A stretch of DNA of 64,000 bases from an uncultured Spirochaetota bacterium (GCA_963734545.1 CAVTHO010000004.1:512001-576000), one strand, 5' to 3'. Shown: positions 1 through 64,000, numbered from the stretch's first letter. Notes: a model not told the origin generated them from the sequence alone. Made by a program: numbers and translations.

Positions 1-1541
1 GATGCACCACGGTTTCACCTCGCGGTTCGCCGGTGGGCGGCCCGGCACCTGCGGTCCGCGCCCTGGACGTGAGCGATCCCGAGGTGCGAGAGACGCCTGA
101 CCCGGTGGATGACGCCGAAGTATCCAAAGCGCAGACCGCGCTCCGCGACGCCAAAGCATGGGGGGCTGAATACTACGAGCCCCGGATGTATGCGGAGGCG
201 CAGGCCGCCTTTGACGCCGCAATGGCCGCACGTGAGGGCACCCCGGCTCGATGCCGTTCTCTTCTCGCCCAGGCAACGGCGGCCGCGAGCTCAGCTAGGG
301 AAGCGGCCCTTGCGGCTTACCAAGAGGACGTGAAGGGCCGGTTCGAGGTATCGCGCGCGAAGCTTGTGGAAATTCGAGCCAACCGAGCCTTCCCGGATGA
401 GTTCACCCGGCTCGTCTCGGGCATTGATGCTACCGCCGGTCTGTTTGCTGCCAGGTCCTACTGGGACGCCCGGCTCCAGGCCTATCACACGCTCAAGGGT
501 ATGGGAGTCCTCATTGAAAGAGTGGTGAGCCTCCAGCGCTGGCTGAGGGACGAGCAGATCCGCGTGGCGAGCGACATCAGCGCTGCTCGGGCGCTCGACG
601 CGCCGGTGTGGGCGCCCACGGAGATGAAGAATGCCGAACAGAAGTATCACGATGCACTGACACAGATGCAGGCCGACGATTTGGAAGCAGCGGTCGACTC
701 AATGAAGGCCGCAGGTCTGATCGCCGTCAGGCTGCCCCTGCTCCGGGACCGGATGGACAAACACGAGGCGGGCGTGCCACTGGCAGACGGGCCAGTTGCT
801 CCAAGGCACGACAACGAGGTGCAGGGTCCCAATCCCGGGGCTCAGCCCCCGTCTGCCGGTCGTCTCCTCGCTGGCCAGCGCGTCCGTATCGCGGAGATGA
901 GCCTGAGCTCCCTGGGGGCTCCGCAGAGACTGTACTCCACGTTTTCGGCCGCGGCTGCTCGTTTCGATCTTGTGGCCGCTGAGGGTCTGAGGGACGCGGG
1001 AATCATGGAGAAGGTACTTGCCGGGCTGGATGACAGTTGGGAAGCTGCCGTGAGCAGAAGCGGCTACTTCGGTTTCATTTACAGCGACAGGATTCAAATG
1101 GTCAAGGAGTTGGGCGCCTACTCTGGAAAAGGCGAGTTTCTCCATGCTCCCTATGCGGCACAATTCAGGCTGGTGGGAACACGCTTTCGCGTGAACCTTG
1201 TCCTCTGCCACGTCGAATCCAACAGGGACCGCAAGACCAAAGCGGCCGAGATTGCCCTTCTGGCGGATGTCCATCGCTACTTTGAGAATCTGACCGGTAA
1301 CCGGGGAATCACGCTCCTCCTCGCCGGAGGGCTCGGTGATCTGCCAGCACAGGCTTCTGAGTCCCTGATACCTCAAGGGGAAATGGTCCCACTGCGCGCG
1401 AACCTCACGGCTGCAGAAGGCCTCCGCGACCACGGGCAGCGAATGTTTGCCAGCGCGCCGCTTCGGTTGCTGATCGAGAAGTCAGGGTTTGGCGCATCGA
1501 CCCCACCCGTTGCCTATGTCACTCTGGGGGCAGGCAAGTAG
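1..1541 (+). CDS. Probable lipoprotein (5' end outside window) with helical Ala-rich repeats and a C-terminal degenerate DNase I/EEP-like domain
   Basis: The frame of ORF 33..1541 is open back to the window start, with TGC ACC ACG (C-T-T) at 3-11, resembling a lipobox Cys. Two helical segments follow (AEYYEPRMYAEAQAAF; APVWAPTEMKNAEQKY). The C-terminal part follows DNase I motif order (RIA..., FDLVAAEGLRD, APYAAQF, LCHV, AEI..LADV). Confidence 0.55.
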   Translation, partial: CTTVSPRGSPVGGPAPAVRALDVSDPEVRETPDPVDDAEVSKAQTALRDAKAWGAEYYEPRMYAEAQAAFDAAMAAREGTPARCRSLLAQATAAASSAREAALAAYQEDVKGRFEVSRAKLVEIRANRAFPDEFTRLVSGIDATAGLFAARSYWDARLQAYHTLKGMGVLIERVVSLQRWLRDEQIRVASDISAARALDAPVWAPTEMKNAEQKYHDALTQMQADDLEAAVDSMKAAGLIAVRLPLLRDRMDKHEAGVPLADGPVAPRHDNEVQGPNPGAQPPSAGRLLAGQRVRIAEMSLSSLGAPQRLYSTFSAAAARFDLVAAEGLRDAGIMEKVLAGLDDSWEAAVSRSGYFGFIYSDRIQMVKELGAYSGKGEFLHAPYAAQFRLVGTRFRVNLVLCHVESNRDRKTKAAEIALLADVHRYFENLTGNRGITLLLAGGLGDLPAQASESLIPQGEMVPLRANLTAAEGLRDHGQRMFASAPLRLLIEKSGFGASTPPVAYVTLGAGK

Positions 1542-1547
1542 GTCTTG

Positions 1548-3533
1548 TCAAGCGATGCGTGTCACCCTCTCGAACACCGGTATCCGCTCGATCGGCGCGG
1601 CGCATTCGACGGTCTGGCCGCCTTCCAGGAGTGAGCCGTCGTACAGGTTCTTCCAGCGACCGTCCGGCAGATAGACCATTCTCGATCGCAGGGAGGGCGC
1701 GAGGACCGGAGCGACAAGCAGGTCGCAGAAAAGGAACTCGTCTTCCACGGCCCATGCTTTCGGGTCCTCCGGGTAGTCGAAAAAAAGCGGCCGCATCGGC
1801 GGAACGCCCGTCTCGTGGGCGGAACGCATGGCCTCCACAATCCGAGGCCGCAGGCTCTCTCGCAGCTCGATGTGCTTCGCGCAGATCTCGTAGATCTCCT
1901 CGCCGTAGCTCCATATCTCGTTCGGGGCGCCGGAGCGGCAGGGAGCGCCACCGGTGGTGCCGACCTGGGGCTGCCGGGGCTCGCGGTCTCCGTGCAGGCG
2001 CATGACCGGACAGAAGGTCCCATACTCGAACCACCGTGCGAAAAGCTCGCGGAACCCGGGGTCATTCGGGTCACCGCCGTGAAAACCGCCGATGTCGGTC
2101 GTCCACCACGGGATGCCCGCAACGCCCATGTTCAGCCCCGCCGCGAGCTGGTTGCGCAAGCTCTTCCAGCTCGAGTGGATGTCCCCCGACCAGACCAGGG
2201 CGCCGTAGCGCTGGCTGCCGGCCCAGGAGCATCGGACCAGGTTGATGATTTTTTCCTGCCCCGCCGCCGACATGCCTTCATAGAAGGCCCTCGCATACAT
2301 GAAGGGATAGATGTTCCCGACGGCGAGGTCCGAGCCGAGGTGATACCGGTAATTGTCGAAGTCATACGCCGTGTATTCGGGCTCGGCCTCGTCCAGCCAG
2401 AACACACGGATACCCTTGTCATAGTAGTTTTTCTTGACCTTGGCCCAGACGTATTCGCGCGCCGCGGCCTTGGTGGCGTCGAAGTGGAGCGTGTTGCCCT
2501 GGAAGTCCATCGAAACGCGTATGCCGCGCTCCGTGCGGATGAGATGGCCGAGATCGCGCATCTCCGCGAAGTTCTCGCTGCGGTAGTCCACGGTCGGCCA
2601 GATGGAGACCATCAGCTCGATTCCCATTGCCTTGAGCTCCGCGATCATGGCTTCGGGATCCGGCCAGTAGGTCGGATCGAAGCGCCAATCTCCCTGGGTG
2701 GGCCAATGGAAGAAGTCGACGACGATGACGGACAGCGGCACACCCCGGCGCCTGTACTCCCGCGCGACCCCGAGCAGCTCCTCCTGGGTCTGGTAGCGCA
2801 GCTTGCACTGCCAGAATCCCATGGCGAAGTCCGGCATCATGGGCACCCTTCCGGTCACGCCTGTGTAGCGCTCCAGGATGTCCCGCGGACGGTCGGCGGC
2901 CACCACCCAATAGTCGAGGGCCTTGCTCGAGGATGAACGCCAGACCGTGCCGTTCTTGGCGAAGGTGGCCCGGCCGATCGAGGGATTGTTCCAGAGGAAG
3001 CCGTAGCCGAGGCTCGACAGGCAGAAAGGAACGCTCGCCTGTGAGTTGCGGTGCGCGAGCTCGAGCTCGGTGCCCTTCAGATCGAGGTACGGCTGCTGGT
3101 ACTGCCCCATGCCGTAGATCCGCTCGTCGGCGGAGAGCGACTCGAATCGGGCCGTAAGTTCGTAGTCGCCGCCAATGATGGGGCGGAACTCGCGCGCCTC
3201 CAGATCCAGGGCCGAGCAGTCTTCGGACAGCACGTCCTTGCGGTTGCGCAGGGACTCCGTGAGGATCGGCTGCCCGCGCGCACCGAAGAAGGTGAGCTTC
3301 CCCGACCGGGCGATCTCGGCCCTGATCGCCCCGTTGGAGATCGAGGCCCGCCCCTCGGCGATCTCGATCCGGGCCCGAGCCGGCCGCGGAACAAGGGCCC
3401 AGTCCTCCTCGGGCATGGCGGGCCCTTTCGTGGCCCGCACCCGCAGCGCGTCCGGCCCCCAGGCCTCGATCCAAAGCAGCTCATGATCCTCTTCCCGCGT
3501 GAGCCTGTCCCCGATCCTGACAAGAATCGCCAT
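1548..3533 (-). CDS. Glycoside hydrolase family 31 (alpha-xylosidase/alpha-glucosidase-like)
   Basis: IYGMGQ, GFWQCKLRY, VVDFFHW, nucleophile motif FWLDEAEPE, WSGDI, WTTDIGGF, MRLHG, PPMRPLFFDYP. Confidence 0.93.
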   Translation of the reverse strand: MAILVRIGDRLTREEDHELLWIEAWGPDALRVRATKGPAMPEEDWALVPRPARARIEIAEGRASISNGAIRAEIARSGKLTFFGARGQPILTESLRNRKDVLSEDCSALDLEAREFRPIIGGDYELTARFESLSADERIYGMGQYQQPYLDLKGTELELAHRNSQASVPFCLSSLGYGFLWNNPSIGRATFAKNGTVWRSSSSKALDYWVVAADRPRDILERYTGVTGRVPMMPDFAMGFWQCKLRYQTQEELLGVAREYRRRGVPLSVIVVDFFHWPTQGDWRFDPTYWPDPEAMIAELKAMGIELMVSIWPTVDYRSENFAEMRDLGHLIRTERGIRVSMDFQGNTLHFDATKAAAREYVWAKVKKNYYDKGIRVFWLDEAEPEYTAYDFDNYRYHLGSDLAVGNIYPFMYARAFYEGMSAAGQEKIINLVRCSWAGSQRYGALVWSGDIHSSWKSLRNQLAAGLNMGVAGIPWWTTDIGGFHGGDPNDPGFRELFARWFEYGTFCPVMRLHGDREPRQPQVGTTGGAPCRSGAPNEIWSYGEEIYEICAKHIELRESLRPRIVEAMRSAHETGVPPMRPLFFDYPEDPKAWAVEDEFLFCDLLVAPVLAPSLRSRMVYLPDGRWKNLYDGSLLEGGQTVECAAPIERIPVFERVTRIA

Positions 3534-3545
3534 GCTTCCGCTCTC

Positions 3546-4389
3546 CTATCCTTTGACTGCTCCGCTCGTGAGCCCGCTGATGATGTATTTTTGCATGAAA
3601 ACGAAGATGAAGACGACCGGGACGATCGTGACCACGGCGAAGGCGCTCAGATAGCTCCACTTGGTGCCGTACTGCCCCAGGAAATTGAATATTCCCGCCG
3701 TGATCGGACGCATCGCCTGGTCCTGCAGGAAGGTCATGCCATAGGCCAGGTCGCCCCATCCGTAGAGGAACGAGAAGACAGTGCACACGATCACGCCCGG
3801 AGAGGCGATGGGCAGGAAGACGAGGAGAAAGGCTGAGAATCGGTTGCAGCCATCGATGCAGGAGGCGTCCTCGAGCTCCCTGGGGATGGAGGCGAAATAG
3901 CCCATCAGGATCAGGACCGAAAAAGGGACGCCGATCGTCACGTCGGCGAGGATGGCGGAGAACTGGGTGTTGAGCAGGTGGACGTTCTTGAAAATGATGA
4001 ACATCGGGGTAAGCAGCACCGAGACAGGCAGCATCTGCGTCACGAGGAAGCCCAGGATGAATGCCCGCTTGCCCTTGAACTTGAATCGGGCGATGCCGTA
4101 GGAGGCCGGTATGGCGAGCACGAGGGCAATCAGCATGGCGCAGGACGATATCACGAAGCTGTTCTTGAAGGAGCGGAACATGTTGAAGTCCCCATGCTGC
4201 AGCTGCGCGAAATACGAATCCGTGTTCAGCACGTGCGGCAGCAGGGTCGGCGGTATCTGGAAGATTTCGATCTCCTTCTTGAGCGAGGTCACGACCATCC
4301 AGTACAGCGGGAACATGACGACGACAAAGATGATGATCGAGATGGCGCACCAGGCCGACCGACCTCAGTCTCGCGCCGCGCTTCGTCAT
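3546..4389 (-). CDS. Carbohydrate ABC transporter permease (MalG-like); one frameshift near 4353
   Basis: ATG at 4389 after an AGGAGG RBS. The reading shifts into ORF 3546..4316 (MFPLYWMVVTSLK, EAA loop IPRELEDASCIDG, GLTSGAVKG). Confidence 0.88.
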
Positions 4390-5289
4390 GCGGCCCTCCT
4401 GTCGTCGTACACGTATTTCAGGTAGAAGACGCTCACCGCCAGCAGGATCAGAAAGAGAATATTCGCCGTCGCGGCGCCCTGGCTGTACTTGAAGAGCACG
4501 AAGGAGAGCTTGTAGGAATAGGTGGAGAGCAGGTGGGTCGAGTTGACCGGCCCGCCGTTTGTCATGACGAACACGAGGTCGAATACCTTGAACGTGTAGA
4601 TGAATCCGAGTATCAGCACCGATTCGATTACCGGCTTGAGCATCGGCACGGTGATGAAGAGGAAGGACTGCCGCCTGTTCGCGCCGTCTATGGCCGCGGC
4701 CTCCTTCACGTCGTTCGGGATCGTGGTCAACCCGGTAGAGAGCAGGATCGTATTGAAAGGTATCCCGATCCAGATATTCGCGGCGATCAGGGAGAACATC
4801 GCCGATTGCGGCTGCAGCAGCCACTCTATCGGGTTCTGTGATGATGCCGCAGACCTGGAGGAACTGGTTGATGATGCCGACGTTCGAGCTGAACATGAAC
4901 TTGAACATGAGGGCGGTGACCGTCATCGGGATCATCCACGGCATCATGAGCAGGCCGCGGATGGACTTGGCGAGGGGGAAGCCTGCGTTGAAGAGCAGCG
5001 CGAGCGCGAAGCCGATGGCGAACTGGAAGACGAGGCAGCAGATCGTGAATACGAAGGTGTTCCCCAGGGAGCGCTGGAGCACGCCGTTAGCCAGGAGCGT
5101 CTGGTAGTTGCGCAGGCCGACCAGGGGCTTGCCCAGGGCATTGAGCGTCGTCACCGTGACGTCCTGGATACTGAGGATGAAATTGCTGACAATCGGGTAC
5201 CCGACCAGCAGGAGCATGTACGTGATAGCGGGCAGGACGAAAAGATACCCGATATTCCCGTGCCTGAAAAAGCGCCTGATACGATTCAT
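4386..5289 (-). CDS. Carbohydrate ABC transporter permease (MalF/UgpA-like); one frameshift near 4831
   Basis: The N-half (GYLFVLPA, VGLRNY, PWMIP) is in the 5289 frame and the C-half (EAAAIDGA, FKVFDLVF) is in ORF 4386..4799. Removing one C restores ITEPIEWLLQP. Confidence 0.88.
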
Positions 5290-5387
5290 ATGCGTCCCCG
5301 CGCGGTCCCGGCCCGCAATGCGCGGGAGCGCACGACGCTTCCGCGTTGCGCGCTCCCGTCTCGACGAGAATGACCCAGCGGTCGGCC

Positions 5388-6598
5388 TTACTTCGCGGCG
5401 ACGATGGGGTCGATGGTCTTCTGTGCCTTCGCGGCGGCCGCCTCGGGGGTGGCGATACCCGTGATGGCTTCGTTCATCGCCAGGGACAGGGCGTCGGAGA
5501 TCTCGGGCCAGCGGGGGTGCGGGCCGCGGGGCTTCGCGGAGGCCATCTGCGCGGCGAACACCTTCATGATGGGATCATTGGTGAACTGCGCGGCGGCCAC
5601 GTCCTTGCGCGACGCGATGTAGCCGAAATCGTTGATGTAGGTCTTCATCTCGGCCGGGTTCGCGACGAACTTGAGGAACGCGATGGCCTCGCCCACCTTG
5701 TCACCCTTGACGACGCCGAAGTTCTCGCCGCCGAGGTCGGAGGCCGGTGTCGCGCCGACGGGGAGCTGGACGACGTTCCACTTCAGGTTGGGCGCCTGCT
5801 GGCGCATGGTCGGGACCTGCCAGGGCCGTTGACCATCATCGCAAGGTTCCCGGAGATGAACTGGTTCATGACGTCGCCCTGGGTCCAGTTGATGACTTCC
5901 TTGGGCATGGCTCCGCTCTTCACCAGATCACGGACCAGGGAGAGTGCCCGGATGCCGTTCGCGTTGTTGATCTGGAAGGACGTGTTGCCGCTGCCCCAGA
6001 GGAAGCACAGGAAGCCGAAGGTGCCTTCCTCGTTCTGGACCGAGCTGATGCCGAAGCCGCGGACATTGCCCTTGGTCGTCTTGAGGGCGACGCTCTTCAG
6101 CTCGTCCCAGGTCTTCGGGGGCTTGACCCCGGCGGCCTTCAGCATGTCCTCGTTGTAGTAGAGCGAGAGGCAGTTGCTCCCGAAGGGAATGCCGTAGAGC
6201 CTGCCGTTCAGCCTGCAGGAATTGAGCGGTCCCTCGAAGTACTGCTTGAGGTCGGGCCACGAGGCCAGCTTGTCGGTGATGTCGGCAAAGATGCCCATGG
6301 CGGAATAGGAGGCGTGATCCGGATTGTCGATAATCACGATATCCGGCAGCTCAGAGGCAGCGGCGCCGATGGAAAGCTGCTTCTTGAAGTCCGCGAAGGG
6401 GATGTACTTCGTCACGACCTCGATCGTGCTCTGGGAAGAGTTGAAGTCCTTGCAGACCCTGGCCAGGGTCTCCTGATGCTTCGGCGTCTCCCAGTAGTTC
6501 CAGATCGTTACCGTCTTCTTCGACTGGGCAAAGGCGCCGCTCGTGAGCACCGCGCACATCGCGAAGATCACGAGAGCCAATACGAGGAATCTCTTCAT
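5388..6598 (-). CDS. Sugar ABC transporter substrate-binding protein; one frameshift near 5824
   Basis: Signal peptide MKRFLVLALV..AFA, ELPDIV, LYGIPF, LYYNEDML. Adding one C gives NGPWQVPTM and joins ORF 5388..5807 (DLGGENFGV, PHPRWPEIS). Confidence 0.9.
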
Positions 6599-6734
6599 GC
6601 TGAACCTCCTTGGATTCGAGCGGTGGCTGCGATGAGCCCATGCGCTTGGAAGGCATGGTAGTGGAGGAATTCCAGGGGCACAACGCGAATCTCTTAATAA
6701 AGGTGGACAAGTTTATGCTGACCGAGGCGTATTG

Positions 6735-8279
6735 TCAGCGATTTGCTCTGCGATATTCGGACGGAATGAAGCCGGTCACTTCCTTGAAGACCCTGCAGAA
6801 GTACTTCGCGTCCTGGTAGCCCACCTGCTCCCCGACGGAGCGGAGCTTCAGGTTCGTGCCGATCAGCAGCTCCTTCGCCTTTTGAACGCGATAGTCCCGG
6901 ATATAGGAGCTGAAGGTCACGCCCGTTGCGCGATGGAACTGCGCGCTCAGGTACTCGGGGGTCACGTTGACCTTCAGCGCCACCTCGTTGAGCGAGATAC
7001 CCCGCGCGTACAGCTCGCGGACGAGGTTCTTCGCGCGCCGGACCAGGGACCCATCGCCCTGGGCCTCTCCTTCATCCCGAGGGAAGAGCCCGAGCAGCAT
7101 GTTCCGCGCCTCTTCGAGCTCGGGCCATGTGACGGCAAAGGTGATCCGCTCCAGTATCTTCTGCTGGTCGAGCGAGGCGTAGCTTTCGTACTCGATCTCT
7201 CGGGCGGTCGTGAGCACGCTCCAGACGAACCTGACGAGGGCGCTCTTGATCTCCTTCGGCGCATATACCTTCTCCCCGCGCAGAGAGCGCAGGAACTCGT
7301 CTATCCCCGCCTCGTAGCGCTGGCGGTCGTACGCGCAGAAGGCGGATCGGACCGCGCTCTCGATCGTGACGGGATACGCCAGGGGAAAGACGCTCCTTCG
7401 ATCGACGTCCGGCCAGACGAGCAGGTCCTCGCCGCCCAGGACGATATTCCAGTCCAGGCAGGCCTCCAGCTCCTGCGTCGTGTCCCTGAGACGGGCGATA
7501 TCCGTGAATGAGGCCCATCCGACGCAGATGCCCTTCGGCCTCGCCTCCCTGAGGCGCGGCACGAATGAGCGGGCGAACCAGTCGCGGAGCGCGCCCTCGT
7601 TGTCGATGTTGAGAGCGACCACGACCAGCCTCTTCGCGCCGGCCAGCTCGAGGAGCCGGTGCTCGAAGCCGGGCGCCTTCGCGAGGATCGACTGCGCAAG
7701 CTTCAACAGGCTCTTCACTTCCCTGTCGTCGCTCGATCCCACATGGACGGCAGCGAGCGCGAAGCAGCCCTCGGTGTTGACCCCCCAGTGCTGCGTGAGG
7801 AAAGACCTCAGATCCGCGTCGACGCGGGCTCCGCCGAGGATAAGCGAATACAGCACGCCCTCCAGGGAGAGCCCTTCTTCCTTCTGCTTCGGTTCCCGTT
7901 CGAGTGAGATCTGCTCCTCGACCCGCTTCAGGGCGCGAGTCAGGTCCCCGACCTTGATCGGCTTGAGCAGATACTCGCTGACGCCGAGCTTGATGGCCTG
8001 GCATGCGTAGGAGAACTCCGAATATGCGCTCAGCACGATCGCCTTCACCGTGATCGATTTTTCCTGGAGCTGGTACAGCATCTCCAGACCGTCGAGATCG
8101 GGCATGCGCACGTCTGTGATCACCAGGTCCGGCCGCAGCCTGGCGACGATGCGTATGCCGGCAAGGCCGTCCTCGGCCTCGCCCACGATCTCGTACGAGG
8201 GATCGATCCTGCGGATGAGCCGGGCCAGGCCTTCGCGTATCCTGAGCTCGTCCTCGACGATCGCGATCTTCATCGCCAT
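6735..8279 (-). CDS. Two-component response regulator, receiver plus AraC HTH (YesN-like)
   Basis: IVEDE, ITDVRMPDLDGL, YLLKP, and a C-terminal AraC signature (GYQDAKYFCRVFKEVTGFIPSEYR). Confidence 0.93.
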   Translation of the reverse strand: MAMKIAIVEDELRIREGLARLIRRIDPSYEIVGEAEDGLAGIRIVARLRPDLVITDVRMPDLDGLEMLYQLQEKSITVKAIVLSAYSEFSYACQAIKLGVSEYLLKPIKVGDLTRALKRVEEQISLEREPKQKEEGLSLEGVLYSLILGGARVDADLRSFLTQHWGVNTEGCFALAAVHVGSSDDREVKSLLKLAQSILAKAPGFEHRLLELAGAKRLVVVALNIDNEGALRDWFARSFVPRLREARPKGICVGWASFTDIARLRDTTQELEACLDWNIVLGGEDLLVWPDVDRRSVFPLAYPVTIESAVRSAFCAYDRQRYEAGIDEFLRSLRGEKVYAPKEIKSALVRFVWSVLTTAREIEYESYASLDQQKILERITFAVTWPELEEARNMLLGLFPRDEGEAQGDGSLVRRAKNLVRELYARGISLNEVALKVNVTPEYLSAQFHRATGVTFSSYIRDYRVQKAKELLIGTNLKLRSVGEQVGYQDAKYFCRVFKEVTGFIPSEYRRANR

Positions 8280-8291
8280 TCTCCCGGGAAC

Positions 8292-10123
8292 CTACGCGGC
8301 GGGGACGTCGATGCGCACGCGGGTCCCCCCGCCGGGGGCGCCTTCGACCTCCACACGCGTCTCGCTTCCGTAATACATCTTTATGCGGGCGATCGCCGCG
8401 CGCATGCCGACATGGCCCCTCCCGCTGGGCTCAGGGACAGACCCGCTGTCCAGGTCGCGAAGGGCGGTCTCGCTGATGCCCCTCCCGTTGTCCGCGATGA
8501 CGATCCGGATCCTGGCATCCACCCGCGCGATGGAGACGGCCAGCTCGTGCCTGCCCTCGACGCCCCGGAAGCCGTGGAGGATCGCGTTCTCCACGAAGGG
8601 CTGGAAGAGCAGCTTGTGGATGCGGCAGGCGCGGGCCGCGGGATCGAGGTCCAGCGTGAAGTCGAAGGAGCCCTTCACGCGCGTCTGCTGGAGGGAGATG
8701 TAATTCTTCAGCCAGGCCACTTCCTGTTCGATCTCAACGACTCCATTGCTGTTGTCGATGCCGTAGCGGAAAATCTCGGCCAATGTGTTGATCGCGTTGC
8801 TGATCTCGAACTCGTTGCGATCGATCGCCATCCAGTTGATCATATCCAGCGTGTTGTAGAGGAAATGCGGATTGACCTGGGCCTCCAGGGCGGCGATCTC
8901 GGCGTTCCGCTGCTTCGTCGAGGCGTTCTGCACTTCTTCGAGCAGAGCGCCGAGCTTCGCGATCATGAGGTTGAAGTTCGCCGCGATTGTGTCGATCTCC
9001 AGCGGCATCGCCCTGTTGTTCGCGATCCTGGCAGAAAGGTCACCGGCGGCCGCCGCGTTCATGGCGTCCACCACGATGCCGATCGATCGCGTGAGGCGAC
9101 CGGTAGTGAGAAAAATGATCGCAAAGAGCACGGCAACCGAGGACAGGACGACGATGACCGTGATCCGCTGCTGGGCCGATACTTCCTGATACATGACCCC
9201 CTGATTCCGGGCAGCGATGATGCTCCAGCCCGTCTTCGCCTCCTGCAGCTCGTACAGCGACAGCCTCTTGGGGCCTGAGCTGCCGCGCCAGTTACCATCC
9301 GCCTGATCGCATCTCTCCGCTGTGATGGATCGGCGGGAAGATCGAGCCGCTTGCCGACATAGGACTTGTCGGGATACGAGACGACCGTCCCGTCGCCGGA
9401 GAGGATGAAGATCGAGTCTTCCACCGTGCCGCCCGAGGCCGGATCCGGCCGCTCATCGCAAATCTCGCCGAGCATCCTCTCGTCGATGGAGAGGATGACA
9501 ATGCCGTTCTTTATCCAGATATCCTTGTAGTCGATCAGGCGATGCGCCAGGTGAAAGAGGTAGTAGTTCTTCGGCGCATAGAAGGAGGCGAGCTGAGAAG
9601 GAAACACGCACGTCTCGTTCCCCTCGATTACCGACTGGTAGAGCCGGGACGGCTGGCCTCCCGCGATGTCGAGCCAGGAGGTCTTGGTGTTGTAGCCCGT
9701 CAGCAGATCATCGAACACCATCCTCCCGCTGCTGGCGAGAACGACGATCGACTGTACATAGGGCATGGCGTAGGCGTAGGAATGCAGCGCCCGGCGCAGC
9801 TGGCCCGAATTGAACTCGATGTTCTCTCCGTTGTTTACCTTGTTGACCAGTTCGATGATGTGATCGTCCGTGTACATCTGGTGGAGGAGATCCTCGTAGA
9901 AATCCAATTTCGTCCTGATCGTCTTGCGCGTCTGTACGAGATTGATATTCTCGAGGGCGTCGATCTTCTTCTGCAGCTTTCCCGCGATGTTGTAGTAGGA
10001 CACGATCTGAATAACGATCACCGGCATGATCGACAGAATGCAGAAGGAAACGATCAGCCGATATCTGAAGCTTCGCTTCGCAGAGATAAAGCGAAGCAGG
10101 GAAGGCATCCGCATGGTGTGCAT
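8292..10123 (-). CDS. Sensor histidine kinase (YesM-like: Cache, HAMP, His_kinase); one frameshift near 9285
   Basis: N-terminal TM and periplasmic domain in ORF 9059..10123; QVNPHFLYNTL, QPFVENAILHG, DNGRG in ORF 8292..9194. One indel joins them via PKRLSLYELQEAKTGWSII. Confidence 0.9.
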
Positions 10124-10260
10124 TATGCCTTTTCTCGCGCAAAACGCAAGAAAAAGTGTCGTCGGCGGGCTGCGGCCAGGCGGGGCGGCGTCCGTGATCC
10201 CGGTACTCAGGTTACGGACCCCCGGGATGCCCGGCCCGAAACGGACAGATCAGACCACCC

Positions 10261-10524
10261 GTGACGGCGCCTGCCTCCCGAGGGTACACACAGGTGCAGA
10301 TTGCCGAGACGTGGCAGGTCACTGATCGAACGGTCCGCACCTACCTCAGGTACGCGCCTCGGGAGAGGAAACGGCCGGTGAGGACAAGCAAGGTTGACCC
10401 GCACAAGGCGCTCATCGGCGAAGTGCTGTTCGAGAGGCTGCTGAGGCTTGGCTACACGGGAAAGAAGTCGATCTTGAAACAGTCCGGATTTGTGCATTTG
10501 ATTCGGGCGATGCCCTTCGTGTAA
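10261..10524 (+). mobile_element. IS21-family transposase (IstA) N-terminal remnant, internally deleted
   Basis: HTH GYTQVQIAETWQVTDRTVRTYL, SKVDPHK and EVLFERLLRLGYTGKKSILK match the IstA N-terminus. No DDE core and no istB follow. Confidence 0.7.
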
Positions 10525-10576
10525 TCGCCGCCGGCGGCAGGCGGACCTTGCCCAGCCGGGTGGTCAACTCATCGTC

Positions 10577-11137
10577 ATGGGTGCAACCTTTGGTAGAGGC
10601 AGGCACATCTACCCAGGTATTGACCCCTCCCCTGCTTCCCGGCACCATGGTCCGCACAGATGATAGGCGCTTCCTTCCCAGACTTCCATGACGCGGTCAG
10701 AGCTGCCGCCGCGCTGATCCGTTCCTCCCGATACCTTACCGCCTTCACCGGCGCGGGGATCAGCGTGGAAAGCGGCATCCCGCCCTTCCGCGGCGCAGGC
10801 GGGCTGTGGGACCGCTATGACCCGCGCACCCTGGAGATCGAGTTCTTCCTCCGGCACCCCGAGCAGGCCTGGCCGGTGATCAGGGAGATCTTCTACGACA
10901 ACTTCGGCAGGGCGCGGCCCAATGCGGCGCACGAGGCGCTGGCCGCCTGGGAAGCGCGGGGCCTGTTGAAGTGCCTCATCACGCAGAACATCGACAACCT
11001 GCACTACTCGGCAGGCAGCAGGAATATCGTCGAGTTCCACGGCAACTCCCGCCTGCTCGCATGCCTGTCCTGCGGCGCGCGCGTGGAGGCGCACCCCGAC
11101 CTCTTGAAGAGTCTCCCGCCCCGCTGTTCATGCGGCG
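10577..11137 (+). repeat. Copy 1 of the promoter + sirtuin-5' repeat module
   Basis: Starts ATGGGTGCAACC, carries TTGACC-N17-CACCAT (10620-10648). 10705-11137 aligns ungapped to 13936-14368 with 6 mismatches by eye. Confidence 0.95.
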
Positions 11138-11241
11138 AGGTGTTACCCTCTATGGATGATGACCTCATCTTCCACGGCGCCACGTCGTTCGGACGGTCCG
11201 GGCGGCATGAGGCTGGAGAGGTCTACTCCCCGGAAGGATAA
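10660..11241 (+). pseudogene. cobB: Truncated sirtuin (homology ends at 11137, just after the Zn-finger CSCG) with an unrelated C-terminal tail
   Basis: Keeps [26 protein letters not shown] and both Cys pairs, but lacks KPDFIFFGE, GSTGEVYPA and EVNPE. Confidence 0.85.
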
Positions 11242-12268
11242 TATTGCGAAAAATGCAGTATGGTGCTGTTTTTCTAGGCATACAAAGGTGGACACGTGGC
11301 CGGTCGGGCTGGCAGTGTCGGGCGCCGATGTCTACGTCGTAGGGAAGTTTGTGACGGGAGCAAACTATTCGGCATGCTCCTGGAACGGACCCAGCCTGGC
11401 AGATCTCAGCGGAGGGGTGCCTATCCCTGGGGCAATTGCCACCTCCCTCTACGTTTCCGGCCACGACGTTTATAGAGCGGGTTGGTGCTGGGATGGCTCC
11501 CGGGAGGTCGCCTGCTATTGGAAGAACGGGCTCAGGACGGATCTTGGTGACGGGGTCAACCGCTCGTACGCTAATTCGATTTTTGTTTCCGATGACACCA
11601 TCTACGTCGCAGGCTACTACTCAACCGGATCGACGCGTGTTGCCTGCTGCTGGACGAACAATGTGAAGCGCGATTTGCCCGGAGGAACTCCGCCTCTCGG
11701 CTCCGTTGCCACCTCGACCTGCGTCGTTGACGGCGCGGTGTACGTGGCCGGGCAATGTACAGATGATCACACAACTTTTCCGTGCTACTGGAAAGACGGC
11801 GCCAGGATCAACCTGCCCGGTGAAGGAGATGACCTGGATCAAATCTGCGCCAATTCCATCTTCGTATCCGGCTCTACAGTCTATGCGGCAGGGTGCAGCT
11901 ATGGGGATGCAAACCAATTGCTCGTTGCGTGCACCTGGACGGATGGACTGAGAACCACCCTCCCGAACGGGATAACCGCAAACTCCGTCTACGTATTTGA
12001 CGGTACGGTTTACGCGGCCGGACGTGTAAACGATTGGGGGGGAGACGCTGCATGCTATTGGAGAGGAACTGCGCGGACGCTCTTGTCGGTCGGACCGAGC
12101 CGCGAAGCCACCTCGATCCAGGTCGTGGACGGAGACATCTGTATTGCGGGGTGGTGCACCAACGAGATCAAGAGGATCGCGTGCTACTGGAAAAACGACG
12201 TGAGAACAGATCTTCCCGAGCCGAGCATACAGATCGGGGCCGTCGCCAACGCCATTTTTGTGAAGTGA
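11156..12268 (+). CDS. Seven-bladed beta-propeller-like repeat protein (true start uncertain, possibly 5'-truncated)
   Basis: Seven repeats of A(N/T)S(I/L)xVsGxxVYxAG...aCYWknG.RtdL plus a final closing strand ANAIFVK. No signal peptide is visible. Confidence 0.75.
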   Translation: MMTSSSTAPRRSDGPGGMRLERSTPRKDNIAKNAVWCCFSRHTKVDTWPVGLAVSGADVYVVGKFVTGANYSACSWNGPSLADLSGGVPIPGAIATSLYVSGHDVYRAGWCWDGSREVACYWKNGLRTDLGDGVNRSYANSIFVSDDTIYVAGYYSTGSTRVACCWTNNVKRDLPGGTPPLGSVATSTCVVDGAVYVAGQCTDDHTTFPCYWKDGARINLPGEGDDLDQICANSIFVSGSTVYAAGCSYGDANQLLVACTWTDGLRTTLPNGITANSVYVFDGTVYAAGRVNDWGGDAACYWRGTARTLLSVGPSREATSIQVVDGDICIAGWCTNEIKRIACYWKNDVRTDLPEPSIQIGAVANAIFVK

Positions 12269-12390
12269 ACTGGCGGCCAGCGCATGGCCATTCGCAGGTC
12301 TCACCGATCGACCCGTCCAGCGGAGGCTTCTCAACCGCTGACTTCGGCCGCGCCGCTGGCCGCGGCGATCTCTGCCATGCGGATTGCGTA

Positions 12391-12655
12391 ATGGGTGCAA
12401 CCTGCGGTAAACAGGCAGTAAACCCGCCCAGGTATTGACCCCTCCCCTCCTTCCCGGCACGATGACGTCACTTGATGCAAGGCCGGAAATCGTTTCACGA
12501 CACCCAGACCGCCATCCGCTCCGCCGCCGCCCTCATCCGCGGCGCCGCGTACCTCACCGCCTTCACGGGCGCGGGCATCAGCGTGGAGAGCGGCATCCCG
12601 CCCTTCCGCGGCGCCGGCGGGCTGTGGGACCGATATGACCCGCGCACCCTGGAGA
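12391..12655 (+). repeat. Copy 2 of the promoter + sirtuin-5' module (short, diverged; sirtuin fragment from 12472)
   Basis: ATGGGTGCAACC at 12391 and TTGACC-N17-CACGAT at 12435-12463. Encodes [44 protein letters not shown], then homology stops. Confidence 0.93.
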
Positions 12656-12917
12656 GACGGAAATATCGTGCTCGTAGATCGGAAGGCCCGCCGGCCGATG
12701 GTTGCGCGCGGCGGAAAGGACGTGATGGTAGCCAGGTGAGAAGTCTGTCTGCGGCATGGCTGCCCGGTCACCAGGGCTCGTGCCGACCAAGGTCTTTCCT
12801 TCAGAGCGTGAGAGGTCCATCGAGTACTGAGGTCGGCCGATCACCCACGAACTTCTGCTTGACTTCCGGCCGGCGTAGGTCAAAACTCAGATAGTCCGAA
12901 CGCGAAGGAGGTGATCC

Positions 12918-13547
12918 ATGGTTCAACCTTTTCAATCAGCGGGACCGGGGCTCGGAAAGAAACACCTGGTCGTCGCGGTGTTGCTTGGCGTTGGATTGTT
13001 GGCGGGAGCTGAAGGACTGACGAGCGGCATGGGATTCCGAGGTGGGGCAGGCGCCGACATTACATTTAGCGGTGTCGCTGCGGGAGCCGGTATCAACAAG
13101 CTCTTCCTTGACCAGCTCGAAGTCGGCCTCGTCTTCTACTACGGCAACTTCCAGGAGAAATCCGACAACGGCGTCAACACGTACACCGACAAGACCCAGG
13201 TCATCGCGTTGGCGGCCCAACTGAACTACCTGTACGGATACAGCCGGGACAAGGGAGGACTCTATCTGGTCGCGGGCGTGGGACTTGCGTATCTCGGGAT
13301 AAACTGGGAAGAGAGCAGCCCTACTGATACAAGCCTCGGAACGCCTCTTCCGGGCGGGGGCAGCAAGCAGACATTCGACGGAAGCGTGGGAGGAACTATC
13401 CTGACGCTGGGGGCTGGCTACTCTGTTGGCGGTGGGCTGGATGTTCGTCTCGAGGTTCCGCTCGTCATCACGTTCTCTCCAGCAGGAGGGGCCTCGACGA
13501 TCATTCCGCTGTTCACGCTCACCGCCGGATACCGCCTCGGCCCATAG
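12918..13547 (+). CDS. Outer-membrane beta-barrel protein (8-strand OmpW/porin-like)
   Basis: AAGGAGGT RBS, hydrophobic signal segment, alternating amphipathic strands (LEVGLVFYYG, LYLVAGVGLAY, LTLGAGY, FTLTAGYRL). Confidence 0.75.
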   Translation: MVQPFQSAGPGLGKKHLVVAVLLGVGLLAGAEGLTSGMGFRGGAGADITFSGVAAGAGINKLFLDQLEVGLVFYYGNFQEKSDNGVNTYTDKTQVIALAAQLNYLYGYSRDKGGLYLVAGVGLAYLGINWEESSPTDTSLGTPLPGGGSKQTFDGSVGGTILTLGAGYSVGGGLDVRLEVPLVITFSPAGGASTIIPLFTLTAGYRLGP

Positions 13548-13555
13548 CCGGACCG

Positions 13556-13804
13556 CTAGTGCGTCAGCCGGGCCATGTGTCCGGGGCTACGGCCGGCGTC
13601 GTGACGCTCGTGAATGTGTACGTTCGGCCCACGCCTTCGCACATTCATTTCGAGATAGCGGTACAGGGCGAGGAGCTCGGGACCGCCTGATATCTCACCC
13701 ACTGTCCGCATGACGATCCTGCCCAACGAAGCCGCGTCGCTTGAGCCGATGAGCCGTCCAAGGAGGGCGCGGATGTCGGCCTCTAGGTTCTCCAGCATCC
13801 CCAT
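13556..13804 (-). other. Possible short or truncated gene divergent from the intact sirtuin
   Basis: Its ATG (13804) sits exactly at the left edge of repeat copy 3. The N-part MGMLENLEADIRALL looks helical; no family recognised. Confidence 0.3.
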
Positions 13805-14368
13805 GGGTGTACCCATCGGTAGATAAGCAGGCACATCTACCTAGCTATTGACCCCTCCCCTGCTTCCCGGCACCATGCTGTCACTTGATGAAGAGGCCTG
13901 AGCCTTTCTCCAATGCCCATGATGCGGTTCGCTCGGCCGCCGCGCTGATCCGTTCCTCCCGATACCTTACCGCCTTCACCGGCGCGGGGATCAGCGTGGA
14001 AAGCGGCATCCCGCCCTTCCGCGGCGCAGGCGGGCTGTGGGACCGCTATGACCCGCGCACCCTGGAGATCGAGTTCTTCCTCCGGCACCCCGAGCAGGCC
14101 TGGCCGGTGATCAGGGAAATCTTCTATGACAACTTCGGCAGGGCGCGGCCCAATGCGGCGCACGAGGTGCTGGCCGCCTGGGAAGCGCGGGGCCTGTTGA
14201 AGTGCCTCATCACGCAGAACATCGACAACCTGCACTACTCGGCAGGCAGCAGGAATATCGTCGAGTTCCACGGCAACTCCCGCCTGCTCGTATGCCTGTC
14301 CTGCGGCGCGCGCGTGGAGGCGCACCCCGACCTCTTGAAGAGTCTCCCGCCCCGTTGTTCCTGCGGCG
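13803..14368 (+). repeat. Copy 3 of the module (belongs to the intact sirtuin gene)
   Basis: ATGGGTGTACCCAT palindrome, GGTAGAT-N10-ATCTACC inverted repeat, TTGACC-N17-CACCAT. Confidence 0.95.
13848..13876 (+). promoter_or_regulatory. Putative sigma70-type promoter of the cobB-ltaE operon
   Basis: TTGACC-N17-CACCAT, conserved in all three copies; the start codon is 8-11 nt downstream. Confidence 0.6.
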
Positions 14369-14652
14369 GCATCTACAAGCCGGATTTCATCTTCTTCGGC
14401 GAGGGAATCCCCGCCGACGCCCACGCGCGGTCCCAGGAGGCCGCGGGCCGCACGGACGTGATGCTCGTGGTCGGCTCCACCGGTGAGGTCTACCCCGCCG
14501 CCCTTGTGCCGCGGAGGGCGTCGGAGGCAGGGGCAAAGATCATCGAGGTCAATCCCGAGCCTTCCGAGTTCACGAGCGCGATCACCGACATCCACATCCC
14601 GCTGAAGGCAGGAGTGGCCTTCGGACTGCTGGAGGAGGAACTGCACCTATGA
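13885..14652 (+). CDS. cobB: NAD-dependent protein deacylase, sirtuin family
   Basis: Complete motif set: [58 protein letters not shown]. Confidence 0.95.
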   Translation: MMKRPEPFSNAHDAVRSAAALIRSSRYLTAFTGAGISVESGIPPFRGAGGLWDRYDPRTLEIEFFLRHPEQAWPVIREIFYDNFGRARPNAAHEVLAAWEARGLLKCLITQNIDNLHYSAGSRNIVEFHGNSRLLVCLSCGARVEAHPDLLKSLPPRCSCGGIYKPDFIFFGEGIPADAHARSQEAAGRTDVMLVVGSTGEVYPAALVPRRASEAGAKIIEVNPEPSEFTSAITDIHIPLKAGVAFGLLEEELHL

Positions 14653-15674
14653 AGACGTATGACCTGCGCAGCGACACGGTGACCCGGCCCGGACCCGGAA
14701 TGCGGAAGGCAATGGCAGAGGCCGAAGTGGGAGACGATGTCTACGCGGAGGACCCCACGGTCAACAGGCTGCAGGAGGCCGCGGCCGAGGTGACGGGCAA
14801 GGAGGCGGCGCTCTTTGTCTCCTCGGGCTCGATGGGAAACCTGATTCCCATTTATCTGAATTGCGGCAGGGGCAATGAGCTCCTCATCGAATCCCACGGA
14901 CACAGCGTGCAGCATGAGCTTGCCGGCATCACCGCCGTGGCAGGCAGCCTGCCCATCATGATCCCCGCAGCCAGGGGAATTCTGGAACCGGCGCTGCTCG
15001 AGCCGTGGATCCAGCCGGACATCTACTACTGCGCCCGCACCCGGATGATCGTGCTGGAGAACACGCACAACTCCGCGGGCGGGACCTTCTATCCGCTCGC
15101 CACTTTGCAGGCGGTCGGGGAGTTCGCCCGCAGGAAAGGGCTCGCCCTGCACATCGACGGCGCGCGGCTCTTCAATGCGGTGGCCGCTTCCGGCGTGCAG
15201 GCCCGCACGATCTGCGCGGAGGCCGATACCGTCACGTTCTGCCTGTCCAAGGGGCTGGGCGCGCCCGTAGGCGCCGTGCTGTGCGGAAAAAAGGACTTCA
15301 TCGCGGAAGCGCGCAGGGTGCGCAAGATGCTGGGCGGTGGAATGCGGCAGGCGGGAATCATCGCCGCGGCAGGCGTGTACGCGCTTGCCCACAACATCGA
15401 GCGGCTCTCCGAGGATCACGAAAATGCAAAGGTGATTGCCCGGGCCCTTGCCGGTACCACGTGGGCCAGGCTCGACCCGATGGACGTCGTCACGAACATC
15501 ATCTATTTCCGCACTCCGGGCAGGAACGCCGCCACCGTTGTGGATGCTCTGGCCCGGCAGGGAATCCTTTCCGGCGCATCCGCCGCGGACCAGGTACGGT
15601 TCGTCACGCACATCGACGTTTCAAAGGACGATGCCCGGGAGATCGCGCGCATCGTGGAAAAAGCCCGAATCTGA
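14649..15674 (+). CDS. ltaE: Low-specificity L-threonine aldolase
   Basis: DLRSDTVTRP, GDDVYAEDPTV, ENTHN, HIDGARLFNA, CLSKGLGAPVG, GGGMRQAG; ATGA overlap with cobB. Confidence 0.95.
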   Translation: MKTYDLRSDTVTRPGPGMRKAMAEAEVGDDVYAEDPTVNRLQEAAAEVTGKEAALFVSSGSMGNLIPIYLNCGRGNELLIESHGHSVQHELAGITAVAGSLPIMIPAARGILEPALLEPWIQPDIYYCARTRMIVLENTHNSAGGTFYPLATLQAVGEFARRKGLALHIDGARLFNAVAASGVQARTICAEADTVTFCLSKGLGAPVGAVLCGKKDFIAEARRVRKMLGGGMRQAGIIAAAGVYALAHNIERLSEDHENAKVIARALAGTTWARLDPMDVVTNIIYFRTPGRNAATVVDALARQGILSGASAADQVRFVTHIDVSKDDAREIARIVEKARI

Positions 15675-15691
15675 CGTCGCCCGGTTTTTTC

Positions 15692-15749
15692 TTGACCGCC
15701 CGCCGCACTTTTTGTATTTTACCGCAAGGTGAATTAACCGTATGGTAAA
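15692..15749 (+). promoter_or_regulatory. Promoter with two tandem palindromic operators for the ArsR-SRPBCC-MFS operon
   Basis: TTGACC-N17-TATTTT (15692-15720); TTTACC-N4-GGTGAA (15718-15733) and TTAACC-N4-GGTAAA (15734-15749), the latter overlapping the ATG. Confidence 0.65.
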
Positions 15750-16107
15750 GAGAGAAACAAAACCCGATCGCCTCAGCCTGACATTCGCTGCCCTGGCTGA
15801 TCCGACACGCCGCAGGATCCTTGCTTCCCTCGCCTCGGGGGAGGCGTCCGTCTGTGAGCTGGCCGAGCCATTTGCCATGACCCTGCCGGCCGTCACCAAG
15901 CACCTCAAGGTCCTGGAACGCGCCGGCTTGATTACGCGCCGTCGGGAGGCGCAGTGGCGGCCCTGTCAGCTTCGGGCGGGACCGCTCAAGGATGCCGACG
16001 AGTGGATCCGGCACTACAGCAGGTTCTGGGCGGAGAGTCTCGATCGCCTGGACGGCTATTTGAAAGAGCTGAGACTGAAGGAGGAGAAGCATGGCCGCGG
16101 GAAATAG
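15742..16107 (+). CDS. ArsR/SmtB-family transcriptional repressor
   Basis: FAALADPTRRRIL, AVTKHLKVLERAGLI. Confidence 0.93.
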   Translation: MVKRETKPDRLSLTFAALADPTRRRILASLASGEASVCELAEPFAMTLPAVTKHLKVLERAGLITRRREAQWRPCQLRAGPLKDADEWIRHYSRFWAESLDRLDGYLKELRLKEEKHGRGK

Positions 16108-16594
16108 CTCCCGGACACGGGCGACGGACCGGGAGATCGTCGTCACGCGAGTTTTCGACGCGCCGCGGTCCCTCGTCTTCAAGGCCTGGACCGACCCGAA
16201 GCACCTGGTGCGGTGGTGGGCACCGAAGGGCTGGACAACCCCGTTCTGCAAGGCGGATCCCCGCAAAGGCGGCAAGTTTCACTTCTGCATGCGGTCGCCC
16301 GAGGGCAGGGACATCTGGGGCATAGGCATCTATCAGGAAATCGTCGAGCCCGAACGGATCGTCTACACGGACGCCTTTGCGGATGCGCAGGGCAACCCGG
16401 TTCCGCCTTCGCACTACGGCATGAGCCCGGGCCACCCGGCCGAGACCGTGGTGACGGTGACCTTCGTGGAACGCGAAGGCAGGACCGAGCTCACCCTGCG
16501 GCATGCCATGGCCATCGGCGTCGAGGAGCGCGAAGGGACCCGGCAGGGTTGGACCGAGATGCTCGACCGGCTGGCCGGCTTTCTGGCCGGTTGA
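16091..16594 (+). CDS. SRPBCC/AHSA1-domain ligand-binding protein
   Basis: TRVFDAPRSLVFKAWTDP, WWAPKG, EPERIVYT, GWTEMLDRL. Confidence 0.92.
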   Translation: MAAGNSSRTRATDREIVVTRVFDAPRSLVFKAWTDPKHLVRWWAPKGWTTPFCKADPRKGGKFHFCMRSPEGRDIWGIGIYQEIVEPERIVYTDAFADAQGNPVPPSHYGMSPGHPAETVVTVTFVEREGRTELTLRHAMAIGVEEREGTRQGWTEMLDRLAGFLAG

Positions 16595-16658
16595 CGTGTC
16601 GATTCCGGCCCGGCCCGTTCGACAGAGAGATAGAGAGAGTAAAGGAAGGAGACAGTCT

Positions 16659-18050
16659 TTGAGTGAGCAGAATACCCGGAGCATGAAGAACATCGTGCCC
16701 TGGATCATATACCTGATATTCTTTGCGGTTCTGAATGAGACGGTGTTCAACGTCTCGACGCCCATGATCGCCCGGCAATTCTCGCTGACCCCTTCCGGTG
16801 TCAGCTGGATGATGACGATATTCATGGTCTTTTTCGGAGTCGGCTCGGTCATCTACGGAAAGCTGTCCGACCTGTACAGCCTGCGGCGGCTCATCATCAT
16901 CGGGATCGTCATCTACAACACAGGATCGATCCTGGGTTTTGCGCTGCGGTTTTCCTACCCCCTGGTCGTGGCGGCCCGCGCCATTCAGGGAATCGGAGCT
17001 TCGGCAATCCCCGCGCTGATCTTCGTGGTGGTGGCACGGTATTTCGCGGATTCGGAGCGCGGAAAGATTTTCGGCCTCATCATGTCCACGGTTTCCTTCG
17101 GGATAGGCCTGGGCCCCGTGGTCGGGGGTTTCGTGGCCAGCCAGCTCCACTGGTCCTATCTGTTCCTGATTCCCGTGCTCATCCTGATCTCGATTCCCCC
17201 CCTCGTCCGGATACTGCCCGAGGAGCCGCGCCGGGAGGGCACGGTGGACCTGCCGGGAGCGGTCCTGGTGGCCCTGACCGTGGGGGCCCTGGTGGTCTAT
17301 CTGAACTTCAGCAAATGGTACTACCTGGCGGGCTTCCTCGTCGTGCTCGGCCTCTTCATTCTCCGGACGCTGACGGCAACCGATCCCTTCATCAAGCCGT
17401 CCCTGTTCAGGAACACGAAGTTCCGCAATGGGGTCATCGTCGGATTCTGCCTGTTCTCGATCGTCATCGGAATCTTCTTTCTCATTCCCCTGATGCTCAA
17501 CGATGTCTACGGCCTGGACACCAGCAAGATCGGCTTGATCCTGTTTCCCGGCGCAATCAGCTCCGTGATCTTCGGCCCGATCGCGGGCACCATGGCTGAC
17601 CGCAAGGGCAACAGCTTCGTGGTGGCCATCGGACTGGCGCTCCTCGTGGCCAGCATGGTCCTCATGTTCTTCCTCCTCAGCGTGTCGGCCCTGTTCGTGG
17701 CGCTGGCCATGCTCCTAACGTACGTCGGTTTCTCCCTTTTCCAGACCGCCATGATCAACAGCGTTTCTCAGACCCTCTCCGGCCAGGAGGTGGGCGTGGG
17801 CATGGGTCTGTTCAATCTCGTCGGCATCATCTCGGGTGCCGTGGGCGCGGCGATTGTCGGGAAAATCCTCGACCGCGGGTGGCTCGAAATTTCCATTCTG
17901 CACATCGCCTCGATCTCGAAAGGCTATTCGTACAGCAACCTGATGATCGTGTTCGCCCTTGTCGTGATATTCGGCGGCGTGCTTTATCTCCGCAGCTATC
18001 GCGGCATGAGCGGCATTGCGCCCCTGAAGAGCGAGGCTTCAGAATCGTGA
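16659..18050 (+). CDS. 14-TMS MFS efflux transporter, Tet(L)/Tet(K)-like DHA2 family
   Basis: FFAVLNETVFNVSTPMIA, YGKLSD, ARAIQGIGASAIPAL, GLGPVVGG. Start is TTG 16659 after AAGGA, or ATG 16683. Confidence 0.85.
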   Translation: MSEQNTRSMKNIVPWIIYLIFFAVLNETVFNVSTPMIARQFSLTPSGVSWMMTIFMVFFGVGSVIYGKLSDLYSLRRLIIIGIVIYNTGSILGFALRFSYPLVVAARAIQGIGASAIPALIFVVVARYFADSERGKIFGLIMSTVSFGIGLGPVVGGFVASQLHWSYLFLIPVLILISIPPLVRILPEEPRREGTVDLPGAVLVALTVGALVVYLNFSKWYYLAGFLVVLGLFILRTLTATDPFIKPSLFRNTKFRNGVIVGFCLFSIVIGIFFLIPLMLNDVYGLDTSKIGLILFPGAISSVIFGPIAGTMADRKGNSFVVAIGLALLVASMVLMFFLLSVSALFVALAMLLTYVGFSLFQTAMINSVSQTLSGQEVGVGMGLFNLVGIISGAVGAAIVGKILDRGWLEISILHIASISKGYSYSNLMIVFALVVIFGGVLYLRSYRGMSGIAPLKSEASES

Positions 18051-18125
18051 CGGAAGGGCTTCAGGTCCGCGCCGATTGGCGCTGCCTCGATGATCGGCCT
18101 GCCTCCGTTCCTCCCGGCGCCGTGA

Positions 18126-18674
18126 TCAGAAACGGGCCGCGAGGGCGGGGCCGAATTGCAGGAGGACCGCGGTCAGGATCCAGCCGAGAATGATCCCGGC
18201 AATGACGTCGGAAACGTAGTGGATGCCGATGGCCACTCTCGAGATGACCATGAACGGGCTCCACAGGAGGATGGCGACAAACGCGGTCAGCGGGCCGAGC
18301 TGCCACGCGATGAGGCAGAGCATGGTGGCGCGGGCGGCGTGCCCCGACGGGAATGAATACGGGTCGGCCTTGCGGTAGATCATGCCGGACCCTCCCGGTG
18401 GACGCGGACGGCGGAAGATCATCTTGACCGCGATGACGACAATTTCGGCAAGCACGAGCCCGGCGAACGCCACGATGGCCCGGGACTTCCAGAGGGAATC
18501 CCCCAGGAGCCACGCGGCAGCCACGAGCCCCACCCATACTGGGCCGTCTCCGGAATGTGCGAGCCCGAGCGCGAAGAATCGGAGGACCCTGCGCTGCCGC
18601 GGCAATGTGAACAGCCCGGTCAGAGCCTGGTCGATCGTCTGGAGCCTCGCCCACAGGCCTGCCGCGCGTTCCAT
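18126..18674 (-). CDS. PAP2-family membrane phosphatase
   Basis: KMIFRRPRP, SFPSGHA, SRVAIGIHYVSDV. Confidence 0.93.
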   Translation of the reverse strand: MERAAGLWARLQTIDQALTGLFTLPRQRRVLRFFALGLAHSGDGPVWVGLVAAAWLLGDSLWKSRAIVAFAGLVLAEIVVIAVKMIFRRPRPPGGSGMIYRKADPYSFPSGHAARATMLCLIAWQLGPLTAFVAILLWSPFMVISRVAIGIHYVSDVIAGIILGWILTAVLLQFGPALAARF

Positions 18675-18732
18675 GACGATGTGTGTACCCGATTTGCTTG
18701 ACTTTGCCTACCCTGCCCGTTAGCATCGGGGC

Positions 18733-20955
18733 ATCGGCCGGTCACCAGAACACACGGATTCCCCGCCCATTGTCATAGAAGGAACACTCCAGAGGGTTCG
18801 CTACGCGAGCGAGGATGACTCATTCAGCGTCGTCGTCGTGGCCCTGGAGACAGGGAGAGAGGTGTCCGCCGTCGGAAACCTGGCAGGCGTGCGCGTCGGG
18901 GAGAGTCTGCGCGTCACCGGTCAGTGGACCACGCACCCGAGGTTCGGAGAGCAATTCCAGGTTCAATCCTTCATCGCCGTATCGCCCGCAACACTTGTGG
19001 GCATCGAGCGCTACCTCGGCTCCGGGCTCGTGACGGGAGTCGGGAAGGAGCTGGCCTCGCGGCTCGTGCGGAAATTCGGCCTGGCCACCCTGGAGGTGAT
19101 CGACAGCCAGCCGGCAAAGCTCCGTGAGGTGCAGGGAATCGGCCCGATGCGCGCGGAGCAGATCGTGCAGGCCTGGCAGAAGCAGAGGGAGATCAGGGAT
19201 GTGATGGTCTTTCTCCAATCGTGCGGGGTGAGCACCGCGCTGGCGACACGGATCTATGCGCACTACGGCAGGGACCCGCGCGGAGTGATCGGCCGTGACC
19301 CGTGGCGGCTCGCCGCGGACGTGCCGGGGATCGGCTTCAGGACCGCGGATGCCATCGCCGCCAGCCTGGGAGTCGACCCGGAGTCCCCGCGCAGGGCCGA
19401 GGCGGGAGTCCTGTTCGTGCTGGAGCAGAGGGCGGAAGAAGGTCACGCGTGGGCGCCGCGGCAGACGCTGGCCGAGGAGACCGGTTCGCTTCTCGGCCTG
19501 GGGCCGGAAAAGTGCGCGGCAGCCATCGACACCCTCGCCGCCCGGCAGGCGGTGGCCAGGCAGACGGACACGGAGGGAGAGTTCTTCGCGTCGCCCCACC
19601 TGGCAAAAGCGGAAGAAGACGCGGCCCGACGCCTCGCCTTGATCGCTTCGACCGCCGATTCATTCTTCCGGGACTCCGCCGAACCGGGCACACGCTCTGT
19701 GGAGGCATACGAGAAGGAATCGGGGACTTCACTCTCCGGGCTTCAGCGGGAGGCGGTCCGGCGCGCGCTGGCGGACAAGGTTCTCGTGATCACCGGGGGC
19801 CCCGGCACAGGAAAAACCACTCTCATTACAGCAATCGTCCAGATCCTTTCGCGCCGCGGATTGCGCGTGGCGCTCTGCGCGCCGACGGGCCGGGCGGCCA
19901 AGCGCATGACCGAGGCCTCCGGCAGGGAGTCCCGCACCATCCATCGCCTGCTCGAGTGGAGCCCGAAGACGGGCACATTCACCCGGGACGAGAGCACACC
20001 GCTTGCCTGCGACGCGCTCATCCTTGACGAGGCCTCCATGGTCGACATCGTGCTTTTCTCCCGGCTCCTGGCCGCGGTCCCGCCCGCCTCGCGGCTCATC
20101 CTCGTGGGAGACAGCGATCAGCTCCCGTCGGTGGGCCCCGGTAATGTGCTGGCTGACCTCATCTCGTCGGACGTCATTCCCGTGACGCGGCTTACGGAGA
20201 TCTTCCGCCAGGCAGGAGAGAGCTCGATCGTGGTGAATGCCCACAGGATCAATGCCGGTCTCATGCCCCAGCCGGCATCGACCGATGAAGGAGACTTCTT
20301 CATCATCGAGAGACAGGAGCCCGAGGCGATCGTGTCGGCCGTGCGCGAGCTGGTGACCACGCGCATCCCCCGGCGCTTCGGGCTGGATCCGCGCCAGGAC
20401 ATCCAGGTGCTCACCCCCATGCGCAAGGGAGTCCTCGGGACCGCGGGCTTGAACAGGGAGCTGCAGGCGCTGCTCAACCCCGGCGGTCCCTCACTGGGCC
20501 GGGGGCCCGTCGAGCTGCGGGCAGGGGACCGGGTCATCCAATTGCGGAACAACTACGCGCAGGGGGTTTTCAACGGCGACATCGGCACGGTGGCGGAAGT
20601 GGACGAGGCGGCCCGTACTGCCGTTGTCAGCTACGACGAGCGGACGGTGCGCTACGAGAGCGCGGACCTCGACCAGCTCAGCCTCGCCTACGCCTGCTCC
20701 ATCCACAAGTCACAGGGAAGCGAGTTCCCGGCCGTGGTGATCGTGCTGCACACGCAGCACTACGTGCTTCTCAGGCGCGCCCTGCTCTACACGGCGGTGA
20801 CCCGGGCGCGGAAGCTCGCCGTGATCGTGGGCAGCCGGCGGGCGCTGGCCATTGCGGTGAAAAACGTGGGGACCATGGAGCGATGCACGCGGCTGGCCGC
20901 GCGCCTGCGGGCTCACTTCCCGTACAGGGGCCCCAGCGAAGCGCAGGCGCGATAA
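18733..20955 (+). CDS. recD2: ATP-dependent RecD2-like DNA helicase
   Basis: HPRFGEQF, HhH GIG motifs, [40 protein letters not shown]. The frame is open upstream of GTG 18838 to 18724 and encodes the conserved EGTLQRVRY strand; the start codon is uncertain. Confidence 0.92.
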
Positions 20956-22730
20956 TCGGCGCCCTCTGATTCGGCGTCGCCGAATGCGGACCAGTGCTTC
21001 GGCCGGAAAATCCTCTCTGCCGGCACATTGTGCATGGCCACGGGGATGCGCAGCATGGCCGCCAGCGCGAGGAGATCCGCGCCGACGTGCCCGCAGCTGA
21101 TGGCGCCATGGTTGGCTCCCCAGTTGTTCATCACCGCGTACACGTCGCGGAATGCGCCGCTCCCGCTGACCCGCGGCGCGAACCAGGTCGTGGGCCATGC
21201 AGGGTCGGTGCGGTCCATCAGAGTGCGGCTCACATCGGCGGGAAGCTCCACCGTGGAGCCCTCCGCGATCTGCAGCACGGGGCCGAGTCCGGCGACGAGG
21301 TTGAGCCGGGACATGGTCACCGGCATGCCGCCCCGGGTCTCGAACTCCGTCGAGAAACCGCCGCCCCGGAAATACTCCAGGTTGGCCGGGCAGAAATGCG
21401 TGGCATCGAGGCACGCGGCTGCCTCCTCCGCGCTGACTTCCCAGTATGGCTTCATGACCGGTGTGCCGTTGCGGGACATTCGGCCCGTGCCGTCCAGCGC
21501 GGTGGAGCCTGAATTGATCAGGTGGATGACACCGGCTTCCGCGGCGCCGGAAAGCTTCTTCCCCGTCACCCTCTTCACCGCGTCCGGGCTCCAGAACGTG
21601 CGCACGTCGGAGAAGATCTGCGCCGTGCCGGTCAGCTGGTGGCCCAGGAGCATGGAGATCCCGTTCAGGTAATCATTCTCCGTTGCGCAGACAAAAGCCT
21701 CGCGGATGCCGTTCCAGTCGAAGGAGGTGTTGAGCACGGTCTCCATGAAATCGCCGTTGGGGAGATGGTCGGTCCAATGCCTCTGGCCCTGGAAGCCGGA
21801 GGCGATTGCGTTGTGGCCCAGCGCCTCCTCCTCGAAGCCGAGCGCTGCCAGCCGGGGATTTCCGATCATGAGGTCCCGGGCGATCATGGTCATCTTCACC
21901 ACGAACTCCCAGTCGGCATCCTTGCGGGCGCGGGCATGCTGGACCTTTGCCGCGTTGCGGTCAGGGCCTTCCACGCAATTCTGCTTCACCCAGGCGAGGG
22001 CGCGGGTGTACTCATCCGGATCGTAGATCTTCTCGTCTATTCTCCGCGAGAGCTCCGACATGTCGACCATTTCGTATCTCATGCCGAGCCAGCTCTCCAG
22101 GAATCGCGGGTCGACGATGGACCCGGCGATGCCCATCGACATGCCGCCCATGGCCAGATAGGAGGCGCCGCGCAGGCTGGCGCACGCGAGACCTGCCCGC
22201 GCGAACAGCAGGAGCTTCTCCTGCACGTCGGCAGGGATCCGCGTGTCCCCCGCGTCCTGCACGTCGTGTCCGTAGATGCCGAACGCGGGCAGGCCTTTCT
22301 GCGCGTACGCGGCCAGTACGGACGCGAGGTAGACTGCCCCGGGACGCTCCGTCCCGTTGAAGCCCCAGACTGCCTTCGGCGTGAACGGGTCCATGTCCAT
22401 GGTCTCCGCCCCGTAGCACCAGCAGGGTGTTGCCGTAATGGAAACGCCCACCCCCTCACGCTGGAACTTCTCAGCGGCCCGGGCAGCCTCCGCCACACCG
22501 CCGATGCAGGTGTCCGCGATCACGCATTCTACCGGCAGTCCGCAGGGATGCCGGAGGTTCCTGGTGAGAAAATCGGACACGGACCGCGCCATCGCCATGG
22601 TGTGCGCTTCCAGGGATTCTCTGACCCCGCGGCGTCTGCCGTCGATTGCCGGCCGGATGCCGATCTTCGGCAGGCTTCCCTGCAGCCGGTTGACCGGCGG
22701 GACAGTTTTCAAGCCTTTCACATTTGCCAT
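20913..22730 (-). CDS. fucI: L-fucose (D-arabinose) isomerase
   Basis: [54 protein letters not shown]; likely start MANVKG at 22730. Confidence 0.96.
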
Positions 22731-22791
22731 TGCATGCGCCTCCCTGATGAAACGAACGGCGTACCGTGCATGTGATACCGATCGACCCGCG

Positions 22792-24483
22792 TCAGGCGAA
22801 ATGCCTGCTCTTCCGGAAAGCCGCTTCCGCCTTCCGTGTCCAGTACTGCCCGTCCAGGAGAAGGGGCGTGAGCTCCGGAAGATCCCTGGCGAGCTCACGA
22901 ATCGATCTCAGCCCAATGCCGTGGGCGAATGGAAAAATCACCACCTTGCCCGTGTAGGTGTTGTCCATGAGCGCCTTCAGGCCTTTTGCCGCAGAGCCCA
23001 TGTCACCGATGGCGGCCAGGGAATAGGAGGTGGAGAGCCGGCCGGACTGGGTGAGCGCAAGGGTGTCCTTCATGGCCGAGAGCGGGGAGCCGGAGGAGCC
23101 GATCAGGCGCATCTGCCTGCGCACGATCGCCCCGAGCGGGAGGTCCGTGATCGTGCCGAGCTTCACTCCGGCGAAGATATTGAGCACGCCGTCCGGAGCG
23201 AGGTAATGCGACGCCTGGCTGATGATGGCGGAGACGGGGACCAGCACGACCACGTCGTCGAACCCGCCCGGATACTTCTCGTTCAGGAAAGTGTCCAGCT
23301 CCTCCGCCGGCAGGTCCTTCGGATTCTCGAATGTCAGAGACACCTTGCAGTTGCGGCCCTTGCACAGGAGCGAGACGAGGTGCTTGAGGGATTCCAGGCG
23401 CTCATCGGAGAGGTCCGTCACGAGGATCTCCGAGGGGCCCTGCTCGTCCATGACCGCCTTGATCACGTGCATCTGGCCCATCGGTCCGGCGCCGCCGACA
23501 AACCACGCGCGGCCCCCGGGGCGTATGCCTTCGCGGTTGTTCTTCCGATAGCTGTCCGCCACCTTCCCGTCCACCGAGCCGACCAGCTCGAGCTTGCGGT
23601 AATGCACCTTTCCCACGTCCACGGGGAGCTCCACGTCCGGCGCGCCGCTGTGCACGCCGAGAACGCCGTCCGCATCGATTTCATTCACCAGCCGGGCAAA
23701 GGACTCACGGTCCGGTGTTCCCGCGCAGACCACGTCAGTCGGCGCGGGGCCGTCCGCCGGCTTCCCGGCGGCCGCGATGAGGGCGCCGGTGCGCTCCGCG
23801 AGCTCTTCCGCCGCGCGCAGATTCTCCGCGGTGAGCCCGGAATGCGAGATGCGCGCGATTTTCACCTGCTCCAGGCCGTGCAGGTCGAGGGGAACCTGGC
23901 CCTGCGGAAAGCCCGCAAGGAGCAGGTGCCCGTTCTCCTTCACCGCCGTGCGGGCGCGTATCTGGTAGGAAGCAATGACGCAGGTCCATGGCTCGACCAG
24001 TGCCGCCTCGGCATAGCCTGTCTCTTCCTTCACGGGCAGGAGGTAGCAGCCCTCGTCTCCCTCGAGGATCTCGGACCCGATCACGACGTACTGGGAAAGC
24101 CCGCCGGGGATCGAGTAGCCGAAGGCAACGCCCTTGCCCTTGTAGTAGACGTCCGCCTGGATGATGTAGCGGCTGCCCAGTTGGAACTTCCCGCGCCACT
24201 TGTCTCCCACGCCGACGATCGTCATGGTCACCTCGTGCCCGGGTACCGTGGGATTCTTCGATAAGTCACGGCCTTCGATCCGGGGATGCTGGTTCCCCGC
24301 CGAGATGAGCTTGACGTCGGAGAAGCAGAGCCCCACCGCGTCGATGCGCGCGACGAGGTTGTCCTCCGAGTACCGGGGAAAGGGAACCGTGTCCGGACGC
24401 CCCTTCGTGCCTATGCTTTCGAGACCCGACCCCTTCAGCTGCCAGGAGAGTATCTCCTGCGGCAGGTCTTCGAGGAACTCCAT
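22792..24483 (-). CDS. Extended Zn-type medium-chain dehydrogenase, L-sorbose-1-phosphate reductase (SorE)-like
   Basis: [32 protein letters not shown]. At 563 aa it appears to carry a partly duplicated C-terminal domain. Confidence 0.75.
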
Positions 24484-24649
24484 GGATGTGCTCCTTTAGT
24501 CTAGAGTACCATTGGCGGCGCCGGGAGGCAACCGCGGGCGCAGGACCGGCTCGTTCCCGAGGCCTGAGGCCGAATCGCGCTCACTGTGATGTTCGGCGAT
24601 GCGTCAATATGCTTGATGGTGCATGGCCTCACATGGTAGGCTCCCCGAC

Positions 24650-25426
24650 ATGAAAAAGGAAAGAATCGCCGCCCAGATGTACTCCGTTCGCGACTACTGC
24701 AATGACGCGCACGATTTGTCCGACACGCTGAAAAAAGTACGGTCCATCGGGTACAGGGCTGTCGAGCTCAGCAGCGTGGGCCCGCTGCCGCCCCACGAGC
24801 TTGCGCGCGTTCTGGACGGCGAGGGCCTGACCTGCTGCTCGACGCACGAGGATTCGGAAGAGCTGTTGACGGATCCCGACGCGGTCGTGGAACGCCTCGG
24901 CGTCCTCGGCTGCACGTCCACCACGTACCCGTTCCCCAGGGATCAGGACTTTTCCACGGTAGAAGGGGTCCGCCGTCTCTGCAAAGCCCTCAACCGGACG
25001 GGAAAGCTGCTGAAAAAGGCGGGAATCACATTCGGATATCACAACCATAACCTGGAGTTCCACAAGCTGAACGGCAGGACCGTCATGGACATCATCCTGG
25101 CGGAAACTGATCCCGATGCCGTGCAGATCGAGCTGGACACGTACTGGGTCCAGGCGGGCGGCGGGGACCCCGGTGAATGGCTGGCCCGACTGAAGGGCCG
25201 CGCATACCTCCTGCATCTCAAGGACTACGGCGTGGACGCCAAGGGCGTGTCGATGTTCGAGGAAATCGGCCAGGGAAACCTGGATTTCGGGCGGATCATG
25301 TCCGCCGCCAAACGCGCCGGCTGCCGCTGGTACGTGGTGGAGCAGGATTCGGACTGGGAGAACGGGGACCCGTTCCAGTCGCTGAAGATGAGCCTGACCT
25401 ACCTGAAGAGAGAGTTCGCCGAATAG
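24650..25426 (+). CDS. Sugar phosphate isomerase/epimerase (xylose-isomerase-like TIM barrel)
   Basis: QMYSVRD, GYRAVE, YHNHNLEF, ELDTYWV, LHLKD, VEQD. Confidence 0.9.
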   Translation: MKKERIAAQMYSVRDYCNDAHDLSDTLKKVRSIGYRAVELSSVGPLPPHELARVLDGEGLTCCSTHEDSEELLTDPDAVVERLGVLGCTSTTYPFPRDQDFSTVEGVRRLCKALNRTGKLLKKAGITFGYHNHNLEFHKLNGRTVMDIILAETDPDAVQIELDTYWVQAGGGDPGEWLARLKGRAYLLHLKDYGVDAKGVSMFEEIGQGNLDFGRIMSAAKRAGCRWYVVEQDSDWENGDPFQSLKMSLTYLKREFAE

Positions 25427-25460
25427 GGCTCTGAAGGGATGATGCCATCATCGGCACGCC

Positions 25461-26644
25461 GTGAAGCTCAAGGCAACCCCCGCTGACTTCATCGTCAAGG
25501 AACAATCGAGCCTGGTCCTTTCCGAGCGCCCGTCAGGATTCGCCGTATTCCGCCTCTCGAAAACCTCGTGGGACACGTTCGATCTGATCGATCTGCTGGC
25601 GCGCCGTCTCGGCGTGGCCACGGCGGACATCAGCGTCGGGGGGATGAAGGACCGGCACGGCAGCACCGAGCAGATGATTTCGGTGCGCGGGCTGCGCGGC
25701 CGGCCCCGGCCCTCCGCGACAGGAACTTTTCCCTGGAGTTCGCCGGCTGGTCAGACAGCTCCGTGACGGCAAGCGACATAAGCGGCAACAGCTTCATCAT
25801 CACCCTGCGCGATCTCACGGAGGACGAGGCGGAGCGGATCACCGTCAACGGGGAACAGGCGGCGCGGGACGGGTTCGCCAATTATTACGACTCGCAGCGA
25901 TTCGGGTCCGCGCGCCACGGCGCGGGCTTCATGGGCAAGGAAATCTTCCTGGGCAGGCGGGAGGCGGCGCTCAGGCTTTACTTCACCCCTTCCAGGCACG
26001 ACGACCAGAAGACGCGCAAGCTCAAACGGTGCGTGACGGAGAACTGGGGCGCGTGGGGGAAGTGCGCCGGCATGGGATTCGGTGAATACGGCAGGATCCT
26101 GGCGTACCTTGCCGCGAATCGACGCGCCTATCACCAGGCCCTTGCAATGATAGACAGGCGCCTCCTGGTCTTCGTGCTCAATGCCTACCAGTCGTTCCTC
26201 TTCAACGAAGTGCTCGCCCGGTGGCTGCGCGAGATATCCGCGGAGAGAGGGTTTTCACTGTGCTCCCTCCGCTCCCCCTTCGGCGTGTACGAGTTCTACC
26301 AGAGCCTTCCCCCGGGCCTGCGCGAGGAGCTGGCCGGAACGCTCCTCCCTGTTCCCGGTCACGATACGCTGCTCACGGACGAACGGATCAGGCGGATCGT
26401 CGGGGAGGTGCTGGACGCGGAAGGCATACGGCTGGCAGACCTGAGGGTGCGTCAGATGCATCGCATCAGGGTGGGCGGAGTGGAGCGCGCCGCGATAGTC
26501 GTGCCCGAGGGTCTCGCGATCTCCCGCCCGGAAGAAGACGACCTGTACCCGGGCAGGAAGAAATCCACGCTTCGGTTCTTTCTGCCCCGGGGAAGCTATG
26601 CGACCCTGCTGATCAAGAGGCTCATGCTTCCCTCAGCGCGGTGA
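25461..26644 (+). CDS. truD: tRNA pseudouridine(13) synthase; one frameshift near 25710
   Basis: KATPADFIVKE and GMKDRHG in ORF 25461; GNSFIITLR, NYYDSQRFG, AYQSFLFN, FFLPRGSYAT in ORF 25568. Confidence 0.92.
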
Positions 26645-27470
26645 CGTTCCCGCATTTTCCGCGGGCAAAATTCAGCGCGCGCTCCAGGCCGGTCCTGCCG
26701 GTGTAGCCCTTGCCCTTGCACAGCTCGGAGAAGACCCGCTCCGCCGCGCCCTCCCCGTAGACCTGTTCCAGCAGATCACGGTTCTGCAGGAGGTTCTGGA
26801 TGAGAACCTCGTTGTCCCTCGCGCTGGCCATGAAATGACGGATGACCTCGGCCGTTCCCGCAAACAGGGCCTCGCAGCGCTCCCCGACACGCAGGACGAG
26901 CTCCTCTGATTCCGTTGCGAACTTTACGCTGAGCTCGCTCAGCCCCTGCAGGCGCTCCAGCTCGGCGCGCTCCTCGGGGCTGAAGGCGTTGCCCGATGTC
27001 CCTGCCAGCTCCAGGATGCGGCTGATCTCTCTCTTCTCCCGCTCGAGCTCCGGGGCGTAGCGCTCGATCTGGTAGAGCGACTCCTGGAGGATGAGGAGAA
27101 GGTGATATCCTGTCCCGATGTAGGAGTCGATTGCCCGGCTCTCGATGCTGTTCTTCATTCCGGCCAGGAGCTCGTGCGTGGTCCGGGAACCAGTCTTCGA
27201 AGCTCCCTTCACGCCGTTGGCCGCCCGAGCGTCGGTCCGGAAAAGGAAATGCGCCATCTCCTTCAGGTCGAAGACGAGATTGGAAAGCTCACGCACCCGC
27301 ACGAACAGGCCGCCGCCGGCGAGATTGCCCTCTTTCGTGAGCCGGCGGAACTCGGCGTCCAGGGAAATGAACAAAGCGCTCGCGCGGAGGAACTTCACGA
27401 CGAGAAACGCAAGCAGCTCCTTGCGCCGCCTGCCTTCGTACTGATCCCGCATCAGCTCTCGTCTGGGCAT
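26622..27470 (-). CDS. Hypothetical alpha-helical protein, downstream of arcC
   Basis: 282-aa ORF with GGAGG RBS and typical composition; no family recognised. Confidence 0.7.
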   Translation of the reverse strand: MPRRELMRDQYEGRRRKELLAFLVVKFLRASALFISLDAEFRRLTKEGNLAGGGLFVRVRELSNLVFDLKEMAHFLFRTDARAANGVKGASKTGSRTTHELLAGMKNSIESRAIDSYIGTGYHLLLILQESLYQIERYAPELEREKREISRILELAGTSGNAFSPEERAELERLQGLSELSVKFATESEELVLRVGERCEALFAGTAEVIRHFMASARDNEVLIQNLLQNRDLLEQVYGEGAAERVFSELCKGKGYTGRTGLERALNFARGKCGNVTALREA

Positions 27471-27482
27471 GGGCCCCTCCCC

Positions 27483-28443
27483 TCACTCTGGCACGATCCA
27501 GGTTCCCGTCTCTCCGCGCAGCGCGCGGCCGATATTCTCGGGGTTGGTGATCAGCGCGCTCTTGCCGCCTGCTTCGAGGTACCAGACTACTGCCTGGATC
27601 TTGGGGGCCATCGAGCCCCGGGCGAAATGCGTCCCCTCGGCAAGCCAGCGTTTTGCCTCCGCCAGTGTCATCCTGTCGATCCACTTCTGGGCAGGGGTGC
27701 CGAAGTTGACCGCCACCTTTTCCACGGCAGTGGCAATCAGGAAGAGGTCTGCCTTGATTTCGCGGGCGAGCAGGCTGCTCGCGAAGTCCTTGTCGATCAC
27801 GGCGGCCGTGCCCCGGTACTCGCCCTCCCCGATGTCCACAACGGGGATGCCGCCGCCGCCCACCGTGATGACGACGATGCCGTCATTCAGCACCGCCTTG
27901 ATGGAGTCCAGCTCCACGATCTCCTTGGGCATGGGTGAGGGGACCACCCGCCGCCAGCCGCGGCCCGCGTCCTCCACCACGGACCATCCCATCTCACGGC
28001 GCCGGGCCGCCTCTTCCGCGTCCATGAATCCCCCTATGGGCTTGGAGGGGCTCTGGAACGCGGGGTCCTTCGTGTCCACGAGGACCTGCGTGACGATGGT
28101 GGCCACGTTCTTCCGGATGCCGCGGTGAAAGAGCAGGTTCTGCAGGGCCTGCTGCAGCTCGTAGCCGATGGCGCCCTGCGTAGTCGGCGCCGCAGACGTC
28201 CAGCGGGACTTCGTGCATGCCCTCGACCTTGTGCGCGATCTCCGAACGGCGCAGGATGAAGCCGACCTGGGGGCCGTTGCCGTGCCCGATGGCCAGGTCC
28301 CATCCCGCCTCGATCATGTCGACGAGGTGGCGCGCCGTATCACGCAAGGCCTCTTCCTGGTCCTCGACGGTCTGGTGCCGGGAATCCCTGATCAGGGAGT
28401 TTCCCCCGATTGCGACCACTGCGACCTTCCCTGCTGTGCTCAT
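27483..28443 (-). CDS. arcC: Carbamate kinase; one frameshift near 28182
   Basis: VAIGGNSL, GHGNGPQVG, PSKPIG, RRVVPSP, GGGGIPV, AVIDKD, GSMAPK. Removing one base restores ADTQGAIGY. Confidence 0.95.
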
Positions 28444-28552
28444 GACCCTCTACTATAACCTAGAATCTTCCCGACCGCGACAGAGTGGTCGCCCAATCCT
28501 CCTGCCGCCTCCGGACTTGACAGCGGTGCCCCGTTCTGATCGATTGTCCCTT

Positions 28553-29611
28553 ATGCCCGTACCGGATCCCGCGCGCACCACCAACAGGCTGCTCATTGTC
28601 ATCGTGGTCTTCCTGACGGGCGCTTTCCTGAAGCTGGTCGCACCAGTCGTCATCCTGCTCCTATTCACGATGCTCCTCGTGTATCTCATTGACCCCATCG
28701 TCGTCCTGCTGAACCGGTGGCGCCTTCCGCTCTGGCTTTCCATCCTCATCGCCATCACGCTGATCGGGGCCGTGTTTGGAAGCTTCGCCGTGCTGATCGT
28801 CATCGATCTGCCCCATTTTGCGAAGACCTTCCCGAAGTTCCAGGAGGAGATCCTCAAGCGCGCGACGGGAATACTGGAAATCATCGAGCGGAACACCGGC
28901 GTGACATTTGCCATCGATCCACTCGAAGAGCTGCGCACGGCGCCCATCAGGCCTTTGCTGATGAGCCTTGCCCGGTCCAGCCTTCGCTTCCTTTCGGAGT
29001 TCGTGCTGATCTTCTTCTTCGCCGTGATTCTCCTGGTGGGAAAGTATCGGCTGATCCGCATGCTCCTCACCGTGTTCCCGCGCCGGCACAGCATGGTGCC
29101 GCTCATGCTGAAGCACGTGGACCGGCACATGCGCGCCTACCTCGGCATCAAGGCGCTGGCGAGCCTTGCCATCGGCCTCGGCACGGCGCTGATCCTCCTC
29201 GCCTTCAAGGTGGAATTCGCCGTCACGTGGGGATTCGTCACCGTGCTCTTCAATTTCGTCCCCGCCCTGGGGCCGATCACCGCGGTGACCCTTCCCACGC
29301 TCATCACCCTGGTCCAGTACCCGGGCATAGGCATGCCGCTGGCGGTCGTTGCCAGTCTCAGCGTCCTGCACTTCAGCATCTCCAATTTCCTCGAGCCGCG
29401 CTTCCTGGGTGAGCGGCTGGACCTCTCATTCTTCGTCATCTTCCTCTCCCTCTTCTTCTGGGGCTGGATGTGGGGACCCGCGGGGGTCCTGCTGGCCATA
29501 CCTGTCACGGCCACCCTGAAGATAGTTCTGGAGCGCATCCCGGCAACCTCCCGGTTTGCCATGCTCCTCGGCAGGACATCCCGGCGCCGCAACTTCAACC
29601 CGCCGCGTTGA
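28553..29611 (+). CDS. AI-2E family (PerM/TqsA) transporter
   Basis: FNFVPALG, NFLEPRFLG, FWGWMWGPAGVLLAIP. Confidence 0.92.
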   Translation: MPVPDPARTTNRLLIVIVVFLTGAFLKLVAPVVILLLFTMLLVYLIDPIVVLLNRWRLPLWLSILIAITLIGAVFGSFAVLIVIDLPHFAKTFPKFQEEILKRATGILEIIERNTGVTFAIDPLEELRTAPIRPLLMSLARSSLRFLSEFVLIFFFAVILLVGKYRLIRMLLTVFPRRHSMVPLMLKHVDRHMRAYLGIKALASLAIGLGTALILLAFKVEFAVTWGFVTVLFNFVPALGPITAVTLPTLITLVQYPGIGMPLAVVASLSVLHFSISNFLEPRFLGERLDLSFFVIFLSLFFWGWMWGPAGVLLAIPVTATLKIVLERIPATSRFAMLLGRTSRRRNFNPPR

Positions 29612-29636
29612 CCAACGCGAGAAACCTCCCTATTAT
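29608..29636 (+). promoter_or_regulatory. Putative sigma70 promoter
   Basis: TTGACC-N17-TATTAT upstream of the CBS-ACT / aminotransferase / ppaC run. Confidence 0.65.
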
Positions 29637-29656
29637 GGAAGAATGAGGAAAACGCC

Positions 29657-30301
29657 ATGCTCGTGAGGGAGAGGATGACGCGCAATCCCATCTTCATCAG
29701 GCCTGATACTCCGATAACGGAAGCGCAGGCCCTGATGAAACGGGAAAAAATCCACCACCTGCCCGTGCTGGACAAGGACGAGAAGCTGGTGGGAATCGTC
29801 GCGGAGAAGGACCTCCTGTACGCCTCCCCGTCCGTTGCCACGACGCTGAGCGTCTTCGAAATGACCTCCCTGCTGGCCAAGTTGAAGGTGGAAAAGGTCA
29901 TGACGCGGGAGGTGATCTCCGTGGCGGAGGATGTGCCGCTGGAGGAAGCGGCGCGCATCATGGCGGACCGCGGCATCGGCGGTCTTCCCATTGTGCGGGG
30001 CAAGGCACTGGTGGGCATCATCACGGAAAGCGACCTGTTCCGCATCTTCATCGAGCTGTTCGGCGCCCGGCAGAAAGGCATCCGCATCACCCTGTCGACG
30101 TTCAATGAGAAGGGCTCGCTTGCGAAAATGACGGCCGCGGTAAGCAACGCCGGGGGCAATATCATCGCGCTGGGCACGTATCTGGGAGAGGACCCGTCCG
30201 CAGGTCGGTGTACCATCAAGGTGGAAGGTGTGACCCGGGAGAAGCTGGTTGCGGCGCTCACGCCCCTCGTCCGGTCGGTCGATGATGTGAGAGACGTGTA
30301 A
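29657..30301 (+). CDS. CBS-pair plus ACT-domain protein (AcuB-like)
   Basis: IHHLPV, LVGIV, IGGLPIV, LVGIITESDLFR, followed by an ACT-like tail. Confidence 0.9.
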   Translation: MLVRERMTRNPIFIRPDTPITEAQALMKREKIHHLPVLDKDEKLVGIVAEKDLLYASPSVATTLSVFEMTSLLAKLKVEKVMTREVISVAEDVPLEEAARIMADRGIGGLPIVRGKALVGIITESDLFRIFIELFGARQKGIRITLSTFNEKGSLAKMTAAVSNAGGNIIALGTYLGEDPSAGRCTIKVEGVTREKLVAALTPLVRSVDDVRDV

Positions 30302-30320
30302 GCACGGGAGAAATGTCCGC

Positions 30321-31544
30321 ATGGAACAGAAAAGGCTCACGCTGTCGCTGAGGGGGGGCGAAGTGCCCCTCTCCCCAATCCGCAAATTGACGCCCCTCGC
30401 GGATGAGGCCAAACAGAGGGGGATCCTCATCCACCACCTCAATATCGGCCAGCCGGATATCCGCACGCCTCAACCGGTCCTCGACGCCTACCGCAACTTC
30501 AGCGCAGACGTTCTGGCATACGGCCCCTCGCTCGGCATTCCTTCCCTCCGGGAATCGATTGCCGCGTACCACCAGCGCTACGGGCACGCCGTCCAGCCGC
30601 GTGACGTGGCCGTCACGGTGGGGGGAAGCGAGGCGATATTCTTCGCCCTGTCCGCGGTCTGCGACCCGGGGGATGAAATCCTCGTGCGCGAGCCGTTCTA
30701 CGCCAACTACATCGCTTTTGCCGCCATGATCTCCGCCCGGGTGGTGCCTATTCCCTCGTCCATCGACAACGGCTTCGCCCTGCCGTCCCATGACGAGATT
30801 GCCCGGTACATCACCCCCCGCACCAAGGCAATCCTCTACATCTCCCCGGAGAACCCGACGGGCATCGTGTACGACCGGCAGGAGATGGACACGCTGAGGG
30901 AGCTGTGCGAGCGGTTCGGGCTGTACCTGATTTCCGACGAGGTCTACCGGGAGTTCATCTACGACGATCACGTGAAGTTCACTTCCGTGCTCGACCTGAA
31001 GGGCTTCGAGCAGCACGCCATCCTCGTGGACTCGATCTCGAAGCGCTTCTCCTCGTGCGGCGCGCGCATCGGCTCGATCGTCACGTACAACAGGGGCGTG
31101 ATGGAGCTGGTGGACAAGTTCGCGCAGGCGCGGCTGTGCCCTCCCGCCGTGGGACAGCTCGCCGCGGACGCGGCCTATCGCATGGATCCCTCCTATTTCA
31201 CGCCGATCCGGGACGAGTACCGCCGGCGGCGGGATGCACTGGTGGCGGGCCTGACCGATATTCCCGGTATCACATTCCACGTGCCGGAAGGCGCCTTCTA
31301 TCTCATGGCGCGCCTGCCCGTACCGGACGCGGAGGACTTCTGCCGCTTTCTCCTTGCTGATTTCTCCCTGGAGGGAAAGACGGTGATGCTCACTCCCGGG
31401 GCCGGCTTCTATTCCACGCCGGGAAGCGGGCGTGACGAGGTGCGCATCGCCTACGTGCTGGAATGCCCGAAGATCGTCGAATCCACGCAGATCCTCGCCC
31501 GTGCGCTTGCCTGTTACAATGAGAGGCGCGCAAAGTCGGGCTGA
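30321..31544 (+). CDS. PLP-dependent class I/II (aspartate-type) aminotransferase
   Basis: LNIGQPD, NPTG, SDEVY, DSISKRFSSCGARIG, PEGAFY. Confidence 0.93.
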   Translation: MEQKRLTLSLRGGEVPLSPIRKLTPLADEAKQRGILIHHLNIGQPDIRTPQPVLDAYRNFSADVLAYGPSLGIPSLRESIAAYHQRYGHAVQPRDVAVTVGGSEAIFFALSAVCDPGDEILVREPFYANYIAFAAMISARVVPIPSSIDNGFALPSHDEIARYITPRTKAILYISPENPTGIVYDRQEMDTLRELCERFGLYLISDEVYREFIYDDHVKFTSVLDLKGFEQHAILVDSISKRFSSCGARIGSIVTYNRGVMELVDKFAQARLCPPAVGQLAADAAYRMDPSYFTPIRDEYRRRRDALVAGLTDIPGITFHVPEGAFYLMARLPVPDAEDFCRFLLADFSLEGKTVMLTPGAGFYSTPGSGRDEVRIAYVLECPKIVESTQILARALACYNERRAKSG

Positions 31545-31555
31545 CGGGAGGCCAC

Positions 31556-32908
31556 ATGCCGCGGAGCCAGAAGCCACTCATCGTCATCGGCCACAAGAAC
31601 CCGGACACCGACTCGATCTGCGCCGCCCTCGCGTACGCCCGGTACAAGACCGAGGTGCTGAAAGAGGAGGCGGTTCCCCGCCGCGCCGGCAACGTCAACC
31701 CCCAGACCCAGTTCGTCCTTTCACGCTTCGAGACGGAAAGCCCGCCGCTTGCCACCGATGTGCGCTCCCGGATCGAGGACATCATGATACCGCGGGAGGA
31801 GCTGATCGTTCTCCGGGAGAACGACACCCTGGAGAAGGCCTGCGACCTTCTCACCTCGCGGCATTTCTCCTTCCTGCCGGTGGTGGGCAAAGGGGACACG
31901 TGCATCGGGAAGCTCACCGCCCTGCATCTTGTCGGGGTGCTTCGCCGCGTGGCGTCCGGCTGCCACGATGACGAGCCGATGGAACAGGCCGACCGGGAGC
32001 TGCTCTCCGGCACGGTCAGCCCCCTGGTGGACCGTGAGCACAAGACCTTCCGGGCGGATGACGTGGTGCGCGACGTTCTGCGGGAGATCAGCAAGAGCAA
32101 CGAGGGCGGATTCATCATCCAGGATGAGAACGCCCGGATCCAGGGAGTGATCACGCGCATCAATTTCATCTCGGACAGCCGGCTCCGGGTGGTCATGGTG
32201 GACCACAACGAGGTGGGGCAGGCCGTGGACGGCATCGAGGAGGCCGAGATCGTGGAGATCATCGACCATCACCGGCTGGGCGCACGTACCACCGCGCTGC
32301 CCATCACTTTCATCAACAGGGTCGTCGGCTCCACCTGCACCATCGTGGCGGACCTCTACCGCACCAGCGGCGCCACCCCTCCGGCGCGGGACGCGGGTCT
32401 CATGCTCTCCGCCATGCTCTCCGACACGATCATCCTGCGCTCCCCCACCACCACGCGGCTGGACCGGGAGATCGCCGCCTGGCTGGCAGAGCTTTCCGGA
32501 GTGGACATCGACGCGCACGGGGGAGAGATGTTCGCCGCCGGCGCTTCCCTGGAGGGCATGGACCCGCGCAAGATCCTCGCCCGGGACCAGAAGATCTACA
32601 CCGAGGGGGACAGGCGCTTCAGCCTGAGCCAGTTCGAAACGGTCGGTTTCGGCCCCATCCTCGCCATGAAGGATGCCCTCGCCGCGGAGCTGGAAAGGAT
32701 CATCGAGGTGGAGAAGTGCTCCTTCGCCTGCCTCATGATCACGGACGTTTCACGGGAATCGAGCCTCCTGCTCTGCCGCGGGGAGGCGCGCGTCCTGAAC
32801 GCCATCTCCTACCCGCGCCAGGAGGAAAACCTCTTCGAGATGAAGAACGTGCTCTCCCGAAAGAAGCAGGTCCTCCCCTATTTCGTCGATCTTGTGAAGA
32901 CGCTCTGA
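31556..32908 (+). CDS. ppaC: Family II Mn-dependent inorganic pyrophosphatase with CBS insert
   Basis: GHKNPDTDSI, VDHNE, IDHH, LSDT, LSRKKQV; two CBS-like segments and no room for a DRTGG domain. Confidence 0.92.
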   Translation: MPRSQKPLIVIGHKNPDTDSICAALAYARYKTEVLKEEAVPRRAGNVNPQTQFVLSRFETESPPLATDVRSRIEDIMIPREELIVLRENDTLEKACDLLTSRHFSFLPVVGKGDTCIGKLTALHLVGVLRRVASGCHDDEPMEQADRELLSGTVSPLVDREHKTFRADDVVRDVLREISKSNEGGFIIQDENARIQGVITRINFISDSRLRVVMVDHNEVGQAVDGIEEAEIVEIIDHHRLGARTTALPITFINRVVGSTCTIVADLYRTSGATPPARDAGLMLSAMLSDTIILRSPTTTRLDREIAAWLAELSGVDIDAHGGEMFAAGASLEGMDPRKILARDQKIYTEGDRRFSLSQFETVGFGPILAMKDALAAELERIIEVEKCSFACLMITDVSRESSLLLCRGEARVLNAISYPRQEENLFEMKNVLSRKKQVLPYFVDLVKTL

Positions 32909-32951
32909 CAGATGTTGCGCGGCGCCGTGGCATGCCTTATACTGAAGCACC

Positions 32952-33290
32952 TTGGGTACACTGGATGAGGATGAGACACCCACAATGATGAGTCTGAAAG
33001 AAATCTCCGCGGAAGAGATCGAAGTGGTCCTCCAGAGTCATCTCGCCCGGGAAGACATGAGCGATTTCCAGGCGTGGCTCGACAAGGCGCTCCAGGGGGC
33101 GCACGGGACAATCGCGCTGAACTTCGAAGGCGTGCAGAGCCTCAGCTCGTCCGCAATCGGAAAGATCCTCCAGTTCAAGCGCAATTGCGACGAGAAGGGC
33201 CGCAAGCTCCTCATCCGCAAGTGCAGGCCCCAGCTTCTTCAGCTGCTTCGCATGATCAAATTCGACACGCTGATCCAGATCGATCCATAG
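32952..33290 (+). CDS. STAS-domain protein (anti-sigma-factor antagonist-like)
   Basis: IALNFEGVQSLSSSAIGKIL, LLRMIKFD; TTGCGC-N17-TATACT promoter at 32915-32943. Confidence 0.8.
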   Translation: MGTLDEDETPTMMSLKEISAEEIEVVLQSHLAREDMSDFQAWLDKALQGAHGTIALNFEGVQSLSSSAIGKILQFKRNCDEKGRKLLIRKCRPQLLQLLRMIKFDTLIQIDP

Positions 33291-33447
33291 AAGCGCCGCG
33301 CGAAGGGCGTAGCCAGGGATGGCGAGGTCGGCCGAGGCCATGGATGGCCGAAAGGCCGACCCGGCTATCCACGCGCGGGCCTAATTGTCTTTGGCGTGCC
33401 ATCCCACTCACGCGCTCATACAAGCGCCGCCCGAAGGGCGGCTATCC
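33291..33447. repeat. Two copies of a palindromic unit, the first carrying a 54-bp hairpin insert (REP-like or sRNA-like)
   Basis: AAGCGCCGCsCGAAGGGCG..GCTATCC at 33291-33370 (insert 33310-33363) and at 33422-33447 (no insert). Confidence 0.7.
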
Positions 33448-33649
33448 GCAGGGCGGAAGGCGCGCCGGGAGCCTACGTAAACACGGCCGAAAGGTGCCCC
33501 GCACTTGCGGGGGGGGAAAAGACTCACGCGAACCTCTGGAAACGTACAATACCATGGGTTCACGCACCGTGATCCCCACACGCTGCGGCCGCTTCGCTGG
33601 CACTATCTCCTGCAGGCTGGCAGTTGCCGCCCTCACGCACCCTGCTCGC

Positions 33650-35228
33650 CTACACGCGGCGCGCCGCCGCCATCACGTCGAATCCCGGGTCGCTGAGCTG
33701 GTCCGCCGAGGGAGGCGCGCCGTGCCGCAGAAGCCGCTCGATGGCGACCAGCTCGTGGGCCATGGCGATGGTTGCCGCGGCCTTGAGCGTTCCCCCGCGA
33801 TAGTACGCCGGCAACGAATTTGCCCTGCTCCACGACTCCCCGGTAGGCCACCTGGTCGAACTCCTTCGCGTACCCGGCGTACTTCAGGGAGAGCCCGGCC
33901 TGCCGGCTCCAGAAGAAGCTCACCTCGTCCACCCCGGGATCGCTGTCCAGCATGCAGATGGCCGCCCGCCTGCCCTGCCGCTCCGCCACCACCCAGTGTT
34001 CCACCCTGCGTGTTCCCCAGTCACGGTCCGCAACCGCGGCCATGTCGCCGGCCGCATAGATGTCGGGCGCGCGCGTCTGCATCCGGATGTCCACGGGCAC
34101 GGCGCCGGCCTCCACGAGCGAGGTGCCTGCAAGATAGTCCACCTCCGGCGTGATCCCGAGGCCGATCACCACGAAGCCCGCCTCGAGCTGCGTGCCGTCC
34201 GACAGTGTCAGTCTTTTCGCTCCGACGGCTCCCTCGATCCGGGTGGGTGTCCTGCCCATATGGAACGCCACTCCCTTCGACTCGTGAAGGGACTTGAGGT
34301 ACGCCGCCACCCTGTCACCCAGGACGCGCGCCAGGGGAAGCTCCTCGGGTGCAACCACGGTGACGGCAAGTCCCCGCTCGCGGAAGCTCCCGGCCAGCTC
34401 GAGGCCGATGAATCCCGCGCCGACAAGGGCGACACTTTTCTGCTGTGTGGCGGCCGCGAGAATGGCGCGCGCATCCGCCGCGGTGCGCAGGACATGGCAG
34501 CCCTCGCCATCGCCCCCGGGGATCGCGAGCACACGCGGGACCCCGCCCGTGGCCAGAAGCGCCCTATCGAATGAAAGGGTCTCCCCGTCTTCGAATCGTA
34601 CCGCTTTCTTCCCCGGGTCCAGGGAAACCACCCGGCGTCCGGTGAGCAGCTCGATGCCCTGCGCCGCGTAGAATTTCGGGCCCCGCAGCGGAAGCCACTC
34701 CTCGCCCGCTTTGCCCGTGATGAAGTCCTTCGACAGGTTGGGCCGGTCGTACGGACGCTCACCCTCCCGGGTGATCAACACGATCCGTCCCGCGAAGCCC
34801 TGGCGGCGCAGGGTTTCCGCCGCGGCATTTCCCGCAGCCCCCGCGCCCAGGATGACGAACACGCGCGGGTCTGACCCGAGGGGCTGCGCAGGCTTGGGGA
34901 ATTTCGGCTTCACCGCCGGGCCGACAAAGACATCGCCGTTTTCCTGTTTCACCGGGTAGGTGGGCAAGTCATTCAGGGCCGGCGGAGCAATCATCTTTCC
35001 CGTCGTGACATCCAGGCGCGCAAAGTGGCTCTTGCACACCACCTCATGTCCGAAAAGCACTCCTTTTTCCAGTTTTTCCTGGTAGTGGGGGCATTCGTGG
35101 CCGACCGCATGGACTTTGCCCTCAACCCGGACGAGAAGAATCTTCTCCTCCCCCGACTCCACGAGCACCATGACGCCCTCGGGGAGATCGGACTCCCGCG
35201 CAACCTTTGCCCACGTCGACTCGCCCAT
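33650..35228 (-). CDS. Rieske [2Fe-2S] plus FAD-dependent oxidoreductase fusion; one frameshift near 33806
   Basis: CPHY...CKSH Rieske motif, GAGAAG, PYDRPNLSK, LATGG, GAGFIGLE, AAGD. The corrected C-terminus ends AAARRV at TAG 33650. Confidence 0.88.
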
Positions 35229-35377
35229 GCCATGCCTCCCTTTGCCCCATAATAGGCGCAGGAGCCGGCCGGAGCAAGAGATCCGTATGTACGCCGACAA
35301 TTCTTCGTCCGATTTATGCCGACATTGACAATGGGAAGGAAAGACAACTCCGCGGGGTGCCGCGGAAGGGAAGAGGG

Positions 35378-37394
35378 ATGGCACAAGCGAGAACCGGCTT
35401 CTTTGCCCGGCTTTTCAGGAGGCGGAGGCCCGGGGATGACTTCGAGCCGAGCCTGGCGCACGCCCTGGCGGCGACCATCCGGAAAGGGCTCCTGCGCGCT
35501 ACCGGGAAGGAGCTTCCGGCGCGATGCGCGCCGCTCTCCGTGGAGGAGCTGCAGGAAGAGCTGCAGCGGAGGACATCCGGGTGGATGAGCAGTTTTTATC
35601 AGGACTCCACTTCTCCCCGGCTGATCCTTCTCATGCCCGGACGATTGGCTGCGGACGACCGCGGCACCTTGCCACCGAGGAGGCGGGAAAAAAGGTTCCC
35701 CACATGGTTTCGACTCTCTGCGACGGAGCCGCTGATTTTCTCACGTTCGAAACCCCGGTATCGTTTCACAGGGTCCAGGACACGTATGCGCGGGGCGACC
35801 AGCAGGCGCTCATGTGGCGGACTTCCGGTACCGCGCCATTCAGGGTCGTCACCGGGGATGCGGACGGGAGTTCTTTCTACGCGTGCGTCTCGGAGGAAAC
35901 CGCCAGGGAGTTCGAGGGTTCCCTCCGGGAAAAGCACGCACAGGAGTCCCTCCGCTCCTGGCTTCGCGAGCCCCGGCCGGTCAGGCCGGCGGAGCCGCCG
36001 AAGGCCCTGAAACTGCTCGCGCCACGCGAGCTCTTCCTGGGGAATCTCTACCTGCCGCCCCGGACCGCGTGCGGCAGCGAGGTGCTGGAAACGCTGTGCA
36101 CCGCGCTGTCGGCGGAGTCCGCCGCGCGGCCGGACGGCGAGGCCCCCGGCGTCTGGGCTGCCAGCGAGTGCATGCTGGCCGATCCGATCGAGCCGAAACG
36201 TCTGGCCCACTGGTACTTCTTTTCGTGCCCCGATGCCGCCACGGCGGCGAGAACTCGTGAGACATACAAGGAGATTGCCGGGTGCCTTTTTCGGGGCGCG
36301 CTGCCGGCGCTCGGTGAGGCGCTGGGCGGCCGGCTGGAAAAGCCGGCGCTGGGACTCGACGTCAGGCCCGACCTCGGCGGCCGCACACGGTACCTTCTTC
36401 TGAGCGCCCGGATGCGGCTCGCCTCGGTCCGGATGCCGGTTGCAGTCTACATCGATGCCGCCTCGATCGGACCGCTGCTCCGAAAACACTGCGATCCCGA
36501 GGGCACTTGCCGCAACGGCGAAGGCCGCTGTCTCGGCACTCCCTCTCGCGCTCGCGCTGAACGAGCGGATCCTCGGCAGGAGATTTCACACTTTTCCAGG
36601 CCATTTCCGCGACCCGCAGCTGGGGCAGGACTTTTTCCCTTTCAGCGGCTTTTCCGACCTGGTCACCGAGCACGACCTTTCCCTCGTGCTGCAGAATTAC
36701 CTTCCGCGCGCGCTGGCCGGAAGACCGCTGCGCTGCCTGTATTCCTGGTCCGAGCAGGGAGGGAACCTGCCGGGCCGGACTTCCCCGGGTCCGGGACACG
36801 GCACGACGCGTCGTCACCCCGCACCTTTTCGACGAGGAAAAACTCTTCCGGCACATGACCCGGCAGATGCGGGACGGCTGGCAGCGCGAATCCGGGCGGA
36901 ACCTGGGGACGCGGGATGAGTATCTTCGGCTGAATCGCGACATTCTTCTTGGAATCGATCGGGCGGCGCGAATGAGGACCGTGCTCCTTTCTCCCCGCGC
37001 CCGGTTCATGCTTGCCGAGATGATCCTGCCTCCGCTGCGCGCCCGGGCGCGCAGGCGGCTGGAGGAGACATCGACGGCCGGCATCCCCTTCGCTGCGCTG
37101 CGCTCAATGAGAGTGCCGCAGGTCCAGCGGTTCCTCGCCACCCAGCCCCACCGAATGATCTGCCTCGGCCTGGTGGGCGCGGAGGCCGAGCTTTCATTCG
37201 TGCGGAAGCACGTGAGCGCCGCCCGGGCAGCGCTCCTCGAAGAGGACCTGCTCCTTGTCAGGAAACAGCTGGCCGACGGGACCGTGGAGTGGGACGAGGC
37301 CGTCCAGGCCAAGATGGAGCTGGAGAGAGCCGCGAGAAAGATGATCCAGGAGAACGCGAAAAGCGACCGCCGGGCGGCGGAAAGCAGTGAGTGA
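35378..37394 (+). CDS. Large protein with FliG C-terminal-like domain(s); three apparent frameshifts (~35660, ~36500, ~36800)
   Basis: ATG 35378 after GAGGG; consecutive overlapping ORFs 35207/35524/36440/36855. The C-terminus (IPFAALRSM..VQRFL..MICLGLVG..VRKHVSAARAALLEEDL..EAVQAKME) follows the FliG_C pattern. Confidence 0.55.
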
Positions 37395-37454
37395 TATGGT
37401 CTACACAACGGCGTATCGTTATAATCAGAGACGAAAAATCGCAAGGAGTGACTG

Positions 37455-38252
37455 ATGGCCAGGAGAGGTTCGGACACATCGACGATAATTGGGGTCCTGA
37501 TCGGCGTGGGCGGCTTGGTAGTCGGGTTCACGATCGACGGAGGAAGCATCCTCTCGCTCATCGGGATCCCGGCCCTGATCATCATCGTGGGAGGAACCGT
37601 CGGCGCGCTCACCATATCCTCCAGCTTCCGGGACGTCCTGCGGATCCCCGCGCTCATCGCCCAATCGATGCGCAAGCAGGCAGGCCCGTCGCCGCAGCTC
37701 GCGCAGCAGCTCCTCGAGTTCGCCGAAAAGGCGCGCCGGGACGGGATCCTGAGCCTCGAAGACACGGTGGAGGACCTGGAGGACGAGACGCTGCGCAAGG
37801 GCCTGCGCCTGGTCGTTGACGGCACGGAATCGGAGATACTCGTGGAAGTCCTCGAGAGCGACCTTGCCATCCTCGAGCAGAGGAAGATGGAGGACGCGAT
37901 CCTTTTCGAGACGGCCGGTGGATTCTCCCCCACCATGGGCATCATCGGCACGGTCATGGGCCTTGTCCTGGTTCTCGGCCGGCTGGGAGCCGACATGAAC
38001 GAGCTGGGCCGGGCCATCGCCACGGCCTTCATCGCGACACTCTACGGCATCGGTCTTGCCAACCTGTTCTGGCTCCCCCTGGGGAACAAGCTGAAGGCGC
38101 AGATCAAGCGCTTCCGGCTGGAGAAACAGCTCATCATCGTGGGGGTCCGCTCCATCCAGCAGGGTGAAAGCCCCGCCCTGGTCAGGGAAAAGATCGAAGG
38201 GTTCCTGGAAGAGCAGGAGAAGAAAGAACTGGACGCCAACAGGGCGGAGTGA
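37455..38252 (+). CDS. motA: Flagellar-type stator protein MotA
   Basis: IIVGGT, ARRDGILSLE, KGLRLVVDG, GGFSPTMGIIGTVMGL, AFIATLYGI. Confidence 0.96.
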   Translation: MARRGSDTSTIIGVLIGVGGLVVGFTIDGGSILSLIGIPALIIIVGGTVGALTISSSFRDVLRIPALIAQSMRKQAGPSPQLAQQLLEFAEKARRDGILSLEDTVEDLEDETLRKGLRLVVDGTESEILVEVLESDLAILEQRKMEDAILFETAGGFSPTMGIIGTVMGLVLVLGRLGADMNELGRAIATAFIATLYGIGLANLFWLPLGNKLKAQIKRFRLEKQLIIVGVRSIQQGESPALVREKIEGFLEEQEKKELDANRAE

Positions 38253-38264
38253 TCGGAGGAATCA

Positions 38265-39008
38265 ATGGCACGGAGGAAATTGCCGAGGGCGGAAGAGCCG
38301 AAGCCGGATCTGATGCGCTGGCTGCTCACCTACGCAGACATGATCACGCTGTTGATGCTCTTCTTCATCATCCTGTATTCGCTGAGCAGCCTCAACCAGG
38401 CCAAGTACACCGAGATGGCCCAGGCGTTCAACAGCGTCTTCAACGGCGGAAACTTCACGATATTCGACACGCGCAGCGCCGGGGGAGCCGGCGTGCTCCA
38501 GGGGGTCGCGGCCGGCCAGAAGCAGCAGAGCAAGCAGACCGGCAGGCTCGAAGGCCGGGGCGGGCAATCCGTGCTGAGGACCCAGGCGGTCTCTTCACTG
38601 CAGAACCTCGTCAAGGCGGGCAAGGTCAAGGTGATCCCCACGGAGAACGGATTCGCCATCTCGCTCGTCAGCGACCTGTATTTCGGGGTGGCCTCGGCCG
38701 CCCTGGGGTCCGAGGCAATGCCGGTGCTCCAGGAGGTCTCGGAGTTCCTCGGCCAGATCCCGAACTCGATAGTCGTGGAAGGGCACACGGACAGCATCTC
38801 CCCCGACAAGACGAAATGGACCTCGAACTGGCAGCTTTCCTCGGAACGCTCCCTCGCCGTGCTGCAGACCCTGGAAGATTACGGCATCCCCTCGGAGAGA
38901 CTCTCCGGCGCCGCCTACGGCAGCACCCGACCGGTGCAGTCGAATGATACGGCCGAAGGCCGGTCGTTCAATCGGCGCGTCGATATCGTGGTGGTGGAGA
39001 AGCAATAG
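38265..39008 (+). CDS. motB: Flagellar-type stator protein MotB
   Basis: WLLTYADMITLLMLFF, VEGHTD, SNWQLSSER, NRRVDI. Confidence 0.96.
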   Translation: MARRKLPRAEEPKPDLMRWLLTYADMITLLMLFFIILYSLSSLNQAKYTEMAQAFNSVFNGGNFTIFDTRSAGGAGVLQGVAAGQKQQSKQTGRLEGRGGQSVLRTQAVSSLQNLVKAGKVKVIPTENGFAISLVSDLYFGVASAALGSEAMPVLQEVSEFLGQIPNSIVVEGHTDSISPDKTKWTSNWQLSSERSLAVLQTLEDYGIPSERLSGAAYGSTRPVQSNDTAEGRSFNRRVDIVVVEKQ

Positions 39009-39058
39009 CGTAGACCTTCTGCGGTACCCCGCGGAGTTGGATGTCGAGGGGCGCCCCG

Positions 39059-39087
39059 TTGCCAAAAACGGCGGTGCGGGATATAGT
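39059..39087 (+). promoter_or_regulatory. Putative sigma70 promoter of the hydrogenase operon
   Basis: TTGCCA-N17-TATAGT, with a GGAG RBS before ATG 39146. Confidence 0.65.
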
Positions 39088-39145
39088 CCGGATTACTTCG
39101 TAACAGAACCCATTCAGAAACCGAAATCTTTCTCACGGAGAGGGT

Positions 39146-40586
39146 ATGGGAAGAGGAGCCATTCTGCTCATCTGCGTCCTGGTCCCCCTCGCGGGGGCAT
39201 TCCTTCTGCCCCTGCTGGGTCGGATCTCGACCCGTCTGCGCAACTGGTGTGCCCTGGCCATGGTGCTCGTTTCCCTGGTCTGCTCCCTGGCCCTGGTGCC
39301 GGATGCGGCGGCGGGCAATACGATCACGTTCCAGGTCCTCGGGGCCCTCGGCATCTCCTTTACCCTGACCGCGGACGCGCTGGCGGTTTTCATGGCCGTG
39401 GTGTCGTCCCTGGTGGGCGCGCTGATCATGCTGTTCTCCTTCGACTACATCAGCCACTACGAGAACCAGAACGAGTACTACCTGATGGCGGTCCTCTTCC
39501 TGGGATCCATGATGGGCCTCGTGTTCTCCGCCAACCTGATCTTCCTCTATGTGTTCTGGGAAATCACGGGCATTGCGAGCTGGCGCCTCATCGGCTTCTA
39601 CAGGGGAAAGACGGACGTCCTGAAGGCGGACAAGGCATTCCTGATCACGGCATTCGGCGCCCTTGTCATGCTGGTCGGTATTCTGGCCGTCTATGGACAG
39701 ACCGGCACATTCGAGTTTTCCGCGATGAAAGGCACGGCCCTCCCCTGGATCGTCTCGACGCTGCTCCTGGTCGGGATGCTGTCCAAGTCAGCCACCCTCC
39801 CCTTCCATACGTGGCTGCCTGACGCGGGTGTCGCCCCTTCGCCCGTGACCGCGCTGCTCCATGCCGCCGTGCTGGTCAAGATCGGTGTCTATGTCTTTGC
39901 CCGGTTGTTCCTTTCCACCTTCCCCCTGGAGGAGCAGCTCCGCATTGCGGTCATCATCATCGCCGCGGCAAGCGCCCTGGTGAGCGCGGGGGCCGCGCTC
40001 GTCGAAACCGACATCAAGCGGATCATCGCCTACTCCACGGTGAGCCAGATTGCATTCATATTCCTCGGCCTGTGCACGGGGAATGCGCTCGGCGCGGTGG
40101 GGGCCCTGCTGTACATCCTCATGCACGGTCTTGCCAAGGCCGGGCTCTTCCTTTCTGCCGGGATCATCGAGCAGAACGCGGGAACCAAGGACATCACGAA
40201 GCTGGGCGGGCTTCTGCGGACCATGCCGGTGACCGCCGTGTCATTCCTCTTCTGCGCGTTCTCGGTCATGGGCATACCGCCCCTGGGCGGATTCATCAGC
40301 AAGTACATGGTGATCTCCTCCGCCATCGGGGCAGGACAGATCGCCCTGGGTGCCGTGTTCATGTCAGGGGCCGTCCTCACGATTCTGTATCTCTTCCGGC
40401 TTGTTCTCGAAGATATTCCTCGGAGAAGCCAGGGGAGGCGGCGCTCCCGCCGTCGAGCGCTCCCGGCTCATGGTGGCCTGCGTCGCTATCCTGGCCGCCC
40501 TCTCCCTTGCCGGCGGGTTCCTGGCCGGCTGGCCGACCCAGCTCGCGACGCTCGCCGCGCTGCAGATGCCGGGGGTGTCACAGTGA
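39146..40586 (+). CDS. Antiporter-like membrane subunit 1 (NuoL/MrpA/HyfB family); one frameshift near 40401
   Basis: FWEITG, KSATLPFHTWLPDA, APSPVTALLHAA, KRIIAYST. Removing one base gives LFRLFSKIFLGE and a stop at 40586. Confidence 0.88.
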
Positions 40587-42436
40587 ACAGCTCACTCCTG
40601 ATCGTTCCCATCGCGCTTCCCGCGGCCGCGGCGCTCATCGCCCTTCTCCTGCCCGGCAGGAGAGCGCGCTGGATAACCTCCCTCGTGGCGGTCGCCGCCT
40701 CCACTGCGCAGGTGGCAATCGCCATCGTGCTCTTTCCCACGGACACGAGCTTCACCGTCCCATGGCTCGGCTACGGGATCGAGTTCAGCCTGAGACTGAC
40801 CCGGATGAGCGCCTTCATCCTGCTGGCGATAGCCGGGTTCTCGTTCCTCGTTTCCCTGTACGCGAGCGCCTCGATGGCAGGCGCCCCCTCCACGCGCAGC
40901 TTCTTCGCATGGATGCTCCTGACGGCAGGGATGGCCAGCGGGGCCGTCCTGGCAGACAACCTCGTCCTCCTCGTTGTCTTCTGGGAAGGGCTCCTGCTCA
41001 CGCAGTTCGGCATGATCGTGGCGGGCAGGAAACGCGCGTACGGCACGGCGATCAAGGCATTCATCATCGTCGGCGTCACGGACCTCTGCATGATGCTGGG
41101 CGTGATGCTCACCAGCCGGCTCGCCGGCACCCTTGCCCTGTCGGCAATCAGGCTGCCGGTGGACGGGGTCGGCGGCGCGGCGTTCATCCTGCTGATGATC
41201 GGCGGCCTGGGCAAGGCCGGCGCCATGCCGTTTCACAGCTGGATACCGGACGCGGCCCTCGATGCGCCGCTGCCGTTCATGGCAATCCTCCCTGCCAGCA
41301 TCGACAAGCTGCTGGGCATCTATTTCCTGGCCCGGATTTCACTGGACCTTTTTGCCCTTGCGCCCGGCACGTGGGTGTCCACGGTTCTCATGGTCGTGGG
41401 AGCGGCAACGATCATCCTGGCAGTCCTCATGGCGCTCATTCAGAAGGACTACAAGCGCCTGCTCTCCTATCATGCCATCAGCCAGGTGGGCTACATGGTC
41501 CTGGGCATCGGCACGGCGCTGCCCATCGGGATCGTGGGCGGCCTGTTCCACATGATCAATCACGCGATGTACAAGTCCTGCCTCTTCCTCACCGGAGGCG
41601 CGGTGGAGAAGCAGGCCGGCACCACGGATCTGGAGAAGCTCGGCGGCCTGGGGCGCGCCATGCCGGTGACGCTCATCTGCTTCATCGTGGCCGCCGCCTC
41701 GATCTCCGGGGTGCCGCCCTTCAACGGGTTCTTCTCGAAAGAAATGGTATATGACGCGGCCCTGGAAAGCGGCTGGCAGTACTATGCAATTGCTCTCCTG
41801 GGCTCGTTCTTCACGGCTGCCTCGTTCCTCAAGCTGGGCCACGCGGCCTTCTTCGGAAAACGCTCCGAGGAGAATCGCCTGGTGCGGGAAGCGCCGCTGC
41901 CCATGCTGATCCCCATGATCGTCCTCGCGGGACTCTGCGTCCTGTTCGGGCTGGGAAACAGTCTCCCGCTGGCCGGTCTCATCCAGCCCGCGGTCGGGAG
42001 CGCGGTGACCGGAGGCCACAGCTTCGCGGGATTCCCTGCCAGCAGCACGCTCGTCGGGCTGACGGTGGCGGCGCTCCTGCTCGCGGTCCTCAACCACTGG
42101 TACGGGGTCAGGAAGACGGGGCGCGGCCTGGGGGCGGCGGATCATATTCACAACGCCGCGGTGGTTTCTTCCGTGTACTCCGTGGCCGAGGCAGGGCGCC
42201 TGGATCCGTACCGCATCGGCCGATCAATCATGAAGGGTGCCTCGGCTCTCCTGTATGGCGTTGACCGGGCAATCGACTGGGTCTACCAGATCCTTGCCGT
42301 GAAAACGGCGGAGGGGATCTCGTGGGTCGCGCGCCGCGCGCACAGCGGCAACGTCAACCGCTACGTGCTCTGGTCCCTTGCGGGCGCCGCCGTGGTCGTC
42401 ATCTGCGCAATCGCATTGGTCGGAGGGGCACGATGA
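40583..42436 (+). CDS. Antiporter-like membrane subunit 2 (NuoL-like with C-terminal extension)
   Basis: GTGA overlap start; FWEGL, KAGAMPFHSWIPDA, KRLLSYHAISQVGY, PPFNGFFSKE, HSGNVNRY. Confidence 0.9.
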   Translation: MNSSLLIVPIALPAAAALIALLLPGRRARWITSLVAVAASTAQVAIAIVLFPTDTSFTVPWLGYGIEFSLRLTRMSAFILLAIAGFSFLVSLYASASMAGAPSTRSFFAWMLLTAGMASGAVLADNLVLLVVFWEGLLLTQFGMIVAGRKRAYGTAIKAFIIVGVTDLCMMLGVMLTSRLAGTLALSAIRLPVDGVGGAAFILLMIGGLGKAGAMPFHSWIPDAALDAPLPFMAILPASIDKLLGIYFLARISLDLFALAPGTWVSTVLMVVGAATIILAVLMALIQKDYKRLLSYHAISQVGYMVLGIGTALPIGIVGGLFHMINHAMYKSCLFLTGGAVEKQAGTTDLEKLGGLGRAMPVTLICFIVAAASISGVPPFNGFFSKEMVYDAALESGWQYYAIALLGSFFTAASFLKLGHAAFFGKRSEENRLVREAPLPMLIPMIVLAGLCVLFGLGNSLPLAGLIQPAVGSAVTGGHSFAGFPASSTLVGLTVAALLLAVLNHWYGVRKTGRGLGAADHIHNAAVVSSVYSVAEAGRLDPYRIGRSIMKGASALLYGVDRAIDWVYQILAVKTAEGISWVARRAHSGNVNRYVLWSLAGAAVVVICAIALVGGAR

Positions 42437-43845
42437 GCGATCTTCTGCTTCTGGTCCCGTTCCTTGCCCTCATCGCGCTGAATCTTATGCCCAAGAGCGC
42501 ACGCGCGGCTCCCTTCGTCCTGTGCCTCCTGATCTTCGCCCTCCAGACAGGCGTGGCTGCTTTGCAGCCGTTCCACGTGATCGACTGGTCGTTCCTGTCA
42601 CCCCTGGAGAAGGCGGTCGGCTTCACCCTGGTGGTGGACAACCTCGCCGTCCTGCTCCTGCTCACCACCGGAATTGCGGGGCTTGCGGCAATCCTTGTCG
42701 GCCGCGCGACACTCAAGGAGCCCCGGTCACAGTCGGTATTCGCGAGCCTGCTTCTTGTCGCGCTCATCGGGATCAACGGCATCGCGATGGTGCGCGATCT
42801 GTTCACGCTTTTCGTATTCGTCGAGGTGACCTCCGTGGCGGCCGTCATCCTCGTCACTCTTCGCGAGGGCCAGGGCGGATTCGAGGGGGCGTGGAAGTAC
42901 CTGCTCCTTTCGTCGATAGCGAGCGTATTCATGCTCGCCTCCATCGGGTTCTTCCTCCTGGCCGCGGGCGGCATCACGTTCGAGCAGACGGCCGCGGCGC
43001 TTGCCGCGCCCGCGCCGCTTGCCTGGGTCGCGGCTGCCCTCTTCATGTGCGGCCTGTTCGTGAAGGGTGCCATGATCCCCTTTCACGGGTGGCTGGCGGA
43101 TGCCTACACTGCCGCCCCGGCGCCCGTGTCTGTTTTTCTTGCCGGTATCGTGACCAAGGCATCGGGCATCTTCGCGCTGATGCGCCTCATGCCTTCGATC
43201 GTCGAAACCACGGGGCCCCTGCGGGAAATCATGCTGGTTGCCGGAGCCCTGGCGGCCGTGGGGGGCGCTTTTCTTGCCCTGGGCCAGACCGACATGAAGA
43301 GGATGCTGGCCTATTCCAGCATCAGTCAGATGGGGTACATCGTGATGGCGCTCGGCGGTGAGCCCTCGCTCGCCGTGCTGGCCGCCGCCTTTCATTTCTT
43401 CAATCACACGGTGTCCAAGGCCCAGCTTTTCGCCAATGCCGCCGCGGTGGAGAAGAGCCTGGGCACGCGCGACATGGATCGCATGGGAGGGATCGCGGCG
43501 CGGATGCCGGTCACGGGGGCCACGACCGCGGTGGCAACGCTCTCCATCGCGGGTCTGCCTCCCCTGGCGGGATTCTGGAGCAAGCTGCTGGTGGTGATCG
43601 CGCTGTGGAACGGCGGGCAGCGGGTCTTTGCCGTGATCGCCATACTGACGAGCCTGGTCACCCTCGGCTATTTCCTCGTTCTGCAGAGAAAGGTATTCTT
43701 CGGCAGGATTCTGCCCGAATGGGAGGGCGTGCGGGAGCCGGGTGCGGCCCTTCTCGTTCCGGTCATCGCCCTTGCCCTGATCACGGTGGCGGTCGGCATC
43801 GGGTTCCCATTCCTCCTGCCCCTGCTGCTCGGAGGCGGCGTATGA
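42433..43845 (+). CDS. Antiporter-like membrane subunit 3 (NuoN/MrpD family)
   Basis: FVFVEVT, KGAMIPFHGWLADAY, KRMLAYSSISQMGY, PPLAGFWSK. Confidence 0.9.
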   Translation: MSDLLLLVPFLALIALNLMPKSARAAPFVLCLLIFALQTGVAALQPFHVIDWSFLSPLEKAVGFTLVVDNLAVLLLLTTGIAGLAAILVGRATLKEPRSQSVFASLLLVALIGINGIAMVRDLFTLFVFVEVTSVAAVILVTLREGQGGFEGAWKYLLLSSIASVFMLASIGFFLLAAGGITFEQTAAALAAPAPLAWVAAALFMCGLFVKGAMIPFHGWLADAYTAAPAPVSVFLAGIVTKASGIFALMRLMPSIVETTGPLREIMLVAGALAAVGGAFLALGQTDMKRMLAYSSISQMGYIVMALGGEPSLAVLAAAFHFFNHTVSKAQLFANAAAVEKSLGTRDMDRMGGIAARMPVTGATTAVATLSIAGLPPLAGFWSKLLVVIALWNGGQRVFAVIAILTSLVTLGYFLVLQRKVFFGRILPEWEGVREPGAALLVPVIALALITVAVGIGFPFLLPLLLGGGV

Positions 43846-44336
43846 CGCTCATCACGATCCTGCTCGTCCTTCTGGTAATCGCGGCGCTCTGGGCCTCCAT
43901 GACGACCCTTCTCCTGCGCGCCACGATCGCCCTTGCCCTGACAAGCGCCCTCCTCGCGGTGGTGATGTACAGCATGGGGGCGACCCTCGCCGCCGTGTTC
44001 GAGCTCTCCGTCTGCGCGGGGCTCATCTCCGTGGTATTCGTGAGCGTGATCAGCCTCACCCAGCGCAAGCCGTTCAAGGAATACGTCGTGCGCCGGATGA
44101 GCAGGCTCCGGAGATTCTGGCCGCTCCCGCTGGTCCTGATCGCCATCGGGTTCGGCCTGTCCTTCGTGCATGTCCCGGTCCAGATCGTCCTGCCGCTGCC
44201 CGGCGGTGACGGTGACGTGCGGACCGTTCTGTGGAACCTGCGGCAGCTCGACCTGTTCGGCCAGATCCTGATGCTGGTGGCCGGGGTGTTCGGGGTGCTG
44301 GTATTGTTCAAGGGAGAGGGGAAAGATGCTGATTGA
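43842..44336 (+). CDS. NuoJ-like membrane subunit
   Basis: ATGA overlap; hydrophobic, AVFELSVCAGL, position in operon. Confidence 0.75.
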   Translation: MTLITILLVLLVIAALWASMTTLLLRATIALALTSALLAVVMYSMGATLAAVFELSVCAGLISVVFVSVISLTQRKPFKEYVVRRMSRLRRFWPLPLVLIAIGFGLSFVHVPVQIVLPLPGGDGDVRTVLWNLRQLDLFGQILMLVAGVFGVLVLFKGEGKDAD

Positions 44337-44646
44337 GATCCCGCAGTCGTTCTGGCTGTACTTCATCTTCTTTGTCCTGCTCCTGGTGGACGGCCTCTGG
44401 TGCATGCTGGCCACCTACAACCTCCTGCGCATCCTCATCGGCCTGGAGGTCCTCATGAAATCGGTGACGTTCTTCCTGATCGTCGCCGGGTACCTCAGCG
44501 GCCGCATGGCCCTGGCCCAGGCAATGGTGATCACGGTGATCGTCATAGAGGTGGTGGTCGTGGTGGCCGCCGCCGGGATCATTCTCGGGTTCTTCCGCAA
44601 GAACGACTCGCTGAACATCCGCAACACGCGGGATCTGAAAGGCTGA
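44326..44646 (+). CDS. NuoK/MrpC-like membrane subunit
   Basis: NLLRILIGLEVL, VIVIEVVV, C-terminal DLKG. Confidence 0.85.
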   Translation: MLIEIPQSFWLYFIFFVLLLVDGLWCMLATYNLLRILIGLEVLMKSVTFFLIVAGYLSGRMALAQAMVITVIVIEVVVVVAAAGIILGFFRKNDSLNIRNTRDLKG

Positions 44647-44649
44647 CCG

Positions 44650-44982
44650 ATGTCGACATTCCTTCTCGTGCCGCCCGTTGCCCTGACTCTCGTGGTGCTG
44701 GTCGTCTGGGCCCTCTCCGGCGCATCGGGCACGCTCGGCTTCAAGAGGAAAGGGGCGCGGGGCGCGCTGGACAAGCCCTATGCCGGCGGGGAGACCATCC
44801 AGAGTCACCGTGTCCAGGTGGACTACGGGCAGTTCTTTCCGTTCGCCTTCTTCTTTACGATCCTGCACGTGGTCACGCTGGTCGTGGCAACGTCCCCCGC
44901 GCGCACGCTGGAGAGCCTCGCGATTGCACTCATCTATGTCCTGGGCGCGCTGCTGAGTCTTTTCATACTGTTCCGGAGGTAA
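44650..44982 (+). CDS. NuoA-like membrane subunit
   Basis: KPYAGGE loop, three TM helices. Confidence 0.75.
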   Translation: MSTFLLVPPVALTLVVLVVWALSGASGTLGFKRKGARGALDKPYAGGETIQSHRVQVDYGQFFPFAFFFTILHVVTLVVATSPARTLESLAIALIYVLGALLSLFILFRR

Positions 44983-44991
44983 CTCACGCCG

Positions 44992-45429
44992 ATGAGCGTA
45001 TTCCATAGGATCGTGCGCTGGGCGCAGCGAAAGTCTCCCTGGATCCTTCACTTCAATACCGGCGCGTGCAATGCGTGCGACATCGAGATCATTGCCGCCC
45101 TGACGCCGCGCTTCGACCTGGAGCGGCTGGGCGTCCAGCTCAAGGGCACGCCCCGGCATTGCGACATCATGGCCTGCTCGGGTCCCGTCACCAAGCAGGT
45201 GAAGGACAGGCTCGTGCGCATCTACGAGCAGGTGCCGGAGCCGAAGATCGTGGTGGCCGTCGGCACCTGCGCAACGAGCGGCGGAGTGTTCAACGGTCTT
45301 TACAACGTCGAGGGGGGAATCGACCAGGCCATACCGGTGACCGCCTATATCCCCGGCTGCCCCGCGAGCCCGCAGGCGATCATCGACGGCTTTGTGAAGC
45401 TCCTCAAGAGCCTCGAGGAAAAGAAATGA
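44992..45429 (+). CDS. Group 4 [NiFe]-hydrogenase small subunit (NuoB/EchC/HycG-like)
   Basis: GACNACDIE (CxxC, not the CC of NuoB), TPRHCD, VGTCATSGG, YIPGCP. Confidence 0.93.
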   Translation: MSVFHRIVRWAQRKSPWILHFNTGACNACDIEIIAALTPRFDLERLGVQLKGTPRHCDIMACSGPVTKQVKDRLVRIYEQVPEPKIVVAVGTCATSGGVFNGLYNVEGGIDQAIPVTAYIPGCPASPQAIIDGFVKLLKSLEEKK

Positions 45430-45908
45430 GTGACGTACAGGCAATCGCCGCGGAGCTGCAATCCAGGTTCTCCCTCCCGGAGGGCGCCCTCAAGGTGCAG
45501 CGAGCCACCCGGTTGTGGATCGAGATGGACCGGGAATTGTTCCCGGCCGTGTTCGATCACCTGGTGAAGGAAATGGGGTTCTCCATCCTGTGCACGATCA
45601 CGGGGCTGGACCTGGGCGCCGACCTCGGATTCATCTACCACCTGGCAAAGGACGGCGGCATCATGGCCAATCTGAAGACACGCTGCCCCAAGGGGGAGTC
45701 CATCGGGACGATCACCGCGTACTTCCCGGGCGCCGACATCTACGAGCGCGAGCTCATGGACCTGCTGGGCGCGCGCATCGAAGGCCTGGGTCCCGGTGTC
45801 CGCTACCCGCTTCCCGAGGATTGGCCCGAAGGGGATCATCCGCTCCTGAAGGATTGGAAGGCGAAGACCGCCGCGGTTGCAGAGAAAGGAGCGCAGGTTG
45901 ATGAGTGA
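45426..45908 (+). CDS. NuoC/EchD-like subunit
   Basis: LCTITGLD, ADIYERELMDLLG, HPLLKDW. Confidence 0.9.
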   Translation: MSDVQAIAAELQSRFSLPEGALKVQRATRLWIEMDRELFPAVFDHLVKEMGFSILCTITGLDLGADLGFIYHLAKDGGIMANLKTRCPKGESIGTITAYFPGADIYERELMDLLGARIEGLGPGVRYPLPEDWPEGDHPLLKDWKAKTAAVAEKGAQVDE

Positions 45909-47133
45909 CAGCGACAGGGTCGTCACGGTACCCATCGGGCCGCAGCATCCGGCCCTGAAAGAGCCGGAGAGCTTCATGGTGGACCTCCGCGGGGAGAAGA
46001 TCGACGCGGTGCGCATGCGCTTCGGCTACAACCACAGGGGCATCGAGAAGGGCTGCGAGCAGCGCTCCTACACGCAGGACCTCTACCTGGTCGAGCGCGT
46101 CTGCGGCATCTGCTCATACTCCCACTCCACCGCCTTCGTGCAGGCCGTGGAGGAGATCGCGGGTCTGGAGCTTCCCCGGCGCGCAAGCTACATACGGACG
46201 ATCATTGCGGAGCTGGAAAGGGTCCACAGCCACCTGCTGTGGCTCGGCGTGGCGGGCCACGAAATCGGCTTCGACACCCTGCTCATGTACACCTGGCGCG
46301 ACCGCGAGCAGGTGATGATCCTCCTGGCGCGTCTCACGGGCAACAGGGTCAATTACGGAATGAACACGGTGGGCGGAGTGCGCCGCGACATCGCCCCGGA
46401 GATGATCCCCGAGATCCTCAAGGTGGTGGACTCGCTGGAGGAGCGGACAAAGTACTACATCAACCTCGCGCAGAGCGAACAGACCCTGGTGCAGCGCCTG
46501 TCGGGTGTCGGCAAGCTCACGAAGGAGGATGCGCTGCGGCTGGGCACGGTCGGCCCGACCGCCCGCGCATCCGGCATGGACCGGGACACCCGGCGCGACG
46601 ATCCCTATGCGGCGTATCGCGAGGTGAGCTTCAAGGTGATCACGGACACCCACTGCGATGTGTACGGCAGGACGGTCGTGCGGCTCGGCGAGCTCCTGGA
46701 GTCCTTCTCCATCATCCGCCAGCTCGTGAAGAACCTCCCTGACGGGCCCATCGCCATAAAGGCCCCCCGCCGCATCCCCGAAGGGGAAGCGGTGAGCCGC
46801 TACGAGGCGCCGCGCGGGGAAGACGTGCACTACGTGCGGGGCAACGGCTCGGAGAAACCCGAGCGCGTGAAAGTGAGGGCCCCTACCCTGGCCAACACCC
46901 AGTCGGTGTCGAAGATGCTGGAAGACGGCTACCTGGCCGACCTGCCCATCGTCATTGCGGCCATCGACCCGTGTTTCTCGTGCACGGACCGCATGGTCTC
47001 CCTGCGGGACAGCGACATGAATGAAGGCCGCACCTTGAGCTGGGAAGAGGTCTCCCGGTACGGAATCGAATGGCACAGGGCGCGCGGCATCGATTTCTCA
47101 CGGGTCCGGATCCCGGGAGGCGCCGGCGCATGA
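45901..47133 (+). CDS. Group 4 [NiFe]-hydrogenase large subunit
   Basis: GPQHP, HRGIEK, L1 motif ERVCGICSYSH, EAPRGE, L2 motif DPCFSCTDR followed by a C-terminal extension. Confidence 0.95.
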   Translation: MSDSDRVVTVPIGPQHPALKEPESFMVDLRGEKIDAVRMRFGYNHRGIEKGCEQRSYTQDLYLVERVCGICSYSHSTAFVQAVEEIAGLELPRRASYIRTIIAELERVHSHLLWLGVAGHEIGFDTLLMYTWRDREQVMILLARLTGNRVNYGMNTVGGVRRDIAPEMIPEILKVVDSLEERTKYYINLAQSEQTLVQRLSGVGKLTKEDALRLGTVGPTARASGMDRDTRRDDPYAAYREVSFKVITDTHCDVYGRTVVRLGELLESFSIIRQLVKNLPDGPIAIKAPRRIPEGEAVSRYEAPRGEDVHYVRGNGSEKPERVKVRAPTLANTQSVSKMLEDGYLADLPIVIAAIDPCFSCTDRMVSLRDSDMNEGRTLSWEEVSRYGIEWHRARGIDFSRVRIPGGAGA

Positions 47134-48071
47134 ACGTTCTTCTGGACCTGCTGCGCATCCTCGTTTTCCCCGGCATGATTTTCCTGGTCCTCATGGGAAT
47201 GGCGGGCCAGTATGTGGACAGGAAGCTGTACGCGCGGCTGCAGAACCGGGTCGGCCCTCCCTGGTACCAGCCCGTTGCGGACCTGTTCAAGCTGCTGGGA
47301 AAGGAGTCCGTGATTCCGGAAGAGGCGGATCGGGGAATGTTCCGCATTGCCCCGGTATTCGCGCTTGCCGCGGTCATCACCGCTTTCCTCTACATCCCGC
47401 TCTGGAACACCGCGCCGGTGCTCTCCTTCCAGGGAGACCTCGTCGTGGTGCTGTATCTCCTCCTCATCCCCACGCTGACCTTCTTCCTGGGCGGCTGGTA
47501 CTCGCGCTCGATCTTCTCCACGCTCGGCGCCGTGCGCTCCATCACGCAGCTCTTTGCCTACGAGATCCCCCTCCTGATCGCCCTGTTCTCCCCGGCTCTT
47601 CTTGCCAACACGTGGTCCATCGCCGGCGTGGCGGAGTACTACGGGGAGCATCCCTACCGGTGGCTCTTCAATCTCATCGGATTCGGCGTGGCGCTGATCA
47701 CGCTCCTGGGCAAGCTGGAGCGCGTGCCTTTCGACGCCCCCGAGGCGGAGACCGAGATCGTGGCGGGAAGCTTCACCGAGTACAGCGGCAGGCACCTGGC
47801 CTTCTTCCGCCTGGCCATCGACTCGGAAGCCATCGCTTCCTCCTCCCTCCTGGCCGCCGTGTTCCTCCCGTTCGGCCTCTGGCTCCCCTGGTACCTGGGT
47901 GTCCCGATCTACCTGGCCAAGGTGGCGGGAATCCTCGCGGTCCTGGCCCTGCTGCGCACCGTGTTCGCGCGCCTGCGCATGGACCAGATGATCAACTTCT
48001 GCTGGCGCTACGTGGCCCCCATTGCTTTCCTGCAGGTAATCATCGACCTTGTCATTAAGGAGTTCATCTGA
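47130..48071 (+). CDS. NuoH/HycD-like membrane subunit
   Basis: DRKLYARLQNRVGPP, ADLFKLLGKE, PFDAPEAETEIVAG, RLRMDQ. Confidence 0.93.
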   Translation: MNVLLDLLRILVFPGMIFLVLMGMAGQYVDRKLYARLQNRVGPPWYQPVADLFKLLGKESVIPEEADRGMFRIAPVFALAAVITAFLYIPLWNTAPVLSFQGDLVVVLYLLLIPTLTFFLGGWYSRSIFSTLGAVRSITQLFAYEIPLLIALFSPALLANTWSIAGVAEYYGEHPYRWLFNLIGFGVALITLLGKLERVPFDAPEAETEIVAGSFTEYSGRHLAFFRLAIDSEAIASSSLLAAVFLPFGLWLPWYLGVPIYLAKVAGILAVLALLRTVFARLRMDQMINFCWRYVAPIAFLQVIIDLVIKEFI

Positions 48072-48475
48072 TGGACGGAAAAAAAGCGCGCCCCGGCGAA
48101 ATGATACTCTCCGTGCTCGGTTCTCTCTTCAAGAAACCGGCCACCATGCGGTACCCCTTCGAGAAATTCAGGATGCCGGATCACTTCCGCGGCCAGCCGA
48201 AGTTCAAATCGGAGCTCTGCACCGGCTGCCGTCTGTGCATCCGCGACTGCCCCTCGCAGGCCATCACGATCACAAAGATCGGCGAGAAGAAATTCGAGGC
48301 CTCCATCGACCTGGGCAAGTGCGTCTACTGCGCTCAATGCGCGGAGACCTGCCCGCGCAAGGTGATCGACATCACCACCGAGTTCGAGCTCACCCAGCTC
48401 GTGCGGGGACAATTGAAAGTGGTATTCCATGCCGACACCTCTAAGGCATGCACTGAAGAAAGCGCTGGAGGCTGA
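48071..48475 (+). CDS. NuoI/HycF-like 2x[4Fe-4S] subunit
   Basis: CTGCRLCIRDCP and CVYCAQCAETCP. Confidence 0.93.
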   Translation: MDGKKARPGEMILSVLGSLFKKPATMRYPFEKFRMPDHFRGQPKFKSELCTGCRLCIRDCPSQAITITKIGEKKFEASIDLGKCVYCAQCAETCPRKVIDITTEFELTQLVRGQLKVVFHADTSKACTEESAGG

Positions 48476-48935
48476 CCGGCAGTCATGGCGCGCCGGCGGC
48501 AGGCCGGTGGTCGTGCTGGGGGTCGGCTCCGAGCTTCGTTCCGATGACGCGGCCGGAGTACGCGTGGCGGCGGAGCTTGCCCGGGCTTCACTTCCCGGCG
48601 TGCGCGCGCTGGACGGCGGGTCGGCGCCGGAGAACTGCACCGCCGAGATCCGCCAGCTCGCTCCTTCCCATCTCATCATCGTGGACTCCGCGCACATGCA
48701 GGAACCGCCCGGCACGGTCCGGCTCATCGAGTCGGCCGACATCAGCGGCGCATCATTCGGCACGCACTCACTTCCCCTGAGCGTCCTGGCGGACTACATA
48801 CAGCGCGAGATCGGGTGCCGGGTGACGGTCATCGGCATCCAGCCCCTTTCCATCGAATTCGGTGAAGGGATGTCGCCCGAGGTCTCCGCGGCGGTGCGGG
48901 AAACGGCCCAGGCCCTTCGGGAGTGCCTTGGGTAG
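48429..48935 (+). CDS. hycI: Hydrogenase maturation endopeptidase
   Basis: VLGVGSELRSDDAAG, GSAPEN, IIVDSA, GTHSLPL, IGIQP. Confidence 0.9.
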   Translation: MPTPLRHALKKALEADRQSWRAGGRPVVVLGVGSELRSDDAAGVRVAAELARASLPGVRALDGGSAPENCTAEIRQLAPSHLIIVDSAHMQEPPGTVRLIESADISGASFGTHSLPLSVLADYIQREIGCRVTVIGIQPLSIEFGEGMSPEVSAAVRETAQALRECLG

Positions 48936-48954
48936 CTCTGGAAAAGCGCCTACG

Positions 48955-48991
48955 CACGGAATACCACCGCCACGGTATTCCGTGGCATTTT
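48955..48991 (+). terminator. Putative intrinsic terminator of the hydrogenase operon
   Basis: Perfect 11-bp stem CACGGAATACC/GGTATTCCGTG (48955-48984), followed only by a short GCATTTT. Confidence 0.55.
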
Positions 48992-49003
48992 GGGTGCACG
49001 GCG

Positions 49004-49076
49004 CGAGCACGGAATGCGGAGTACCGCTCTAATCACCAGGGCGGAGTACCGCCGGGCATGATTAGTACCGTGCTCG
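49004..49076. other. Nested four-helix palindromic element (candidate structured RNA or operator array)
   Basis: CGAGCACGG/CCGTGCTCG, CTAATCA/TGATTAG and two GCGG-AGTA-CCGC hairpins. Confidence 0.5.
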
Positions 49077-49140
49077 GGCTTGACGGCGGTCGCGGAGTCC
49101 CGTTATCCTGTGTTCCTCGCCTCTCTCTTTGGTGAACATT

Positions 49141-49494
49141 ATGGCAAAGAAGAAACAGCGCGAAAAACAGGAGCTCGAGTCACTCATTCCATCGATCAGG
49201 AGCGCGGAGAAGACCCTCGACGACCTGCTGGAAGGCGCGCGCGCCGAGGCGGCAGAGCTGATCCAGAGCACGGAAACCGAGGCGGCCCGGCGCATCCAGC
49301 GCGGCAGGGAAGGGATCCCGGGTCTTCTCGCCCGTGAAAGGGAATCGCGCATGGTCTCCCTCCGCGCCCGGGCCGCGGAAGTGCTGGAGGAGGGGCGGGA
49401 GGAGAACAGCCGGCTGGAAAAGAAAGCGGCTGAGAGCATGGGGGCGGCAGTGGCGCTGATCGTCTCCCGGGTGTGGCCGGGAGCGAAGAAGTGA
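49141..49494 (+). CDS. V/A-type ATPase peripheral stalk subunit G/H-like
   Basis: Coiled-coil rich in E/A/R; first gene of the operon. Confidence 0.7.
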   Translation: MAKKKQREKQELESLIPSIRSAEKTLDDLLEGARAEAAELIQSTETEAARRIQRGREGIPGLLARERESRMVSLRARAAEVLEEGREENSRLEKKAAESMGAAVALIVSRVWPGAKK

Positions 49495-51476
49495 TCAGTG
49501 ACATGGCCGCGGTGGAGATCCTGGGCCCGATCGAGCTCTTCCACGCATCCGTGGACCTGATCCAGGACTCCGGAAGCCTGCACATCGTGGAAGCGCCCCG
49601 GGCAGCGGCCGGCCGCGGGGAGTTCCTCGACAGGATACATCTCACCGAGACGCAGGCGCAGGAACGGGACGCCTATGCCAGAAGCTTCGACGCGCTCAAA
49701 GAGATGACCGCGGAGATCCCCGCCCACATCGTGCGGGAACAAGGGTCCACCGGCGACGTCGAACCAATCTACACGCGCATCACGGGGGAGCCGCTGGATG
49801 CGCTTTCCGCCCGGGTCAGGACCCTGCATGCGAAGGCGCGCTCGTATCTGCGCCGCGAGCGGAATCTCTCGGATGACATCAACTCCCTCATCGGCCACGA
49901 GCGCGTGCTCGCCGCATTCGCTCCGCTCGTGGAGACCCACGAGCTTCCCCGTGATTTCGAGATGATCGGCGTCGTCTTCGAGCGAAGGAACCGGCTGGCG
50001 CGGGACATGCTCCGGCGCGAAGTGGAAAGGCTCACCGCGGGGAATTTCCGTTTCATCGAGCAGCAGCTCGACGGGGGAAGGCTCTCCGTGCTCCTCGGGT
50101 TTCCCCGAAAGGATTCGACAAAGGTCCGGGCACTGGTTTCCAGCGCCGGCATCGGGGACATGCTCTTCCCCCGGCATCTCCGGGACAAGCCTTTCGAGGA
50201 AGCTTTCGCCGCCCTGCAGGACGAGCTGGCCACCCTCCGCCTGGGGCGCCGGGTGGTCAGGGAGCAGATGGAGCGCTTCTTCATGGAAAACGCCGCGGAG
50301 CTGATTGCGCGCCAGCGCCTCTGCCATGACCGCCTGGCCCAGTACGAGGCGCTCCCGAAGTTCGCCCGCACCCGGCACACGTTCATCATCCATGGCTGGG
50401 TCCTGCGCCAGGCGCTCGACGGCCTGATGGACGGTCTGGCCCGGATCTCGTCCCGCACGGTGGTGGTGCGCGAGATCCGCGCGCGTACCCTCGGGGTTCC
50501 TCCGGTGCGGCTGGAGAACGCCCCACCTGTCCGGTCCTTCGAGCCCCTTCTCTCCCTGCTCCCGCTGCCGAAGTACGGGACTCTCGACCCGACGATATTC
50601 CTGGCCACTTTCTTCCCGCCGATGTTCGGGCTGATGCTTGCGGATGCCGGCTACGGGGCGATCCTCCTCGCGGGCGCGGCGGTCATGTTCGCGGCAAGCC
50701 GGGCACGGAAGCGGTCGGGTTCGTCGCGCGCATCGGCGCTGCTGCGGAGCCTTTCCCTGATCGCCGCCTCCTGCGGATTCTTCACCACGGTATTCGGTCT
50801 CGTCTTCGGGGAGCTCTTCGGCGAGCTGGGCCGTTCATTCGGGCTGCACCCCCTCTGGCAGGAGCGGTTTTCCCTTGAGCCGGGACACACGGCGCCGACC
50901 ATCCTGGGGTACCTGATCATCGCCGTGGCCGTGGGATTATTGCAGATCCTGTTCGGCCTCGTGCTGGGAGTAATCAACGCCCGCAGGACAAAGGACGGGA
51001 ACATGGCGCTGGGCAACCTGGCCAGGATTGCCGGGATTGCCGTGCTCTTCTTTTTCGTCGGCCGGCTCGCGCGGGTCCTCCCCCCGATATTCACTTCTTT
51101 CGGCGTGGTCGCGCTCCTTGTGTTCCTCGTGCTCATGATCTATCAGACCGTGCGCCACCCCGCGCACGGCGCGCTGCTTCCCCTGGAAATCCTCAGCACG
51201 CTGGGCAATATCCTGTCCTATGCGCGGATCATGGCAATCGGCATGTCATCCGCCGTTCTTTCCCTGCTTGCCACCATGCTGGGGGGCATGGCGGGAAACC
51301 TCGTGCTTGCAGTGCTCATCGTGATTCTCGTGCACGCGCTGAACCTGACCCTCGGCATCATGGACCCGACCATCCAGGGCCTGCGCCTGCACTACGTGGA
51401 GTTCTTCTCGAAGTTCTACCTGGGAGGCGGCCAGCCGTTCGCCCCCTTCAAAAAACTCGGAGGTGTCCAGACATGA
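49491..51476 (+). CDS. ntpI: V/A-type ATP synthase subunit I (a)
   Basis: PKYGTLDPT, FGLMLADAGYG, GNILSYARIMA, IQGLRLHYVEFFSKFY. Confidence 0.95.
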   Translation: MISDMAAVEILGPIELFHASVDLIQDSGSLHIVEAPRAAAGRGEFLDRIHLTETQAQERDAYARSFDALKEMTAEIPAHIVREQGSTGDVEPIYTRITGEPLDALSARVRTLHAKARSYLRRERNLSDDINSLIGHERVLAAFAPLVETHELPRDFEMIGVVFERRNRLARDMLRREVERLTAGNFRFIEQQLDGGRLSVLLGFPRKDSTKVRALVSSAGIGDMLFPRHLRDKPFEEAFAALQDELATLRLGRRVVREQMERFFMENAAELIARQRLCHDRLAQYEALPKFARTRHTFIIHGWVLRQALDGLMDGLARISSRTVVVREIRARTLGVPPVRLENAPPVRSFEPLLSLLPLPKYGTLDPTIFLATFFPPMFGLMLADAGYGAILLAGAAVMFAASRARKRSGSSRASALLRSLSLIAASCGFFTTVFGLVFGELFGELGRSFGLHPLWQERFSLEPGHTAPTILGYLIIAVAVGLLQILFGLVLGVINARRTKDGNMALGNLARIAGIAVLFFFVGRLARVLPPIFTSFGVVALLVFLVLMIYQTVRHPAHGALLPLEILSTLGNILSYARIMAIGMSSAVLSLLATMLGGMAGNLVLAVLIVILVHALNLTLGIMDPTIQGLRLHYVEFFSKFYLGGGQPFAPFKKLGGVQT

Positions 51477-51808
51477 AAAGAAGAACGCTGCTCCTCGTCC
51501 TCATGCTTTTCAGCCTTTTCGCGGTCTCGGGATCCGTCTGGGCGCAGGAGCAGAAGGAACAGACGACGACTCAGGAGCCGAAGAAACGTGATATCACGGT
51601 GGGTCTCATTGCCGCTTCGGCGGCCATCGCGGTGGGGCTCTGCGCAATCGGCACAGGGCTCGCGCAGAGCAGGATCGGCGCAGCCGGCGCGGGAACCATC
51701 GCGGAGAAGCCCGAAGCGGCGGGCACGATCATCCTGCTTCTGGCCATCCCCGAAACCATGGTCATCCTCGGGTTCGTGGTGGCCATCGTCATGCTCTTCA
51801 CGCTCTGA
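51473..51808 (+). CDS. ntpK: V/A-type ATP synthase subunit K (c)
   Basis: GTGLAQSRIGAAG, AEKPE, AIPETMVILG; N-terminal signal-like extension. Confidence 0.95.
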   Translation: MKRRTLLLVLMLFSLFAVSGSVWAQEQKEQTTTQEPKKRDITVGLIAASAAIAVGLCAIGTGLAQSRIGAAGAGTIAEKPEAAGTIILLLAIPETMVILGFVVAIVMLFTL

Positions 51809-51813
51809 CTCCA

Positions 51814-52344
51814 ATGGACCAGGACCAGGAACCCGAACAGCTCTTCAGCGCCATCGAAGAGCGGGCCGGGGAAGAACGGGCCAGGATCCGGGAGGAAGCG
51901 GAAACCCGGGCGCGCGTGACCCTCGAGGAAGCGGACGCGGAGATCCAGCGTCTCAAGGCCGAGGCAATGCGAGGACTTGAGAGGGAGCTGGCCTCCGAAG
52001 CGCAGCGCCTGGCGGGGGAAGCCAGGATGAAGGCGCGCAGCGAGGGGCTCCAGGTGAAGCGCCGTCTGCTCGAAGAGGCATTCGCCCGCGCCCGGGTGGA
52101 GATCGAACGCCTGGGCTCCTCCCCTGATGCCGCCGCTGCCCTGGAGACGCTCTCCGCCGAAGCCTCTGCTGCCGTGGGAGAGCCGTGCACGGTTGACGTG
52201 GACAGGAAAAAGGGCTCGGTGATTGCCGAATCCTCGGACGGCCGAAGACGCGCGGACAACAGCCTGCTCGCTCGCCTGGAGAAGGCCCAGGCTGCGTACG
52301 AGGCCGAGGTGGCCGGGCTGCTTTTCGGACGCGCCCCGACATGA
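51814..52344 (+). CDS. ntpE: V/A-type ATP synthase subunit E
   Basis: Coiled coil followed by GSVIAESSDGRRRADNSLLARL. Confidence 0.88.
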   Translation: MDQDQEPEQLFSAIEERAGEERARIREEAETRARVTLEEADAEIQRLKAEAMRGLERELASEAQRLAGEARMKARSEGLQVKRRLLEEAFARARVEIERLGSSPDAAAALETLSAEASAAVGEPCTVDVDRKKGSVIAESSDGRRRADNSLLARLEKAQAAYEAEVAGLLFGRAPT

Positions 52345-53402
52345 GCGACTACGACTATCTGAACGCGCGCATACGCGGCATGAGCACCCTGCTCCTGGGG
52401 CGCGAGTTCTATGAGCGCGCCCTCAATGCCGCCACGGAGGCAGCCCTTGCGGACGCCCTGCTTGCCACCCCCTATGCGGAGGACGTGCAGCGCGCCCTGG
52501 CCGCGCACGGCGGGGCCGTGGACGCCAACGCGGTGGAGGCAGCCTTGAGCGCGAACGTGCGCGCGACATTCGCGAAGATCCTCGCCATCGCTCCTCCCGA
52601 GCCGCGGCGGCTGATCGCCCTGCTGCTCAACAAGTGGGACGTGGCGAACGTACTGGCCCTTCTTCGCGGCAAGCTGAGCGGCGCCGGACCGCGCGAGCTC
52701 TTCGCGGCGGTGCTCCCCATCGGAGAGCTGGACGAGATCCAGCTTGGCGAGCTGTCGGCGGAAATCGACGTGGTGAACCTGGCGGATGCCCTTCCCACGT
52801 GGAAGCACGCGTTTGCGTTCGCCCTGCGCAGGGCCATCCGCGAGTGCCGGGACCAGGACGATATGACCGCGCTGGAGAGCGCGCTGTACCGCGGCTACTT
52901 TCAATGGGCGCTGGCCCAGCTTCGAGAGGACGATCCCCCGCAGGAGCTTCTGCGTGAAAACCTGTGCCGGCAGATCGACCTGGCGAACGTGCGGGCCCTC
53001 CTCTCCTTCATACGGAGCAGGGAGCGGGGCAGCGCGGCGTCTGCCGTCGAGCCGATCACCCGCGGAAAGCTCTCCGCGCGAGCCCTCGCGGAGCTCGGCG
53101 CCTGTGATACGCTGGTCGCGGCATTCGAGATGCTGGGAGGAACATACTTCGCCCCCGGCATCGAGCGCGGGATCCTCGCCTATGGCCAGTCCCAGAGCCT
53201 TGCCGTCATGGAGCAATTCCTCGAATCGGTCGTGATCGCGCACGGATGCAGGCTTTTCAGGCTCGATGTGTTGAGCGCGGCGGTGCCGCTCGGGTTTCTC
53301 TGGCGGAAGTACAGCGAGCTGGCCAACCTCCGGCTGCTTGCCCGGGGCATCAGGTACCGCATGCCGGCCAACGCCATTCGGGAGGGCATGATCCTTGTCT
53401 AA
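52341..53402 (+). CDS. ntpC: V/A-type ATP synthase subunit C (d)
   Basis: YLNARIRGM, WDVANV, ELANLRLLARG. Confidence 0.92.
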   Translation: MSDYDYLNARIRGMSTLLLGREFYERALNAATEAALADALLATPYAEDVQRALAAHGGAVDANAVEAALSANVRATFAKILAIAPPEPRRLIALLLNKWDVANVLALLRGKLSGAGPRELFAAVLPIGELDEIQLGELSAEIDVVNLADALPTWKHAFAFALRRAIRECRDQDDMTALESALYRGYFQWALAQLREDDPPQELLRENLCRQIDLANVRALLSFIRSRERGSAASAVEPITRGKLSARALAELGACDTLVAAFEMLGGTYFAPGIERGILAYGQSQSLAVMEQFLESVVIAHGCRLFRLDVLSAAVPLGFLWRKYSELANLRLLARGIRYRMPANAIREGMILV

Positions 53403-53730
53403 GGTGCTGGCGCTTCTCAGCCAGGATCTCGGCGCGGGTTTCGCGCTCGCGGGCGCGGAGGTGAGCATTGCGGCGGACTCCGCGGCGGCGCGCAGCGCGC
53501 TGGATGCCGCGATGGCAAGCCGCGCGTACGGAATAATCATCGTGCAGGAGGAGCTCCTCCAGGGCATGGAGGAGCAGGCGCGGAAGGCGTTCGCGGAGTC
53601 CACGGTGCCGCTGATCATCGAGGTGTCGGGGGAAATGGTCTGGCGCATGGCGGAGGAAGCCCCGGCGGACGACTATGTGGCCCAGCTCATCAGGCGGGCG
53701 GTCGGCTACCAGTTGAACATCAAGCTGTGA
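53395..53730 (+). CDS. ntpF: V/A-type ATP synthase subunit F
   Basis: GFALAG, YGIIIV, LIRRAVG. Confidence 0.92.
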
Positions 53731-55511
53731 GGACGGGAGTGCAGGAAAAGCCGGTGCAGGGAACGATCTCCAGGGTCTCGGGTCCGACCGTGATTGCCCG
53801 CTCGATGAGCGGAGCGCGCATGGCGGAGGTCGTGCGCGTGGGACACGCCGGTCTCATGGGAGAGATCATCCGGCTGGACGCGGACACCGCGTTCATCCAG
53901 ACCTATGAGGACACGTCGGGGATCTGCGTGGGGGAGCCGGTGGTCTGCACCGGAGAGTCGCTGCTCGTCACGCTGGGCCCGGGGCTCCTGGGAAGCGTGT
54001 TCGACGGTATTCAACGCCCCCTGAGGGCCCTTGAAGCGGAGAGCGGAGTCTTCATCAGCCGCGGCCTCTCCGTACCGGCCCTGACGCCGGGGAAGCGCTG
54101 GCAGTTCACACCCGACGTGAGGCCCGGAGCGATGGTATCGGAGGGCGACACGCTCGGCCATGTCAGGGAGACTGACTCTTTTGTTCATCGCATCATGGTG
54201 CCCCCGGGCCGGCAGGGCACCCTCGTATCCATCGAATCCGGTGAGCTCACGATCGACGAGCCCATTGCCCGGCTGGACAACGGCGCCGCGCTCACCATGT
54301 CGCAGCGGTGGCCGGCAAAGGTTCCCCGTCCGGTGAAGAGGAAGACGGTTTCCCTGGAGCCATTTGTCACCGGCCAGCGCGTGCTGGACTGCCTCTTTCC
54401 GATTGCCGCGGGCGGCACGGCCTGTCTCCCCGGCGGGTTTGGCACCGGCAAGACGGTGCTCGAGCAGTCCCTGGCCAAGTACTCGGCGGCGGAGGTCATC
54501 GTGTACGTCGGCTGCGGCGAGCGCGGCAACGAGATGACGGACGTGCTCACCGAGTTCCCCCAGCTGATCGATCCCCGCACAGGGGGACCGCTCATGAACC
54601 GGACGGTCCTCGTGGTGAACACCTCCAATATGCCCGTGGCGGCGCGGGAGGCATCGATCTTCGTCGGGGTGACCATCGCGGAGTACTTCCGCGACATGGG
54701 CTGCGCGGTTGCGGTCATGGTGGACTCCTCCTCCCGCTGGGCGGAGGCCCTGCGGGAGATCTCCTCCCGGCTGGAGGAGATGCCGGGCGAGGAGGGATAC
54801 CCCACCTATCTCCCCTCCCGGCTCGCCTCCTTCTACGAGCGGGCCGGCGCGGCGGAATGCCTCGGTGGAGACGGGCGCAAAGGCTCGGTGACGATCGTCG
54901 GGGCCGTGTCTCCCCCCGGCGGGGACTTCTCGGAGCCCGTCACGCAGAGCACGATGCGTGTCGCCGGCGCGCTCTGGGCCCTCGACTATCCGCTGGCCCA
55001 CAGCCGGCACTACCCCGCCATCAACTGGAACCGGAGCTACTCCCTGTTCGTCGAAAGGCTTGCCCCCTGGTTCGCCGCGCACATCGGCGAGAGCTGGCCG
55101 GGGCAGCGCGCGAAGCTGATGGAGATACTGGAGCAGGAGGCGGAGCTGCAGGAGGTGGTCCAGCTCGTCGGTCCGGACTCCCTGCAGGAGAGCGACCGGC
55201 TCATACTGGAGACGAGCAGGATGCTGCGGGACGGATTCCTTCAGCAGAACGCGACCTCCGAGTCGGACGCATCGTGCGGCCTTGAAAAGCAGCACGGCAT
55301 GCTCACGCTGTTCATCACCTTCCATGAGCTGGCTGCCGCTGCCCTGCGCGCCAAGGTGCCGCTGGCCAGGATCCTGTCCATGCCCGAGCGTGAAGAGCTT
55401 GCCCGATTGCGCGAGATCTCCGCGGCGGATTTCCCCGCTCGGGGCGCGGACGTGGGAGAGCGCATGCGCGCTTCCTTCGCCGCACTGAGGGGGGAGGGAT
55501 ACAGGCAGTGA
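53727..55511 (+). CDS. ntpA: V/A-type ATP synthase subunit A
   Basis: [49 protein letters not shown]. Confidence 0.98.
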
Positions 55512-56976
55512 GCGACTCAGGCGGCCGCGATATTTCGCCGCTTCTCACGAGAGAGTTCCGCGGGGTGCGGAAGGTATCCGGGCCCCTCCTGTTCGTGGAA
55601 AGCGCTTCAGACCTTCCCTATGCGGGTACCGTCTCGATCCATTCACCGGGCGCCGCCCGGCGCAGCGGGCAGGTCATCGAGGTGTCGGAGTCCGTCACCG
55701 TGATCCAGGTATTCGAGGAGACAATGGGTCTCGACCTCACGCGCACGTCGATCTCCCTCGTGGACCGCGAGGCGCGCCTGGGCGTGTCGGAGGACATGAT
55801 CGGCAGGATACTCAATGGATCGGGGGTGCCGATCGACGATCTGCCGCCCGTGATTGCCGACGCCCTGCTTCCCGTGTCGGGCATCCCCATCAATCCCATC
55901 TCCCGGGAGAAGCCCCGTTCCTTCATCCACACGGGGGTATCGGCCATCGACGGATTCAATACGATCGTGCGGGGGCAGAAGCTGCCCATATTCTCCGGCG
56001 CGGGCCTCCCCGGCAACGAGATCGCGGCCCAGATCCTCCGGCAGTCGCGGGTGACGGGCACGGAGGAAAGCTTCGTCATCGTGTTTGCCGCCATCGGCAT
56101 CACCCAGCGTGAAGCCGCGTACTTCCTTGCCGAGTTCGAGCGCACCGGTGCCCGCAGCCGTACCGCCACGTTTCTCAACCTGGCGGACGACCCTACCATC
56201 GAGCGGCTGCTCACTCCGCGCTGCGCGCTCACCGCCGCGGAATACCTCGCATTCCAGCGCGGCTACGAGGTCCTCGTGCTCATGACGGACATGACGAGCT
56301 ACTGCGAGGCGCTGCGGGAAATCGGAACCGCGCGGGAGGAGATCCCGGGACGCCGCGGGTATCCCGGATACATGTACACGGACCTCGCCTCCCTGTACGA
56401 GCGGGCAGGACGAATAAAGGATCGGAAGGGATCCGTGACGCTCCTGCCCATTCTCACCATGCCGGACGACGATATCACGCACCCTATTCCCGATCTCACC
56501 GGCTATATCACCGAGGGCCAGATCGTGCTTTCCCGGCAGCTCCACCGGCGCGGGGTCTTTCCTCCCATCGACGTTCTACGCTCACTTTCGCGGCTCATGA
56601 ACAACGGCATCGGGAAGGAGCGCACCCGGGAAGACCACCGTGACCTGGCCAACCAGCTCTACTCCTGCTACGCAAAGGGGCAGGAGACGCGAAGACTCGT
56701 GGCCATCGTCGGCGAGGACGCGCTGGGGGACCTTGACAGGAAATACCTGCGGTTCGCGGAGGATTTCGAGCGCAACCTGATCCACCAGGGCGGGGAAGAG
56801 AGGGCAATCGAGGAGACGCTGGACGTCGGGTGGCGCGTGCTCGGCGGCATCCCCGAAGTCGAGTATCGTCGAATCAGGAGAGAGCTGATCGAGCGGTATC
56901 ATCGGCCGGCGCCGCTGTGCGCCGATCGCGCGCACCGGGCGCCCTTGCGCCAGGCGCCGCCGCCCCCGGAGCATAG
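55508..56976 (+). CDS. ntpB: V/A-type ATP synthase subunit B; probable indel in the tail, likely true stop TAG 56974-56976
   Basis: [48 protein letters not shown]. As assembled, the ORF reads through to 57325 over ntpD. Confidence 0.95.
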
Positions 56977-56981
56977 CAGCC

Positions 56982-57602
56982 ATGGAGCAGATCAGTCCGA
57001 CACGCATGGAGCTCCTGTCCCGCAGGGCGCAGATCCGCCTGGCGGAGCAGGGCGTCGAGCTCCTGCGGGGCAAGAGGGAGGCGCTCGTGCGGGAGTTCCT
57101 CTCCGAGCTGCAGAGGTTCGTCGATACCCGGGACGCCCTGCGCCGGGAGCTGGGAGAGGCCAAGCAGTCCCTCATGCGCGCCCTTGCAGTGGACGGGCCC
57201 GAGGCGGTTGCATCCGCGGGTCTTGCGAGCAGGAGACCCATCGAGCTGGAGACGAGGGTGCGCAACATCTGGGGCACGCGGATCGTGGAGGTGAGCACGG
57301 ATTACGTCCCGCGCCAGCCCGATGAGCGCGGCTACACCACGGCCGGGGCCAGCGCGAGAATCGAGGAAGCGGGAGAGAGATTCGAAGCGACCCTCGAGCT
57401 GATCCTGCGCATCGCCCCCCTGGACCGGAAGCTGGGCAAGCTCGCCGAGGAAATTCGAAAGACCTCGCGGCGCGTGAACGCGCTGGAACAGCGTCTCCTG
57501 CCGTCGCTGGCGGAACAGGTGCAGTACATCCGCGGCGTCCTGGACCAGCGGGAGCGGGAAGACGTGCTGCGGCTCAAGCATTTGAAGAAGAGACGCGCGT
57601 AG
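56982..57602 (+). CDS. ntpD: V/A-type ATP synthase subunit D
   Basis: SPTRMEL, LLRGKREAL, KTSRRVNALE, EREDVLRLK. Confidence 0.96.
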   Translation: MEQISPTRMELLSRRAQIRLAEQGVELLRGKREALVREFLSELQRFVDTRDALRRELGEAKQSLMRALAVDGPEAVASAGLASRRPIELETRVRNIWGTRIVEVSTDYVPRQPDERGYTTAGASARIEEAGERFEATLELILRIAPLDRKLGKLAEEIRKTSRRVNALEQRLLPSLAEQVQYIRGVLDQREREDVLRLKHLKKRRA

Positions 57603-58070
57603 ATGCTTCTCTCCGAGCTCATCCAGGAGGACCTGATCAAGGTCGGCCTCAAGGCCAGGGACAAGTGGGATGCCATCCAGGAGCTTGTGGACGTTCTGGT
57701 GGCCGCCCACGAGGTGCGCAGGAACGACAGGGCAACCGTCATCGATGCGGTGGTCACCCGCGAGCGCTCCCTCAGCACGGGCCTGAAGTACGGCCTGGCC
57801 GTGCCGCACGGAACAGTGGACTGCGTGACGGACATCCTCGTCGCGCTGGGAACATCCCCCGAAGGCATTCCCTTCGAATCAGTGGACGAGAGCCCCGCGC
57901 GCCTCGTCATCCTTCTCGTCATCCCCAAGGGCTCCTTGAAGCAGCACGTGCGGACCCTCGCCGGGGTCAGCGCGTTCGGCACCCGGCCCGAGCTGCGGGA
58001 GCGCGTGCTCGCGGCCTCCTCCGCACAGGAGATCATGGACGCGATTCACGAGCTGGAGGGTGGCGCTTAA
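57603..58070 (+). CDS. Stand-alone PTS EIIA (Fru/Ntr-type) domain protein
   Basis: RERSLSTGLKYGLAVPHG with the phospho-His, GIPFESVD; directly abuts the ntpD stop. Confidence 0.9.
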   Translation: MLLSELIQEDLIKVGLKARDKWDAIQELVDVLVAAHEVRRNDRATVIDAVVTRERSLSTGLKYGLAVPHGTVDCVTDILVALGTSPEGIPFESVDESPARLVILLVIPKGSLKQHVRTLAGVSAFGTRPELRERVLAASSAQEIMDAIHELEGGA

Positions 58071-58072
58071 GC

Positions 58073-58104
58073 AGGTCACCGGTTCGAGTCCGGCCGGGGG
58101 AGCA
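58073..58104 (+). pseudogene. 3' fragment of a tRNA (Asn-like), possible att remnant
   Basis: AGGTC-ACCGG-TTCGAGT-CCGGC-CGGGGGA-G-CA corresponds to variable loop, T arm and acceptor 3' strand; no 5' half upstream. Confidence 0.7.
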
Positions 58105-58113
58105 GAACTGGAC

Positions 58114-58149
58114 AGGCAGTCGGCACATCGCCGGCTGCCTTTCTTTTTC
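58114..58149 (+). terminator. Intrinsic terminator
   Basis: AGGCAGTCGGC/GCCGGCTGCCT stem followed by TTCTTTTT. Confidence 0.8.
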
Positions 58150-58185
58150 TCCTGCGCATGGTACAGATGCCGCCCGCATGGCCCC

Positions 58186-60474
58186 CTACTTCGCGGCTGC
58201 GCGGATCTCAACGAAGAGAACTTCACCTGGCTTGAGCTCCGTGGAGTACCGCTTGGGGAGGCTCACCGATTTCCATAGCGGAGCGAACGCATTCCTTCCC
58301 GTCGAGCGGAACACGGATACGTCTGAAAGCGCGAAGCCCGGGGCGTTCCGCGTGTCCAGGTCGATTTCCAGCGTCTGACGGTCGCGAGAGAGATTGACAA
58401 AGACATGCCCCACGCCCCCCTGCGGCGACTGCCATGAGCTCGTGAGGACCGACGATTCGGAGAACTCCACCATCCCCCATTTTCCCTCCCTTGTTCTCCC
58501 GAACTTGTAGGTAATGGCGGGACCGGAAACCGCGTAAGGATGAAGCATCCGCCCTTCCATGAGGTAGGGCCGCGCTCCGGCCTCCAGCAGGCGCGCGTGG
58601 TTCCGAAGCATCTCGAATTGCCGCTGATCGGCGGTGTACAGGCTTTTCTGCCAGAACCAGACCACGGTTGCTGGCGTCTTGCCGGTGACGAGGTTTACGG
58701 CGTGGCAGCGCACGTTCCAGGAGGCGGCCGTGTAGTCGCTGTCCAGTTGGATGTTGTCCCCGCCGTACCCTATCGCGTACTCGTGGTACAGGTAGGTGAA
58801 AAGGGGGATCCCTATGGCGCCGGGGAACTCCCTGTACCACTCCTTTTCCTTGTACTCGCGCATGTGGAACCCGTCGAGATACGGAATGAGACGCTCGTGC
58901 GGCTCCTCGGTGAAGAGGGCGAAATCAGGGCTTTGCTTCTTCCCGTAAGCGCTCATGTCCTCGAGCAGCGCCAGGTACCCTTCTGTCTGATAGAGGCCGG
59001 ACCCCGGAGCATGACCGTGAGATTGGGAGAAGCAGGGCTGGCCCGCGCCTTCCACCACCTGGTCCATCTGGAGTACGTCGACCCCGAGCGCGATCGCCGA
59101 GTCGATCGTCTTCCTGAAAAAATCCACAGCGAGCGGGCTTGCCGCGCAGAAGGAATAGGAGCGGCGCGTCCAGGGCTTGTCGGGATAGGATTCATCGAGG
59201 GTGAAAACTCGCGGCTTTCCTGTCTTCCCGTCAATGACGAACCCCGGGAAATACCGCTCGGGGACTTCCGGTTTCGACGGATTCAACCCTTCGTTTGCGA
59301 AAGTGTAGAAGAGGCCGGAGAGGAAGAAGAAAGGCTTGAATCCCTTTTTCTTGATTTGAGGAATAACCTTCTTCGCGTTCGCCTCGTCGAAGACTGGAAA
59401 ATAATCTCCCGCCGTCCACCTTCGGTGGTTTTCCCAATCCGCGAGCATGGCGACGATCGGCCCTCCGGTCTTCTCCTTCAGGTATTCCAGGTGCCGGGAG
59501 ATGCTCGGGTAGTACGATCCACTCTGAATCCAGTTCTGGTCGTACGTGCGCACCGAGCAGACATGGACCATCGGACCCTGCTTCCACCACTCGGGTATGT
59601 CGTCGCGCCGGGCGAGCGTCTTTGCGCACCACGGCTGCCCCACCGCCCATGCCTTGTAGATGTCCGCGCTGTCCATCCACGTCCCCTGCGAAACCCCGAT
59701 GGCCACCGGGTAGGGGCTTTGCCAGTCCTTGCCTGTGTCTGCGGGAGGGAAATACTCGTTTACGATTTCAAAGCCGTCATTCAATTTCTGGATGACAAGA
59801 CTCTTCACCTGTCCCAGCGGATCCAGGGCGGCAAAAAACACGCCCGCGGACGCGTCCTGATACGCGAGAAACTGCGCGGACATGTCTCCCGGGTATCGCA
59901 GCCACACACCGTCCCAATCCTTCCAATTCTCCCAGGGCTTTTGAATCAGCGTGCCGGGCAGGCACGGAAGGACTATGAAATCATCGTCGGCGCCGCCGCG
60001 TATGGCGGGCACTGCCGTAATGGAAGGGAAACGCACGAAATCGATCTTTCGACCCGTGTCGTTGTGCACCTCCATGGACCAGCGTGTCAGGGCGTCGCCG
60101 TCTGCGCACACGCCCCGGACCCTGGCGGTCAGGGCAAGATTCGGAAAATCGGAGAAGGTGATGACGACCTCGCGCCCGGAGGCGACGCGCTCTACGGCCA
60201 CCCGGGTCGCTCTCGCGTAGGAGCTGTCTACATACTCCTGCCCATCCGGTTTCGCCAGAACAATCGTGAACATCCTGGTTCGCTCGGGCTTATCGACGAG
60301 AACGCCCCCGGAGGCCTTGTGGGTGAGGCGCGAAATGTGGGGCGAAGGCCACTGCGACACGACCAGGCTGACCGATGAGTTTTCCATCACTGCATCGACC
60401 TTATCCTGCGCGGTGGCTGCCAGAGTGCTCAACAATAACAAGATCGAAAACACCATGAATCCGCTTTTTTTCAT
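58186..60474 (-). CDS. Secreted putative glycan-active TIM-barrel protein (DUF6259-like)
   Basis: Signal peptide MKKSGF..ATA; YPGDMSAQF, VLQMDQVV, HGHAPG, FTEEPHE, IPLFTYLYHEY. Confidence 0.65.
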   Translation of the reverse strand: MKKSGFMVFSILLLLSTLAATAQDKVDAVMENSSVSLVVSQWPSPHISRLTHKASGGVLVDKPERTRMFTIVLAKPDGQEYVDSSYARATRVAVERVASGREVVITFSDFPNLALTARVRGVCADGDALTRWSMEVHNDTGRKIDFVRFPSITAVPAIRGGADDDFIVLPCLPGTLIQKPWENWKDWDGVWLRYPGDMSAQFLAYQDASAGVFFAALDPLGQVKSLVIQKLNDGFEIVNEYFPPADTGKDWQSPYPVAIGVSQGTWMDSADIYKAWAVGQPWCAKTLARRDDIPEWWKQGPMVHVCSVRTYDQNWIQSGSYYPSISRHLEYLKEKTGGPIVAMLADWENHRRWTAGDYFPVFDEANAKKVIPQIKKKGFKPFFFLSGLFYTFANEGLNPSKPEVPERYFPGFVIDGKTGKPRVFTLDESYPDKPWTRRSYSFCAASPLAVDFFRKTIDSAIALGVDVLQMDQVVEGAGQPCFSQSHGHAPGSGLYQTEGYLALLEDMSAYGKKQSPDFALFTEEPHERLIPYLDGFHMREYKEKEWYREFPGAIGIPLFTYLYHEYAIGYGGDNIQLDSDYTAASWNVRCHAVNLVTGKTPATVVWFWQKSLYTADQRQFEMLRNHARLLEAGARPYLMEGRMLHPYAVSGPAITYKFGRTREGKWGMVEFSESSVLTSSWQSPQGGVGHVFVNLSRDRQTLEIDLDTRNAPGFALSDVSVFRSTGRNAFAPLWKSVSLPKRYSTELKPGEVLFVEIRAAAK

Positions 60475-60696
60475 TTGTCAATTATGTAAAACGCCTCAGA
60501 ACGGTGTCAAGGTGTCGTGGACCTGTGAATCTGGAGGGCAGAAACGCGAAGCCATGCTGAAGATAAAGGCGCTCTGGCTCGTCCCCGTCAGACGCGGGAG
60601 CTTAGGCAATATTCACCTCGCCGTCCGCTATTGTGCGCTATGAAATGTCGGAATGTAGTCATCTGCACGACGAGCGGCAGATCAGGGCCGCCCCCC

Positions 60697-61311
60697 CTAC
60701 GCCCTCTTCCGCCGCATCAGGTGGCGCGCCACATACAAGACGACCAGCGCGGCAAGAAGGACAATCACCACGATATCGATGACATGGCTGTAGCGCAGCA
60801 CCGTCTCCCAGTTGTTTCTCAGTACAAAGCCGCACCAGGTGAGGAACGCGTTCCAGGCGCCGGCCCCGAGTATAGTGAAGAGGCAGAACGGCAGGAGCGG
60901 CATGCTCCCCATGCCGGCGGGGATCGAAATCAGGTGCCGGACGATGGGGATGAAACGGGAGACGAGGATCGTGACGCTGCCCCTGCGCTGGAAAAACCTC
61001 GTGGTCTTTTCGAGGTCTTCACTGTCCAGCAGGAGATACTTTCCGAACCTCAGAAGAAAGGGTTTGCCGCCGAACCTGCCGATGGCGTAGCCGATCAGTG
61101 AGCCGATGATGCTTCCCAGGGTTGCGGAGAGAATGACGCCCGGCCACGAGAGGCTGTGCTCGGCCACGCTGAAGCCGGCAAACGGCATCACCGCCTCGCT
61201 GGGCACCGGCAGGACCATGCTCTCCGCAATCATGAGGAGAAACACCCCGACATAGCCGATGCCCGCGATGACCTGCGTGCCGAACGCGGCGATTGACTCG
61301 GTGATGCCCAC
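60697..61311 (-). CDS. dedA: DedA family membrane protein
   Basis: ESMVLPVPSEAVMPFAG, SRFIPIVRHLISIPAG. Confidence 0.93.
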   Translation of the reverse strand: MGITESIAAFGTQVIAGIGYVGVFLLMIAESMVLPVPSEAVMPFAGFSVAEHSLSWPGVILSATLGSIIGSLIGYAIGRFGGKPFLLRFGKYLLLDSEDLEKTTRFFQRRGSVTILVSRFIPIVRHLISIPAGMGSMPLLPFCLFTILGAGAWNAFLTWCGFVLRNNWETVLRYSHVIDIVVIVLLAALVVLYVARHLMRRKRA

Positions 61312-61335
61312 GCTGGTCCGATTACTGCGGCCGCG

Positions 61336-63612
61336 CTAGAACTGGCCCGCGGTCTGGACCTTCTTGCCGAATCCTCCGCGCTTGGAGTACCACGTGGCGC
61401 CGAGGATCACCACGATGCATGCCGCCCCGACAAGGGCCACCCACACGTTCATCGTGAGACTTACCAGCACGGGCGCCGCGAGGAGGGACACGAGGTTGAT
61501 GACCTTGATCATGGGATTGAGGGCCGGACCCGAGGTGTCCTTCAGGGGATCTCCCACCGTATCGCCGATGACCGCGGCCTTGTGGGCTTCCGAGCCCTTG
61601 CCGCCGTGCAGGCCGTCCTCGATGGTTTTCTTCGCATTATCCCAGGCGCCGCCCGAGCTGGCCATGAACACCGCGAGGAGCTGGCCGGAGATAATGACCC
61701 CGATGAGGAAGCCGCCGAGGGCTTCCACGTGCAGGAGCAGTCCCACCGCCAGGGGCGCGAGCACGGAGATCAGGGCCAGCGGGATCAGCTCGCGCTGGGC
61801 TGCCGTGGTGCACAGGGACACTGTCTGGCCGTAGTCCGGCTTCACCTTGCCTTCCAGGAGGCCCGGGATGCGGAACTGGCGGCGCACTTCCTCGACGATA
61901 AGACCCGCGGCGCGCGCCACCGAGTTCACCGTGAGAGAGGAGAACAGCCAGGGAATCGTTGCGCCGATGAGCATACCGATGAACACAACGGGAACCGAGA
62001 TCCGGATTCCGGTAAAGGCGAGCCGTGCCTGCTCGGCCACGCCCGCGGCCTTCTGCACCAGGGTGACATCGGTGAAGAAGGAGCCGAACAGCGACACGGC
62101 GGCGATCACGGCGGAGCCGATGGCCACCCCCTTGGTGATGGCCTTTGTCGTGTTGCCCACAGCGTCGAGGTCCGCCATGATCTGCCGGGCCTTCGGGTCC
62201 AGGCCGGCCATCTCACCGATGCCGTTCGCATTGTCGGAGATGGGACCGAAGGAGTCCATGGCAACGTTGTTGCCGGTCAGCGTGAGCATCCCGATACCGG
62301 TCATTGCCACGCCGTAGAGCACGAACGTCACGTCCTGGCCCCAGTAGATGACCACCGCGGCGAGGATCGTGAGCGCGATGACGATTGCCTGCCAGACGGT
62401 TGCTTCGAATCCGACCACGAGGCCGCGGAGGATCACGGTGGCGGGCCCGGTCTTGGTGGCCGTTGCGATGTCTTTCACCGGCCGATGGTGCGTGTCCGTG
62501 AAGTACTTCGTGAGCTCGTCCAGCGCGATGGCCAGGATAATGCCGACGCCGACCGAGAGGAACGCGCGCCATTCGTGCATGTAGAACATCGCCAGGAAGA
62601 AGAACGCGACCAGGGAGATGGCGGCCGAGGAATAGAACCCCTTGTTGATGGAAGAAAGCGCGTTGTCGCTTGCCCCGCCTTTCTTGCCCCTGACCAGGTA
62701 GGTCCCGATTATGGAGGAGAGCACGCCGATGCCGCGCACGAGGAGCGGGAAGATGATCCACTTCAGGTCACCGGTGGCAAAGACCAGGGCCACGCCAAGG
62801 ATAAGGCCGGACACGATGGTCACTTCGTAAGACTCGAAGATATCCGCCGCCATGCCCGCGCAGTCACCCACGTTGTCACCGACAAGGTCCGCGATGACCG
62901 CCGCATTGCGGGGGTCATCCTCCGGCATGCCTGCCTCCACCTTGCCGACCAGGTCTGCGCCCACGTCGGCGGCCTTGGTGTAGATGCCGCCGCCCACCCT
63001 CATGAACAGGGCGAGCAGCGTTCCGCCGAATCCGAACCCCAGGAGGGCGTCCGGCGCTGACATTCCCATGTAGAGGAATATCGCCGTGCCGCCCAGAAGG
63101 CCAAGTCCGTCCGTGAGCATTCCGGTGATGGTGCCGGTGCGATAGGCGATCTTCAGCGCTTCCGCGAAGCTCCTGCGGGCAGCCGAGGCAACACGCACGT
63201 TGCCCTGCACCGCCATGCGCATGCCGAACTGGCCGACCAGAAGTGAGAACACGGCGCCCATGATGAACGCGATTGCCCGTGCGATGCCGACGATCAACCG
63301 TACCTGGCCATCCGAATATCCGGGAAACCGGGCGCTCGCCGCTTCACTCGGTACGACGACGTACACCGACAAGAAGAGAACCACGGTGAGGACGATGATC
63401 AGGGGGATGATTGTCTTGAGCTGCCTGCGCAGGTAGGCGTCTGCTCCCTCGCGGATGGCGTCCCAGACCACTTTCATTTCCGCGGTCCCCGTGTCGTGAC
63501 GGAGCACCTGTCTTCGGAGCAGGAGGGCGTAAAGGAGCCCTATGACTGCGATGCCGAGAACGACCCAGAGGGATGCGGTCTCGAACACCGTGGCGTTGGT
63601 AAGGTGTGACAT
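61336..63612 (-). CDS. hppA: Membrane-integral pyrophosphatase, K+-independent type (predicted H+ pump)
   Basis: GGIYTKAADVGADLVGKVE, DNVGDCAGMAAD, DSFGPISDNA, GNTTKA (Lys at the K+-dependence position), GDTVGDPLKDT. Confidence 0.96.
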   Translation of the reverse strand: MSHLTNATVFETASLWVVLGIAVIGLLYALLLRRQVLRHDTGTAEMKVVWDAIREGADAYLRRQLKTIIPLIIVLTVVLFLSVYVVVPSEAASARFPGYSDGQVRLIVGIARAIAFIMGAVFSLLVGQFGMRMAVQGNVRVASAARRSFAEALKIAYRTGTITGMLTDGLGLLGGTAIFLYMGMSAPDALLGFGFGGTLLALFMRVGGGIYTKAADVGADLVGKVEAGMPEDDPRNAAVIADLVGDNVGDCAGMAADIFESYEVTIVSGLILGVALVFATGDLKWIIFPLLVRGIGVLSSIIGTYLVRGKKGGASDNALSSINKGFYSSAAISLVAFFFLAMFYMHEWRAFLSVGVGIILAIALDELTKYFTDTHHRPVKDIATATKTGPATVILRGLVVGFEATVWQAIVIALTILAAVVIYWGQDVTFVLYGVAMTGIGMLTLTGNNVAMDSFGPISDNANGIGEMAGLDPKARQIMADLDAVGNTTKAITKGVAIGSAVIAAVSLFGSFFTDVTLVQKAAGVAEQARLAFTGIRISVPVVFIGMLIGATIPWLFSSLTVNSVARAAGLIVEEVRRQFRIPGLLEGKVKPDYGQTVSLCTTAAQRELIPLALISVLAPLAVGLLLHVEALGGFLIGVIISGQLLAVFMASSGGAWDNAKKTIEDGLHGGKGSEAHKAAVIGDTVGDPLKDTSGPALNPMIKVINLVSLLAAPVLVSLTMNVWVALVGAACIVVILGATWYSKRGGFGKKVQTAGQF

Positions 63613-63671
63613 GCGTAATCCTCCCCACTATGGACATCTACGTTGAAAAACTGGTCAAGGCGCGGTGACTC

Positions 63672-63700
63672 AAACTATTCGAACTGAAACGGAGTGTCAA
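63672..63700 (-). promoter_or_regulatory. Putative sigma70 promoter of hppA
   Basis: Minus-strand TTGACA-N17-TAGTTT. Confidence 0.6.
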
Positions 63701-63723
63701 GATAGCCGGCTGCGAAGATTTTC

Positions 63724-63752
63724 TTGACAGCTCTCGCCTGAGGACCTATGAT
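63724..63752 (+). promoter_or_regulatory. Near-consensus sigma70 promoter, divergent from hppA
   Basis: TTGACA-N17-TATGAT. Confidence 0.75.
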
Positions 63753-63867
63753 GCACCCATTGCCCGGAAAGTTCCCTTTCGTGGAAATCGCTTGAGTCAG
63801 GCACTGTCGGGAACAGGCTTCCACCCTGCGCAGTGACGCAAAAAGTCCTCATGGGGAGGGTTTCTGT

Positions 63868-64000
63868 ATGGTTATACAGACTCTCGTTCTAGCTGGAATG
63901 CTCATCTGTGCCCTCCAGGCCATCCGCGCCCCGCGGCTGCTGGTGTCTGCCCTGTGGCTGGCCGGTTGCAGCGCCCTGCTTGCGCTCGCAATCGCTCTCC
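63868..64000 (+). CDS. 5' end of a small membrane protein resembling DUF4040/MbhD/Mnh-type subunits (partial)
   Basis: GGGGAGG RBS; MVIQTLVLAGMLICALQAIRAPRLLVSALWLAGCSALLA runs off the window. Confidence 0.55.
   Translation, partial: MVIQTLVLAGMLICALQAIRAPRLLVSALWLAGCSALLALAIAL

Follow-up and report, generated by a model that had tools for sequence, protein, structure and literature searches.

The 64,000-nt stretch of DNA analysed here (the window), which comes from an uncultured Spirochaetota bacterium, contains three direct copies of a module made up of an upstream region and the 5' end of cobB, located on the plus strand at 10577-11137, 12391-12655, and from 13803 onward. Three modules of this kind, each with a promoter region, had been proposed in the preliminary description of the locus, and both a repeat finder and a three-way alignment confirmed them. 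The repeat finder returned a three-copy family (10672-10837, 12490-12655, and 13903-14068), a 51-nt family in the upstream regions (at 10599, 12414, and 13827), and a 300-nt repeat pair of 97% identity; the alignment revealed a left edge common to all modules (10577, 12391, and 13803). Only in the third copy, which continues through to 14652, is cobB complete (13885-14652, plus strand). The full-length match of its product to the SIR2 profile (Pfam PF02146, E 1.9e-40, profile positions 1-180 of 180) identifies it as a Sir2/CobB protein deacylase of predicted NAD-dependent activity, and both truncated copies also match SIR2. Orthologues with 73-90% identity are present in 13 related genomes (12 congeners, 2 of other genera, one with two copies). 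The array is bordered on the right by a gene for a threonine-aldolase-type PLP enzyme (14649-15674, plus strand; PF01212, E 7.1e-98), the conserved right-hand neighbour of cobB in relatives as well. Directly left of module 1 lies an N-terminal fragment of an IS21-family transposase gene (10261-10524, plus strand), which matches NCBIfam NF033546 (E 1.5e-6, profile positions 6-64 of 294) and has no Pfam match.

Module 1 contains the upstream region and cobB codons 1-161. Over 433 nt it is 98.6% identical to module 3, and the six differences, the number reported earlier, fall in codons 18-161 and consist of four synonymous and two Ala/Val changes. To the left of this tract, in the upstream region and the first codons, identity between the two modules drops to ~77%, while to the right the sequence is unrelated or diverged and has no match in 20 congeners. 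The open reading frame (10660-11241) runs on into this diverged tail, and in BLASTP a diverged continuation extends to codon 172. A highly similar tract with a less similar left flank and an unrelated or diverged right flank is a pattern that points to gene conversion. Module 1 had been described as truncated; cobB identity does end at codon 161, but the evidence does not support a module that is simply a truncated copy.

Module 2 contains the upstream region and codons 1-61 of a diverged allele, 79.9% identical to module 3. Codons 17-61 of the two differ by 10 synonymous and 3 non-synonymous codon changes, in agreement with the mostly synonymous divergence noted before, and all six codon pairs then listed are present. 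Evolution under selection in another lineage would be expected to leave such a bias. A fourth copy, an internally deleted and decayed remnant, is located 0.6 kb before the window (G000:C4:511284-511444). The cobB fragments end at codon 61 (module 2), codon 161 (module 1), and approximately codon 128 (the remnant), and none ends at codon 113. Differences between the modules are ordered, and every joint is unique.

The upstream region of module 3 (13803-13884, plus strand) contains a TTGAC box followed, after 17 nt, by CACCAT, and of 21 upstream regions aligned, 18 retain the box. The terminal codons of a radical-SAM gene fragment make up the initial ~13-25 nt of the region. In a consensus scan, the modules yielded no sigma-70 site, and the upstream regions are considered candidate promoters; between 10400 and 14000, the scan produced one promoter-like site (11214-11242), as many as in shuffled sequence, and no terminators.

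The preliminary description had called the genes between the modules foreign, which is only partly right. The first of them (11156-12268, plus strand) codes for a propeller-like repeat protein with sub-threshold Pfam matches only; it belongs to a multi-copy family of the genus, with members of 34-54% identity in 15 of the 20 congeners and paralogues in its own genome. Members of the family tend to be low in GC3, and since an own-genome paralogue has a GC3 of 0.60, low GC3 was rejected as proof of foreign cargo. The propeller gene lacks a lipoprotein signal peptide, while its paralogue has a signal peptide and a lipobox; the module 1 joint, like that of module 2 (below), thus cuts into a gene. 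Between modules 2 and 3 lies a gene for a small secreted protein with a signal-like N-terminus (12918-13547, plus strand), referred to earlier, and below, as the beta-barrel gene. It has no Pfam or NCBIfam match, and its homologues in congeners G014 (72%) and G018 (61%) are at other loci, the common part being the open reading frame only. It is followed by ORF92 (13556-13834, minus strand), a 92-aa orphan that is oriented divergently to module 3 and overlaps its left edge; it has no family, matches only itself among 5.8 billion proteins of near length, and may not be a gene.

The joint at the right end of module 2 is the only one, of three or four, for which both parent sequences were identified. 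After codon 61, cobB sequence ending in CTGGAGA is continued from GACGG by antisense sequence of gene X, a member of the URO-D family, and the two share 2 nt (GA). The fused segment, X' (12656-12760, minus strand), corresponds to codons 1-35 of X. Gene X is a conserved chromosomal neighbour of cobB that lies upstream and is divergently oriented; the two are 1.6 kb apart in congener G002, ~9 kb in G014, and ~28 kb in this genome, which has X at full length (C4:496452-497510). X' is 84.6% identical to this resident X, 88.4% to that of G002, and 84.3% to that of G014. Being 12-16% diverged from all three, it is no local duplicate, and origin in another lineage is likewise indicated by module 2, with its synonymous bias and ~80% identity to module 3. 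Since module 2 is joined to the diverged X', the third insert appears to be a piece of a related lineage's chromosome that extended from X across two small genes and into cobB; a donor genome in which X, the beta-barrel gene, ORF92, and cobB follow one another was not found. We conclude that the module 2 joint, at which unrelated sequences meet across a microhomology as in a product of homology-facilitated illegitimate recombination, links cobB illegitimately to an imported allele of X, a chromosomal gene.

Related genomes show what else happens at this gene. Extra cobB 5' fragments are present in at least 5 of 20 congeners, all of them uncultured Spirochaetota MAGs, together with variable cargo in mixed orientation that includes toxin-antitoxin and surface-protein genes; both the variable cargo and the extra fragments had been predicted. 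Six fragments in four congeners end at one exact position within the TQNID codons, and three more joints at the identical base were found in metagenome contigs, bringing the total to nine. Beyond this end, the relatives' fragments are followed by a conserved ~115-nt arm, toxin-antitoxin genes, and tyrosine recombinase stubs. The arm adjoins cobB fragments in six of its seven copies, and the seventh begins at a contig end. Two adjacent recombinase genes are intact in congener G009 and in metagenome contigs L066 and L067, G011, G014, G019, G023, and G024 have C-terminal integrase stubs upstream of cobB, and metagenome contig L070 carries the module type of the window, with an identical left edge, beside an integrase stub. 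As in the window, G011, G014, and G019 have an intact cobB on the right side of the array. The relatives' recombinases are part of an integrative element by which codons 1-113 and the upstream region of the target are restored, as dusA islands do. These findings demonstrate that cobB in the relatives is the attB of a dedicated integrative element, which builds similar arrays. The attB core, CAGAA-CATCGA-CAACC, corresponds to codons 111-114 (14215-14230, plus strand, in the intact gene), and an uninterrupted copy is present in module 1 (10984-10999, plus strand).

A search for the junction pattern in 185,579 species genomes returned four contigs only, all from known relatives, so no wider host range is seen for that exact pattern. 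Rfam searches of five related loci (59.5 kb, E up to 1) gave only a chance miRNA match, and the arm thus corresponds to no known RNA family. Identification of the element as a known virus was rejected, as IntB finds only 30-34% identical relatives in IMG/VR. Separate histories of the 5' and 3' halves of cobB are not demonstrated: their identities correlate weakly (r 0.46) and their trees differ, but AU tests fail to reject alternative groupings (p 0.22 and 0.25, with groups picked post hoc). Finally, the radical-SAM edge might be a second att site; it bears only a loose resemblance to the cobB core, left edges vary by up to ~25 nt between modules, and selection for a minimal upstream region explains the module left edge as well.

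None of the element machinery could be detected at the array itself. The arm has no match in this genome, tblastn searches (up to E 5) for integrase or other element-gene remnants in C4:500000-532000 returned only noise, and neither IntA nor IntB gave a tblastn match better than E 0.067 in the window. The closest integrase homologue in the genome (41% identity) is on another contig. A fixed crossover position and a conserved arm are absent in and beside the window, although the target gene is intact and the insert supplies its new 5' end, as at dusA. With no trace of the element left, the array is now immobile. The earlier argument against a fixed att site, drawn from the lack of an integrase and the differing breakpoints, agrees with the window, where fragment ends are off att, and fails for the genus, where a two-integrase element uses an exact position in the TQNID codons.

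How the window array arose can be explained in several ways. All its modules may be remains of the relatives' element, which would have integrated serially at TQNID and then lost its arms, toxin-antitoxin genes, and integrase by deletion, with fragments lengthened or overwritten by break repair from the intact gene. In the genus, the element is well attested by its identical joints, its arm, and its intact and decayed recombinase genes; surface-protein genes are also cargo in relatives; and the modules of the window could descend from element-borne copies, given L070 and a left edge shared within ~25 nt. An identical module 2 joint would even be produced by a deletion that started at codon 61 in a fragment truncated at att and ended in an element-carried copy of X. 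Against this, deletion can only shorten fragments that end at codon 113, while module 1 (codon 161, with its continuation to 172) and the remnant before the window (~128) are longer; traces of arm, integrase, and toxin-antitoxin genes are all missing here; and the X' allele belongs to a chromosomal gene and is not known as element cargo. We regard an origin of all modules from the element as possible but distinctly the weaker proposition. Far less probable is local segmental duplication of the cobB 5' region followed by unrelated insertions with no import of DNA. It would account for the near identity of modules 1 and 3, and a joint between cobB codon 61 and X codon 35 has the geometry of a tandem duplication at a head-to-head gene pair, but module 2 and X' are ~20% and ~15% diverged from the resident copies, the synonymous bias of module 2 is that of genes selected in another lineage, and under a tandem duplication, X, the beta-barrel gene, and ORF92 should lie to the left of module 2 but are missing there.

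A strain-chimeric or repeat-induced misassembly is the least likely explanation, and we consider it very improbable. The source genome is a MAG with 89% completeness and 4.9% contamination, and no public contig spans two modules. Six public read runs hold small shares of the sequence (at most 0.19 of words), and the four examined yielded short contigs; one of these, a 455-nt contig from run X1, links 13845 back to 10618 over a 32-nt shared stretch. At a depth of ~3, this back-joint, the only hint of excision to a circle, is compatible with a circle, a variant, or a graph artefact, and it is an outcome to be had from a k=31 graph at low depth across a 32-nt repeat. The array, moreover, sits within a 784-kb contig, its modules differ in an ordered manner and have unique joints, and similar arrays occur on contigs of several congeners and from metagenomes.

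Fragment ends that are off att, the lack of machinery, and the X' joint are best fitted by homology-anchored insertion with an illegitimate second joint. In each acquisition, incoming DNA would end in an upstream region and a cobB 5' end; recombination within cobB homology would recreate a complete cobB and leave the old 5' end stranded on the left together with its upstream region. The donor could have been a linear fragment, as in homology-facilitated illegitimate recombination, or a circularised one that entered through one crossover. The first two inserts presumably arrived as the third did. That modules 1 and 3 are nearly identical calls for an additional event, gene conversion, which would later have homogenised codons 18-161. 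We consider homology-anchored illegitimate insertion with this later conversion the best and, on balance, the likelier account of the window array, and the 5' half of cobB is probably a recombination hotspot that holds a fossil accretion array. That cobB is a recurrent insertion hotspot, at which a fresh 5' end comes in and the former one is stranded, had been suggested before and is backed by the cargo and fragments of the relatives. The stranded upstream regions may now drive co-oriented cargo genes. A more speculative reading, which we think rather unlikely, treats the upstream region and cobB 5' end as a portable homology and expression adapter, such that any circle carrying a module (an excised element, a looped-out unit, or a chromosomal fragment) could be captured at cobB through homologous recombination. 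If so, each capture would have the stranded promoter express the next cargo gene, and a housekeeping gene would serve as an integron-like capture platform that is independent of integrase.

The underlying processes are all known in principle. We found no paper on cobB or any sirtuin gene as an integration target, though supplementary target-gene tables of island surveys may list it. The novelty suggested earlier, a hotspot at a sirtuin gene, persists in reduced form, 5'-end restoration by islands being already established for dusA (PMC4482086). With these data, a sirtuin gene joins the short list of protein-coding genes whose 5' ends are targeted and rebuilt by mobile DNA, here in an uncultured genus of soil and wetland Spirochaetota. 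Two routes lead to one outcome in this genus: a two-recombinase element that uses a precise att site, and, on the account favoured here, homology-anchored illegitimate insertion of chromosomal DNA. This suggests that once the 5' end of a gene circulates on mobile DNA, foreign genes in general can enter at its locus. The arrays are a dated record in which past alleles and cargo (the cargo being for the most part surface proteins and toxin-antitoxin pairs) lie stacked, and could inform population history.

Several known systems resemble the cobB arrays in part. SXT/R391 elements also provide a new promoter and N-terminal codons for their target gene, but are large and conjugative, have a single integrase, and replace few codons. 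In integrons, IntI and attI adjoin the array and an attC lies at the end of each cassette. The relatives' arrays share with them ordered small units, one recombination site, and frequent toxin-antitoxin genes; in contrast to cassettes, each cobB unit comes with an upstream region and a gene fragment of its own, cargo lies in either orientation, and the ~115-nt arm occurs once per unit and only beside the cobB fragment. Neither IntI nor attI was found, and no recombinase is present in the window array or next to it. Orphan toxin-immunity arrays, found downstream of rhs and cdiA, are stacked 3' ends of polymorphic toxin genes and, like the cobB array, keep displaced gene ends with a conserved core beside the active gene; here, the ends are 5', retain upstream regions, and come from a metabolic regulator gene. 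Similar to the relatives' element are the dusA-specific islands and prophages with their DAI integrases, for which restoration of the target's 5' end is established (Farrugia et al. 2015, PMC4482086): both rely on tyrosine recombinases and occupy the 5' part of a conserved housekeeping gene. Compared with these islands, the cobB element differs in its sirtuin target and insertion at the catalytic TQNID codons, the replacement of 113 codons and the upstream region, two adjacent recombinase genes, and tandem pile-up with decay to toxin-antitoxin stubs. The window array differs further from the islands, as it has no integrase and no fixed joint. Homology-facilitated illegitimate recombination, known from natural transformation, combines one homologous anchor with a microhomology joint and, as at the module 2 joint, places foreign DNA beside the anchor across few shared bases (2 nt). 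Unlike its usual products, the window array would result from repeated events at one gene, which is rebuilt each time, and preserves the old 5' ends in order.

The three stacked modules claimed in the preliminary description were confirmed: direct copies, each comprising ca. 80 nt of upstream sequence and the start of the Sir2-family (sirtuin) gene cobB, begin at window positions 10577, 12391 and 13803. Module 3 alone contains a complete cobB (13885-14652; Pfam SIR2, E 1.9e-40). A propeller-like repeat protein gene (11156-12268) lies between modules 1 and 2, while a small secreted-protein gene (12918-13547) and an orphan 92-aa ORF, ORF92 (13556-13834), lie between modules 2 and 3. A short antisense gene fragment (12656-12760) directly follows module 2, and an IS21 transposase fragment is located to the left of module 1. 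A whole-genome search of the source MAG (5.1 Mb, 10 contigs) revealed a fourth cobB remnant at 511284-511444 of the same contig (C4), ca. 560-720 nt before window position 1 (ca. 1460-1625 of extracted locus L004). This remnant is preceded by a DsbA-like gene, lacks the upstream region, carries two internal deletions and has its 3' limit near codon 128. The ca. 11 kb between it and module 1 encode a DUF4398-like protein, a glycosidase-like protein, a sugar ABC transporter and a YesM/YesN-type two-component pair.

Several further features of this region were recorded. The histidine kinase (8292-10123, minus strand) and sugar-binding protein (5388-6598, minus strand) genes are each present as two overlapping ORFs, reflecting either real frameshifts or long-read assembly indel errors. 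The end of the IS21-like fragment (10460-10531) matches, over 53-72 nt at 78-81% identity, a segment upstream of a cobB fragment in G023, a family member from another genus (L029 3916-3984), and a segment inside an IS91-like gene region on contig C18 of the relative G014 (L033 11688-11740). A 455-nt public contig (sequencing run X1, record 2) joins, with no mismatches, window 13504-13845 to 10618-10730, connecting module 3, on its ORF92 side, with the first codons specific to module 1; 32 bases are common at the joint. This back-joint may stem from recombination, from a looped-out circle or from a graph artefact.

Modules 1 and 3, 3.2 kb apart, are 98.6% identical over 433 nt (codons 18-161; six differences, four of them synonymous), but in the upstream sequence and the opening codons their identity is only ca. 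77%. Beyond codon 161 module 1 is unrelated or strongly diverged, its tail aligning weakly to cobB up to codon 172 (BLASTP). This sharp change of identity is best read as a probable gene-conversion tract. Module 2, whose last cobB codon is 61, is 79.9% identical to module 3, with 10 synonymous and three non-synonymous codon differences in codons 17-61.

Extra cobB-type 5' fragments were found in at least five of 20 other species of the genus (G009, G011, G013, G014 and G019) and in two of four sampled family genomes outside it (G023 and G024). In a fragment alignment, six fragments from four genomes end at the identical base, within the TQNID codons 111-114, and all six are followed by a common sequence of ca. 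115 nt, the arm, which in those relatives occurs in seven copies (one at a contig start), found only beside cobB fragments. The joint reads CAGAA-CATCGA-TTCTG; the same place in intact cobB reads CAGAA-CATCGA-CAACC. CAGAA and TTCTG are inverted repeats of each other with a 6-bp spacer between them, resembling the attP core of a tyrosine recombinase. The exact joint pattern was absent from all other genomes among 185,579 species genomes, and the identical joint with the arm was present in three metagenome contigs.

In G009, the interval from the stranded fragment to the intact cobB begins with the arm and a GNAT/TacA toxin-antitoxin pair. A tyrosine recombinase gene (310 aa; PF00589, E 4.6e-41) comes next, followed by the stub of a second recombinase, the genes of a LuxR-type regulator and of a lipoprotein and, last, a new upstream region with the cobB 5' end. 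C-terminal stubs of the 310-aa recombinase, antisense to cobB, immediately precede cobB or a stranded module twice in G011 and also in G014, G019, G023 and G024, and recombinases 73-95% identical to that of G009 again adjoin a cobB 5' fragment in metagenome contigs. The most complete contigs, L066 and L067, additionally encode an XRE-type regulator, a ParA-like ATPase and a DnaG-type primase (905-937 aa), with a DUF4258/MqsA-like or AbiEi/AbiEii pair next to the arm. The complete element has two adjacent, overlapping tyrosine recombinase genes, ca. 36% identical to each other (L066 6043-7927, L067 5974-7930, L030 5475-6756). Together, the common joint base, the arm and the recombinases beside cobB fragments indicate that in this genus cobB is the putative attB of an integrative element, which would replace the upstream region and codons 1-113 and leave the old cobB 5' end behind as an island boundary. 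Repeated rounds of integration and decay have left behind tandemly arranged units that combine the arm with a toxin-antitoxin pair and a recombinase stub. The earlier view that cobB has neither a fixed att site nor an integrase thus fails for the genus.

Away from the cobB locus, G014 (C18:155000-170000, L033) carries two inverted cobB 5' fragments (2717-3005, minus; 12117-12452, plus), flanking ca. 9 kb with a methylase gene, assigned by eye to the restriction-modification type, and an IS91-family transposase (NF033538, E 7e-35). Rolling-circle read-through by IS91/ISCR elements can take along adjoining DNA; one of the fragments lies just past the transposase gene on its 5' side, where such read-through could transport it. 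In G023, two full-length cobB-type genes (C1:1258563-1259342 and 1309104-1309859) lie 50 kb from one another, and one stranded fragment is present besides.

The common left edge of the window modules (10577-10589, 12391-12403 and 13803-13830) corresponds to the last codons (SITNGCNL) of a radical-SAM gene fragment that retains the 5' part of the gene (further loci: L009 313-651 and L064 640-1887); the complete gene, of 415 codons, is on contig C8 of the window genome. Ca. 75 codons of this fragment stand directly upstream of cobB or a cobB fragment in G008, G009, G010, G019 and G023. Of 21 upstream regions aligned, 18 retain a TTGAC box, a putative promoter element.

The 105 nt following module 2 are codons 1-35, antisense, of X, a URO-D-family gene whose place upstream of cobB, in divergent orientation, is conserved (at 1.6 kb in G002, ca. 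9 kb in G014 and ca. 28 kb in the window genome, where the copy is full-length). The fragment shares 84.6% identity with the resident X, 88.4% with the X of G002 and 84.3% with the X of G014; these values mark it as an allele from another lineage. Only GA is common to the cobB and X parents at the joint. The third insert would thus be ordinary chromosome of a related organism, which began in X, took in the secreted-protein gene and ORF92, and reached into cobB. The insertion by homology-anchored illegitimate recombination proposed in the preliminary description fits this insert: cobB homology would have served at one side and an illegitimate joint at the other or, alternatively, a circle closed by an illegitimate joint could have entered by a single crossover. 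The signal peptide that its paralogue carries is missing from the propeller gene, which means that a gene is cut at the module 1 joint as well; no other parent of this joint was found, the right flank of module 1 matching nothing in 20 congeners. The cargo genes cannot be shown to be foreign to the genus.

The array is a record of serial insertions, each restoring the cobB 5' end. Homology-anchored illegitimate insertion is the best-supported route to it and, on balance, probably the one taken. According to the main rival, which we consider rather doubtful, the array is a decayed site-specific element. In its favour, a module with the same left edge adjoins a recombinase stub in contig L070, so that chromosomal and element-borne modules form one lineage, and the element may have contributed to the older inserts. 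However, the arm was not found in the window's genome, tblastn (E up to 5) detected no recombinase, primase, ParA or toxin-antitoxin remnants in C4:500000-532000, and the closest recombinase homologue in this genome is 41% identical and on a different contig. Moreover, the three fragment ends in or beside the window all lie away from codon 113, and two lie past it, where deletion could not have placed the end of an att-cut fragment. Copying of the cobB 5' end by local duplication, or its false repetition by misassembly, is an unlikely source of the array.

The processes behind the array are already known. A search of the literature, supplementary target lists aside, turned up no earlier account of a sirtuin gene serving as an integration target of this kind. 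According to the published account, dusA islands have the same arrangement, with the old 5' end of the target left as an island boundary, and resemble the cobB element of the relatives in replacing the 5' end of their target (PMC4482086).
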